From contig JBKOXW010000052.1 of NCBI GenBank assembly GCA_046744115.1, forward strand, positions 1 through 37,208: 37,208 nt of DNA, in the 5' to 3' direction. Below are positions 1-37,208 of the stretch, piece by piece. The position numbers and the translations under genes are program-made. Position 1 is the first letter of the stretch; each line of letters starts with the position of its first letter. The notes below the pieces were generated by a model. It had not been told where the DNA came from and made no database searches. It was given only the letters and a program-made list of their open reading frames with translations. This stretch comes from Actinomycetota bacterium. Lineage in GTDB: Bacteria; Actinomycetota; Actinomycetes; Mycobacteriales; CADCTP01.

Positions 1-3
1 CAG

Positions 4-897
4 GTGGCGCCCGAGGTGGCCGCGGCGCTGTCGGCCGGGCGGGCGGTGGTCGCCCTGGAGAGCACCCTGCTCGCGCACGGCCTCCCCCGCCCGGACGGGC
101 TGGCGGTGGGGCTGCAGGTGGAGCAGGCCGTGCGGGACGCGGGCGCGGTGCCGGCCACGGTGGCCGTCGTGGGTGGTCGGGTCCGGGTCGGCCTGGACGA
201 GCACGACCTGCGCCGGGTGGCGCTCGGCGACGACGTCGCCAAGCTCTCGGTGCGCGACCTCCCGGTCGCCGTGGCGCGCGGTCGGGACGGCGCGACGACC
301 GTCGCGGCGACCGCCGCCATCGCCTCGCGGGCGGGCGTCGCCGTGTTCGCCACCGGCGGTCTCGGCGGCGTGCACCCGCAGGCCGCGGACAGCTTCGACG
401 AGTCGGCCGACCTGGCCACGCTCGCCGGTACGCCGGTCGCGGTGGTCTGCTCGGGGGTGAAGTCCATCCTCGACGTCGCCGCGACGCTGGAACGGCTGGA
501 GAGCCTGTCGGTGACCGTGCTGCGGTACGGCTGCGACCGCTTCCCCGGCTTCTACCTCACCGACTCGGGTCTCTCAGCCGGGTGGCGGGTCGACTCTCCG
601 GAGGAGGTGGCGGCGGTGGTCGCGGCGCGGGCCGCGCTCGACCTGCCCGCCGCGGTTGTCGTCGGCAACCCGATCCCGCCGGCACACCAGCTCGACCCCG
701 CGCTGCACGACCTCGTGCTGCACCGCGCGCTGGCCGACGCCGCCCGCGCCGGCATCGCCGGGCCGGCGCTCACCCCGTTCCTGCTCGACCGGTTCCACAC
801 CGAGACCGGCGGCCGGAGCCTCGAGGTCAACGTACGGCTGGTGCTGGCGAACGCCCGGCTCGCGGGTCAGATCGCCGCAGCGATGACACCGCGCTGA
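4..897 (+). CDS. psuG: Pseudouridine-5'-phosphate glycosidase (PsuG/IndA family); true start may lie just upstream of the window
   Basis: Family motifs VVALEST..HG, GATTVAAT, FATGGLGGVH, DESADL, GVKSILD, TPFLL. Confidence 0.92.
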   Translation: MAPEVAAALSAGRAVVALESTLLAHGLPRPDGLAVGLQVEQAVRDAGAVPATVAVVGGRVRVGLDEHDLRRVALGDDVAKLSVRDLPVAVARGRDGATTVAATAAIASRAGVAVFATGGLGGVHPQAADSFDESADLATLAGTPVAVVCSGVKSILDVAATLERLESLSVTVLRYGCDRFPGFYLTDSGLSAGWRVDSPEEVAAVVAARAALDLPAAVVVGNPIPPAHQLDPALHDLVLHRALADAARAGIAGPALTPFLLDRFHTETGGRSLEVNVRLVLANARLAGQIAAAMTPR

Positions 898-1088
898 AGC
901 CCACGTGCAAACGGGCGCAAATACCGCCCGATCGGGGGATCATCACGGCGATGAGAACACGATCGGCCTCTAGACAGTCACGCCCTGCGCTCGGCAGGCT
1001 CCTGCAGCGTGATTGCCCACCATGTTGCTGAGCACCTGTGCCGTCCGTGCATTGTGGCCGGGCCCTTGCCGCTCACCGCGAGGTCGAG

Positions 1089-1466
1089 GTGAACGGCCCG
1101 CCGTCCGCCCGGCTGTCCGCTGACCGGCTGGCCGACCTCGAGCTCGTGGATCTGTCCGGCGCGCGACTGTGGCCGGTCGAGGACGGGGTGACGGTCTGCG
1201 TTGACGGGAGCGGCATCGCCGACCCTGACGACGGAAGCCCGCTGCCCGCGGTCGTCGTCACCCTGGCCCCGTACGCCGCCCGCCATCTGGCCCGGCTCCT
1301 CGACGACTGGACCACGCTGGCGGCGCTGCTGGAGTCGGCGCGCGGCGCCGACGAGCGGGAGCTGGCGCGCGCGCTGCACGAGGCCGCCCGGGCCGCGGAG
1401 ACGCTGCGCGCCGGGAATGCCGGCGGCACCGCCGGCGGCAGGGGACCCGGTACCCAGCGCGGCTGA
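1089..1466 (+). CDS. Hypothetical protein (~125 aa)
   Basis: Genome-like codon use in ORF 1038..1466. GTG at 1089 is preceded by GAGG. No recognised motif. Confidence 0.55.
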   Translation: MNGPPSARLSADRLADLELVDLSGARLWPVEDGVTVCVDGSGIADPDDGSPLPAVVVTLAPYAARHLARLLDDWTTLAALLESARGADERELARALHEAARAAETLRAGNAGGTAGGRGPGTQRG

Positions 1467-1472
1467 TCGTCG

Positions 1473-1766
1473 TCAGCCCCGGGCCGCGGCTCGCACGCGC
1501 CAGGCCGCGTCGGGGGAGGGCTCGAACTCGTCGAGGTCGGTGAACAGATCGGAGAGGCTTACACCGAGCGCATCGGCGAGTCGGAAGACGCGGTCCAGCG
1601 ACGGCGAGTAGGCCGCGTTCTCCACGCGGTTGATCGACTGGCGGTCGCAGCCCGCGCGCTCGGCGAGTCGCTCCTGCGACAGGCCGAGCGCCTTCCGCCG
1701 AGTGCGCACCGCCTTGCCGAAGGCGAGGCGGCGGACCTGGACTGACGGAATCGGAGAGGCCGGCAC
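1473..1766 (-). CDS. XRE-family helix-turn-helix transcriptional regulator (start GTG 1766 or 1784)
   Basis: FGKAVRTRRKALGLSQERLAERAGCDRQSINRVENAAYSPSLDRVFRLADALGV is a canonical HTH_3 pattern. Confidence 0.88.
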   Translation of the reverse strand: MPASPIPSVQVRRLAFGKAVRTRRKALGLSQERLAERAGCDRQSINRVENAAYSPSLDRVFRLADALGVSLSDLFTDLDEFEPSPDAAWRVRAAARG

Positions 1767-1980
1767 GCGACCGAGTCTCTTCACTGCGACCTGCCCGGTC
1801 TGTATCGCGGTTGCTATAGTCCCCCGTTGATGGCTCAATGTTGACATAACACCGGACGAAACACCAGTGGGACGCCCCGCCGGCGCAGCGCGGCGCGAGC
1901 AGGGCAAACCCGCCGACCGGACCGCACACCTGTCGGTTCTCTGTGGCACTCCGGTGATCGGCCCAACGGAGAGGATCTGA

Positions 1981-3159
1981 ATGGCTGGGCATCGCAAGGC
2001 AATCGGGCTCGTGGCCGTCGCCGCGCTGGCGGCCGCCGCCGGACTCGGCGGCTGTGGTGGATCGGACGAGCCGTCCGGCTCGTCGCCGAGCGCCGCGGCG
2101 GGGCAGCGCGCGGCGACGGCGCTCGCCGGAGTGTGCCCGGAGACGATCGTGGTGCAGACAAACTGGTGGCCGCAGGCCGAGTACGGCGCCCTTTACCGCC
2201 TACTCGGCCCGCAGCCGCAGATCGACAGCAAGCGCAAGCGGGTCAGCGGCGCGCTGGTGGCCGCCGGCGCCGACACCGGGGTGAAGCTCGAGATCCGGGC
2301 CGGCGGGCCGGCGATCGGCTTTGTCCCGTCCGCGAAGATGCTCTACACCGACCCGGCGATCACCCTTGGCGGAGTGGACATCGACCAGGCCGCGCAGGTC
2401 GCCGCCGAGCAACCCGTGCAGGCCGTGTTCGCGCCGCTGGACCTGTCCCCGTTGGTGATCATGTGGGACCCGGAGCGGCACCCGGACTGGAACACGATCT
2501 CCGACATCGGGCAGACCAGCGCGCCGGTGCTCTACTACCAGGGCTCGACGTACATGGACTACCTGGTGGGCTCCGGCATCCTGCGCAAGTCCCAGGTGGA
2601 CGCCTCCTACGACGGCACGCCCGCGCGGTTCGTCGCCGAGGCCGGCGCGGTCGCCCAGCAGGGCTACCTCACCAACGAGGTCTACCAGTACGAGCACGAG
2701 CTTGCGCAGTGGAAGCGGAAGATCGGCTGGACGCTGGTGGCCGACTCCGGCTACCCGGTCTACCCGGAGACGCTCGCCATCCGGCCGGACCGCAAGGCCG
2801 AGCTGAGGCTCTGCCTGGACAGGCTGGTGCCGATCCTGCAGCGGTCCACAGTGGACTACCTCGATGACCCGGCGGCCACCAACGCGCTGCTGGTGAAGCT
2901 GGTCGACGAGTTCGGCGCGTTCCCGTACTCGGCGGACCGGGCCGCGCACGCCGTCATCGCAATGCGCGACCAGGGCATCATCGGCAACGGCGGGAACACG
3001 ACCGTCGGCGACTTCGACGCGCGCCGGGTGCAACGGATCATCGAGATCGTGCGCCCGATCTTCGCCGGCCAGCGCCGCCCGCTGCCCGCCGATCTGTCCC
3101 CGACCGACCTGTTCACGAGCGAGTTTGTGGATCCGGCCATCGGCGTCAAGAGCAAGTGA
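1981..3159 (+). CDS. ABC transporter substrate-binding lipoprotein (NitT/TauT-, THI5-like)
   Basis: Signal peptide with lipobox LGGC; TNWWPQAEYG, IRAGGPA and QGYLTNE motifs; GGAGAGG RBS. Confidence 0.75.
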   Translation: MAGHRKAIGLVAVAALAAAAGLGGCGGSDEPSGSSPSAAAGQRAATALAGVCPETIVVQTNWWPQAEYGALYRLLGPQPQIDSKRKRVSGALVAAGADTGVKLEIRAGGPAIGFVPSAKMLYTDPAITLGGVDIDQAAQVAAEQPVQAVFAPLDLSPLVIMWDPERHPDWNTISDIGQTSAPVLYYQGSTYMDYLVGSGILRKSQVDASYDGTPARFVAEAGAVAQQGYLTNEVYQYEHELAQWKRKIGWTLVADSGYPVYPETLAIRPDRKAELRLCLDRLVPILQRSTVDYLDDPAATNALLVKLVDEFGAFPYSADRAAHAVIAMRDQGIIGNGGNTTVGDFDARRVQRIIEIVRPIFAGQRRPLPADLSPTDLFTSEFVDPAIGVKSK

Positions 3160-3171
3160 CGTGCCGTTGCC

Positions 3172-3876
3172 ATGACCGCAGTGCCGCTGTTCGACCCGAT
3201 CGCCGAGCTGTACGAGCGGTACGCCGAGATCACCGACGACATCCTCCGACCGTGGTTGGCGCGGGCGCTGCCCACCGGCGGCGCCCGCGGCGTCGACCTC
3301 GGCTGCGGCTCCGGCCGGTTCACGCCGCTGCTCGCCGACCGCTGCGGGGAGGTGCTCGCGGTCGACATCTCCGGCCGCGAGCTCGCCCTCGCGGCCGCCA
3401 AGCGCGGCCGGCCCAGCATCAGCTACCAGCGGCGCAGCCTGCTCGACGTCACGCCGGACCGGGACGGGCGGTTCGACGTGGTGCTCTCGGTGAACGCGCT
3501 GTTCCACGTCTACGCCGAGCGGGACGCGGTCGGCGTGCTCCGGCACGTGCGCTCGCTCCTCGCGCCGGCCGGCGTCGCGGTGCTCGTCGACGTCGTCTCC
3601 CCCGGGCCGCGCTCCCTGCTGCATCAGCGCTGGTGGGGCGTCCAGGACGGGCTGCGTACGCTCGCCCGGCGCCGCTCCGTGCCCGACGCGTGGACCGTTC
3701 TGCGGCTGCGCCAGCACCGCACCTGGATGCGGCACGCCCGCACCAATCACCCGCTCACCCGGTCGGAGTTCCACCGCCACCACGGCGAGGTCTTCCCGGG
3801 CGCGGCGTTCACTGACGACCTCGACCCGTTCATCTGCGCGCTGCGCTGGCAGGCGGGCGGGTCTATCCCTCGATGA
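3172..3876 (+). CDS. Class I SAM-dependent methyltransferase
   Basis: VDLGCGSG motif I, AVDIS, FDVVLS. Confidence 0.88.
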   Translation: MTAVPLFDPIAELYERYAEITDDILRPWLARALPTGGARGVDLGCGSGRFTPLLADRCGEVLAVDISGRELALAAAKRGRPSISYQRRSLLDVTPDRDGRFDVVLSVNALFHVYAERDAVGVLRHVRSLLAPAGVAVLVDVVSPGPRSLLHQRWWGVQDGLRTLARRRSVPDAWTVLRLRQHRTWMRHARTNHPLTRSEFHRHHGEVFPGAAFTDDLDPFICALRWQAGGSIPR

Positions 3877-4192
3877 CGCGGGAGTGCTCCGGCGCCGCCT
3901 CGATCGCCCGCTCCGGCGCCGGGTGGCCGCGGAACCGGCGCATCCGCCAGGTGGTCCTCGGCGGCCGGTCGTTCGCGATCAGCACCGCCATCCACGGCAG
4001 GGCCACCGCGGCGATGACGAAGGCGGCCATCGCGACCGGCACCTGGTAGAAGACCGCGGCCAGGACGAGGCAGCCGGCCCGGATGCCCATCATCACGAGG
4101 TACTTGCGGCGGCGGGAGCGCAGCTGGTCGTCGAGGCTCGGCTCGGCCTCGGTGATGAGGACCGGGTCGGGGCGGTGCTGCTTCGGCGTCAC
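3863..4192 (-). CDS. DUF3099 family membrane protein
   Basis: LITEA..S...RRRKY..MM.IR..C ... AVALPWMAVLIAND; GTG 4192 follows GGAG. Confidence 0.85.
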   Translation of the reverse strand: MTPKQHRPDPVLITEAEPSLDDQLRSRRRKYLVMMGIRAGCLVLAAVFYQVPVAMAAFVIAAVALPWMAVLIANDRPPRTTWRMRRFRGHPAPERAIEAAPEHSRVIEG

Positions 4193-4290
4193 GGTGTCTC
4201 CCACCTGCACGGGTCTCCCACCCGCACGGGTCACCCCATCCTCGCACCGGCCGGGGCGGGGCGCACCTGCCTGAGTGGGGTGCGCCCGCC

Positions 4291-4860
4291 TCAACCGCTC
4301 TTCGCGGCCGCCTTCAGCTGCTTCTTGTACTCGCGGACCCGCTGCAGCGACTCATCGTCGACGATGTCCGCGACCGACCGGTAGGAGCCGGGCTCGCCGT
4401 ACGAGCCCGCTGCTTCCTGCCAGCCGGGCGGGGTGACGCCGCGCTGCTTGCCGAGCAGCGCGACGAAGATGCGCGCCTTCTGGTCGCCGAAGCCGGGCAG
4501 CCCGGTCAGCCGCCGGCGCAGCTGCTCGCCGTCGGCGGCGTCCCGCCACACCGCGGCGGCGTCCCCGTCGTACCGGTCGACGATCACCCGGCAGAGCTCC
4601 TGCACGCGCTTGGCCATCGACTTCGGGTACCGGTGCAGCGCCGGCGGCCGGGCGAACAGCGCCGCGAGCGCGTCCGGGTCGTAGTCGGCCAGTTCCCGCG
4701 CGGACAGTTCGTGGCCCAGCCGCCTGGTCAGCTCGTACGGGCCGGTGAACGCCCACTCCAGCGGGATCTGCTGGTCCAGCAGCATGCCCATGAGCAGGGC
4801 GAGCGGATCGCGGTCGAGCAGCGCGTCGGCCGAGGGCTGCTGGCTGAGAACGAGACCCAT
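4291..4860 (-). CDS. Actinobacterial HhH-GPD-type base-excision-repair family protein
   Basis: ADALL..DPLALL.GMLLDQQ.P.EWAF.GP; HhH motif LPGFGDQKARIF; SVADIVD. Leaderless-type TAGCCT-N7-ATG. Confidence 0.85.
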   Translation of the reverse strand: MGLVLSQQPSADALLDRDPLALLMGMLLDQQIPLEWAFTGPYELTRRLGHELSARELADYDPDALAALFARPPALHRYPKSMAKRVQELCRVIVDRYDGDAAAVWRDAADGEQLRRRLTGLPGFGDQKARIFVALLGKQRGVTPPGWQEAAGSYGEPGSYRSVADIVDDESLQRVREYKKQLKAAAKSG

Positions 4861-4919
4861 GACGCAGAGGCTATCGAGCGCCCGCGGCGGCTCCCAGCGC
4901 GTGCGGCAGGATGCCGGGC

Positions 4920-5342
4920 GTGCGGGCGGTGGTGCAGCGGGTGTCCTCGGCGAGCGTCACTGTCGACGGAGCCACGGTCGGCGGGATCGGACCGGGGCTG
5001 CTCGTGCTCGTCGGCGTGACCCACGACGACACCCCGGAGCGCGCGGCCGCGCTCGCCCGCAAGGTGCACGAGCTGCGCATCCTGGCCGGGGAGCGGTCGG
5101 CCAGCGAGACCGGTGCGCCGCTGCTGGTGGTGAGCCAGTTCACGCTGTACGCCGGCACGGGCAAGGGCCGCCGCCCGTCCTGGAGCGCGGCCGCGCCGGC
5201 CGCTGTGGCGGAGCCGCTCGTCGACGCGCTGGTGGCCGCCCTGCGCGAGCGCGGCGCGCATGTCGAGACCGGCGTCTTCGGCGCGCACATGCAGGTCGCG
5301 CTCGTCAACGACGGACCGGTCACGCTCATCCTCGAGGGCTAG
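4920..5342 (+). CDS. dtd: D-aminoacyl-tRNA deacylase
   Basis: [32 protein letters not shown]. Confidence 0.95.
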
Positions 5343-5405
5343 CCGTGACCTGCCTCATCGTTACCGACCCGAAAGGTCGAATCGGGCATATGTGAACCAG
5401 GCACG

Positions 5406-5430
5406 GGAACACCACGTCGTCAGGAACGTT
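5406..5430 (+). promoter_or_regulatory. ECF (SigE/SigH/SigR-type) promoter GGAAC-N16-CGTT upstream of the sigB-like gene
   Basis: GGAAC at 5406-5410 and CGTT at 5427-5430. Mycobacterial sigB is known to use this promoter class. Confidence 0.7.
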
Positions 5431-5471
5431 GGAACAGGCGTACGACTCGCACCCGAGCTTGGGGACTCTCA

Positions 5472-6569
5472 GTGACTCTTCCTCGCACCAACTCTGCCAC
5501 GCCGCGCCGCCGCGCGTCGGTGGAGCCGCGCATCATGTCGCGGCCGCACCGGACGCAGCGTCCGACGGCGCCCGCGGACGCGGTCGAGCCCGACACGGCG
5601 GTCGACGAGACCGCCGAGCGCACCGATCTGCCTGACCTCGACGAGCAGAGCGCCGCGGTCTCGGCCGACCTGGTCCGCGTATACCTGAACGAGATCGGCA
5701 AGGTTCCCCTCCTCAACGCCGAGCAGGAGGTCGAGCTCGCCAAGCGCATCGAGGCGGGGCTCTACGCCGACCAGCTGCTGGCCGAGCGCGGAGGCAAGCT
5801 CGGCGCGGCGCGCCGGCGTGACCTGCGCGCGCTCGTGGTCGACGGTCAGCGGGCCAAGGAGCACCTGCTGCAGGCGAACCTGCGGCTGGTCGTCTCGCTC
5901 GCGAAGCGGTACACCGGGCACGGCCTGCCGTTCCTGGACCTGATCCAGGAGGGCAACCTGGGGCTGATCCGGGCGGTCGAGAAGTTCGACTACACCAAGG
6001 GGTTCAAGTTCTCGACGTACGCGACCTGGTGGATCCGGCAGGCGATCACTCGCGCGATGGCCGACCAGGGCCGGACCATCCGGCTCCCGGTGCACCTGGT
6101 CGAGCAGGTGAACAAGCTGGAGCGGACCCGCCGGCTGCTGCACCAGCAGTTCGGTCGGGACGCGACCGAGGAGGAGCTGGCCGCCGAGCTGGACCTGACC
6201 CCGGAGCGGGTCACCGAGCTGCTCGGGTACGCCCGCGACCTGGTCAGCCTGGACCAGGCGGTCGGCGACGACGAGGACGCGCAGCTGGGCGACTTCATCG
6301 AGGACTCCGACGCCCCGGTGGCCGAGGACGCGGTGAACTTCCGGTTCATGCGCGACCAGCTCGACGCCGTGCTCGGCACCCTCGAGGCGCGCGAGCGGCA
6401 GGTGCTGCGGATGCGGTACGGGCTCGACGACGGCCAGCCGCGGACCCTCGACGAGATCGGCAAGGCGTTCGGGCTCAGCCGCGAGCGGATCCGCCAGATC
6501 GAGCGCGACACGATGGCGAAGCTGCGCCACCCGTCCCGCTCGCAGGCGCTCCGCGACTACGTCGAGTAG
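5472..6569 (+). CDS. sigB: Sigma-70 family RNA polymerase sigma factor, SigB-like (group 2)
   Basis: [56 protein letters not shown] and a region 4 HTH. Short N-terminus; dtd and ideR context. Confidence 0.85.
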
Positions 6570-6587
6570 CCGACCTGACCGGCCTGG

Positions 6588-6619
6588 CAAGGGCCCCGTC
6601 CTGGTGGACGGGGCCCTTG
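6588..6619. terminator. Perfect 14-bp hairpin, likely bidirectional terminator between convergent genes
   Basis: CAAGGGCCCCGTCC-tggt-GGACGGGGCCCTTG. Confidence 0.85.
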
Positions 6620-6658
6620 TCGTTCGCGTGTCGTTCGCGGTCGCGTCGCGGCGGCCGG

Positions 6659-9385
6659 TCAGCGGAGCCGACGCGGACCGGGATCCACCCGGGCGGTCGA
6701 CGGCCCGACGCGCACGACCGCGTCGAGCACGGCCAGCCCGCTCCGCCCGACGAGCACCGGGTTCAGCTCCAGGCCGAGCACCTCGGGCCGGTCCTCAGCG
6801 AGCCGGGACAACCGCTGCACGAGGACCTCCAGCGCGGCGACGTCGACCGGGTCGGCGCCGCGCCAGCCGGACAGCAGCGGCGCCGCCCGGGGCGAGCGGA
6901 CCAGCTCGGCGGCGTCGATGTCGGTGACCGGGACCGCCGCGTACGCCCAGTCGCCGAGCAGGTCGGTCGCCGCGCCCGCGAGGCCGAACGAGACCAGCGC
7001 CCCGAACGACGGATCGTCGGCCACGCCGACCACGCAGGCCACTCCGCGCGGCGCCATCGCCTGCACCACCACCGAGTCTCCGGCCGGCACCTCCTCCTCC
7101 GTCGCGCCGGGCCTCGGCTGCCCGGACTGCGCGGACAGCGCGGACAACGCCGCCCAGGCGGCCCGCACGTCCTGTTCGTCGGCCAGTTCGAGACGCACCG
7201 CGCCGAGGTCCTGGCGGTGCCGCAGCGCCGGCGCGGCCGCCTTCAGGGCCACCGGATATCCCAGCGTCGCTGCGGCGTCGACCGCCTCGTCCGCGTCGCG
7301 CGCCAGCCGGCGGGGCCACACGGTGACGCCGTACGCGCCGAGCAGGCGCGTCGCCTCGTCGGCTGTCAACGCCTGCGCGACGGGCGCGTCCGGGCCGAGC
7401 GCGGTCTCGACCACCGCGCGGGCGGCGTCGCGGTCGACGTCCGCGAACTCGGTCACGGTTCCGGGCGGGCGGCGGCGCCATTCGGCGTATCGCGCGACGC
7501 TGGCCAGCGCTCGCACGGCACGCTCGGGTGTCGGGTAGGACGGCACCGAGCCGCGCTCGACCATGCCGCCCGGCCCGACCCGGCGAAGAGGCTCCGGCAC
7601 GCCCTCGGAGCCGAGGAACGTCGAGACCACCGGCTTGCCGGCCGTGGCGGCGGCGTCGGCCAGCGCCTGCGCGTACTCCACGCCGACCGTCGCCAGCGGC
7701 GGCACGAAGACCGCCACGACGGCGTCCGCGGCCGGGTCCGCCGTCGCCGCGCGCACCGCTCCGGCGAAGTCGGCGACGCTGCCGTGCGGGCCGATGTCCG
7801 CCCGCCCGTCGCCGACCGGCACCAGCCCGGCCCCCAGGCAGGCGTCCTCGACCAGTACACCGAGCGCCGACGAGTTCGTCACCGCAGCAACCCGCCGCCC
7901 GCCGGGCAGCGGCTGGTACGCCAGCACCTGCGCGACGTCGAACAGCTCCGCGAGCGTGTCGACCCGGATCACCCCGGAGGCCCCGAACAGCGCCGCGACG
8001 CTCTGCTCGGGCAGCGGCACGGCACGGTCCGCCAGGCCGGGGGCGGGCGCGGTGTGCCGGCCGGTCTTCACCGCCACGATCGGCTTGCGCCGGGCCAGCC
8101 GCCGGGCCAGCCTGGCGAACTTGCGCGGGTTGCCGAAGCTCTCCAGGTAGAGCAGGACGACCTCGGTCGCGGTGTCGGTCTCCCAGTACTGCAGCAGATC
8201 GTTCCCGCTGACATCGGCTCGGTTCCCTGCGGAGACAAAGGTAGACAGGCCGAGCCCCCGCCGAGCCGCCGTCTCCAGGATCGCCACGCCGAGGGCACCG
8301 GACTGGCAGAAGAAGCCGACCCGGCCGGGCTGGTGCGACAGCGGCGCCAGCGTGGCGTTGAGCCGGAGCTCGGGGTCGGTGTTGACGATGCCGAGGCAGT
8401 TCGGCCCGACCACGCGCATGCCGTGTGCGCGGGCCGAGGCCACCAGCGCCCGCTCGGCCTCCCGGCCGGCGACGCCGCCCGCGCCGTCCCGCTCGCCGAA
8501 GCCGTCGGACAGCACGACGAGCCCCCGGACGTTCCTGCCGGCGCACTGCTCGACGACGCCGGCCACCGCGGCGGCGGGCACCACGACCACTGCGAGGTCG
8601 ACGTCGTCCGGCACGTCGAGCACGGTCGGGTACGCGCGCACCCCGCCGACGTGCCGGGCGCGCGGGTTGACCGGGTAGACCGGGCCGGCGAACCCGTACC
8701 GGAGCAGGTTCGCGAACACGGCGTGACCCACCGTGTCGGGGTCGGTACTGGCCCCGATGACTGCGACCGAGGCCGGCGTGAGCAGCCGCTGGATGGACCG
8801 GGCCTCGGCGCGTTGCTCGCGCTCGTACGCGACCGCGACCGATGTCTCGGTGGGCTCGATCGGAAACGTCAGCCGCACCACGCCGTCGGCCAGCGTGCGG
8901 TCGGTCTGGTAGCCGGCGTCCAGGAAGACGCGGATCATCCGCGAGTTCTCGGCGAGCACGTCGGCGACGAATCGCCGGATCCCGCGCTCCCGGGCCGCGG
9001 CGGCGAGGTGCTCGAGCAGCACGGTGCCGATGCCGCGGCCCTGGTGCGCGTCCTCCACCACGAACGCGACCTCGGCCTCGTCGCCGGTGCCGACCCGCTC
9101 GTACCGGCCGACCGCGATGATCTCCCCGCCGAGCTCGGCCACCAGCGCGACCCGGTCGACGTGGTCGACATGGGTGAGGCGGTGCAGGTCGCGGTCGGGG
9201 ATCGCCGGGTACGCGCCGAAGAAGCGCAGGTACCGGGTCCGGTCGCTGAGTCGCGCGTGCAGCCTGCGGAGGCGATCCCCGTCGTCGGGGCGGATGGGCC
9301 GCAGGTGGAACGCGCCGCCGTCGGCCGCGACTCCGTCGGCCTCCCAGTGCGCAGGATATGCCGGCTCCGCGGCGGGCCCGTCCAT
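6659..9385 (-). CDS. N-terminal GNAT fused to an NDP-forming acyl-CoA synthetase-like domain (PatA-type protein lysine acetyltransferase)
   Basis: GNAT AEVAFVV...QGRGIG; SVAVIGAS, VVGPNCLG, QSGALG, SAGNRAD, YLESFGNP; ATP-grasp tail with LELNPV. Confidence 0.88.
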   Translation of the reverse strand: MDGPAAEPAYPAHWEADGVAADGGAFHLRPIRPDDGDRLRRLHARLSDRTRYLRFFGAYPAIPDRDLHRLTHVDHVDRVALVAELGGEIIAVGRYERVGTGDEAEVAFVVEDAHQGRGIGTVLLEHLAAAARERGIRRFVADVLAENSRMIRVFLDAGYQTDRTLADGVVRLTFPIEPTETSVAVAYEREQRAEARSIQRLLTPASVAVIGASTDPDTVGHAVFANLLRYGFAGPVYPVNPRARHVGGVRAYPTVLDVPDDVDLAVVVVPAAAVAGVVEQCAGRNVRGLVVLSDGFGERDGAGGVAGREAERALVASARAHGMRVVGPNCLGIVNTDPELRLNATLAPLSHQPGRVGFFCQSGALGVAILETAARRGLGLSTFVSAGNRADVSGNDLLQYWETDTATEVVLLYLESFGNPRKFARLARRLARRKPIVAVKTGRHTAPAPGLADRAVPLPEQSVAALFGASGVIRVDTLAELFDVAQVLAYQPLPGGRRVAAVTNSSALGVLVEDACLGAGLVPVGDGRADIGPHGSVADFAGAVRAATADPAADAVVAVFVPPLATVGVEYAQALADAAATAGKPVVSTFLGSEGVPEPLRRVGPGGMVERGSVPSYPTPERAVRALASVARYAEWRRRPPGTVTEFADVDRDAARAVVETALGPDAPVAQALTADEATRLLGAYGVTVWPRRLARDADEAVDAAATLGYPVALKAAAPALRHRQDLGAVRLELADEQDVRAAWAALSALSAQSGQPRPGATEEEVPAGDSVVVQAMAPRGVACVVGVADDPSFGALVSFGLAGAATDLLGDWAYAAVPVTDIDAAELVRSPRAAPLLSGWRGADPVDVAALEVLVQRLSRLAEDRPEVLGLELNPVLVGRSGLAVLDAVVRVGPSTARVDPGPRRLR

Positions 9386-9392
9386 GGCGGGC

Positions 9393-10676
9393 TCAGTCGC
9401 GGGGGTCGTCGGGATCGAGGCCGTGCAGGGGGTAGACGGCCCGCCGCGTCGCGGCGATGGCCCGGTCCAGCGGCGTGTCGCCGCCGGGCTGCCATGGCAC
9501 GTACGCAGGCCCGGGCGGCGCACCGGTCGCTATCTCGCCGCCCGGCTCGGGGGCGTCCGGGTCGAGCGGAGTGGCGAGGAGCCCCTGGGCGTCGTCCGGA
9601 TCGACGCCGCCGATCAGCTCGGTCATCAGCGTCGGGGGCGTGGTGCGCAGGCCGTACCGGCGAACCTCGTCCGCCCACTCCGGCGGGATCCGGGTCTCCG
9701 GCGGCACCGGCGCGCCGGCCACCTCGCCGAGCAGGAACGTCCACGACCGGGGCACGCACCGGACCAGGCCGTAACCCCCGCCGCCGAGGGCGAGCCAGCG
9801 TCCCCCGGACAGCTCGTGGGCCAGCGCGTGCAGCGCCGCGTACCCGGCGCGCTGCCCGTCCACGGTCAGCGCCAGGTCGGCGAGCGGATCCTCGCGATGC
9901 GTGTCGCAGCCGCACTGGCTGACCAGCACCTGCGGCCGGAAGGCGCGCAGCAGGCCGGGTACCATCGCGTGGAACGCCCGCAGCCAGCCGGCGTCTGCCG
10001 TGCCCGGCGGCAGCGCGACGTTCACCGCGCTGCCCACGCCGTCGCCGGTGCCCACCTCGTCCGGAAAGCCGGTGCCGGGGAAGAGCGACAGCGGGCTCTG
10101 GTGCAGGCTGATCGTGAGCACCCGCGGGTCGTCGTAGAACGCGGCCTGCACCCCGTCGCCGTGGTGCACGTCGATGTCGACGTATGCGATCCGGTCCGCG
10201 CCGCGTTCGAGCAGCCACGCGATCGCGATGGCCGCGTCGTTGTAGACGCAGAAGCCGGACGCGCGCGCGCGCATGGCGTGGTGCAGGCCGCCGGCGATGT
10301 TCGCGGCGTGCTGGACCTCGCCGTCCCAGACCTGCCGCGCGGCCAGCACGCTGCCGCCCGCGATCAGCGCCGACGCCTCGTGCATCCGCGGGAAGATCGG
10401 GTTGTCCGGGGTGCCGAGGCCGACCTCGGCCGCAGCCCACGGGTCGTCCGGGGCGCGGCGGACCGCGGCCAGGTAGGAGCCGTCGTGGACGAGCATGAGC
10501 AGGGCGTCGTCGGCGGGCTCCGGGGTGAGCACGCGGACCTGCGGCCGGTCGAGCACGCCGAGCGAGCGGGCCAGGGACATGGTCAGTGCCAGCCGCACCG
10601 GGTGCAGCGGATGGTCCTCGCCGAGGTCGTAGTCGAGGTAGCCGTCGTCCCAGACGACCGCCGCGGCATCGCTCAC
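9393..10676 (-). CDS. acuC: Acetoin utilization protein AcuC (Zn-dependent HDAC-family deacetylase)
   Basis: HPLHPVRL, GGLHHA, SGFCVYND, DIDVHHGDG, FPGTG, GCDTHREDPL, GGGGY. TACGGT-N6-GTG leaderless start. Confidence 0.92.
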   Translation of the reverse strand: MSDAAAVVWDDGYLDYDLGEDHPLHPVRLALTMSLARSLGVLDRPQVRVLTPEPADDALLMLVHDGSYLAAVRRAPDDPWAAAEVGLGTPDNPIFPRMHEASALIAGGSVLAARQVWDGEVQHAANIAGGLHHAMRARASGFCVYNDAAIAIAWLLERGADRIAYVDIDVHHGDGVQAAFYDDPRVLTISLHQSPLSLFPGTGFPDEVGTGDGVGSAVNVALPPGTADAGWLRAFHAMVPGLLRAFRPQVLVSQCGCDTHREDPLADLALTVDGQRAGYAALHALAHELSGGRWLALGGGGYGLVRCVPRSWTFLLGEVAGAPVPPETRIPPEWADEVRRYGLRTTPPTLMTELIGGVDPDDAQGLLATPLDPDAPEPGGEIATGAPPGPAYVPWQPGGDTPLDRAIAATRRAVYPLHGLDPDDPRD

Positions 10677-10842
10677 CCGTCGACCGTAGCGGCATCGTGC
10701 CCCGCTCGAGGTCGGCGGTCGCGACGGCGTCGTCGCGGCACGCGCGGTCGCGGCAGGCGCCGTGGCGGCGATGCGTCGGCGGGCACCGCATAGGCTATGG
10801 TCCCGGCCCGGACGGCGCCGACGAGGCAGGGAGGACGTGTCC

Positions 10843-11355
10843 ATGATCCGACGCGCCCTGGTGGCGCTGGCCGCATTGCTGGCCTGCGGCGTGGCCACCG
10901 GTTGCGGTGAGACGATCCCGGGCACCGGCACTCTGGCGGCCGACGCCGAGCGGCCGTCGTCGACGCCGTCGCCGTCCAGGGAATCCTCGTCCGACCTCAA
11001 CGAGGTGTGCCGGGCCCTGGACCCGGGCGCTCTGCGCGCGCGGATCGGCTCGCGCGTGGAGCTGGCGGACTCGCGTGAGAACGGCTGCAAGGTCACCGGT
11101 GCCGACGGGCGGTCCGTGGTGGTCTCCGTCTTCGACTACCTCACGCTCACCGAGTACAAGCGCGGCGAGTTCGAGGAGCTGACCATCGCCGAGCACCCGG
11201 CGATCCGCACCTCGACGAACATCGTCTACGTGGCACGGGCCACCGACCCCGGAGCCGAGGGGCTGATCGGGGCGTACTTCCCCGAGCTCGGTGAGGGCGG
11301 CCATGAGGTCGCGGTGGTGCTGCTGGAGCAGCTGCTTGCCACGTTCGGCAAGTGA
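10843..11355 (+). CDS. Putative lipoprotein (DUF3558-like)
   Basis: Signal peptide with lipobox ATGC, S/P-rich linker, two further Cys; GGAGG RBS. Confidence 0.6.
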   Translation: MIRRALVALAALLACGVATGCGETIPGTGTLAADAERPSSTPSPSRESSSDLNEVCRALDPGALRARIGSRVELADSRENGCKVTGADGRSVVVSVFDYLTLTEYKRGEFEELTIAEHPAIRTSTNIVYVARATDPGAEGLIGAYFPELGEGGHEVAVVLLEQLLATFGK

Positions 11356-11393
11356 CCGCCGGCGCGGGCCCACCCTCCGGCGACGGCCCGGTC

Positions 11394-11415
11394 TGTCGGT
11401 CTGCGGACGTAGCAT
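11394..11415 (+). promoter_or_regulatory. PafBC/RecA-NDp-type promoter TGTCGG-N10-TAGCAT upstream of ideR
   Basis: Exact match to TGTCGG-N10-TANNNT, ending 23 nt before the TTG start. Confidence 0.6.
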
Positions 11416-11438
11416 CGACCTGACAGCCGGAGGGGCCC

Positions 11439-12140
11439 TTGAGCCATCACAGCGATTTGATCGATACGACCGAGATGTACCTCCGCACGGTGTACGAGCT
11501 TGAGGAGGAGGGCATCGTCCCGCTGCGTGCCCGAATCGCCGAGCGGCTCAAGCAGAGCGGACCGACGGTGAGCCAGACGGTGGCCCGGATGGAACGCGAC
11601 GGGCTGCTCACCGTGGAGGGCGACCGGCACCTGGAGCTGACCACGGCCGGGCGGCGGCAGGCGATCGCCGTGATGCGCAAGCACCGTCTAGCCGAGTGCC
11701 TGCTCGTGGACGTGATCGGCCTGGAGTGGGAGCAGGTCCACATCGAGGCGTGCCGGTGGGAGCACGTCATGTCGGAGGCGGTCGAGCGGCGGATCCTGGT
11801 CCTGCTCGGCGGTCCGACGCAGTGCCCGCACGGCAACCCGATCCCCGGCCTCACCGAGCTCGGCGCCAGCCAGGCCGCGGCCGCGGCGTCGGGCCTGGCC
11901 GGGCTCACGACGATGAAGGACGCCGCGCGCCCCGGCGGAGCGACGGTCGTGGTCCGCCGGATCAGCGAGCAGCTGCAGCCCGACGCCGAGATCATGCGGC
12001 AGCTACGGCAGGCGGGCATCCAGCCCGGGCGATCGGTGGCGGTGGGGACCGCCGAGCGTGGCGTCCTGGTGGACACCGACGGTCGCAGCACCGGCGTGGA
12101 CGACCTGATCGCCATGCACGTCTTTGTCTCCGCCGGCTGA
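11439..12140 (+). CDS. ideR: DtxR/IdeR iron-dependent repressor
   Basis: [55 protein letters not shown] and an SH3-like tail; GGAGG RBS. Confidence 0.93.
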
Positions 12141-12244
12141 CTCGAGCCCCGCCTCGGCCGCTGCCGGGCGTGGCCGGTTAGGGTCGTCGCACCGGTCCGA
12201 CCCGCACCGATCCACCCGCCACTGAATTGGGGGAGGCCCGCACC

Positions 12245-14377
12245 ATGGCCCCTCAGCGTCCCGTCAGCGAGGACGGCGCCGCGGACAGCTCCGCTCGCTC
12301 GTCCGACCACGGCGAGCCGGCGGCGGTCGCGACAGGCGGCGGGTCGAACGGTCCGCCGACCGCTTTTCAGGAGCTGACGACGTACGTGGCGCTCCCGCGG
12401 CTGTCCGGCCTCGCCATCTCGCCCGCTGGCGACCGCCTCGTCACCGGCGTGGACACACCGTCCGCCGACGGCAAGAAGTACGCGACCGCGCTGTGGGAGA
12501 TCGACCCGAGCGGCGAGCGGCCGCCGCGCCGGCTGACCCGCTCGGCGCCCGGCGAGGCGCAGCCCGCCTTCCTGCCCGACGGCACGCTGCTGTTCACCTC
12601 GAAGCGGCCGGACGCCGAGGCGAAGCCGGGCGACGACGACAGCGACGAGGAGGCCGCGCTGTGGGCCCTGCCCCCCGGCGGCGGCGAGGCCCGCCGGGTC
12701 GCGAGCCGGCCAGGTGGCATCGCCGAGGTGGCGGTCGCGCGAGACGCCGGCGACGTCGCGTTCACCGCACCCGTGCTGCCCGGGACGACCGGTGCGGAGG
12801 AGGACGAGCGCCGCCGTAAGGACCGCAAGGACGCCGGCGTGTCGGCGATCCTGCACGAGCGGCGTCCCGTCCGGTACTGGGACCGCGACCTCGGCCCGGC
12901 CGAGCTCCGGATCTTCGCCGGCGCGATGCACCCGGGCGACGACGGGCGTCTCGACCAGCCGCGGGATCTCACGCCGGCACCGGACGGCCGCTTCGATGAG
13001 GGGCTCGCAGTGTCCCCCGACGGCCGCGCCGTGGCCCTTCCGGTGCGGCTGGACGATCCAGACGTCGTCGACCGGTGGGCGGTCTCCGTCCTGGACACCG
13101 GCACGGGCCGGCGCATCCGGCTCGTGGAGGAGCCGGCGACGTTCTTCGCCGAGCCGGCCTTCGCCCCCGATGGTGCGGCGCTGGTGTGCGTCCGGCAGGG
13201 CATGGGCGGCTGGGACGAGCCGTCGGACTGCACGCTGCTGCTCATCGACCTCGGCACCGGCCAGCAGCGCCACCTTCTGCCGGACCGGGCGCTCTGGCCG
13301 CACTCCCCGGTGTTCTCGCCCGATGGTGGGGCGGTCTTCTTCGTCTCCGACGAGCAGGGTCATGCCCCCGTGTACCGGCTCGACCTGGCCGGCGGGTCGC
13401 TGACGCGGCTCACCGGCGGCGGCGCCTACTCCGACCTGGCGGTCACGGCGGACGGCTCCGCCCTGTACGCGCTCCGGTCCGCGGTCGACGCGCCGCCGGC
13501 ACCGGTCCGACTCGATCCACGCGCGGCCGACCAGGACCCGGTGCGGCTGCCGACCCCGGGCGACGTCGGCCCGCTGCCCGGCACCGTGACCGAGCTCCGC
13601 ACCACCGCCGACGACGGCGTGCCGCTGCGCGGGTGGCTGGCGCTGCCGGCGGGCGCGTCGGCGACCACGCCGGCCCCGCTGCTGCTGTGGATCCACGGCG
13701 GCCCGCTCGCCAGTTGGAACGCGTGGTCCTGGCGGTGGAACCCGTGGCTGGCCGTGGCCCGCGGCTACGCCGTCCTGCTGCCGGACCCGGCGCTGTCGAC
13801 CGGCTACGGGATGGATTTCATCCGGCGCGGCTGGGGCGCGTGGGGGCAGCGGCCGTTCACCGACCTGATGTCGATCACCGACGCCGCCTGTGCCCGCGAC
13901 GACATCGACGACAGCCGGACCGGAGCGATGGGCGGCTCGTTCGGCGGCTACATGGCCAACTGGGTGGCCACCCAGACCGACCGGTTCCGCGCCATCGTCA
14001 CGCACGCCAGCCTGTGGGACCTCGACCAGTTCGCGGGCACGACGGACGAGCCGTCGTACTGGCGGCGCGAGTTCGGCGACCCACTGGGGACGCGGGAGAG
14101 ATACCAGGCGAACTCGCCGCACCTGCGCGTCGCCGACATCCGGACGCCGATGCTGGTCATCCACGGCGACAAGGACTACCGGGTGCCCATCGGCGAGGCA
14201 CTGCGGCTGTGGTGGGACCTCGGCAGGGCCTCGGTACCCGCGAAGTATCTCTACTTCCCGGACGAGAACCACTGGATCCTCACGCCGGGGCACGCCCGGG
14301 TCTGGTACGAGACCGTGTTCGCCTTTCTCGGCCAGCACGTGCTCGGCAAGGAGTGGGAGCGGCCCGCCCTGCTCTGA
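12245..14377 (+). CDS. S9 (prolyl oligopeptidase/acylaminoacyl peptidase) family serine peptidase
   Basis: Propeller repeats; WIHGGP, GGSFGG nucleophile, HGDKDYRVP, PDENH. Confidence 0.92.
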   Translation: MAPQRPVSEDGAADSSARSSDHGEPAAVATGGGSNGPPTAFQELTTYVALPRLSGLAISPAGDRLVTGVDTPSADGKKYATALWEIDPSGERPPRRLTRSAPGEAQPAFLPDGTLLFTSKRPDAEAKPGDDDSDEEAALWALPPGGGEARRVASRPGGIAEVAVARDAGDVAFTAPVLPGTTGAEEDERRRKDRKDAGVSAILHERRPVRYWDRDLGPAELRIFAGAMHPGDDGRLDQPRDLTPAPDGRFDEGLAVSPDGRAVALPVRLDDPDVVDRWAVSVLDTGTGRRIRLVEEPATFFAEPAFAPDGAALVCVRQGMGGWDEPSDCTLLLIDLGTGQQRHLLPDRALWPHSPVFSPDGGAVFFVSDEQGHAPVYRLDLAGGSLTRLTGGGAYSDLAVTADGSALYALRSAVDAPPAPVRLDPRAADQDPVRLPTPGDVGPLPGTVTELRTTADDGVPLRGWLALPAGASATTPAPLLLWIHGGPLASWNAWSWRWNPWLAVARGYAVLLPDPALSTGYGMDFIRRGWGAWGQRPFTDLMSITDAACARDDIDDSRTGAMGGSFGGYMANWVATQTDRFRAIVTHASLWDLDQFAGTTDEPSYWRREFGDPLGTRERYQANSPHLRVADIRTPMLVIHGDKDYRVPIGEALRLWWDLGRASVPAKYLYFPDENHWILTPGHARVWYETVFAFLGQHVLGKEWERPALL

Positions 14378-14491
14378 CCACCGGGCGGTTGACCGCCGGC
14401 AGCCGGTACCGGCCGGTAGAATCGGCACGTCCTCGCGAGCCGACGCCGTCTCGCCCAGCGCGAGCGGCCAGTCGAGCTCGGGAGGTGTCTC

Positions 14492-15967
14492 ATGGTCGCC
14501 AACCAGTGGGGGTTCCTGCGGCATGCCCGCAGGGAGGCGCCGAAGCGCCCAATCCCCGAGCGGCTGCGGGACTGGCTGCCCGTCTACACCCGGCCCGCCG
14601 GCGAGGACGTCCGCGTGCAGGCCAGCCGGTGCATGGACTGTGGCGTCGCGTTCTGCCACGCCGGCTGTCCGCTCGGCAACCTGATCCCGGAGTGGAACGA
14701 GCTGGTCGCCGACGACGACTGGCGGTCGGCGATCGAGAGGTTGCACGCGACGAACAACTTCCCCGAGTTCACCGGCTGGCTCTGCCCCGCGCCGTGCGAG
14801 GCGGCGTGCGTGCTCGCCATCAACGACGACCCGGTCGCGATCAAGCAGGTCGAGCTCGCCATCATCGACCGGGCGTTCGACGAGGGCTGGGTCCGGCCCC
14901 AGCCGCCGTCGAGCAGGTCCGGGCGACGCGTCGCCGTCGTCGGGTCCGGACCCGCCGGCCTGGCCTGCGCCCAGCAGCTCACCCGGGCCGGCCACGAGGT
15001 GGTCGTCTACGAGCGGTCGGACCGGCTCGGCGGCCTGCTCCGGTACGGCATCCCGGACTTCAAGATGCCCAAGCGGCTCCTCGACCGCCGCCTGCGCCAG
15101 CTCGGCGACGAGGGCACCGACCTCAGGACCGGCGTGGAGGTGGGCGGCCCGGACGGGCTCGACGCCCGCCAGCTGCGGTCCGACGTCGACGTCGTTGTCC
15201 TCGCCGGCGGTGCGCTGCAGCCGCGCGAGCTTGAGCTGCCGGGCCGGACGCTGTCCGGCGTGCACCAGGCGATGGACTACCTGCCGCAGGCGAACCGGCT
15301 GCGCACCGGCGATCGGCCGGCCACGGCGATCACGGCGGCCGGCAAGCGGGTCGTGATCATCGGTGGGGGTGACACGGCCGCGGACTGCCTGGGCACCGCC
15401 AACCGCGAGGGTGCGGTCTCCGTCGTGCAGCTCGACCACAACCAGCGGCCTCCGGACGCGCGCAACCCGATGACGAACCCGTGGCCGCAGTGGCCGAAGG
15501 TGCACAAGGTCTCGCCAGCGCACGAGGAGGGTGTGGTGGAGGCGTGGGCACGGGAGGCCGTCAGCTTCCATGGCGACGCCGACGGGCAGGTCCGGGCGGT
15601 GCGCACGGCGCGGGTCGAGGCCGTTCGGGTGGACGGCCGGCGAACGTTCCGCCGGGTGTCGGGGACCGAGCAGGAGCTGGCTTGCGACCTGGTCCTGCTC
15701 GCCGCCGGCTTCCTCGGCACCGAGCCCGGCTCGGCGCTGAACGACCTGGGTGTCGAGGTCGACGCCGACCGTGGCACCGTGCACGTCGACCGCCAGTGGC
15801 GCACCACCGCAGACGGGGTCTTCGCCTGTGGCGACGCCGCCCGTGGTGCCAGCCTGGTGGTGTGGGCGATCGCGGAGGGTCGCGCGTGCGCGGCCGCCGT
15901 CGACGCGGCCCTGATGGGCGGAAGCGATCTCCCCGCGCCGGTGGTGCCCGGGACGCGACCGCTCTGA
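14492..15967 (+). CDS. gltD: Glutamate synthase small subunit (GltD-type Fe-S flavoprotein)
   Basis: RCMDCGVAFCH.GCPLGN, TNNFPEFTG.LCPAPCE.AC, GSGPAG, IIGGGDT..DC, GDA.RGASLVVWAI.EGR. Confidence 0.9.
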   Translation: MVANQWGFLRHARREAPKRPIPERLRDWLPVYTRPAGEDVRVQASRCMDCGVAFCHAGCPLGNLIPEWNELVADDDWRSAIERLHATNNFPEFTGWLCPAPCEAACVLAINDDPVAIKQVELAIIDRAFDEGWVRPQPPSSRSGRRVAVVGSGPAGLACAQQLTRAGHEVVVYERSDRLGGLLRYGIPDFKMPKRLLDRRLRQLGDEGTDLRTGVEVGGPDGLDARQLRSDVDVVVLAGGALQPRELELPGRTLSGVHQAMDYLPQANRLRTGDRPATAITAAGKRVVIIGGGDTAADCLGTANREGAVSVVQLDHNQRPPDARNPMTNPWPQWPKVHKVSPAHEEGVVEAWAREAVSFHGDADGQVRAVRTARVEAVRVDGRRTFRRVSGTEQELACDLVLLAAGFLGTEPGSALNDLGVEVDADRGTVHVDRQWRTTADGVFACGDAARGASLVVWAIAEGRACAAAVDAALMGGSDLPAPVVPGTRPL

Positions 15968-15984
15968 CCGCACCTGCCGGCCGA

Positions 15985-17094
15985 TCACCGTCGCCTCCCG
16001 CCGGTCCGCGCTGACCACGGCTCCGCGGGCTGGCGCAGCCGGGGCACCCGACGCGGGTCCACCGCGCTGTCGAGCAGCTGCAGCAGCATCGTCGCGGCGT
16101 GACAGCCCGGGTCGCTGTCCAGCGCCCGCACGACGGCCACCCGGGCCAGTGCGCCGTCGCCGCGCCGCCAGGCCGACCACGCCAGCAGGAACAGCGGCGG
16201 CGCGTCGTAGGGCGCGGGCGCGTGCCGGGCCAGCCACGTCCAGAGCACCGGCGCGGGCATCGGGTTCATCCGCTCCAGCGCCAGCCAGCAGACGTCCCGC
16301 AGGGGAACGTCGACAAGCGCGACGAGCAGCCGCGCCGCCTCGTCGGCATCGAGATCGCACGGCGCCCCCGCCTCGCCGTCCGCCTGGCCCGTCACGAGCG
16401 TCCGGAGGCGTCGCCGCATCACCGCGCGCCAGCCGGCGATGCCGCCCGCCGCCGACACGGCATCGACGAACCCCAGCTCGGCACGCTCCACGGCGCGATG
16501 CAGGCTCGCCTCGACCGCATCGCCGGGCGGCTCCAGGCTCCGCTCCAGCGCCTGCCGGTCGGGAAGGGCGGCCAGTCCGGCGGCGGCGGCCGCGCGGGCC
16601 AGCGGCGACCCGCCCGAACCCGCCGGGGGCACCACATGGCCGTCCGGCGGGCAGCAGGTCGGGTCCACGCACACGTACGACCACAGCCGCCCGTCGGCGA
16701 CGTGCAGCGCGTCGCGCAGAGCGATGCTGGCGTCCGCCAGCGCGTCGCGCAGGCGGAGAAACAGCCGCCACTCCGGCAGCCGGTCACCGGCCTGCACCGA
16801 GCCGCCGTAGACCACGACGACGACCTCGGCGGCACCCTGCCGTCGCAGCTGCGCGGCGAGCGCGCCGGGGAAGCCACGGTCACGGCGGACGTCGGCGAGG
16901 TCGACCCGCATGGTCAGCAGCACCTGCCCGGTCGGCGGCCCCAGAGCGACCACGACCAGGCTTGCCGCTGGGTGGAAACCGAGCAGGTACGGCAGGATCT
17001 CGACCAGGTCGCGCGGGCTGCGCACGCGCAGCGCCGCGGGGGCGGGAGTCGCTGGGACCGGGGCGTCGGCGACGGCGGCTCGCTGCTCGGGCAT
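15985..17094 (-). CDS. DUF4192 family protein
   Basis: LPYLLGFHP..SLV, MRVDL, WSYVC.DP.CCPPDG, RD..W, A..AWRRGDG..A ... A..LL. Confidence 0.85.
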   Translation of the reverse strand: MPEQRAAVADAPVPATPAPAALRVRSPRDLVEILPYLLGFHPAASLVVVALGPPTGQVLLTMRVDLADVRRDRGFPGALAAQLRRQGAAEVVVVVYGGSVQAGDRLPEWRLFLRLRDALADASIALRDALHVADGRLWSYVCVDPTCCPPDGHVVPPAGSGGSPLARAAAAAGLAALPDRQALERSLEPPGDAVEASLHRAVERAELGFVDAVSAAGGIAGWRAVMRRRLRTLVTGQADGEAGAPCDLDADEAARLLVALVDVPLRDVCWLALERMNPMPAPVLWTWLARHAPAPYDAPPLFLLAWSAWRRGDGALARVAVVRALDSDPGCHAATMLLQLLDSAVDPRRVPRLRQPAEPWSARTGGRRR

Positions 17095-17142
17095 GCGGCC
17101 ACGATCTCCGGCCGGCCAGCCGCCGGACAGGGCCGCGGGGCA

Positions 17143-17172
17143 ATCTGTGGACGAGTGTTGCGCCTGTGGACG
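17143..17172 (-). promoter_or_regulatory. Tandem direct-repeat operator (plus strand ATCTGTGGACG-N8-GCCTGTGGACG), copy 1, upstream of DUF4192
   Basis: 22 of 22 conserved positions match 20965-20994, with the same spacing and the same 49-nt offset from the start codon. Confidence 0.65.
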
Positions 17173-17247
17173 GCCGGTTGACAGATCGGCGCGGAGTGGC
17201 TATCTAACGGGCCGGTCCCCGCGGCGAGTGTGTGTCAGGCGACGAGC

Positions 17248-17284
17248 GCTTGTCAGATGCTCTGTGCTTGTCAGCTGCTCTGTG
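17248..17284. repeat. 18-bp tandem repeat GCTTGTCAG(A/C)TGCTCTGT x2, plus a degenerate third TGTCAG at 17233
   Basis: TGTCAG at 17233, 17251 and 17269 (period 18). Confidence 0.7.
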
Positions 17285-17474
17285 TTGACGTCCGCTCGAC
17301 GACCGCGTCCGGCCCCGGGAACACCAGCGCCTCGTGCCCGTCGTCGAACCGGACCAGGTACGGCGGCGCACCGTCCGCCCCGCGGACGTCGACGATCTGA
17401 CCCGTCCGCTCCGGCTGGCCGACCGTGTGACCGTGCACGTGTAGCCGGTCACCGACCATCGCCTGCATGGTCAT
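17271..17474 (-). CDS. DUF1918 family small protein
   Basis: MQA.VGDRL.VHG.TVGQP.R.G.IV.VRG.DG.PPY.VRF.DGHE.LVFPGPDA; GGAGG RBS. Confidence 0.9.
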   Translation of the reverse strand: MTMQAMVGDRLHVHGHTVGQPERTGQIVDVRGADGAPPYLVRFDDGHEALVFPGPDAVVERTSTQSS

Positions 17475-17511
17475 GCACCTCCTCCACGGTGGACCCTCGC
17501 ACCCAAGGGTG

Positions 17512-20500
17512 CTACGGACGGGTCGCGACCGGAAGGGGGGAGACGGGATCGGCGACCTCGACCAGCCGGCACATCGCGTTCACCAAGCGCAGCTCCGCCG
17601 GATTGCGCACGGCCGCGTCGAGCAACCGCGGGCTCGCGACCACGGCGGCCAGCGCCCGGGCCCGGGACACCGCGACGTTCAGCCGGTTGAGGCTGTAGAG
17701 GAACTCGATCCCGCGCGGCGCATCCTCCGCGCTCGAGGTGGCCATCGAGTAGATGACCACCGCCGCCTCCTGACCCTGGAACCGGTCGACCGTGCCCACC
17801 CGCGCGCCCGCCGGCAGCCGCGACCGGAGCCGGCCGACGTGCGCGTTGTACGGAGCGACGACGAGCACGTCGGCCGCGGTCACCGGCCGCAGGCAGCCCC
17901 GCGCGTCCGTCCAGGCGCCGCGGCGCACCTCCCGGTACAGCCCGGCGACGACGTCGACCTCCTCGGTGGAGACCGACCGGTTGCCGGCGTGCTCGACCGG
18001 CACCCAGCGCAGGCCGGCGCCGCGCAGCAGCCCCGCCGCGTCGACCTCCTGCCGGCCGCACGACTCGAGCGCACCGAGCCGGCCGTCGTAGCCGACCTCG
18101 GAGACGAAAGCGCAGATCGCGGGGTGCATCCGCCAGGTCCGGTCGAGGAAGACGCCGAGGTCGGCGGGCAGCGTCGCCGCGCCGCCGAGGACATGCTGCA
18201 GCGCCGAGAGCTCCGCGCCGGGCGGGTGATCTCCCCGCGCCGGCTGGGCGAGCTGCTGTGGGTCGCCGAAGAGCAGGACGTCACGCGCGGCGCCGGCGAC
18301 CGCGGCGACGTTCGCCAGGGACAGCTGGCCCGCCTCGTCGACGACCAGGGCGTCCACGGCGCCGGCCATCTCCTCCCGGGCGAACAGCCAGGACGTGCCG
18401 GCCACCACGTCCACGCTGCCGGCCCACAGCGCCTCGGCCACCACGGCGTTGTCCGTGGTGTGCTCCACACCCGCGGCCGTGGACCGGTCCTCGCCGTCGG
18501 CCTTCTGCAGCGCGCGCACGGCGACACCCTGCTCGGCCGCCGCCGTCATCACCGCGTCCAGCAGGTTCGCGATCGCCTTGTGGCTGAACGCGGACAGGCC
18601 CACCCGCCGGCCGTCGGCCACCAGCGCCAGCACGGTGCGCGCGGCCGCCCAGGTCTTGCCCGAGCCGGGCGGCCCCTGCACGGCCAGCACGCCGCCGGAC
18701 AGCAGCCGGGCCAGCCGGGTCACCGCCGTGACCGGCGACTCGCCGGCACCGACCAGCGGGCCGGCCGGCACGCCGCGCGGTGGTCGGCGCAGCAGGAGGT
18801 CACGCGCGGCCCGGTGGGCCGGCCCCGGCCCGTCGATGCCGTGGTCGCGCACCCACTCCCCCAGCCGTCGCAGCGCCTCCCGCTGGACCCGGTCGTCGAT
18901 CGGCCCGCCCGGGACCAGCGACGGGCAGGCCGGCGGCCCGGTCCGGCTGGCCCGGCGCAACTCCAGCCAGCCCTGCTCGGCGTCGAGGGCCACGACCGTG
19001 CCCTGGGTCCGCTCGGTACGCGGGTCGACGTAGCCGCTCTCACCCACCCGCAGCTTCGTGTCCTGCGGTGGGAAGTCCATCCGCCACACGGTCGACTGCT
19101 TCGTCGCGCGTACCTCGACCGGCGGACCGAGCTGCCCGACCGCGGCCGGGTCGTCAACGAGGGCCTCGTCGCCGAGTTGCAGCCGCCGGAAGTACTCCCA
19201 CCATTCCGGGCGGGCCTCGCGCCGGTGCCAGTCGAGCAGGTCGGCGAGCAGCCGGGTGGCGCGCTCCTCGTCGCCGTCGGCGACGCGCTCGGCCGGTAGC
19301 GGCGCGACCAGCTGGGCGTGCAGGTGCAGCGTCGCCGCCGAGACCTGCACGGCCCGCTCGGACGGCAGCCCGTCGCCGTCCTCCGGGCGCTCGATCGCGG
19401 CGCCGGCGGCCACCGCGTCCGCCCGGCGCTGCTCGAGCCAGTCCCGCAGCCGCAGCGTGGACCGGCAGTCGATCTCGTTATATCGCTCGATCGCGGCCAG
19501 CTCGGTGTCGTCCCCGCTGGCCAGCCACCGCTCGAACGCGACGATGCTCGATGCCGCGTCCGCGACGTCGACGCCGGTGCGGGCCTGCGGGTCGAAGAAC
19601 ACCTCCATCTGCTTGATCGAGTACGAGTCGGTGCCGGCGCGCAGCGCCTGGCGGACCACCGCGTACAGGTCGACCAGCCGACTCCCGCGCAGCAGCCGGT
19701 CCACCTCATCGACCCGGGTGTTGTGGCGGGCGGAGAGCCGGCGCACCGCCGCCGTCTCGTACGGCGCGTAGTGGTAGACGTGCATGCCGGGGTCCGCCGC
19801 CCAGGCGCGCATGAGGTGGTCGATCGTCCGCTCGAACGCGCCCTTCTCCTCGGCCGGCGTGCGCGCCCAGTAGGCGGTGAACCGGCCGCTCGCGTCGCAG
19901 AGGCCGAACAGGTACTCCTGGCCGGCGTCCCCCACGTACGGGTCGCCCTCGAGGTCGAGGAACAGGTCACCGGGGCTCGGCGCGGGCAGCCGCGCCAGTC
20001 CCCGCCGCGGCTCGGGCGGCAGCAACGCGAACGCCGGCCGGCCCGTATCGCGCTGCACCCGCTGCAGGTGCGCCTGCTGGACGAGCCGCTGCCGCGAGGT
20101 CAGGCCGATCCCGTCGGGCAGCAGCGCGGGGTCGGCCGCGGCCAGCGCGGCGAGCGTGCCCACCCCGGCGGCGGTGAGCTGCCGGGCGTGGTCCCGGCGC
20201 ATGCCGGCGACCACGGACAGGTGGTCGTCGGCCCGGCGCTGGGCCGAGCAGCGGGCATCCCACCGGCACTGCGGGCAGTGCCGGACCTTCTCCGGGTAGC
20301 TGGACTCGGTCGAGTCCAGCCACGCCAGCAGGTCGCGGCGCACCCGGCGGGCGTAGGCGGCGCAGTCGTCGAGCCGGAACGGCCGGCGCGCCCCGTCGCC
20401 GGTGACCACCGTGAGCAGCTCCGGCGCGCGCCCCTGCAGTACGGTGAGCCGCTCCGCGTACGTCGCCATCTGCAGCAGCGCGGCCACCTTGATCCGGCGG

Positions 20501-20916
20501 GCCAGCTTGGTGTCGGCGATGTCGTAGGACCAGCCGCCGAGATCGCTCGGCCGGTCCGGCCGCTTCTCCAGGAAGTCGGCGTGCCCGCGCCAGGAGCCGT
20601 CGAAGAACGTCGCCTGGTAGACCACGTCGGCCCCGGCGCGCATCGCGTCGAGCGTGTCCCGCTCCGCGCGGCGCAGGTCGCCGCCGACGTCGATCTCGAC
20701 GATCGTGCGTCCGGCCGCTCGCAGCCGGGCGAGGTAGGCCCGCTCGTGCTCCATGCCGCGGGCCCGCAGCACGGCGAGCGCCTCGTCGTCGGAGTCCGGC
20801 GCCAGCAGCAACCGCCTCGCCACGGCCTGGTCGAGCCGGGTGAGATGGCGGCAGGCCAGGAAGTTCGTCAGGTCGGTGGGACTGACGACCAACCCGCCAT
20901 CGGCGGCGACGTACAC
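17512..20916 (-). CDS. TM0106-family RecB-like (PD-(D/E)xK) nuclease + RNase H-like domain + UPF1/DNA2-like SF1 helicase
   Basis: SPTDL..FL.C, GHADFL..DTKL, HCPQC.W..C, FLDLEGDP, YHYAPYE, SYSIK, YN..DC, QGPPGSGKT, VDEAGQ, GDPQQL, RMHP, PYNA, GTVDRFQGQE, NRLNVAVSRA. Confidence 0.9.
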   Translation of the reverse strand: MYVAADGGLVVSPTDLTNFLACRHLTRLDQAVARRLLLAPDSDDEALAVLRARGMEHERAYLARLRAAGRTIVEIDVGGDLRRAERDTLDAMRAGADVVYQATFFDGSWRGHADFLEKRPDRPSDLGGWSYDIADTKLARRIKVAALLQMATYAERLTVLQGRAPELLTVVTGDGARRPFRLDDCAAYARRVRRDLLAWLDSTESSYPEKVRHCPQCRWDARCSAQRRADDHLSVVAGMRRDHARQLTAAGVGTLAALAAADPALLPDGIGLTSRQRLVQQAHLQRVQRDTGRPAFALLPPEPRRGLARLPAPSPGDLFLDLEGDPYVGDAGQEYLFGLCDASGRFTAYWARTPAEEKGAFERTIDHLMRAWAADPGMHVYHYAPYETAAVRRLSARHNTRVDEVDRLLRGSRLVDLYAVVRQALRAGTDSYSIKQMEVFFDPQARTGVDVADAASSIVAFERWLASGDDTELAAIERYNEIDCRSTLRLRDWLEQRRADAVAAGAAIERPEDGDGLPSERAVQVSAATLHLHAQLVAPLPAERVADGDEERATRLLADLLDWHRREARPEWWEYFRRLQLGDEALVDDPAAVGQLGPPVEVRATKQSTVWRMDFPPQDTKLRVGESGYVDPRTERTQGTVVALDAEQGWLELRRASRTGPPACPSLVPGGPIDDRVQREALRRLGEWVRDHGIDGPGPAHRAARDLLLRRPPRGVPAGPLVGAGESPVTAVTRLARLLSGGVLAVQGPPGSGKTWAAARTVLALVADGRRVGLSAFSHKAIANLLDAVMTAAAEQGVAVRALQKADGEDRSTAAGVEHTTDNAVVAEALWAGSVDVVAGTSWLFAREEMAGAVDALVVDEAGQLSLANVAAVAGAARDVLLFGDPQQLAQPARGDHPPGAELSALQHVLGGAATLPADLGVFLDRTWRMHPAICAFVSEVGYDGRLGALESCGRQEVDAAGLLRGAGLRWVPVEHAGNRSVSTEEVDVVAGLYREVRRGAWTDARGCLRPVTAADVLVVAPYNAHVGRLRSRLPAGARVGTVDRFQGQEAAVVIYSMATSSAEDAPRGIEFLYSLNRLNVAVSRARALAAVVASPRLLDAAVRNPAELRLVNAMCRLVEVADPVSPLPVATRP

Positions 20917-20922
20917 ACCTGA

Positions 20923-20944
20923 ACCGTAGAGAAGGGCTCCGACG
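20923..20944 (-). promoter_or_regulatory. PafBC/RecA-NDp-like leaderless promoter CGTCGG-N10-TACGGT-N6-GTG for the nuclease-helicase
   Basis: One mismatch to TGTCGG-N10-TANNNT; the -10 element sits 6 nt before the GTG start. Confidence 0.55.
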
Positions 20945-20964
20945 AGTCGGCGACGGCCGGCCGG

Positions 20965-20994
20965 ATCTGTGGACGCGACCTCGGCCTGTGGACG
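20965..20994 (-). promoter_or_regulatory. Tandem direct-repeat operator (plus strand ATCTGTGGACG-N8-GCCTGTGGACG), copy 2, upstream of the nuclease-helicase
   Basis: Same architecture and offset as 17143-17172. Confidence 0.65.
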
Positions 20995-21040
20995 ACGGGT
21001 TGCGGAGACGCCCGCGATCCGGTACGCGGCCAGGCGAAAC

Positions 21041-21811
21041 CTAGCCAGCCGGCACCGCCTCGGGCACCCGGCCAGCGGTCCGCTCACCCGCCCGCACCGC
21101 CGCGGCGAAGTCCACCGCGTTCTCCACCGCCGCGCCACCGGGGTCGTTGTTGAAGTACACGTACACGTCGGCGGCGTCCGGCCAGGTCTCAGCCAGCCGC
21201 GCGGCCCAGGTCCGCAGCGCCTGACGGCCGTACCAGGGCCACCGGGCCGCACCGCCCTCGTGCAGCCGCAGGTACCCCCAGCCGGCCGTGCGCCACAGCG
21301 GGGTGATGGGCCGGCCCCGCCGGTCCGCCCAGCACAGCGCGGCGCCGCGGTCGGCCAGCACGTCCCGGACCTCATCGACCCACCAGGACGGATGCCGCGG
21401 CTCGACCGCCACCCGCACGTCGGCCGGGAAGCAGGCCAGGCACCCGGCCAGCAGCCCGGTGTCGGCCCGCAGCGTTGGTGGCAGCTGCAGCAGCACGGGG
21501 CCGAGCCGGTCGCCGAGACCGCGGGCGTGGTCGACCAGCCGCGCCACCGGCCCGGCCGGGTCGCGCAGCCGGCGGATGTGCGTGAGGTAGCGGCTGGCCT
21601 TGACCGCGATGACGAAGCCGTCCGGCGTGCGGGCTCGCCATCCGGCGAACGTCTGCCGGTCCGGCAGCCGGTAGAACGCGTTGTTCAGCTCGACCGTGCC
21701 GAACGCGTCCGCATAGTGCTCCAGCCAGCGTGCCTGCGGCAGCCGGGACGGGTAGAGCCGGCCGCGCCAGTCCCGGTACTGCCACCCCGAGGTGCCGATC
21801 AGCGTCGGCAT
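21041..21811 (-). CDS. DUF72 (YecE/UPF0759) family protein, paralog 1
   Basis: IGTSGWQY, VELNNAFYRLP, KASRYLTH..RL, LGPVLLQLPP, EPRHPSW, YLRLH, YFNND. Confidence 0.92.
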   Translation of the reverse strand: MPTLIGTSGWQYRDWRGRLYPSRLPQARWLEHYADAFGTVELNNAFYRLPDRQTFAGWRARTPDGFVIAVKASRYLTHIRRLRDPAGPVARLVDHARGLGDRLGPVLLQLPPTLRADTGLLAGCLACFPADVRVAVEPRHPSWWVDEVRDVLADRGAALCWADRRGRPITPLWRTAGWGYLRLHEGGAARWPWYGRQALRTWAARLAETWPDAADVYVYFNNDPGGAAVENAVDFAAAVRAGERTAGRVPEAVPAG

Positions 21812-21907
21812 GCCGAGAACCTACCCGGCCGTCGTTGAACGGGAACCGAGCCGGAGACGTAGTGAGGGGTAGCGGCAAGCGACGAGCGTGACGGGGAGTG
21901 AGGGGAC

Positions 21908-21997
21908 GTGCGACAGGTCAGGATCCGCAAGCCGACGCGGCAGACCCGGTTCCCGCTCGACCTGCGGACGCCTTCCGGCCGGCGCCTCCCCTACTGA
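21908..21997 (+). CDS. Putative 29-aa small basic protein MRQVRIRKPTRQTRFPLDLRTPSGRRLPY (not in the ORF track)
   Basis: GAGGGG RBS-like sequence directly upstream, mostly G/C third codon positions, and a perfect hairpin 4 nt after the stop. Confidence 0.55.
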   Translation: MRQVRIRKPTRQTRFPLDLRTPSGRRLPY

Positions 21998-22001
21998 GCG
22001 C

Positions 22002-22041
22002 GCCCGCCCCGGCGGTGACGAGAGCTCCCGCCGGGGCGGGC
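22002..22041. terminator. 14-bp perfect hairpin after the small ORF
   Basis: GCCCGCCCCGGCGG-N12-CCGCCGGGGCGGGC. Confidence 0.6.
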
Positions 22042-22077
22042 CGGTAAACCCAGGCCGTAGCACGGGTTGTAATTCGG

Positions 22078-22105
22078 TTGCACCGCCGACCGGCGGCCCT
22101 ATGGT
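22078..22105 (+). promoter_or_regulatory. Housekeeping-sigma promoter TTGCAC-N16-TATGGT for the ABC operon
   Basis: Near-consensus -35 and -10 elements; an ATG lies 7 nt downstream. Confidence 0.5.
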
Positions 22106-22235
22106 CGACGTCATGCCACCCAGCGGTTGACTCACCCGATCCCACTCGATCGACCGGCGCGCGCCCCTGCCAAGCGCGCGGACAACCGTTGCCCCCACCC
22201 TCGCCACGACCCGGTTCTGTGACACCGGAGTGCTG

Positions 22236-23132
22236 ATGTCCCACGCCGTCCCCACCATGGCCCCGACGCCGCCGACCCTGACACCGCAGCCGCGCCCGGG
22301 CGTCCCCGCCGTCGACGTCGACGGCCTTCGCAAGGAGTTCCGCCGGCGGGCTCCGCGCGGCGCGCGCGGGCCTCGGTTCCGCCGCGTCGCCGCCCTCGAC
22401 GGGGTCAGCTTCACCATCGAGCGCGGCGAAATCATCGCCATCCTGGGCAAGAACGGGTCGGGCAAGTCGACCCTGGTCCGGGTGCTGTCCACGCTGCTGC
22501 TGCTCGACGGCGGCAGTGCGAAGGTCTTCGGGCACGACGTCGGCCGCGAGGCGCGGGCGGTGCGCCGGCTGGTCAACCGCGTCTCGGTGGAGGCGAGCTT
22601 CTTCAAGAAGATGTCGGCCGCGGAGAACCTCGGGTACGCCGCCCGGTTCTACGGCATGACCGCGCGCCGCACCCGCGAGGAGATCCCGCGGATCCTGGCC
22701 CGGGTCGGCTTCCCGGCCGCGCGCCGGCACGAGCCGATGGAGAACCTCTCCCGTGGCATGCAGCAGAAGGTCGCGCTCGCCCGGGCCCTGCTCACCGCGC
22801 CGGTGCTGCTGCTGCTCGACGAGCCGACCACCGGCCTGGACCCCCGGTCGAAGCGCGAGGTGCAGGACTTCGTCCGGGAGATCCGCGGCGAGCACGACGC
22901 GACGATCCTGCTCTGCACGCACGACATGGTCGAGGCGGAGGCGCTGGCCGACCGCGTCGGGATCATCGACCGCGGCCGGTTGCTGCGGCTGGAACGGGCC
23001 GAGGACCTCAGGGCGCACTACGGCGCGGCGACGCTCGAGGAGGCGTTCTTCGCGGCCACCGGCCAGGAGCTGGACGACGACCGGGACCCCGACGACGGGG
23101 ACTCCGACGACGAGAGGGAGGTGTTCGGGTGA
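22236..23132 (+). CDS. ABC transporter ATP-binding protein (drug-exporter type)
   Basis: Walker A GKNGSGKS, signature LSRGMQQ, LLLDEPT, THD. Confidence 0.93.
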   Translation: MSHAVPTMAPTPPTLTPQPRPGVPAVDVDGLRKEFRRRAPRGARGPRFRRVAALDGVSFTIERGEIIAILGKNGSGKSTLVRVLSTLLLLDGGSAKVFGHDVGREARAVRRLVNRVSVEASFFKKMSAAENLGYAARFYGMTARRTREEIPRILARVGFPAARRHEPMENLSRGMQQKVALARALLTAPVLLLLDEPTTGLDPRSKREVQDFVREIRGEHDATILLCTHDMVEAEALADRVGIIDRGRLLRLERAEDLRAHYGAATLEEAFFAATGQELDDDRDPDDGDSDDEREVFG

Positions 23133-23965
23133 CCGCCGCGATGCCGCGCGGGCTGCGCAAGGAGCTCATCGGGCTCGGCGGCGTGGTCGAGCGCAACGTC
23201 TACCTCACCCGCCGGTACATCTGGTGGGACGTCGCGTTCTTCGTCTGGACGGTGGCGAACACGCTCACGATCGTGTTCATCGCCAACGGCATCGAGGCGA
23301 CCGGCGGCACGATCGACGTCGCGCGGGCCACCACGTACCTGCTCGTCGGCGCGGTCATCTGGGCCTACCTCGGCATCATCTTCGAGTTCCTGACCGAGAC
23401 GGTGGCGTGGGAGCGCTGGGAAGGCACGATCGAGTACACGTTCATGGCGCCGCTGTCCCGGTTCACCCACCTCGCCGGCGCGGGCGCATTCGCGGTGCTG
23501 TACGGGCTGGTGCGGGCCGGGCTGCTGTTCGCCGTAGTCGCCGTCTTCTTCGACCTGAGCATGCCGAACGCGGACTTCCTGGCCGCGATCGTGGTGCTGC
23601 TCGTGGCGAGCGTGTCGTTCATCGGCATCGGCATGATGACGGCGGTGCTGCCGCTGATCTCGCCGGAGAAGGGCGCCCAGCTCGGTTTCGTCGCCCAGGG
23701 CGTGCTGCTCGTCGTGTCCGGCGTCTATTACCCGATCGACATCCTGCCGGGGTGGATGCAGAGCATCGCGGCCATCTCGCCGGCGACGTACGCCCTGGAC
23801 GGCATCCGCGCGGCCATCCTCGACGGCGCGGGCCTGACGTCGATGGGTCGCGAGCTGCTGCTGCTCGCGGTGATCGGCGCGGTGTGCATCCCGGCCGGGC
23901 TGGCGCTGTTCGCCGCGGGCGAGCGGTACGCCAAGCGCAACGGCAAGCTCAAGCGTTCGGGCTGA
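23129..23965 (+). CDS. ABC-2 type permease
   Basis: Multiple TM segments, ERWEGTIE..FMAP, SGVYYPI..LP.W; GTGA overlap with the ATPase gene. Confidence 0.9.
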   Translation: MTAAMPRGLRKELIGLGGVVERNVYLTRRYIWWDVAFFVWTVANTLTIVFIANGIEATGGTIDVARATTYLLVGAVIWAYLGIIFEFLTETVAWERWEGTIEYTFMAPLSRFTHLAGAGAFAVLYGLVRAGLLFAVVAVFFDLSMPNADFLAAIVVLLVASVSFIGIGMMTAVLPLISPEKGAQLGFVAQGVLLVVSGVYYPIDILPGWMQSIAAISPATYALDGIRAAILDGAGLTSMGRELLLLAVIGAVCIPAGLALFAAGERYAKRNGKLKRSG

Positions 23966-24449
23966 CCGAGCGGCCGGCGGCCCTGGTTGGCGTCGTGCGG
24001 GTTGGCCGGTGATGGCGGCGCGCGCGGATGAGGAGGGGTAGGCCGGCGGCAGCGGGGAGGAACCAGAACGTCGCGGGTGGGAGCAGGTTCCAGACCGGCA
24101 GGCGTGGGCCGTTGTCGACGTAGAACGCGGTGAGCATGGCCAGGTAGGACAGGCTCATGCCGGTGAGGTGGTGGGTCAGCCAGCCGTGCCAGCGGATGCG
24201 TCGGGCGGCGTAGCCGAAGCCGGCGGCGGCGAGCGCGGTAGCGCCCGGGAGGAGCAGGTACCAGGTGTGGGGTCGGGCGACGACGATACCGGCGGCGGTG
24301 CTGGCGAGGACGGTCACCGCGGCCAGGTAGATCCGTCCGGCTCGGGGGTGCCGGCCGGCGCGTTTGGGCGCGAGCATCGCGGTCGCGCCGGCGCCGACGG
24401 CGGTCAGTCCGGCCGCCACGTGCAGCCCGATGGCGAGGTGCAGCAGCAT
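23949..24449 (-). CDS. Membrane protein (DUF2306-like)
   Basis: HV.AG...K..GRH...GRIY, H..GM..SY.A.LTAF.V; several TM segments. Confidence 0.7.
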   Translation of the reverse strand: MLLHLAIGLHVAAGLTAVGAGATAMLAPKRAGRHPRAGRIYLAAVTVLASTAAGIVVARPHTWYLLLPGATALAAAGFGYAARRIRWHGWLTHHLTGMSLSYLAMLTAFYVDNGPRLPVWNLLPPATFWFLPAAAGLPLLIRARRHHRPTRTTPTRAAGRSVSPNA

Positions 24450-24453
24450 TGAC

Positions 24454-25344
24454 TCACCGCCGGGCGGTGTGCCGGTCGAGGAAGTCGGCGAGCAGCTCGG
24501 CCAGCCGGCCGGGTTGTTCCTCCATGAGCAGGTGCCCGGCGTCGGGAACGATCTCCACCCGTTCTGCGGTGGGAATGTCCTGAGCCAGCCTGTGCGCCCA
24601 TTCCGGACCGAAGTGCACGTCCCGCCCGCCCCAGACGATCATGGTGGGAGCGGAGATCCGGGTCAGTTCGCCGGCCAGCTCGGCCGTGTGCCTATGGTTG
24701 GCTGGGTCGAGCTGGGCGGCGAGGAATCGGCGAGTGCGGGCGCGGCGGCGGGAGTCGGCGAGGTTGGCCGCGACGTACCCGTCGACCAGCTCGTCGGTGA
24801 GCACTCTGGGGTCGTGCACCGCCTTCGCCGTGGCCAGCGCCCACCGGAACAGCCGGGGCCGGGACCAGGCCCAGAGCACGAACGGCCCCAGCGCCGGCAG
24901 CTGGGTGGCCCTGACGAACGGCCGTTCTTCGGCCGATGGCCAGTTGTCGTAGGCCTCGGCGTCGGTCAGCACCAGCGCGGTGAGCCGGTCGGGATGCTGG
25001 ACGGCGATCAGCTGCGCGACCGCGGCACCGTGGTCGTGGCCGACTACCGCGACCCGGTCCAGGTCGAGTCGGTCCAGCAGGCCCAGCACGGCCCGCACCT
25101 GAGCTGGCAACGTCCAGTCGGCGCCGGGTTGGGTCTCGGTGTCGCCCAGGCCGAGGAGATCCGGCGCCAGGCACCGGAACCGGGTGCTGAGGGGCGGGAT
25201 GATCCGCCGCCAGACGAACGAGGAGAACGGGCAGCCGTGCAGCAGCAGTACCGGCGGCCCGGCACCGGCCTCGAGGTAGGCGACATCCGCGTCGCCCACC
25301 CGGGCGCGCCGCCTGCTCGGCTCGGTGCGGTCAGCCGGTGGCAC
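24454..25344 (-). CDS. Alpha/beta hydrolase with Asp nucleophile (epoxide hydrolase/haloalkane dehalogenase-like)
   Basis: LLHGCP, APDLLGLG, VGHDHG, WGGRD, AGHL..EEQP. Confidence 0.88.
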   Translation of the reverse strand: MPPADRTEPSRRRARVGDADVAYLEAGAGPPVLLLHGCPFSSFVWRRIIPPLSTRFRCLAPDLLGLGDTETQPGADWTLPAQVRAVLGLLDRLDLDRVAVVGHDHGAAVAQLIAVQHPDRLTALVLTDAEAYDNWPSAEERPFVRATQLPALGPFVLWAWSRPRLFRWALATAKAVHDPRVLTDELVDGYVAANLADSRRRARTRRFLAAQLDPANHRHTAELAGELTRISAPTMIVWGGRDVHFGPEWAHRLAQDIPTAERVEIVPDAGHLLMEEQPGRLAELLADFLDRHTARR

Positions 25345-25723
25345 GGCCGGCAGCCGTTTCTTCCAGCAGGCACAGCGCCAGGTCCAGGACGCTGGGCACG
25401 CACGGGTCGGCTATCGAGTAGAAGATCCGGTTGCCGTGCCGGCGGGCCGTCACGATGCGCCGGTCGGCCAGCCGCTGCAGCTGGTTGGATACCGCCTGCG
25501 GGCGCATCCGCAGCTGCTCGGCCAAGTCCCCCACTCGCACCTCACCGCCGCGGTGCAGCGCGTGCAGCAGCCGGAGCCGGGTGTCGTTGCCGAGCACCTT
25601 GAACAGCCCGACCAGCTCGGCGGCCTGCGATGGCGTCAACAGCGGCCGGGTCGCCAGCGGCGGTTTGCCCGCCCTAGCGGCCGGCGACAACTCCGGCCCG
25701 CATCCGATGGGTTCCTCGACCAC
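25331..25723 (-). CDS. ArsR/SmtB family repressor
   Basis: FKVLGNDTRLRLL..L, VGDLA..L....AVSNQL..L, R.G..IFYS; Cys near both termini. Confidence 0.9.
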   Translation of the reverse strand: MVEEPIGCGPELSPAARAGKPPLATRPLLTPSQAAELVGLFKVLGNDTRLRLLHALHRGGEVRVGDLAEQLRMRPQAVSNQLQRLADRRIVTARRHGNRIFYSIADPCVPSVLDLALCLLEETAAGRATG

Positions 25724-25734
25724 ATCACCACTAT

Positions 25735-25750
25735 TACACGACCCCGTGTA
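25735..25750. promoter_or_regulatory. Palindromic operator candidate TACACG-N4-CGTGTA for ArsR autoregulation
   Basis: Perfect 6-4-6 inverted repeat, 11 nt upstream of the ArsR GTG and abutting an AT-rich -10-like region. Confidence 0.55.
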
Positions 25751-25772
25751 CTCGGAGAAGAGCTCATGCGCG

Positions 25773-25848
25773 CTAGTCGGCGTCGATGCTGTTCAGCAGG
25801 TCGAGCAGCTGGCTCGCGTTGCGCTGGGCGAGTCGGAGTAGCAGTTGT
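25773..25848 (-). pseudogene. Displaced original 3' end of the DUF72 paralog-2 gene (att junction)
   Basis: Translates as NCYSD(frameshift)AQRNASQLLDLLNSIDAD*, versus NCYSDYAQTNAQQLIGLLTSIDA in the 31275-32174 gene; 54 of 70 aligned nt identical by hand count. Confidence 0.85.
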
Positions 25849-26060
25849 CTCTCCCGCACCCACCGCTGTGCTCACCAGCTGGGATGCTGTCGTCGGCGAT
25901 CACCACCCGCAGCGGCCGGCGCTGCTCGCCCCACTGCACGTCGTGCACCAGCATCCGACCCAGCAAGCGTCGTCGACAACTAGGAGCGGTGCGGGGCCCG
26001 ACCGGAGGCGTTCCTGCCCAACAGGCCGTGTCCTGAGCCGGGCAGATAGATCAACCATCT

Positions 26061-26105
26061 TGGGCTCTCCGGGTAGGTCCGAACCAGCGACCCGACGATT
26101 AACAG
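26061..26105 (-). pseudogene. Degenerate 3' half of tRNA-Asn(GTT); att-site relic
   Basis: Minus strand CTGTTAA-TCGTC-GGGTC-GCTGGTTCGGACCTACCCGGAGAGCCCA: anticodon loop, T-loop GGTTCG and CCA end. No D arm or 5' half. Confidence 0.65.
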
Positions 26106-26159
26106 GCGGATGCGCAGGCCTGTCACAGCCATCACACACTGCCTGAGCAGGCATCGGGA

Positions 26160-26221
26160 CTGTCAACGCTGCCCGCCGTGCCACCCGGTGACGGCGATTC
26201 GTTGACAGATCCGTTGACAGA
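26160..26221. repeat. Integrase arm-type-like repeats: CGTTGACAGA x2 plus an inverted CTGTCAACG
   Basis: Direct copies at 26200-26209 and 26212-26221; inverted copy at 26160-26168. Confidence 0.55.
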
Positions 26222-26316
26222 CCGTCCACAGTGGATGATCTAGTGACACTACCCGCAGACTCATCACCGGCCCTTCTTCGCGCGTTCGCGGCACACACAG
26301 CTTGGGTCGCACTTCA

Positions 26317-26491
26317 TACGGAGGCGCCGGGTATCTCGCCGGAGGGGCTGCGCGCCAAGGTCGGAGCGGTTCACATTCCGCTCGGCGAGCTCGTCCAGGC
26401 CTTCCTCAATGCCGGCTTTCAACTCGAGCGCTTCGAGGAGGTCGGAGAGCGGCTGTACCCGCCGATCATTGTGCTGCAGGCCTGCCGGTGA
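26317..26491 (+). pseudogene. C-terminal fragment of a class I SAM methyltransferase-like protein
   Basis: GLRAKVGAVH.PL..LV.AF..AGF.LERFEE resembles methyltransferase C-termini; no motif I; GTGA-coupled to the HIT gene. Confidence 0.5.
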
Positions 26492-26985
26492 GGGCGCATC
26501 GAACACGTCGGGTGGACTTCGAGGCGATTCGCGCGCATCTCGGTGGGCGTTGCTTCATCTGCGAGATGCTCGCCAGCAATCCGGAGTTCCGCCACCATGT
26601 GGTCTACGAGGGCGAGCTCGCCGTCGCGTTCCACAACCGGTATCCAGTGCTGTACGGCTACGTGCTCGTCGCTCCAACGGAGCACCGCGAGCAAGTCAGT
26701 GGCGACTTCCGCCGCGACGAGTACCTCGCCCTGCAGGGAGTCGTCTACCTGGTCGGCGAGGCCGTCCGCCGGGTAATCCGAACTGAACGGCTCTACATCC
26801 TCAGCCTGGGAAGCCAGGACGGAAATCGGCACGTGCACCGGCACATTGCGCCGCTGCCGCCGGGCGTGCCGTTCGACCAGCAGCAGCTCGCGGTGCTCGA
26901 CTCGAACCGTGTTCTCGATCTCGGCGACGGCGAGATGGTCGACCTCGCGACGGAGCTGCGCCGCGCAATCAAAGAGTCGACGTGA
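26488..26985 (+). CDS. HIT family protein
   Basis: CFIC, YP..YG..LVAP..H, SLGSQ.GNRHVHRH histidine triad. Confidence 0.82.
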   Translation: MRAHRTRRVDFEAIRAHLGGRCFICEMLASNPEFRHHVVYEGELAVAFHNRYPVLYGYVLVAPTEHREQVSGDFRRDEYLALQGVVYLVGEAVRRVIRTERLYILSLGSQDGNRHVHRHIAPLPPGVPFDQQQLAVLDSNRVLDLGDGEMVDLATELRRAIKEST

Positions 26986-27054
26986 GACGGTCCTGACGTC
27001 GCGGAGCGCCGACGCAACCCGCGCGTGGCGCGGCACAAGGAACCACGATCGCGG

Positions 27055-27933
27055 TCAGCCTGTCGCGACCGCTCTACTCCAACGGTATGACCTGCTCGTA
27101 GAGGTGACCCGGAAGCCGGCGCCGACGTAGAGTGCGCGTGCCACGTCGGTGCCGTAGCCGACCTTCAGGCGGCGTGCTCCTCGCGTCGCCAGCCGCTCGA
27201 GACCCGCGGTGAGCATCGCACGGGCGAGACCGCGCCGCTGGTACGCATCCTCGACTCTCACCGGCTCCACCAGCCCGACCTCGGTTACGGGATCGAACCA
27301 GAAGAGCGCGTAGCCGGCAGTCTCGCCGTCCGCAGCCTCGACTGCGAGGTCGAGTGCCGGCTCGTAGAGCGAGCACTGCCGGAGGCGGGCCTCGATCCCT
27401 TCGCCGCTTCGTCGCATCATGGGGTGCGGCTTGGTCGTCTCCTGGGCGCGGTCGACGAGCACGAATCCTTCCGGCAGACCGGCCACGGCGGGCCGGTCCT
27501 GGGCATTCATCCATGTGATCCCCGACCGGTCGTCGCCGGCCGCGAAGCCGGCGCCTGCCAGCAGGCGAGCAAGCTCGAAGTCGTCGTCACGGGCAAACAC
27601 TTCGACCGCTTCGAGGCCCAAGGCGTCAATCGCCTCCACGGCGAGGGCCCAGAGAGTGGTGAGCGGAACGGTCGCGACACCGGGTACGACGATGGGATCG
27701 CACCACCACGCTCGACGCCAGTCCGTCAGTACGACGCCCGCAACGGGCCCCTCGTCATCGATCCAGAAGAGCTGGTCGATCGCGTCCGAGTGCCGAGGCG
27801 TGCGCCACCACCACTGTAGATCAGCGGCCTCCCAAACCCCCGCCTCTGCATCCGCCAGGCGAGCGCGCTGCAGGAGCTCCGTCGCGAGAGCAAGGTACTC
27901 GAGGCCCGATGCTTGCACCTCACGGATCGCCAC
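27055..27933 (-). CDS. GNAT family N-acetyltransferase
   Basis: GLVEPVRV...YQRRGLA, ARALY..AGF; TAGGAT-N6-GTG leaderless start. Confidence 0.85.
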   Translation of the reverse strand: MAIREVQASGLEYLALATELLQRARLADAEAGVWEAADLQWWWRTPRHSDAIDQLFWIDDEGPVAGVVLTDWRRAWWCDPIVVPGVATVPLTTLWALAVEAIDALGLEAVEVFARDDDFELARLLAGAGFAAGDDRSGITWMNAQDRPAVAGLPEGFVLVDRAQETTKPHPMMRRSGEGIEARLRQCSLYEPALDLAVEAADGETAGYALFWFDPVTEVGLVEPVRVEDAYQRRGLARAMLTAGLERLATRGARRLKVGYGTDVARALYVGAGFRVTSTSRSYRWSRAVATG

Positions 27934-28078
27934 GCGCCCATCCTAGAAACGGCAAGGCGCCGATCGGGGTGCAGTCTCGAGCCACGACCACCCACTGCAA
28001 GAAGACGCAAGAGCGAAAGACCGTGAAGCTCTCCACCGTGCGTACTCCGAGTCGGCCGGCACCTCTGCGCATCAGCGC

Positions 28079-28522
28079 TCACGTCTGGGCCGTGCGGCGA
28101 GCCACGTGAAGGATCGAGCACCAGTGACGCCGCACGCTTCGATCGTGACGCTGGCCGACCCGCTGTCGAATCTCCCGGTAGAGGTGCACTCTCTTCGCGT
28201 CGTCCATTGCGATGTGTCCCTAAAACGTGTTGAGCAGAGCGATGTACTCCTCTGCTGTGTATGACCTCTCCCAGACGTAGCGCCTGACCCTGACGTCTTC
28301 GAAGAGGCCGCTCGCCTCGATCTCTGCAGCCTCGTCGGGGATTTCCTCCGGCGGAGGCGGCGGCCACTCGCCCGGGTGACTATCGCCAATCGCGTCATAG
28401 ACCTCCTGGATCTCGGAGAAGAACGGATCGACGTCAGCGGGGAATGCATGCAAGGCGCTCCAGAACGCCAAGTGACGTTCGGGCCGCAGCAGCCGGTGCG
28501 CCTTCCGATACCGCATTGACGG
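28079..28522 (-). pseudogene. 5'-truncated class I methyltransferase with an in-frame TAG at 28220-28222
   Basis: HRLLRP..HLAFW...ASGLF.....RY.W...Y...EY..LLNTF*GHIAM...HVARRTAQT*; the frame continues after the stop. Confidence 0.7.
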
Positions 28523-28527
28523 CCTGT

Positions 28528-28677
28528 GAGATGTCGGGCACCGGAGAGATCGTGGACGGCCGAGTGCACCTGCATTGCGTATTCGGCCGGAAGGACAACA
28601 GCACGTTGTCAGGTCACTTGCACTGGGCTAACGTTTCAAACTGGTTCGTGAACGTGTACGTCGTTCCGTTGCGATGA
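28528..28677 (+). pseudogene. C-terminal fragment of a PPC/DUF296 domain protein
   Basis: EMSGTGEIVDGRVHLHCVFG......SGHL shows the HxH...GH metal-binding pattern. Confidence 0.65.
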
Positions 28678-28718
28678 CTACCCGCGAGGGGCCTCAGATC
28701 GCACGCGCCAGACTCGTC

Positions 28719-29140
28719 GCCGACGCTGACCACCGACAGGGGCACCGCGCGAAGCTGTCCGGTGCGCAGGGCGCCGGCTGTACACGCTGATCGTGCGCGC
28801 CGACCCGCGGCAGCTGGAGTTCCCGTTCGCGCTGTGGACCCGTGAGATGGTCCGCAAGCTGATCCGCCGCAAGTTCCGCGCCCGACCGGGCACCGGCCGC
28901 GCCCGCAACGCGTCCTTGCCGCCCTCCCGGTACCTCGCCAGCCACCCGTACAGGGTGCCGCGGGCCATCCCCGGCGCGGCCGCCACCGCCGCCGGATGCG
29001 CCCAGGCCTGGACCTGGTCACCCCGCGCAGCCGCAGCACCTCCAGCGTCTTGTGATCCAGCCTCCGGCCATCGTTGTCCCGCACACCGCAATCCAACAGA
29101 AACCGAAAGATCAAAATCAGCTAAGCAACGAACTCCTAAG
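28719..29140 (-). mobile_element. IS630-family transposase relic (left end and N-terminal HTH), frameshifted, with inverted internal segment 28750-28876
   Basis: Minus strand VRDNDGRRLDHKTLE.LRLR...YGWLARYREGG..AL.ARPVPGR; plus strand KLSG..RRLYTLI..DPRQL.F.FALWTR.MV..LIRRKF; minus strand VPLSVVSVG; TA at 29141-29142 at the element end. Confidence 0.8.
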
Positions 29141-29271
29141 TAAGGGACTTCCAGCGGTTGGCTCTTGGTGGGGATCGAGGTCGATCACGGTTCGGTGGGC
29201 AAATCCGCTCGATAAGACCGATCCGGGTGTGCCCGGTCACGACACGTCGAGATGACAAACGGGTCGGGTGG

Positions 29272-30171
29272 CTAGCCCGCTGCAGCCTTGATCTCAAAGC
29301 CCCTTTCCACGGCGTCGGCGAGCAGGCTGGCGCCCTCATACGGAGCGGAAAAGGCACAGTCCAACGCTTCGCCGGACTTGCGTTCCGCAGACGTGCCGAC
29401 GAGCGGGGCACCGATCGTCGCGGCAGTGGCCATGCACTCCGCTGCCTTGTCATACTCGGCGCATCCCTTCTGCGCCAGCTTGTAGACGGGCAGCAGCCGG
29501 TCCGTCGGTAACCCGAGCCGAGCCAGCTCGCGAGTACAGCCGCGCATCTCCTCCTCGATCGCGCGCATCTGCGCCGTGGTCACGCAGCACGGCAAGCCCA
29601 GGAACCAGTTACCATCCGTGTGCAATTTGTTGATGGCCTCCAACCAGACCAGCTCATCCCCAGTCATGGGTCGTCCCGACGCTGCGGCGGACGGCGTCAG
29701 GGAGGAGGACGCTGGCGCCGGGGTGTTCAGACTCGAGCTGGCGGTCGCCGCGGCAGTGGCCCCCTTGGCCGGATGCTTGCCGCTGATGATGAGGAAGGCC
29801 GCGCCGACGCCGAGCGCCGCGAGCAGAAGAAAGCCGCCTGCGGCGGCCAACATAAGGTTCCGCCTGTCATGCCGATCTCCCGACCGGGATCCCCCCGGAC
29901 CCTGGTATTCCCACGCTGACGGCTGTTCACGGCCCGGCGGCTGCCACTGCGGTGGGAACGGCTCCTGCCGCTGGGGCCGGTCGGGCTGCCACTGCGGCAG
30001 TGGTTCCTGCCGCTGGGGCCGGTCGGGTTGCCACTGCGGCAGTGGGTACGGTTCCCGCTGTTGAGGCTGGCCGGGCTGCTGCCAGCGCGGCTCTGCGAGC
30101 GGATCCTGCTGCCAGCGCGGCTCTGCGAGCGGATCCTGCTGCTGAGGCTGATCGGGCGGCTGCTCGGACAC
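29272..30171 (-). CDS. Single-pass membrane protein with Q/P/W-rich repetitive N-terminus and a 6-Cys C-terminal domain
   Basis: One hydrophobic TM segment (LMLAAAGGFLLLAALGVGAAFLII), S/T/A linker, AGGGG RBS-like sequence. Confidence 0.7.
   Translation of the reverse strand: MSEQPPDQPQQQDPLAEPRWQQDPLAEPRWQQPGQPQQREPYPLPQWQPDRPQRQEPLPQWQPDRPQRQEPFPPQWQPPGREQPSAWEYQGPGGSRSGDRHDRRNLMLAAAGGFLLLAALGVGAAFLIISGKHPAKGATAAATASSSLNTPAPASSSLTPSAAASGRPMTGDELVWLEAINKLHTDGNWFLGLPCCVTTAQMRAIEEEMRGCTRELARLGLPTDRLLPVYKLAQKGCAEYDKAAECMATAATIGAPLVGTSAERKSGEALDCAFSAPYEGASLLADAVERGFEIKAAAG
29941..30046. repeat. 42-45-bp coding tandem repeat (PLPQWQPDRPQRQE)
   Basis: Units begin at 29941, 29986 and 30028. Confidence 0.85.
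30076..30142. repeat. Perfect 30-bp coding tandem repeat (QQDPLAEPRW) x2.2
   Basis: CTGCTGCCAGCGCGGCTCTGCGAGCGGATC at 30076 and 30106. Confidence 0.9.
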
Positions 30172-30263
30172 GCTCTACCCCCTGCTTCTCCGCAGCGACG
30201 TTACACCACGTAATGAATTCGTGACGGAAACCTTGGCTATCGCTTGACCCGATACTTGGTGGT

Positions 30264-30395
30264 GACCAGCGATGCCTCGCCATGGGCACACGCCTGTGGT
30301 GCGGCTGTCGGACTGTGGCCAGCAGTCCGGGTGCAGCCCGGCCGCGTGCCAGCTCCGGCACGGCGTCCATACTCCTCGATCCGGCAGGCCACCCG
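30264..30395 (+). pseudogene. Possible VOC/glyoxalase C-terminal remnant
   Basis: QRCLAMGTR ... ILLDPAGHP resembles the VOC terminal motif LxDPAGHPF. Confidence 0.35.
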
Positions 30396-30609
30396 TCTGC
30401 CCCTATCTCGAGTAGCCGTCTACGAGGCCCTCGCCAGACGGCGACCGCGTACGGCCTACGGGACATCCGAACTTCGGCAGTCGGTCGCCTGGACCGCACC
30501 GGTATCGTCCGTCGGCGCGCACTGATCACCAGGCGTGTCAGCCTCCCGGTGGCCCGCCGCCCAACACTCGGGCGTCCCGGCCGGCGCGCTTACCGCGGAT
30601 CTTGACTTC

Positions 30610-30678
30610 ATCGACGTCGAGGTCACCGAGCTGGTCGGCATCTACAGCAATCCCCGTCACGTCGTCGGGTTCTCCGAC
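30610..30678 (+). pseudogene. Internal fragment of a NUDIX hydrolase
   Basis: IDVEVTELVGIYSNPRHVVGFSD resembles the post-NUDIX-box segment of an actinobacterial NUDIX subfamily. Confidence 0.5.
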
Positions 30679-30747
30679 CGGACGTGCTGCACGCCGACTG
30701 CAGGCGGGCTTGAGCTGAACAGCTCCGCACGGGAGCCTGCGACGTGC

Positions 30748-30780
30748 GAATGCGGCAGTGATCCACAGAGCGATATTCAT
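30748..30780 (-). pseudogene. N-terminal stub of a DoxX-like membrane protein
   Basis: MNIALWITAAF with an upstream AGGA RBS; similarity stops after 11 codons. Confidence 0.4.
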
Positions 30781-30987
30781 GATGTGACTGCGCTTTCCTG
30801 TGAGAGTGCAGCGACACTTGTGATCTACCGGCTGCGCGTCACTGCGAGTCGCGGCAGCCACCGCGTAATCGTGCTGGATCGACGGCACTCGGGTGCCGGT
30901 CGGGTCGGAGGGTCAGCCTGTCCAGTAATCCTCGATCATCTCGGGATCGGAGGAGCTGATCGGCATGCGGGAGATCTATGTATGCCG

Positions 30988-31240
30988 CTAGACCGTGTCT
31001 CCGAGGGTCAGCCGGCGGCGTTCGGCGCGGGCACGTTCGGCGGCGTTCGCGGAGGCATATCGGTCGAGCATCTGCCGGCTCGACCAGCCAGCCGCCCGCA
31101 TGAGGCCGCCCTCGGAGCCGCCTTCACGCAGCCAGGCGTCGGCGAAGAAGTGCCGCAGCTGGTGGGGGTTTAGCCGAACGCCGGCCTGCTCGGCGCGCCG
31201 GACGAGCATCGCGGCAAGCGCCTCGTCGCCGACCGGCCCG
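30988..31240 (-). pseudogene. C-terminal fragment of a tyrosine recombinase/integrase
   Basis: HQLRHFFA (HxxR), LMRAAGW (W in place of His-II), SRQMLDRY (catalytic Tyr). Arg-I and the N-terminal domains are missing. Confidence 0.85.
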
Positions 31241-31274
31241 CGGTTGCGTTCTATCACAACTGGGAGCGTCGTGC

Positions 31275-32174
31275 TCAAGCGTGCGACTCGTTATCCATCG
31301 CATCTATGCTGGTCAGTAGGCCGATTAGCTGCTGGGCGTTGGTCTGCGCGTAGTCGGAATAGCAGTTGTTCATCAGGACATGGGTCTCCTTGGCCTGCGC
31401 GGCCAGCTCCCGCAGCTTCGGCGCCCACTGGCGCAGCTCGTCCTCGGAGTACAGGTAGCCGAACCGCTCGTAGATGTCCCGGCTGTTCCACTTGTCGCTG
31501 TGGCCGTGGAAGCGCATGACGGCCAGGTCGGCCGTCGCGGCCAGCACCGGCGGCACCGAGCTCGGGTAGCCCTGCGGCATGTCCACGCAGACGTACGGCA
31601 CCGCGTACGAGGTCAGGAAGTCCAGGGTCTCGGCCCGGTTGTCCTCGCTGAGCCAGGTCTTGTTGCGGAACTCCACGCAGACCGGCACCGGCTCGCAGCG
31701 GCGCTTGCACTCCAGGATGTAGTTCTTGTTCCGCTTGCCGATCGGGAACCACTGCGGGAACTGGAACAGCACCGCGCCGAGCTTGCCCGCCTGGTACAGG
31801 GGGTCGAGCGCACCAAGGAAGCGCTCCCACACCGCGTCGACGGTGGACTGGTCCAGGTCCTTGACATAGAGGTTCTTCGTCGCGCCCTCGGGCCGCAGGT
31901 CCTTGTAGAGCGCGGTCGGCCGGGTCGGATGCTGGGTGAGCAGGGAGAACGCCTTGATGTTGAACGTGAAGCCGTCCGGCGTGCGCTGCGCCCACAGCTC
32001 GCTGTTCCGCTCGTTCGGCGGGGTGTAGTACGTCGAGTCGACCTCAACGAGCGGAAACTGCTTCGCGTAGTAGCCCAGCCGCTCCTCGGCCGACGTCGCA
32101 TCCTCGGGGTACCACCCGGAGGCGAGCAGCGTCTTGTCCGTCCACGACGCCGTGCCAACCTTGAGGTCTCCCAC
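31275..32174 (-). CDS. DUF72 family protein, paralog 2 (integration target)
   Basis: VGTASWTD, VEVDSTYY, F.IKAF..LT.H, LG.VLFQFP, EFRN..W, RFHG, YLYS..EL, MNNC; GGAGG RBS. Confidence 0.92.
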   Translation of the reverse strand: MGDLKVGTASWTDKTLLASGWYPEDATSAEERLGYYAKQFPLVEVDSTYYTPPNERNSELWAQRTPDGFTFNIKAFSLLTQHPTRPTALYKDLRPEGATKNLYVKDLDQSTVDAVWERFLGALDPLYQAGKLGAVLFQFPQWFPIGKRNKNYILECKRRCEPVPVCVEFRNKTWLSEDNRAETLDFLTSYAVPYVCVDMPQGYPSSVPPVLAATADLAVMRFHGHSDKWNSRDIYERFGYLYSEDELRQWAPKLRELAAQAKETHVLMNNCYSDYAQTNAQQLIGLLTSIDAMDNESHA

Positions 32175-32211
32175 CGCTCCTCACCTCCAGCCGGCGCGCC
32201 CGCTCGGCGGG

Positions 32212-32844
32212 TCAGCGCAGCGTGCCCCGCCGCCACGACGCGGCGGCCCGCTCCAGCGCCCGCGCGCAGCGCCGGTTGCGCTCGGCCATCTCGTGATCCG
32301 TCGCGGCCTGCTCGCCGTCGGCGGCGTCGGGGACCAGCTCGCGGCGGCCGATCGAGACGATGCGAAAGAACGCGGCGGCCCGCTCCAGGGCGACCGCGAA
32401 GTCCCCGCGGTACGCCCCGGTGAGCACCGCCTCGGCCAGCGCGGCGACCGCCGCCGGGTCGGCGTCCTCGGCCACCCCGGCCACCACCTCGTCCACCGGC
32501 GCGAGGCCGCGGCCGGCCCGGTACATCCGGGAGACCGCCTCGCCCTGGTCCAGGCACCAGGTGCGCAGCAGGTAGAGCGCCCACAGCGCGCCGGGCAGCG
32601 AGTCGGCCGCCGCGTCGCGCCACAGCTCGGAGAGGGTGTCCAGGCCGACGGTCTCGGCCAGCTGGACGAGCCGCCGGGTGTCCGGGCCGTCCTCGCCGCG
32701 GCCGGCATCGACCAGCGCGCCCGCGGTCGCGTGCGCGAGCTCCTGCCGGGCGAACGGCTCGCCGCCCGCGGCGGCTGCCGCCAGGGTCTCCACGTTCCCC
32801 CGCAGCAGCGGCCGGTGGCCGCGCCGGTCCGGATCTGGCACCAC
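32212..32844 (-). CDS. Conserved-looking actinobacterial hypothetical protein
   Basis: AH.TA.ALV, GL..L..LW......SLPGALW.LY.LR.W, GA..GDF.VAL.RAA.F, W..G.L; GAGGAG RBS. Confidence 0.7.
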   Translation of the reverse strand: MVPDPDRRGHRPLLRGNVETLAAAAAGGEPFARQELAHATAGALVDAGRGEDGPDTRRLVQLAETVGLDTLSELWRDAAADSLPGALWALYLLRTWCLDQGEAVSRMYRAGRGLAPVDEVVAGVAEDADPAAVAALAEAVLTGAYRGDFAVALERAAAFFRIVSIGRRELVPDAADGEQAATDHEMAERNRRCARALERAAASWRRGTLR

Positions 32845-32936
32845 ATCTCCTCTCTCGCCGCCCGCGAGGCTCCATGGTAGGTGGCCCAGCTGACAGTCCC
32901 GGCCGTCGACTCCCGCTGCCGTGGTGGGATCGGGTG

Positions 32937-33836
32937 GTGCGCGGGGACGGCAACGGGTGGGTGATCTGCGGGCGCGGGCATCGACACTGGGGCCGGTTCG
33001 GGGCGGCCGGCCTGCTGGTGCGGCAGCGCGACGGCGGCCTGGACCGGGTCGTCCTGCAGCACCGGGTCGGCTGGTCGCACCACGGCGGCACCTGGGGTGT
33101 GCCCGGCGGGGCTCGCGACAGTCACGAGCCCGCGGTCGATGCCGCGCTTCGCGAGGCGGCCGAGGAGGCGGGGCTCGACCCGGCGACGGTCCGCCCGGTC
33201 GGGCTGCTCCGCGACGACCACGGCGGCTGGACGTACACCACGGTGGCGGCGGAGCCGCGGGCACCGCTGGATCCGCGGCCGACCGGCGGGGAGAGCGCCG
33301 AGCTCCGCTGGGTGGACACCGACGAGGTCGCCGGGCTGCCGCTGCACCCGGGCTTCGCCGCCACCTGGCCGCGGCTGCGGGCGGCGCCGCCCGGCCTCGT
33401 GATCGTGGTGGACGCGGCGAACGTCGTCGGCGCGGAGGGCGGCACCGGGTGGTGGCGGGACCGGGCCGGCGCCACCAGGCGACTGCGGGCTACGCTGGCG
33501 CCGCTGCCGGTGGCCGGCGTGCCGGCCGCCGACGTGCCCGCGCCCGTCGACGGCGCCGGGCTGGACGTCCTGCTGCCGCGGATGGTCCTCGTCGTCGAGG
33601 GTGCCGCCCGGTCCGTCGCCGCCGACCCGGCCGGCGCCATCGAGGTGGTGGCGGCCGACGGCGCCGGCGATGACGCGATCGTGCGGGTCGTGGCCGCGGA
33701 GGCTGGCCATCCGGTCCTGGTCGTCACGTCCGACCGTGGCCTGCGCGAGCGGGTACACCGGCATGGCGCGGCGGCCATCGGCCCGTCCTGGCTGCTCGGC
33801 AGCGCACGCGAGGCCGCCGCCCGGCCGCCGAGCTGA
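32937..33836 (+). CDS. NUDIX hydrolase fused to a C-terminal PIN/NYN-like domain
   Basis: WGRFGAAGLL, NUDIX box GGARDSHEPAVDAALREAAEEAG; C-terminal VDAANVVG...VEG...GDD.IV...VTSDR.L. Confidence 0.85.
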   Translation: MRGDGNGWVICGRGHRHWGRFGAAGLLVRQRDGGLDRVVLQHRVGWSHHGGTWGVPGGARDSHEPAVDAALREAAEEAGLDPATVRPVGLLRDDHGGWTYTTVAAEPRAPLDPRPTGGESAELRWVDTDEVAGLPLHPGFAATWPRLRAAPPGLVIVVDAANVVGAEGGTGWWRDRAGATRRLRATLAPLPVAGVPAADVPAPVDGAGLDVLLPRMVLVVEGAARSVAADPAGAIEVVAADGAGDDAIVRVVAAEAGHPVLVVTSDRGLRERVHRHGAAAIGPSWLLGSAREAAARPPS

Positions 33837-33872
33837 CCGGCACCGGGAGGTCGGGGCGTGCAGCCCCAGGGC

Positions 33873-35684
33873 TCAGCCGACGGGCAAGGTGATCGACTGA
33901 CCGTAGATGTTCTGGTCCAGGCCGTGCGCGTTCGGGCACCTGTCCGGCTCGAGAGTCGGCGGGAAGCGGCATTGGTGGACGTCGAAGCCGTCGACGTAGT
34001 CCGTCTCGCGAACGTCCACGCCGGCCAGCACGTCCCTGTTGTCCGTCCACGCCAGGTACCCGAACAGCGAGCTGGCACCGTCGAACGCGAGCGCGACCCA
34101 GTTGTAGTCGCCCTGGAACGGGAGCGAGCGGTTGCCGAACATCTCATAGGACGGCTGGTGGGTCGCCGACGACACCTGACCGAGCGGCGTGAACGCCGTC
34201 CCGTCGTCCGAGACCGCGGCGTAGGTGGCCACTGCGTCGGTGCCGGACACGACGGGCCGGCCCTGCGCGTCGAGCGTGTCGCCGATCGGCAGCTGCACGC
34301 TGTACGCGTCGTCGGTGCGGTTGTCCTGCCACACGGCGACGAGCTTGCCGCCGAGCGCGTCGATGTCGGAGAAGTACTGGTGACCGCGACCACCGGCCGG
34401 ATCGACCGCGACCGGCGCGGACCAGGTGGCCCCGTTGTCGAGCGAGCGGACCACGTAGACCACGGAGCGGCCGACGAACCCGGAGTTGGCGCCGGCCGAG
34501 CTGTACGACGTCTGGCTGGGCACCACGGTGGTCGGATCGACGGCGTTGTAGGTGGCGTAGATCCCGGGCAGCAGCCCGCTCTGGTCCGCGGTCGCGCGAG
34601 GTTCCAGCGGCACCCGGAAGAACACGAAGCCGCTCGGGCAGGCCGACGCCCCGTCGCCGCAGTCCCGGGCGCCGTCGGACGGGAAGTACCGGGTGAAGTT
34701 CGCCACCTGGCCGGCCGGCGCGAAGGTCCGTCCACCATCCGCAGACCGGGCGAAGGCGAGCCCCTGGCTGTCGATCGCCGACGGGGTGTTGCGGGTCCCC
34801 CAGGTCACATAGACGTCGCCGTCGTGCTCGATGGCGAGGTCGCAGCCCTGGACGTCCCTGCCCTCGGACAGCCCGATGGGATGCGAGAATGTCGCCCCGG
34901 AGTCCGTGGAGCGGCTGAAGAAGATCTTCGTCCGGCCGCCGCCGACGAACCGGGACCAGCAGATGTAGACGTTCCCGTCGAACCGACCGTTCGTCCGGTC
35001 GACCTCCAGCTCGGGCTTGTCCTCGAAGATGCCGGCGATCCCCGGGGTGCCCTCGCCCACGACCACGGTGCGCAGGTAGTCCTTGGGATAGCCGCTGGGG
35101 TGCGGCTGGCTCGCGTAGCTGGCCACCCACACGTCGCCGTTCTGCGGGTGGACGCGGTTGAACGCGATCCCGCCGGCGAACAGGTTGCCGTCGTTGTCGA
35201 AGGAGACCAGCGGATCGCCCGCCTCGAGCTGTTGCCCGTGCAGCGGCGACGCCGCGCCCTCGGCCGACGTGTCGCTCGGGTAGCCCGGGATCTTCGACGG
35301 CGTCCAGCTCTCGCCTCGGTCGAGCGAGTACCCGAGGCCCATCCACCCACCGCCGAGGTCGGTGTCGCAGTAGTCGTTCCACGCCGCGACCACGAGGTCC
35401 GGATTTGTGGGGTCGACGGCCACCGCGGGTTCGTTGCCCTGGCGGAAGGCGCCGCCGTCGTTGGAGTCGGTGTCGCCATCGTTCGGCACGTCCGGCGCGG
35501 TGCTGGTGGAGGTGTCCGAGCAGTGCTGGATCGCGCGGTCGGTGCCGCCGTCATGCCGGACGTACGCGGCGGCCGGCGTCACCCGGTCGTCCGGTTCGGG
35601 CGGCGCCGCCCCGCTCGGCTGAGCCACCGCGAGAACCCCGGCGACGAGGAGCCCGGACGAGGCAAGATGCAGGAGTCGGCGCAT
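33873..35684 (-). CDS. Secreted BNR/Asp-box repeat beta-propeller (sialidase-like) protein
   Basis: Signal peptide; Asp-boxes SLDRGESW, STDSGATF, SADGGRTF, SLDNGATW; GDY and WTDNR near the C-terminus; GGAGG RBS. Confidence 0.82.
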   Translation of the reverse strand: MRRLLHLASSGLLVAGVLAVAQPSGAAPPEPDDRVTPAAAYVRHDGGTDRAIQHCSDTSTSTAPDVPNDGDTDSNDGGAFRQGNEPAVAVDPTNPDLVVAAWNDYCDTDLGGGWMGLGYSLDRGESWTPSKIPGYPSDTSAEGAASPLHGQQLEAGDPLVSFDNDGNLFAGGIAFNRVHPQNGDVWVASYASQPHPSGYPKDYLRTVVVGEGTPGIAGIFEDKPELEVDRTNGRFDGNVYICWSRFVGGGRTKIFFSRSTDSGATFSHPIGLSEGRDVQGCDLAIEHDGDVYVTWGTRNTPSAIDSQGLAFARSADGGRTFAPAGQVANFTRYFPSDGARDCGDGASACPSGFVFFRVPLEPRATADQSGLLPGIYATYNAVDPTTVVPSQTSYSSAGANSGFVGRSVVYVVRSLDNGATWSAPVAVDPAGGRGHQYFSDIDALGGKLVAVWQDNRTDDAYSVQLPIGDTLDAQGRPVVSGTDAVATYAAVSDDGTAFTPLGQVSSATHQPSYEMFGNRSLPFQGDYNWVALAFDGASSLFGYLAWTDNRDVLAGVDVRETDYVDGFDVHQCRFPPTLEPDRCPNAHGLDQNIYGQSITLPVG

Positions 35685-35801
35685 GCTTCCCTCCAGCGAC
35701 GTTGCTGGCGCGACGCATCCCTGAGCCCGACCCACGTCGCGCCCCTCATTGCAGCGCACTCCCACTGCCGAGACAACCCTCGCCGCGGTATGGGCTGCGG
35801 A

Positions 35802-36857
35802 TCAGCGGCGAACCGCGAGGGGGGTCCCTTCCACGGCGCTGCGGCGCGCGGTCTCGATCAGCTCGAGTACGTAGACAGCGTCGCGCGGGTCGACCGGCAT
35901 CGGCGCGCCGTCGCGGACCGCGGCGACGACCGCCGGGTAGAACGCGTCCCAGCGACCACGCTCCGGCGTCACCGCGGCGCTCTCCTCGCCCCGGCGCAGC
36001 ATGCCGCCGCGGCCGGGTGCCGGCACCCCCCACGGCTCCCCGTCGCCGGGCGTGTGGCCGGCGCGCAGCGCGTCCTCCTGTCCGTCGAGGTGCTCGACGA
36101 CGTACGCGCCGGCGCTGCCGAGCACGCGCAGCCGCGGCCCGGGAGCGGCCGCGACCGCGCTCGCCCACAGGTGGCTGCGCACCCCGGAGGCGTGCGTGAA
36201 GGCCAGGAACACGTCGTCCTCCGAGCCGCCCCGCCGCGCGTCGATCTCCGCGTACACCCGCTCCACCGGGCCGAACAGGTGCACCGCCTGGTCGGCGATG
36301 TGGCTGCCGAGGTCGAGCAGCGTGCCGCCGCCCTCGGCCACCGGCAGCGTCTCCCGCCACTTCCCCGGCGTGAGGCTGGGCCGCCATCGCTCGAACCGTG
36401 ACTCGTAGCGCCGGACCGAACCCAGGTCCCCGGCCTCGAGGAGCCGGCGCAGGGTGAGCTGGTCGGAGTCCCAGCGGCGGTTCTGGAAGACGGTCAGCGG
36501 CACGCCCACCCGCTCGGCCCGGTCGACCAGCCGGCGGGCGTCGGCCGCCGTGGGTGCGAGCGGCTTGTCGACGACGACGGCGACGCCGGCGTCGATCGCG
36601 GCCGAGGCGTTCGCGACGTGGGTGGCGTCCGGCGAGGCCACCACGACGAGGTCGACGTCGCCCAGCATCGTGTCCACCGTGTCGTGCGCGACGACGCCCG
36701 GATGGTCCGCGGCCGCCTCGGCGCGCCGGCGCGGGTCGCCGGTGACGACCGCGGCCACTCGCGCTCCCGGCGTACCGGCGAGCAGCCGGCCGTGGAACAC
36801 CCTGCCGGCGAGGCCGTACCCGACGATCCCGACCCGAATGACCTCTGGTCCGCCCAT
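35802..36857 (-). CDS. Gfo/Idh/MocA family NAD(P)-dependent oxidoreductase (YdgJ/IolW-like)
   Basis: VGIVGYGLAG..FH, VVVDKP, FQNRRWDSD, GG.LLDLGSH..DQ. Confidence 0.92.
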   Translation of the reverse strand: MGGPEVIRVGIVGYGLAGRVFHGRLLAGTPGARVAAVVTGDPRRRAEAAADHPGVVAHDTVDTMLGDVDLVVVASPDATHVANASAAIDAGVAVVVDKPLAPTAADARRLVDRAERVGVPLTVFQNRRWDSDQLTLRRLLEAGDLGSVRRYESRFERWRPSLTPGKWRETLPVAEGGGTLLDLGSHIADQAVHLFGPVERVYAEIDARRGGSEDDVFLAFTHASGVRSHLWASAVAAAPGPRLRVLGSAGAYVVEHLDGQEDALRAGHTPGDGEPWGVPAPGRGGMLRRGEESAAVTPERGRWDAFYPAVVAAVRDGAPMPVDPRDAVYVLELIETARRSAVEGTPLAVRR

Positions 36858-36889
36858 TCGCTCATGCTAGGAGCGGGCACGATGGCGGG

Positions 36890-37208
36890 GTGCTCGGCGC
36901 CGTCGTGCCGTACCTGGCATGCCCGCACTGCGCAGCAGCGCTGGCGACGACCGGCGCGGCGCTGCGGTGTGCGAGCGGGCACTCGTTCGACATCGCGCGG
37001 CAGGGGTACGTCATGCTGGTGCCGGCCGGCCGCCCGGCGCCGAGCGGCGACACCGCCGGGATGGTGGCCGCGCGGGAGCGGTTCCTGGCCGCGCGCCACT
37101 TTGCGCCGCTCACCGCGCGCCTTGCCGCCACCGCGGCCGCGGTGGCCGCACCGGACGGGTGCGTGGTGGACATTGGCGCGGGCACCGGCCACCAGCTGGC
37201 CGCTACGC
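36890..37208 (+). CDS. RlmA-like 23S rRNA m1G methyltransferase (runs off the window end; not in the ORF track)
   Basis: Zn finger LACPHC...LRCASGHSFDIARQGYV, GDT..MV.AR..FL, VDIGAGTG. Confidence 0.85.
   Translation, partial: MLGAVVPYLACPHCAAALATTGAALRCASGHSFDIARQGYVMLVPAGRPAPSGDTAGMVAARERFLAARHFAPLTARLAATAAAVAAPDGCVVDIGAGTGHQLAAT

Follow-up and report, generated by a model that had tools for sequence, protein, structure and literature searches.

Why should the same direct repeat stand at the same distance before two genes, one encoding a DUF4192 protein and the other a nuclease-helicase? This is the question raised by the window, the whole stretch of 37,208 nucleotides analysed here. Sequence reading and a pattern search both place ATCTGTGGACG-N8-GCCTGTGGACG in it twice, at 17143-17172 (site 1, ATCTGTGGACGAGTGTTGCGCCTGTGGACG) and at 20965-20994 (site 2, ATCTGTGGACGCGACCTCGGCCTGTGGACG). 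The sites are identical at 22/22 non-spacer bases, differ in their spacers, and share a period of 19 bp. Both belong to the minus strand, where each reads CGTCCACAGGC-N8-CGTCCACAGAT in the direction of its gene and covers -78 to -49 from the start of DUF4192 (17143..17172) or of the helicase (20965..20994); the distance from pair to start codon is 49 nt in each case (17143-17094 and 20965-20916). The individual boxes are CCGTCCACA and TCGTCCACA at site 1, TCGTCCACA and GCGTCCACA at site 2. A sequence-only reading of this DNA had reported the exact repeat, its differing 8-nt spacers, its 19-bp period and the 49 nt to both starts, and had placed the repeat unit 1-2 mismatches from the actinobacterial DnaA box. 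Re-reading and pattern search bear this out; all four boxes differ from TTGTCCACA, the DnaA consensus TT(A/G)TCCACA, by 1-2 mismatches.

The signal here is the pair, not the lone box, because the pair occurs 0 times in 100 dinucleotide-preserving shuffles of the window, while the single 9-mer, with one mismatch allowed, is found 23 times against 17.8 expected and is not enriched. With three or fewer mismatches allowed, the window holds two matches to the pair, sites 1 and 2.

The draft genome of the window (3.5 Mb) contains 15 direct TCCACAG pairs, all with a period of 18-19 bp, and these stand also on 13 other contigs, before unrelated genes. Related genomes were searched with the pattern TCCACAG-N11-13-TCCACAG (boxes 18-20 bp apart), the reversed pattern serving as control. 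The pattern was found in 38 of 41 of them, with 10-27 pairs per genome in 14 of the 15 other genomes of the window's family (f1); the control gave 0-1 per genome. One genome of that family, G015, which is 62% complete, holds 5 pairs, and genomes of family f12 hold 0-2 each. Upstream of yraN, the pair was seen in 44/80 loci and at least one TCCACA in 76/80, the carriers of the pair including Blastococcus, Geodermatophilus, Micromonospora, Nocardia, Rhodococcus, Prescottella and Saccharomonospora. The sole Micrococcaceae yraN locus seen, that of Arthrobacter koreensis, has no pair. Thus, the two repeats in the window are instances of a clade-wide upstream promoter element, placed before genes for DNA uptake and recombination. 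No description of this element was found in the literature searched.

A cross-genome survey covered 110 sites in 7 genomes from 4 families; a downstream ORF is present at 96, and these ORFs were clustered. In the alignment of 96 sites, box spacing is overwhelmingly 19 bp, and both orientation and promoter distance are fixed. The start codon lies 49-52 nt past the proximal box in 25/96 sites, and exactly 50 nt past it in 14. A -10 signal, nAnnnT, beginning 39 nt past the proximal box, appears with A in 47/96 and T in 51/96 at +40 and +44, and in the -35 region just one T is conserved, at about -35. The -10-like hexamers that had been proposed 6 nt before each start in the window both fit this signal: GATCGT (17101..17106, minus strand), before ATG 17094, begins 39 nt past the last G of the proximal box, and TACGGT (20923..20928, minus strand), before GTG 20916, has the same position as in the alignment.

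The boxes themselves have the consensus Y-Y-R-TCCACA over the 96 sites, position 3 of the distal box being G in 68 and A in 21. The extended box is G-Y-Y-R-TCCACAG-G-C, with G at -3 in 64/96, G at +8 in 67/96 and C at +9 in 56/96. The flanks differ by box, the distal box being followed by GC and the proximal by AT(C). In many cases the start codon itself would be the transcription start, giving leaderless messages; the box centres would then lie near -54 and -73, before a conserved -10 and a weak -35. Such a position suggests activation. A protein seated on both boxes would act from upstream like a class I activator, turning on promoters that are weak and have a poor -35.

What genes, then, does the element precede? 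The yraN-comM-dprA cluster and an SSB paralog stand behind pairs in all 7 of the genomes surveyed, DUF4192 and comEA (SLBB+HHH_3) in 5/7 each, a DUF4244 Flp-like pilin, a TadZ-like protein, an SAF/RcpC (CpaB-like) protein and recA in 4/7 each, and comF and the nuclease-helicase in 2/7 each. By Pfam and NCBIfam, the targets in the window's genome are RecA, SSB, UPF0102 (YraN) followed by Mg_chelatase (ComM) and DprA, a ComF-like protein, SAF+RcpC (CpaB), an FHA+EccC/FtsK-like ATPase, DUF4192, the helicase, and peptidases M23 and S51. Relatives from other families add comEA, Flp pilin and TadZ to these; the comEA promoter of the window's genome falls past the end of its contig. The peptidases, an aconitase, a LysE exporter and an E1 dehydrogenase are members of the regulon outside DNA metabolism, and four of the 15 sites in the window's genome (C43, C81, C161, C167) lack a convincing downstream gene; both points weigh against the explanation favoured below.

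Each part of the competence gene set (comEA/comEC, comF, dprA, the SSB paralog, recA, the pilus) thus stands behind pairs in at least 2 of 7 genomes, tied together by one common cis element at a fixed promoter position, as in a competence regulon. The enrichment for repair, recombination or uptake genes that the sequence-only reading had proposed to look for is present, represented in the window's genome by yraN-comM-dprA, the SSB paralog, recA, comF, and the CpaB-like and FtsK/EccC-like proteins. Judged by annotation of the genes, the conserved core of the regulon is the machinery of natural transformation and recombination, with DUF4192. This core would comprise yraN-comM-dprA, the SSB paralog, comEA(-comEC), comF, recA, Flp pilin, TadZ and the CpaB-like protein, plus DUF4192.

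RadC is a JAB/MPN-fold protein of competence regulons. The DUF4192 gene (15985..17094, minus strand; 369 aa; PF13830, E 3e-69) begins at ATG 17094, the first start codon in frame. Its AF2 model (pLDDT 87, pTM 0.83) shows a RadC-like (JAB/MPN-fold) domain at the N terminus and a TPR-like one at the C terminus. RadC 2qlc is the top structural match to the model (Foldseek probability 1.00, target-normalised TM 0.65-0.76), and superposition on 2qlc_A (VIA) aligns 120/126 residues with Z 11.3 and rmsd 3.0, over DUF4192 residues 21-144. The Pfam search gave PF13830 only, with no match to PF04002 (RadC). The JAMM-type metal motif is His/His/Asp; in an alignment of 18 sequences, residues 21-144 contain no invariant His or Asp, and the His of a GFHP motif is substituted in 5/18. 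A C-x(n)-CC(P) patch is conserved instead, and the protein also has a basic tail.

Among the 41 related genomes, DUF4192 is found in 34 and PF04002 in none; it was not found in G007 and G008, despite their 9 and 13 pairs. The pair lies upstream of DUF4192 homologs in 19/30 loci, its boxes conserved as far as orthologs with 35-45% protein identity. With the RadC-like N-terminal domain, this retention supports the earlier proposal that DUF4192 acts in DNA metabolism. DUF4192 may correspond, in actinobacteria, to the competence protein RadC.

The nuclease-helicase (17512..20916, minus strand; 1134 aa) is a TM0106-family RecB-like nuclease (RNase_H_2) fused to an SF1 helicase, with domains RNase_H_2, AAA_11, AAA_12 and AAA_30. 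It scores 261 bits against TIGR03491 (cut-off 97.45). Its start, GTG 20916, is supported by the TIGR03491 match, which runs from residue 14, and by a homolog in G001 beginning MYVAVDGGLVVSPTDL. Of 12 helicase loci retrieved, that of the window among them, 3 have the pair upstream; among the 11 loci of relatives, only those of G001 and G003 carry it. Within this sample, pairs before the helicase are confined to genus g2 and the window's genome. The proposal that one factor co-regulates DUF4192 and the helicase, within an unrecognised regulon and from an activator-like position, thus stands, except that helicase membership is limited to the window's genome and that genus. There, the nuclease-helicase would have been recruited to the regulon together with DUF1918, whose gene (17271..17474, minus strand; 67 aa; PF08940, E 6.5e-30) follows the helicase stop by 37 nt, is preceded by GGAGGAGG, and is probably co-transcribed with the helicase.

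A further word, TCGTCGGAG (20937..20945, minus strand), lies 8 nt upstream of the helicase -10. It resembles the PafBC "-26" element, which we take to be TTGTCRGTG-N8-TANNNT, and is offered as a lead only. The recA promoter of the window's genome carries TCGTCGGGG-N8-TAGCGT at the equivalent position. Under these assumed motif letters, the promoters of the helicase and of recA agree with the element at 7/9 positions, and TTGTCGGTG stands upstream of yraN; most other regulon promoters, read individually against the same letters, have no such word.

The element, its geometry, its conservation and its gene set are read directly from the genomes. For the protein that reads the pair, DnaA is the leading candidate from the likeness of the sites, at roughly even odds, a dedicated factor being possible. 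DnaA would be the most probable binder, given a 13-position match of these boxes to the DnaA boxes of oriC. The dnaA promoter and the dnaA-dnaN spacer (contig C201) contain 6 boxes of the GTCCACAG type, followed by G in 5/6 versus 38% genome-wide. Among 52 dnaA-flanking boxes from 5 genomes, G stands at -3 in 27, T at -1 in 40 and G at +7 in 37; these agree with regulon boxes in their flanks (G at -3, T at -2/-1, G at +7). In a distant family, too, oriC contains the 13-mer GTTATCCACAGGC, and the degeneracy at position 3 (R, G or A) of the regulon boxes is that of DnaA boxes. Only one gene with DnaA domain IV was found in the window's genome. Elsewhere, DnaA of E. coli is reported to favour closely spaced pairs of sites (PMC11317965) and over-supply of DnaA to stimulate pneumococcal competence (PMC8394987).

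Regulatory DnaA boxes vary in place and orientation. Strictly direct 19-bp pairs, a fixed promoter distance and unlike flanks are more typical of a dedicated activator, and these count against DnaA; the boxes at the dnaA promoter of the window's genome are 12 bp apart, not 19. It is a real, if somewhat doubtful, possibility that regulon and geometry are the same but the reader is a dedicated activator with a site that only looks like a DnaA box. The distal GC and proximal AT flanks of the 96 sites fit such a protein, as does the restriction of the multi-copy regulon to part of one order, whereas DnaA is universal. Candidates by analogy would be an OmpR/PhoB-type response regulator or a small protein of the BldC/HTH_17 type that binds head to tail on direct repeats. 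Sites of MtrA and PhoP are direct repeats of GTCACAG-like words; the dimers of OmpR-type proteins use a period of 10-11 bp, to which 19 bp is ill-suited. XRE-type regulators are members of the regulon in G009 and G038, but the two cluster neither together nor with any protein of the window's genome.

Mycobacterial maps of DnaA also speak against DnaA as the binder. Five strong regions are reported, from in vitro pull-down in M. tuberculosis and ChIP-seq in exponentially growing M. smegmatis: oriC, rpmH-dnaA, upstream of dnaB, Rv0010c-11c and Rv3843c, with no competence gene or competence promoter among them (PMC7738170). In Micrococcus luteus, comEA/EC expression is reported to change upon mutation of a small essential HTH_17 protein and of a response regulator (PMC8467076). 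The yraN locus of Arthrobacter carries no pair, however, and the regulators of M. luteus may therefore work in some other circuit. Nor is a candidate gene linked to the sites: 0/8 HTH_17 genes of the window's genome lie on a pair-bearing contig, and DUF4192, the most faithful member, folds as RadC plus TPR rather than as a DNA binder, and is missing from the gene sets found in G007 and G008. A dedicated activator would, in addition, have to mimic a 13-position match to the oriC box, including R at position 3.

If DnaA does bind, the pairs might act negatively, DnaA spreading over the promoter as a repressor, or might titrate DnaA as a reservoir, like datA and other DnaA-box clusters. B. subtilis and E. 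coli have such clusters away from oriC; identity with oriC boxes and a few sites lacking a downstream gene also speak for these readings. A reservoir, however, would be expected neither to keep a fixed distance and orientation to -10 and start codon nor to track one functional gene set across families. For repression, the poor -35 argues that the promoters depend on an activator, even if repression from -54/-73 is conceivable. Both versions are improbable. Weakest of all is the idea that the 22 of 22 bases identical in copies 3.8 kb apart stem from a small mobile repeat or a recent local duplication and have no part in regulation; it is very improbable and is contradicted by spacers and flanks that differ, by boxes on other contigs and in related genomes, by their conservation at DUF4192 loci across diverged orthologs and at yraN loci, and by the lack of terminal repeats or a transposase associated with the boxes.

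The best explanation, to which we give a probability of about 0.5, is a clade-wide element marking a transformation and recombination regulon, its upstream activator most probably DnaA, with DUF4192 as RadC counterpart. Expression of DNA-uptake and recombination genes would then follow the replication state, via DnaA. A stronger form, held at odds a little short of even, would make DnaA the master activator of natural transformation, via the box pair at -54/-73, across a large part of Mycobacteriales (Geodermatophilaceae, Micromonosporaceae, Pseudonocardiaceae, the Nocardia/Rhodococcus group and uncultured relatives). If so, DNA uptake, Tad pili, DprA/ComM/SsbB/RecA and the RadC-like DUF4192 would be switched on by replication state, and competence under replication stress would be predicted for many soil actinobacteria in which transformation is not known. 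Should DnaA bind, this would be a new way to couple horizontal gene transfer to replication.

Competence control in high-GC Gram-positive bacteria is an open question. Here, one easily recognised element links the uptake pilus, ComEA/ComF, DprA/ComM/YraN, SsbB and RecA across many cultivable genera, a first handle on the control of DNA-uptake genes in these soil actinobacteria. Because the element is single and recognisable in cultivable genera (Micromonospora, Geodermatophilus, Blastococcus, Nocardia, Rhodococcus), competence control becomes directly testable. It also points to actinobacteria that may be naturally transformable, a prediction of practical value for genetics in antibiotic producers, and it gives a first functional context to DUF4192, DUF1918 and the TM0106-type nuclease-helicase.

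How does this compare with known systems? With RadC (PF04002, PDB 2qlc), DUF4192 shares an N-domain covering nearly the whole RadC chain and membership in a competence-type regulon; it differs in lacking the Pfam match and a conserved His/Asp metal motif, and in having the C-x(n)-CC(P) patch, the TPR-like domain and the basic tail. PafBC/RecA-NDp promoters of mycobacteria, with their PafBC-specific -26 motif (PMC11804915), put recA and repair genes of this order under control independent of LexA, and recA and the helicase here carry TCGTCGGnG-N8-TAnnGT, a possible -26 word, at that position; the PafBC element, however, takes the place of the -35, and the box pair, of different sequence, stands farther upstream.

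Natural transformation in M. luteus (PMC4322843, PMC8467076, PMC12849477) shares Flp/Tad genes and comEA/EC with the regulon, and box pairs here precede counterparts of its SAF/RcpC protein Mlut_14650 and its FtsK/SpoIIIE-like ATPase Mlut_07490. The order of M. luteus is a different one, and the locus without a pair, in Arthrobacter koreensis, is from its family, Micrococcaceae. These papers name no promoter motif (the word "motif" appears 0 times in PMC12849477), and the 2026 paper states that competence signals and the regulatory cascade are still to be identified (PMC12849477).

DnaA is known as a transcription factor at DnaA-box pairs, as at E. coli nrdAB, dnaA and mioC, and from the replication-stress regulon of B. 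subtilis; a genome-wide map exists (PMC11317965). The pairs here likewise lie upstream of promoters, with DNA-metabolism genes among their targets, and their boxes equal the DnaA box of oriC at 13 positions. The pairs described here differ in being strictly direct, at 19 bp and about -54/-73 of leaderless promoters, 10-27 per genome, and in serving a DNA-uptake and recombination set rather than nucleotide and replication genes. Closest in logic are the one-element competence regulons: the sigma-X com-box of streptococci, the CRP-S/Sxy(TfoX) sites of Pasteurellaceae and Vibrio, and the ComK boxes of Bacillus (outlined in PMC8467076). There, as here, comEA/EC, comF, dprA, ssbB, recA, a pilus and a RadC-like protein are tied by one cis element at a fixed position. 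The element here is a direct repeat upstream of the -35, of other sequence and in another phylum, its pilus is Tad/Flp rather than Com/type IV, and the transformability of its carriers is a prediction. If DnaA is the master activator, the box pair would do here what the com-box, the CRP-S site or the ComK box does in other groups.

Two box pairs, each made of two direct TCCACAG boxes, stand in the window upstream of genes that read on the minus strand. Box pair 1 (17143-17172; ATCTGTGGACG-AGTGTTGC-GCCTGTGGACG as read on the plus strand) precedes a DUF4192 gene (15985-17094, minus strand; PF13830, E 3e-69). Box pair 2 (20965-20994; ATCTGTGGACG-CGACCTCG-GCCTGTGGACG on the plus strand) precedes the gene for a 1134-aa nuclease-helicase (17512-20916, minus strand), in which a TM0106-type RecB-like nuclease is fused to an SF1 helicase. 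At both genes, the start codon lies 49 nt from the pair, and a -10-like hexamer lies 6 nt ahead of the start, GATCGT for DUF4192 and TACGGT for the nuclease-helicase. The sequence-only reading, which had described the repeats, their spacing, the 49 nt and the hexamers, was correct in all of these details. These are the only two matches to the pair in the window with three or fewer mismatches, and none arose in 100 dinucleotide-preserving shuffles; taken singly, the 9-mer with one mismatch shows no enrichment there (23 observed, 17.8 expected). A structured RNA or tRNA is rejected as the explanation, since no Rfam family and no tRNA was found in the window.

The window (contig C197) belongs to a larger genome, a 3.5-Mb draft (72.6% G+C, 79% complete), which its closest named records place among the uncultured Mycobacteriales. 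This genome holds 15 copies of TCCACA[GA]-N10-14-TCCACA[GA], with a period of 18 or 19 bp in every one. The stricter TCCACAG-N11-13-TCCACAG is present in 38 of 41 related genomes. Within the window's family, 14 of the 15 other genomes carry 10-27 copies and one (G015, 62% complete) carries 5; the reversed pattern, used as a control, gives 0-1 per genome. Among 300 further genomes sampled from the phylum, more than two copies are found only in the window's order and in a few genomes of its class. Elsewhere in that sample the pattern is absent or single-copy, and the two single copies that were checked (G124, G152) sit in the dnaA-dnaN spacer, that is, in oriC.

Pairs inside coding sequence (contigs C39 and C115 of the window's genome, from a first relaxed scan) were excluded from later counts. 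Four of the 15 pairs in that genome have no convincing downstream gene (C43:4544, C81:6561, C161:7406, C167:10575); a convergent gene ends there. About 200 nt downstream of the C161 site stands another pair, a weaker one. The C167 site is kept in the related genome G001 (locus L120), adjoining a small convergent zinc-ribbon gene, and because it is conserved in this setting it may be the promoter of an antisense or small RNA. Triples of boxes with a 19-bp period occur at L130 (G023:C9:24046-24090) and L172 (G020:C10:51188-51232); one lies ahead of a gene judged by eye to be phosphomannomutase-like, the other ahead of an ORF that clusters with Flp-like pilins.

What, then, lies behind the pairs? 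In the window's genome, the genes are those for RecA, an SSB paralog, UPF0102/YraN followed by ComM (Mg-chelatase-like) and DprA, a ComF-like phosphoribosyltransferase, a SAF plus RcpC (CpaB-like) protein, an FHA+EccC/FtsK-like ATPase, M23 and S51 peptidases, a small membrane protein, DUF4192 and the nuclease-helicase. This assembly lacks the comEA promoter, as comEC lies at a contig end. For comparison, all 95 listed sites were taken from six relatives, two in the window's family (G001, G009) and four in three other families (G023, G020, G038, G034). At each site, the first GC3-supported downstream ORF was clustered with those of the window's genome, and families were named by Pfam. These ORFs come from a GC3-based heuristic rather than a gene finder; 96 of 110 sites gave an ORF and 14 gave none, and some box-to-start distances below 39 nt probably reflect miscalled starts.

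YraN and the SSB paralog stand behind pairs in all seven genomes. DUF4192 and ComEA (SLBB+HHH_3) do so in five of the seven; a DUF4244 Flp-like pilin, a TadZ/ParA-like protein, SAF/RcpC and RecA in four; and the nuclease-helicase and the ComF-like protein (by Pfam) in two. Some members appear in one genome each, for example an ATP-dependent DNA ligase, a RecQ-like helicase, Hen1, DUF222 proteins and two XRE regulators, together with some that are clearly unrelated (aconitase, a LysE exporter, an E1 dehydrogenase, a subtilase). From the families that recur across genomes, the conserved core is a gene set for natural transformation and homologous recombination, with a Tad/Flp pilus. The earlier proposal of a shared operator and a candidate regulon, which would implicate DUF4192 in DNA metabolism, gains support here and can be stated in far more specific terms.

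Genus g3 has two pairs placed back to back and separated by about 70 bp, between the gene for a 75-aa Flp-like pilin and a tadZ-like gene, forming a divergent double promoter (L091, G009:C94, 2855-2952; also L092 and L093). At L105 (G001:C1:668304), a pair with a 20-bp period stands just upstream of an ORF containing MRCPYCRHSDSRVVDS, NrdR-like by eye, which points tentatively to a connection with nucleotide supply in that genome.

An alignment of the 96 sites with a 19-bp period reveals the anatomy of the promoter. The distal box has the consensus G-Y-Y-R-TCCACAG-G-C, and the proximal box G-Y-Y-R-TCCACAG-A-T-C. A lone conserved T follows 16 nt beyond the proximal box, and an nAnnnT hexamer, given by a conserved A and T, begins 39 nt after that box. 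Start codons lie 49-52 nt after the box at 25 of the 96 sites, 14 of them at exactly 50, both window genes included. The simplest reading is that the transcript would be leaderless, with +1 at the start codon. This, in turn, would put the -10 at -12 to -7, leave only a vestigial -35, and center the box cores near -54 and -73. Genes for recA and ssb have 35-65-nt leaders behind the same -10 position. The box geometry and the poor -35 together let one infer that these promoters depend on an activator.

Transcription in the other direction was also considered. A sigma-70-type promoter close to consensus, TTGACA-N17-TATCTA, stands 5 nt past box pair 1 (17178-17206, plus strand). It would run rightward, antisense into a 67-aa DUF1918 gene (17271-17474, minus strand) that lies 37 nt behind the helicase gene and is preceded by GGAGGAGG. 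Given this antisense direction, and as other sites lack the feature, the idea of a rightward promoter served by the boxes was dropped. An 18-bp sequence is duplicated in tandem at 17249-17284 (cttgtcagatgctctgtg / cttgtcagctgctctgtg, then ttgac), where it overlaps the 3' end of DUF1918, stop codon included. Elsewhere in the window, an exact single CTGTGGACG box (26223-26231, minus strand; within about 26195-26237) occupies the spacer between ORFs at 25325-26146 and 26302-26985 (HIT domain), with a direct repeat, TCTGTCAACGGATCTGTCAACG (11-bp period), downstream of it on the minus strand.

The pair is found upstream of yraN in 44 of 80 loci of named organisms, including Blastococcus, Geodermatophilus, Trujillonella, Micromonospora, Actinoplanes, Planosporangium, Nocardia, Rhodococcus, Prescottella, Saccharomonospora and Kibdelosporangium; at least one TCCACA stands at the same place in 76 of the 80. 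Frankia, Kribbella and Kitasatospora have one box and Nocardioides two, 27-29 bp apart. No box was found upstream of yraN in Cellulomonas or Georgenia, and Arthrobacter koreensis has no pair there, with one off-consensus TCCACA (CCTCCACAC). DUF4192 homologs are preceded by the pair in 19 of 30 loci; the 11 without it include L008, from an unpublished genome (G022).

DUF4192 itself looks like the actinobacterial counterpart of RadC, by modeled fold and context rather than by family membership. An AlphaFold2 model built from 18 homologs (one from G022) is confident (pLDDT 87, pTM 0.83). Its residues 21-144 superpose on Chlorobium tepidum RadC (Z 11.3, rmsd 3.0, 120 of 126 residues aligned; Foldseek probability 1.00), and residues 225-350 are predicted to form TPR-like repeats, a common arrangement. 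Neither a Pfam RadC match nor a His/Asp metal motif conserved among the homologs was found; the conserved features are a GRWWSY-C-x(n)-CCP patch and a tail of basic character. None of the 41 related genomes yielded a canonical RadC, and 34 yielded DUF4192; RadC is a standard member of the competence regulons of Firmicutes and Pasteurellaceae. In genus g3, the DUF4192 homologs (L018-L022, L025, L027) match only residues ~190-355, the TPR-like half, and several g3 genomes place a second pair and a 321-aa gene without a Pfam family (L180) ahead of the homolog.

The nuclease-helicase is a recent and local entrant to the regulon, confined to genera g1 and g2; the pair stands upstream of it only in the window's genome, G001 and G003 (3 of 12 loci). 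At both the helicase and recA promoters, the word TCGTCGG(A/G)G, which we take to resemble the PafBC -26 element, lies 8 nt upstream of the -10. With this word beside the box pair, helicase and recA may answer to two systems, a lead from sequence comparison. An exact TTGTCGGTG, presumably also PafBC-like, accompanies the pair ahead of the GTG codon at which yraN probably starts (L088, G000:C205, ~2105-2140). The existence of a PafBC -26 element is confirmed by PMC11804915.

Which protein binds the boxes? Judged by its sequence, the box is a DnaA box, and we put the chance that DnaA is the binder at about one half. The dnaA promoter and dnaA-dnaN spacer of the window's genome hold six R-TCCACA words, five of them followed by G, against 38% genome-wide. 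The 52 dnaA-flanking words of five genomes share the flanks of the regulon boxes (G at -3 in 27, T at -2 in 35, T at -1 in 40, G at +7 in 37), and GTTATCCACAGGC is found again in the oriC of a distant family. The choice of G or A at position 3 matches the classical degeneracy of DnaA boxes. Further, excerpts of two papers have DnaA as a transcription factor preferring paired sites (PMC11317965) and DnaA over-supply stimulating competence in pneumococcus (PMC8394987). Against DnaA stand the strict direct 19-bp architecture, with flanks that differ between the two boxes, and the fact that only part of one order has the multi-copy regulon. Nor is a competence gene among the five strong DnaA regions that the available part of PMC7738170 gives for M. 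tuberculosis and M. smegmatis.

A dedicated activator is a tentative and less probable candidate for the same role than DnaA. Those proteins that could be tested gave nothing. Autoregulation by DUF4192 was considered because it is the most faithful target of the pairs; it is rejected as regulator because of its RadC plus TPR fold and because no copy turned up in G007 or G008, even though these have 9 and 13 pairs. A paralog sharing DnaA domain IV fares no better, as the only such protein found in the window's genome (79% complete) is DnaA itself, a finding that also favors DnaA. In M. luteus, an HTH_17 protein is encoded beside the CpaB-like gene; here, the neighbor is an FmdB-type zinc-ribbon gene, and none of the eight HTH_17 matches in the window's genome is on a contig with a pair. 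The identity of the binder stands at candidate level, with DnaA as the preferred reading.

In Micrococcus luteus, the accessible portions of two reports show genetically the same uptake and recombination machinery with a Tad/Flp pilus (PMC4322843, PMC8467076). Two proteins of its transformation loci, the SAF/RcpC protein Mlut_14650 and the FtsK/SpoIIIE-like Mlut_07490, have counterparts behind pairs here. The most recent M. luteus paper describes the regulatory cascade as still unidentified (PMC12849477). That the bacteria carrying the pairs are transformable is, of course, still a prediction. The literature searched on DUF4192, actinobacterial competence regulons, DnaA boxes at recA or competence genes, mycobacterial DnaA ChIP-seq, and promoter motifs of comEA/dprA yielded no account of the element, a coverage too incomplete to prove it unpublished; GTCCACAG as a raw word gave only primer-type matches among the 25 listed.

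What is new is the element itself, its phylum, and a gene set that contains the Tad pilus; possibly also new is the use of DnaA boxes for such a regulon. DnaA at paired boxes is itself an already known mode of action. Competence regulons with one promoter element are likewise known, through the com-box, the CRP-S sites and the ComK boxes, and the box-pair set is like these in that one promoter element unites competence genes.

Follow-up and report, generated by a model that had tools for sequence, protein, structure and literature searches.

We interpret positions 25839–31369 of the window, the whole stretch of 37,208 nt analysed here, as a decayed integrative element of 5.5 kb. Judging from its sequence features, the element probably inserted at the short core ACAACTGCTA and replaced the end of a conserved DUF72 gene. 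Replacement of a gene end by integrating elements has long been known. The comparisons described below largely support this interpretation, with a target that is new and is reused repeatedly by related soil actinobacteria.

A Xer-like tyrosine integrase of about 292 aa would have recombined the circular element with the chromosome at ACAACTGCTA, and the element would have carried, right behind the core, a version of the last 30 codons that belonged to the element itself. The gene body would now read into the element tail (31275–31359) and stay open, and the original tail would have been pushed 5.5 kb off (25773–25838) and later frameshifted. Later decay removed the first ~205 codons of the integrase. 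Because the integrase is truncated and the cargo largely fragmentary, the island is a fossil that is no longer self-mobile. The features are as follows, with GC3 denoting third-position G+C.

31370–32174 (−): native DUF72 body, codons 1 to ~268 (PF01904, neighbour synteny, GC3 259/269)
31360–31369 (−): putative gene-side junction (attL) with the core ACAACTGCTA; identity of the copies starts here, with the same boundary in G002 and G008
31275–31359 (−): putative replacement DUF72 tail and stop codon, supplied by the element (GC3 23/30, conserved residues)
31248–31274 (−): weak, diverged and uncertain match to the motif pair GCACAGCGCT / AGTCGCGATAACA, from comparison by eye with G005
30988–31251 (−): integrase C-terminal remnant, 87 aa homologous, first ~205 codons deleted
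30172–30987: non-coding or fragmentary stretch, without family
29272–30171 (−): cargo, Pro/Gln-rich repeat protein with a membrane segment (GC3 0.80)
28678–29091 (−): fragment with transposase-type N-terminal helix-turn-helix domains (HTH_28 and HTH_29, E 1e-6 to 2e-6)
28220–28516 (−): 98-aa ORF, possibly a gene fragment, without match in Pfam or NCBIfam
27055–27933 (−): cargo, GNAT acetyltransferase (PF00583, E 1.5e-9, GC3 0.79)
26500–26985 (+): cargo, HIT-domain protein (PF01230, E 4e-7, GC3 0.82)
25849–25890 (−): putative element arm at the far junction, GCACAGCGG ... GAGAC before the core, resembling the arm of the G002 displaced tails
25839–25848 (−): putative far junction (attR), second copy of the core ACAACTGCTA
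25773–25838 (−): probable displaced original DUF72 tail with a 1-nt deletion and a TAG stop; intact copy in contig C99
25331–25723 (−): host flank, ArsR/MarR-type regulator downstream of the displaced tail (HTH_5, MarR_2, HTH_20; GC3 0.90)

The duplicated gene end and its composition

Two copies of the DUF72 3' end are present in the window, both on the minus strand. Positions 25780–25848 align with 31300–31369 with 56 matches in 71 columns. The initial annotation had recognized this repeat and had correctly given 17 of 18 identities for its final 18 nt, while its total of 54 of 70 is replaced by our recount. The local alignment score of the repeat is 36, compared with a mean of 8.3 (SD 1.9, maximum 17) for 2931 random 70-nt pieces from the same window. 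The repeat is real and far above chance. Identity starts at ACAACTGCTA, which is common to both copies at their 5' edge. This 10-nt core comprises the codons for Asn-Asn-Cys-Tyr, ~30 codons before the end of the DUF72 gene. The right copy is the 3' end of an open gene of 299 aa (31275–32174, minus strand), which ends with NNCYSDYAQTNAQQLIGLLTSIDAMDNESHA before the stop codon. The left copy is translated as NCYSD, followed by the 1-nt deletion that had already been described and then by AQRNASQLLDLLNSIDAD and a TAG stop codon (25773–25775).

The 299-aa protein matches PF01904 with an E value of 1.4e-60, and its upstream neighbour is conserved beside DUF72 in 21 of the 29 loci of relatives. Because of this synteny and the GC3 of 259/269 codons, the body of the gene is native. 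From the core onward GC3 is lower, with 23/30 for the attached tail (Fisher p 5e-4). The lowest 30-codon window of the body has a GC3 of 0.90, so none is as low as the attached tail, and the displaced tail has 23/23. The codons TAT, CTA, ATA, and GAT, previously pointed out as atypical, were indeed found in the attached copy. This tail retains the pattern NNCYxxYAQxNAxxL, as in 120 homologues, and the reading frame of 299 aa is open.

The integrase remnant and the island

An ORF of 96 aa (30988–31278, minus strand) starts directly past the DUF72 stop codon, and the integrase fragment that had been proposed immediately downstream of the gene end is thus located there. It matches only the C-terminal part of PF00589 (profile positions 98–170 of 172, E 1.5e-7) and is 78% identical to residues 206–292 of an intact, Xer-like integrase of 292 aa from the relative G005. 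Only HQLRH (HxxR), GW, and the tyrosine of RY are kept; therefore, the remnant cannot be active.

The G005 integrase starts 71 nt after DUF72. It consists of an N-terminal SAM-like domain (PF02899) and a catalytic domain (PF00589, E 8e-24, profile positions 6–170 of 172), and the tyrosine recombinase residues GLRRSE, GKGRK, HQLRH, and RY are visible. It matches the solved structures 4a8e (E 2e-17), 5hxy (XerA), 1a0p (XerD), and 5vfz (Gp33, E 8e-8). Identity with XerC or XerD was rejected (146.6 bits against a cut-off of 335.15 and 124.8 against 329.6, respectively), as was identity with the integron integrases (TIGR02249, 41.4 bits against 265). A single further close homologue was detected among 61 relatives, G011:C25, which is frameshifted and occupies the same position. 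The three close members for which the context was available, namely the window fragment, the intact gene (G005:C23), and G011:C25, thus directly follow DUF72 and share its strand, as expected from the initial annotation. In a scan of species-representative genomes, 2 of 43 integrase loci adjoin DUF72 (G005 and G011), and the other 41 loci, with more distant homologues (≤52% identity), do not.

The remainder of the island is heterogeneous. No Pfam match was obtained for the ORF at 30535–30720, and a soil contig (X2) lacks 30229–31256 apart from a 22-nt remnant. The Pro/Gln-rich protein (29272–30171) has no match in Pfam, NCBIfam, or PHROG, and tandem repeats of 42 nt and 30 nt are located at 29939–30172. 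A Pfam search found no conjugation or mobilisation genes in the island. The resemblance of the putative arm to that of G002 is weak, and 56 of 2000 shuffles reach the observed score.

Related loci and the position of the exchange

The same site is used repeatedly in this actinobacterial family. The initial annotation had proposed a search for duplicated DUF72 3' ends in other genomes, and copies starting at ACAACTGCTA were found in G002 (the gene and three displaced copies) and G008 (the gene and one). Their displaced tails have an identical boundary, between GAC and AACTGCTA, and are preceded by a conserved arm, for which none of 2000 shuffles reaches the score observed between G008 and G002. 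Of 401 genomes examined from the order, 2 contain the arm motif, each time just upstream of a displaced tail. In G002, the gene-attached tail and the copy that follows it share a block of 296 nt with 98.3% identity, which runs from the core through the tail to the cargo. Since this block spans all three, the tail travels with its downstream cargo in G002.

GC3 in G008 is 258/269 in the body, 20/30 in the attached tail, and 32/37 in the displaced tail. In both the window and G008, the break in codon usage therefore coincides exactly with the core, and the earlier placement of the crossover near the NNCY codons fits well. Over 129 nt, the displaced tail of G008 has 88.4% identity with the tail that is still attached to the gene in its sister species G007. 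The gene bodies of these two species are 94.9% identical, but their attached tails match at only 59 of 75 positions. Body and tail are discordant in further pairs as well, with corresponding values of 0.936 and 53/75 for G006/G008, and 0.863 and 73/75 for G011c7/G007. No empty site, with DUF72 ending in NSIDAD* beside the ArsR-type gene, was found among the genomes compared, all of which belong to other genera. The pair of G008 and G007, from a genus other than that of the window, is the nearest analogy to a comparison with an unoccupied site; G007 and G012 are not strictly empty, having a 76% homologue of the toxin-antitoxin cargo of G008 right after the tail. From these observations, we infer that recombination took place, that its exact crossover point was in the core, and that the displaced tail was the host's. 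Neither a circular form nor a product of excision was observed.

Contig C99 of the same assembly contains an intact copy of the displaced tail (70 of 71 nt identical, GC3 23/23). Its 3' side adjoins 35 nt from the end of the ABC-permease gene that is also present in the window, and on its 5' side, from CTGCTAC onward, a different mobile element is present. This arrangement is as expected if the displaced-type tail is host DNA and the core is the junction. The C99 element has the genes of a pSAM2-type actinomycete integrative and conjugative element (AICE) in the usual order: RepSA (PF20199, E 1e-155), an FtsK/SpoIIIE transfer protein (PF01580, E 6e-19), and a 479-aa integrase (PF00589, E 2e-23). 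The DUF72 tail is located 600 nt after the integrase gene, and no tRNA gene was found within 18 kb in C99. The contig ends 10.5 kb away and includes the integrase-side junction only, at the DUF72 tail, with no second repeat. The nearest homologue of this integrase (56%, G055) adjoins a tRNA gene end, and the C99 integrase is 28% identical over 167 aa to the 292-aa Xer-like integrase. Because the genome is a metagenome assembly that is 79% complete, the strain that contributed C99 may differ from that of the window.

The direct repeat by itself cannot locate the crossover. Strand exchange just downstream of the DUF72 stop codon, at GCACAGCGCT / AGTCGCGATAACA, would make the attached tail native and the far copy an element-borne pseudo-tail. 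The attached type of tail is present in the nearest DUF72 protein, P0002 (97% identical, ...SIDAMDNEPRA, ending ...NSIDAMDNEPRA), in a protein with 84% identity (...SMDAMGGESRT), and in the two soil contigs X1 and X2 (~96% identical), and the displaced-type end ...AQRNASQLLDLLNSIDAD is absent from the best 120 homologues. X1 and X2 depart from the window at 31251 and 31257, past the stop codon and within the weak motif match, and a crossover located beyond the gene would be compatible with these points as well. The motif pair is located between the tail and the integrase in G005, behind each of the two copies of G002 that are most distal, and also in the element arm; the match in the window (31248–31274) is not significant alone. 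However, GC3 drops at the core and not past the stop codon in the window and G008, and the far copies are host-like. The identical block of G002 starts at the core, includes the tail, and continues into the cargo without a break, the far copy of G008 matches the attached tail of its sister species, and the far-type tail of C99 adjoins host DNA on its 3' side. The break at 31251 falls at the window's own integrase deletion junction, so no crossover is needed there. An exchange downstream of the gene is thus unlikely, and insertion at the core is preferred.

The left copy could also have arisen with no site-specific event, as a paralogue remnant or by tandem duplication or illegitimate rearrangement, with the integrase fragment being an unrelated relic. 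The island is full of fragments, and in G001 the 3' part of DUF72 is duplicated over 275 nt with 98.9% identity; this repeat has a different boundary and looks like a plain duplication. Such an origin is scarcely credible for the window because the same 10-nt boundary is found in three genomes and codon usage breaks at this boundary. Moreover, the integrase clade is confined to the position after DUF72, the genome itself has a single full DUF72 gene, and outside the family the motif is single-copy in all 22 genomes that have it.

Small units without an integrase are found in the relatives. G008 has one of 1067 nt, in which a toxin and Arc/CopG-like pair is flanked by the arm and the tail, and G002 has three in tandem. 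The arms are kept across species, but the cargo is unrelated between species and is of the defence type (TOTE primase-helicase, HTH-IrrE) or of the toxin-antitoxin type. These arrays, with the conserved arm and a DUF72 tail at the end of each unit, would have grown by accretion. They also resemble an integron-like platform, in which a resident Xer-like recombinase beside DUF72 would capture integrase-less cassettes with the arm and the DUF72 tail as their site, and the window would be a degraded platform. The conserved arms with unrelated cargo are in line with this idea, and so is the arrangement in G005, G011, and the window, where the first tail is directly followed by the integrase. Nevertheless, a platform of this kind is highly improbable. 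Close homologues of the integrase are absent from the array genomes G002 and G008, and no array is present in the genomes that have the integrase. The remnant in the window is gene-proximal and belongs to the low-GC3 island, as DNA brought by an element should, and the scores of the integron-integrase models are much lower than the cut-offs (41.4 against 265 bits). The arrays are explained by the known accretion of integrase-less derivatives beside integrative elements.

A broader role of the core can be suggested tentatively, although it is rather doubtful. The core might be a landing pad on which at least two unrelated integrases (292 aa and 479 aa) have converged, one of them from a conjugative element, and which also serves integrase-less units, down to 1 kb in size and made of an arm, cargo, and a substitute gene end, that are exchanged between species and moved by an integrase acting in trans.

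Known systems and implications

Phage 21 and the e14 element of Escherichia coli insert at the icd gene. These tyrosine-integrase elements enter the 3' part of the gene and carry a diverged substitute 3' end, so that icd keeps its function, while a pseudo-end marks the far side. The window likewise has a probable insertion in the 3' part of a protein gene, with a substitute end and a far-side pseudo-end. Its island is bounded by a direct repeat built from the 3' end of the target gene; an integrase fragment lies beside one junction, after the attached tail, with the intact homologue at the same place in G005; and the target gene is open, with conserved residues kept and an end of foreign composition. 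The differences from phage 21 and e14 are the target (DUF72), the hosts (uncultured soil actinobacteria), the small Xer-like integrase of 292 aa, and the fossil state of the island.

ICESt1, ICESt3, and their integrase-less CIME relatives occupy the 3' end of fda in Streptococcus thermophilus. The site of SGI1 is described as the 3' end of trmE (PMC8409611). The window shares with these elements a probable site-specific insertion into the 3' end of a housekeeping-type gene, and G002 and G008 share with the ICESt1/ICESt3/CIME group the tandem accretion of att-bounded units, some of them integrase-less. The window differs from ICESt1, ICESt3, and SGI1 in that the Pfam search found neither conjugation nor mobilisation genes in its island, and the units of the relatives differ in their cargo of the defence or toxin-antitoxin type.

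The initial annotation knew of no DUF72 gene as an attB. However, yecE, the E. coli DUF72 gene, has been described as a site for Stx/lambdoid prophages with a 21-bp att sequence in yecE (10.1101/2020.11.04.367953), so a gene of the DUF72 family is a chromosomal attachment site there as well. Where yecE is split in E. coli genomes, similarity to the 819-nt gene starts again at about nt 76–86. This break is in the 5' part, whereas the junction in the window is near the 3' end, and YecE is 30% identical to the DUF72 protein of the window over 69 aa only.

The DUF72 integrase resembles XerA, XerC, XerD, and gp33 of mycobacteriophage Brujita in having a SAM-like N-terminal domain and a catalytic domain without an arm-binding domain. 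It differs from XerC and XerD in being located beside a gene end rather than acting at dif. The C99 element is similar to the pSAM2-type AICEs in its gene set and order, but those are usually located at a tRNA gene end, and C99 has a DUF72 tail after its integrase gene.

The present analysis adds a new, precisely bounded attachment site of ~10 nt in the DUF72 3' end and places a compact integrase clade of uncultured soil actinobacteria among the elements that insert into genes and repair them. With its defined natural target and short conserved arms, the 292-aa integrase could be tried as an integration tool for high-GC bacteria. Insertion at this site explains why the DUF72 C-termini do not track the gene tree in this actinobacterial family. 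The DUF72 locus is an insertion hotspot, where relatives accumulate a TOTE primase-helicase, HTH-IrrE, and a toxin-antitoxin pair. If the landing-pad reading is true, the locus would be a gene-end-anchored counterpart of the integron that stocks defence and toxin-antitoxin genes.

Repetition of the DUF72 3' end and the island behind it

The DUF72 gene (31275-32174, minus strand; PF01904, E = 1.4e-60) is open, encodes 299 amino acids and ends with ...NNCYSDYAQTNAQQLIGLLTSIDAMDNESHA before the stop codon. It was the single full DUF72 gene detected in its own genome. The last 25 codons recur at 25773-25848, approximately 5.5 kb downstream in the direction of the gene, where the copy reads NCYSD and, after a 1-nt deletion, AQRNASQLLDLLNSIDAD and a stop codon. 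The two copies are identical in 56 of 71 aligned columns and in 17 of the final 18 nt. Their local alignment score is 36, and random 70-nt segments drawn from the window (n = 2931) reach at most 17. Both copies open with the core ACAACTGCTA, and no likeness is present upstream of it. The duplication of the 3' end, which was described in the initial annotation, is therefore real.

Features of the DUF72 3' ends and the sequence between them
25773-25838: displaced tail
31275-31359, minus strand: attached tail, the present end of the DUF72 gene
Between the two copies: HIT protein and GNAT acetyltransferase
Between the two copies: Pro/Gln-rich repeat protein
Between the two copies: transposase-type helix-turn-helix fragment
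Between the two copies: several ORFs with no family match
Directly after the DUF72 stop codon: 96-aa ORF, in which only the last part of a tyrosine recombinase domain was matched

Residues 10-96 of the integrase fragment share 78% identity with the C-terminus of a 292-aa protein from the relative G005. This protein combines an N-terminal SAM-like domain with an entire catalytic domain; its gene lies on the same strand as DUF72 and starts 71 nt past the stop codon of the latter. A frameshifted copy occupies the same position after DUF72 in another relative (G011:C25). These are the only homologues with more than 48% identity among 61 relatives. A scan of one genome per species gave 43 integrase loci, of which only these two adjoin DUF72; the proposed association with DUF72 was thus found for the close homologues and for none of the other 41 (at most 52% identity, mostly from Nocardia). 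The single close match in a metagenome scan is an 82% identical piece on a 1062-nt contig with no context (L081). The integrase resembles XerC, XerD and XerA, with scores far under their curated cut-offs, and its closest counterparts among solved structures are those of Xer-type proteins and of Gp33, a small integrase from a mycobacteriophage. An alignment with G005 shows a deletion in the window that starts shortly past the tail and extends to about codon 205 of the integrase gene. Two catalytic residues, the first arginine and the lysine, are absent from the remnant; therefore, the integrase is dead, and the island is a fossil element.

Several smaller features were observed in and near the island. 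Tandem repeats of 42 nt and 30 nt are located at 29939-30172 in the gene of the Pro/Gln-rich protein, and one 42-nt unit is absent (29986 joined to 30029) from X1 and X2, two contigs from soil runs that resemble the window. The stretches 26097-26167 and 26244-26317 recur in the own genome on contigs C114 (96%) and C24 (89%), respectively, and the intervening sequence contains three CTGTCAAC/GTTGACAG motifs (26160-26225). The second stretch includes a 17-codon Cys-rich minus-strand ORF (MKCDPSCVC...), which is also open in C24. From the end of an ABC-permease gene to the displaced tail (23949-25723), there are three minus-strand genes. Their products are a membrane protein of 166 aa, an alpha/beta hydrolase similar to haloalkane dehalogenases, and a regulator of the ArsR/MarR type. 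A distance of approximately 235 kb separates DUF72 from the ABC genes in genus g3.

Origin of the two tails and place of exchange

The G+C content is 62-70% between the copies and 72-80% outside. The DUF72 gene itself has a G+C content of 66-68%, and we considered whether the whole gene is foreign island DNA. This was rejected because the GC3 of its body is 0.963 (259 of 269 codons) and its gene neighborhood is conserved. DUF72 keeps the same upstream neighbor in 21 of 29 relatives' loci, some of which overlap at one place and one of which (L006) comes from an unpublished genome, G022. The low G+C content of the gene is due to its amino-acid content. From the core onward, GC3 falls to 23 of 30 codons (Fisher p = 5e-4), and no 30-codon window of the body is below 0.90. 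The displaced copy, read from an intact twin on contig C99 of the own genome, has a GC3 of 23/23. The corresponding values are 0.79-0.85 for the island cargo genes and 0.89-0.975 for the genes past the displaced copy. The values of the body and the two tails place the composition break at the core. The body of DUF72 is native and its end is not; by codon composition, the attached tail looks foreign and the displaced tail host-like, in agreement with the polarity originally proposed.

The position of a crossover cannot be placed from a direct repeat alone. An exchange at the core, in which the tail now attached to the gene would have come from the element, is quite probable. The GC3 break sits at the core in G008 as well as in the window. 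In G002, a 296-nt block with 98.3% identity begins at the core and continues unbroken across the tail and into the cargo of two successive units; therefore, the tail belongs with its downstream sequence. The bodies of the G008 and G007 genes are 94.9% identical, but their attached tails match at only 59 of 75 positions, and the displaced tail of G008 has 88.4% identity with the attached tail of G007 over 129 nt. Tail and body also disagree between G006 and G008 (body 0.936, tail 53/75) and between G011c7 and G007 (body 0.863, tail 73/75). With these mismatches, the G002 block and the GC3 break, the mechanism suggested in the initial annotation is most likely right. The nearest DUF72 protein, P0002, differs from that of the window at 4 of 31 residues in the tail and 5 of 268 in the body, which suits a separate history of the tail.

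P0002 is 97% identical to the window protein and ends with ...NSIDAMDNEPRA, and an 84%-identical protein ends with ...SMDAMGGESRT. The displaced type of tail was found in 0 of the best 120 homologues, and the attached type is present in the two soil contigs, whose similarity to the window stops at 31251 and 31257. These observations would favor a crossover past the stop codon, at the motif pair located behind the tail in G005. However, the break at 31251 is the window's own integrase deletion junction, and X2 retains a 22-nt remnant of the missing stretch, indicating that it was derived from the same island by further deletion. These relatives therefore probably share the old insertion rather than lack it, and an exchange after the stop codon is improbable. 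The 61 relatives compared, in which no empty site was found, include none of the window's genus, and among public runs, only two soil runs matched the stretch (shares of 0.08 and 0.06). No joint from approximately 25848 to approximately 31360 was listed in these two runs, an absence that carries no weight because the contigs are those of relatives and the cover is patchy. Breaks in the soil runs at 31360, 31383 and 31402 were rejected as alternative junctions because they fall in a conserved stretch common to DUF72 of other species. In the sequences surrounding the core and motif pair, no convincing dyad symmetry was recognised by eye.

Other elements at the same boundary

The own genome is a metagenome assembly of 347 contigs with 79% completeness, in which C99 and the window may come from different strains. 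C99 carries a third copy of the tail, which is identical to the displaced copy at 70 of 71 nt and has no frameshift. This intact tail accompanies a pSAM2-type conjugative element with Tra, RepSA and a 479-aa integrase (C99:23552-25702; L004 7553-9703). On its 5' side, from CTGCTAC, there are 600 nt of small ORFs, followed by the genes for the integrase, RepSA and the FtsK-type protein. At a distance of 8 nt from the tail on the 3' side is a 35-nt copy (94%) of window positions 23936-23970, where the ends of the ABC-permease gene and its neighbor overlap; in the window, this piece and the tail are three genes apart. Past the piece, an apparent C-terminal fragment of a transposase was noted by eye. 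In the simplest reading, the displaced type of tail would be host DNA that is abutted at almost the same nucleotide by different elements, in two strains or at two places. Such a host origin in C99 supports an element-borne attached tail. The C99 integrase has only 28% identity with the Xer-like one over 167 aa, and there are hints that two unrelated integrases may use the same core. Elements of the pSAM2 type usually sit at tRNA gene ends, and the nearest homologue of the C99 integrase adjoins one. Only one junction of the C99 element was seen. A second att repeat was found neither in the contig nor in the genome, a tRNA target was found neither in C99 nor within 18 kb, and homologues of the integrase were beside DUF72 tails in 0 of 5 loci.

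A pattern consisting of the core and the next five codons was searched for in all 16 genomes of the family, and four contain more than one copy: G002 (four), G008 (two), G001 (two) and the own genome, in which the gene and C99 copies match and the frameshifted displaced copy escapes the pattern. Outside the family, 22 of 131 sampled genomes of the order have the pattern, each in exactly one copy. The copies in G001 belong to a 275-nt direct duplication of the 3' part of DUF72 (98.9% identical), whose boundary differs from the core. At this site (G001:C1:689613-690892; L036 3614-4892), two TGA codons interrupt the reading frame of the first DUF72 copy.

In G002, displaced copies lie 7.7, 10.2 and 17.9 kb downstream of the gene copy and delimit three units that together make up an array of 18 kb behind DUF72 (G002:C11:222445-240497; L037, L105); a remnant consisting of the arm alone is located another 49 kb beyond (173088-173176). 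The cargo comprises a 2071-aa protein and its truncated duplicate, a TOTE-type primase fused to a helicase, an HTH-IrrE pair, and transposases; no integrase was found in the units between the copies. The unit in G008:C2 (L010 506-1572) also has no integrase and consists of 1067 nt with a toxin (phrog_36779) and an Arc/CopG-like protein. In G007 and G012, a pair 76% similar to this cargo directly follows the DUF72 tail with no second tail copy.

All displaced copies begin with AACTGCTA directly after ...GAC, and a conserved arm is located just upstream. The arm contains, in order, AGTCGCGATARC, a few nt, CGCACAGCGCT, approximately 30 nt, GCACAGCGCATAGC, approximately 12 nt, and CAGAC. The G008 and G002 arms are much more alike than shuffled sequences (0/2000), and AGTCGCGATARC and CGCACAGCGCT occur together in only 2 of 401 genomes of the order, in four occurrences that are always at this position. 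In the window arm, GCACAGCGG is retained at an equal distance and GAGAC precedes the core; as a whole, this arm resembles that of G002 only weakly (56/2000 shuffles). In two genomes of other families (L017 in G023 and L018 in G052), a distant second DUF72 paralogue (26-27% identity) is immediately downstream of the main DUF72 gene.

Relation to known integration sites

The principle of insertion with a substitute gene end is already established. In the classical case, phage 21 and e14 are inserted in the 3' part of icd and carry a substitute end, and units lacking an integrase are known to accrete at a site of this kind, the fda locus of Streptococcus thermophilus. Integrases specific for dusA are described in the literature, and SGI1 is described as integrating at the 3' end of trmE (PMC8409611). 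The initial annotation knew of no DUF72 gene as an attB; however, E. coli yecE, which is annotated as DUF72, is described as a standard attachment site of Stx prophages, with an att sequence of 21 bp (10.1101/2020.11.04.367953). The match in split yecE genes of E. coli genomes resumes at approximately nt 76-86, in the 5' part, whereas the site in the window is at the 3' end. At least 80% of yecE is whole in 5138 of 5426 E. coli genomes, and YecE is a distant relative of the window protein (30% identity over 69 aa). Among the matches listed, the papers on DUF72 and integrases described no actinobacterial 3'-end site. Searches of phage and plasmid collections with the DUF72 protein gave only whole genes, with at most 49% identity, and no element-borne tails. 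The Nitrososphaera provirus Pro-Nvie1 (FR725450.1 1-1240; L107) was rejected as a 3'-end insertion because the host DUF72 gene at its edge faces away.

It is rather unlikely, although conceivable, that the DUF72 end is a shared landing pad for unrelated integrases and very small cassettes mobilised in trans. DUF72 as a target is already known; the new aspects are the target position, the narrow clade of the integrase, and a hotspot that is locally busy.
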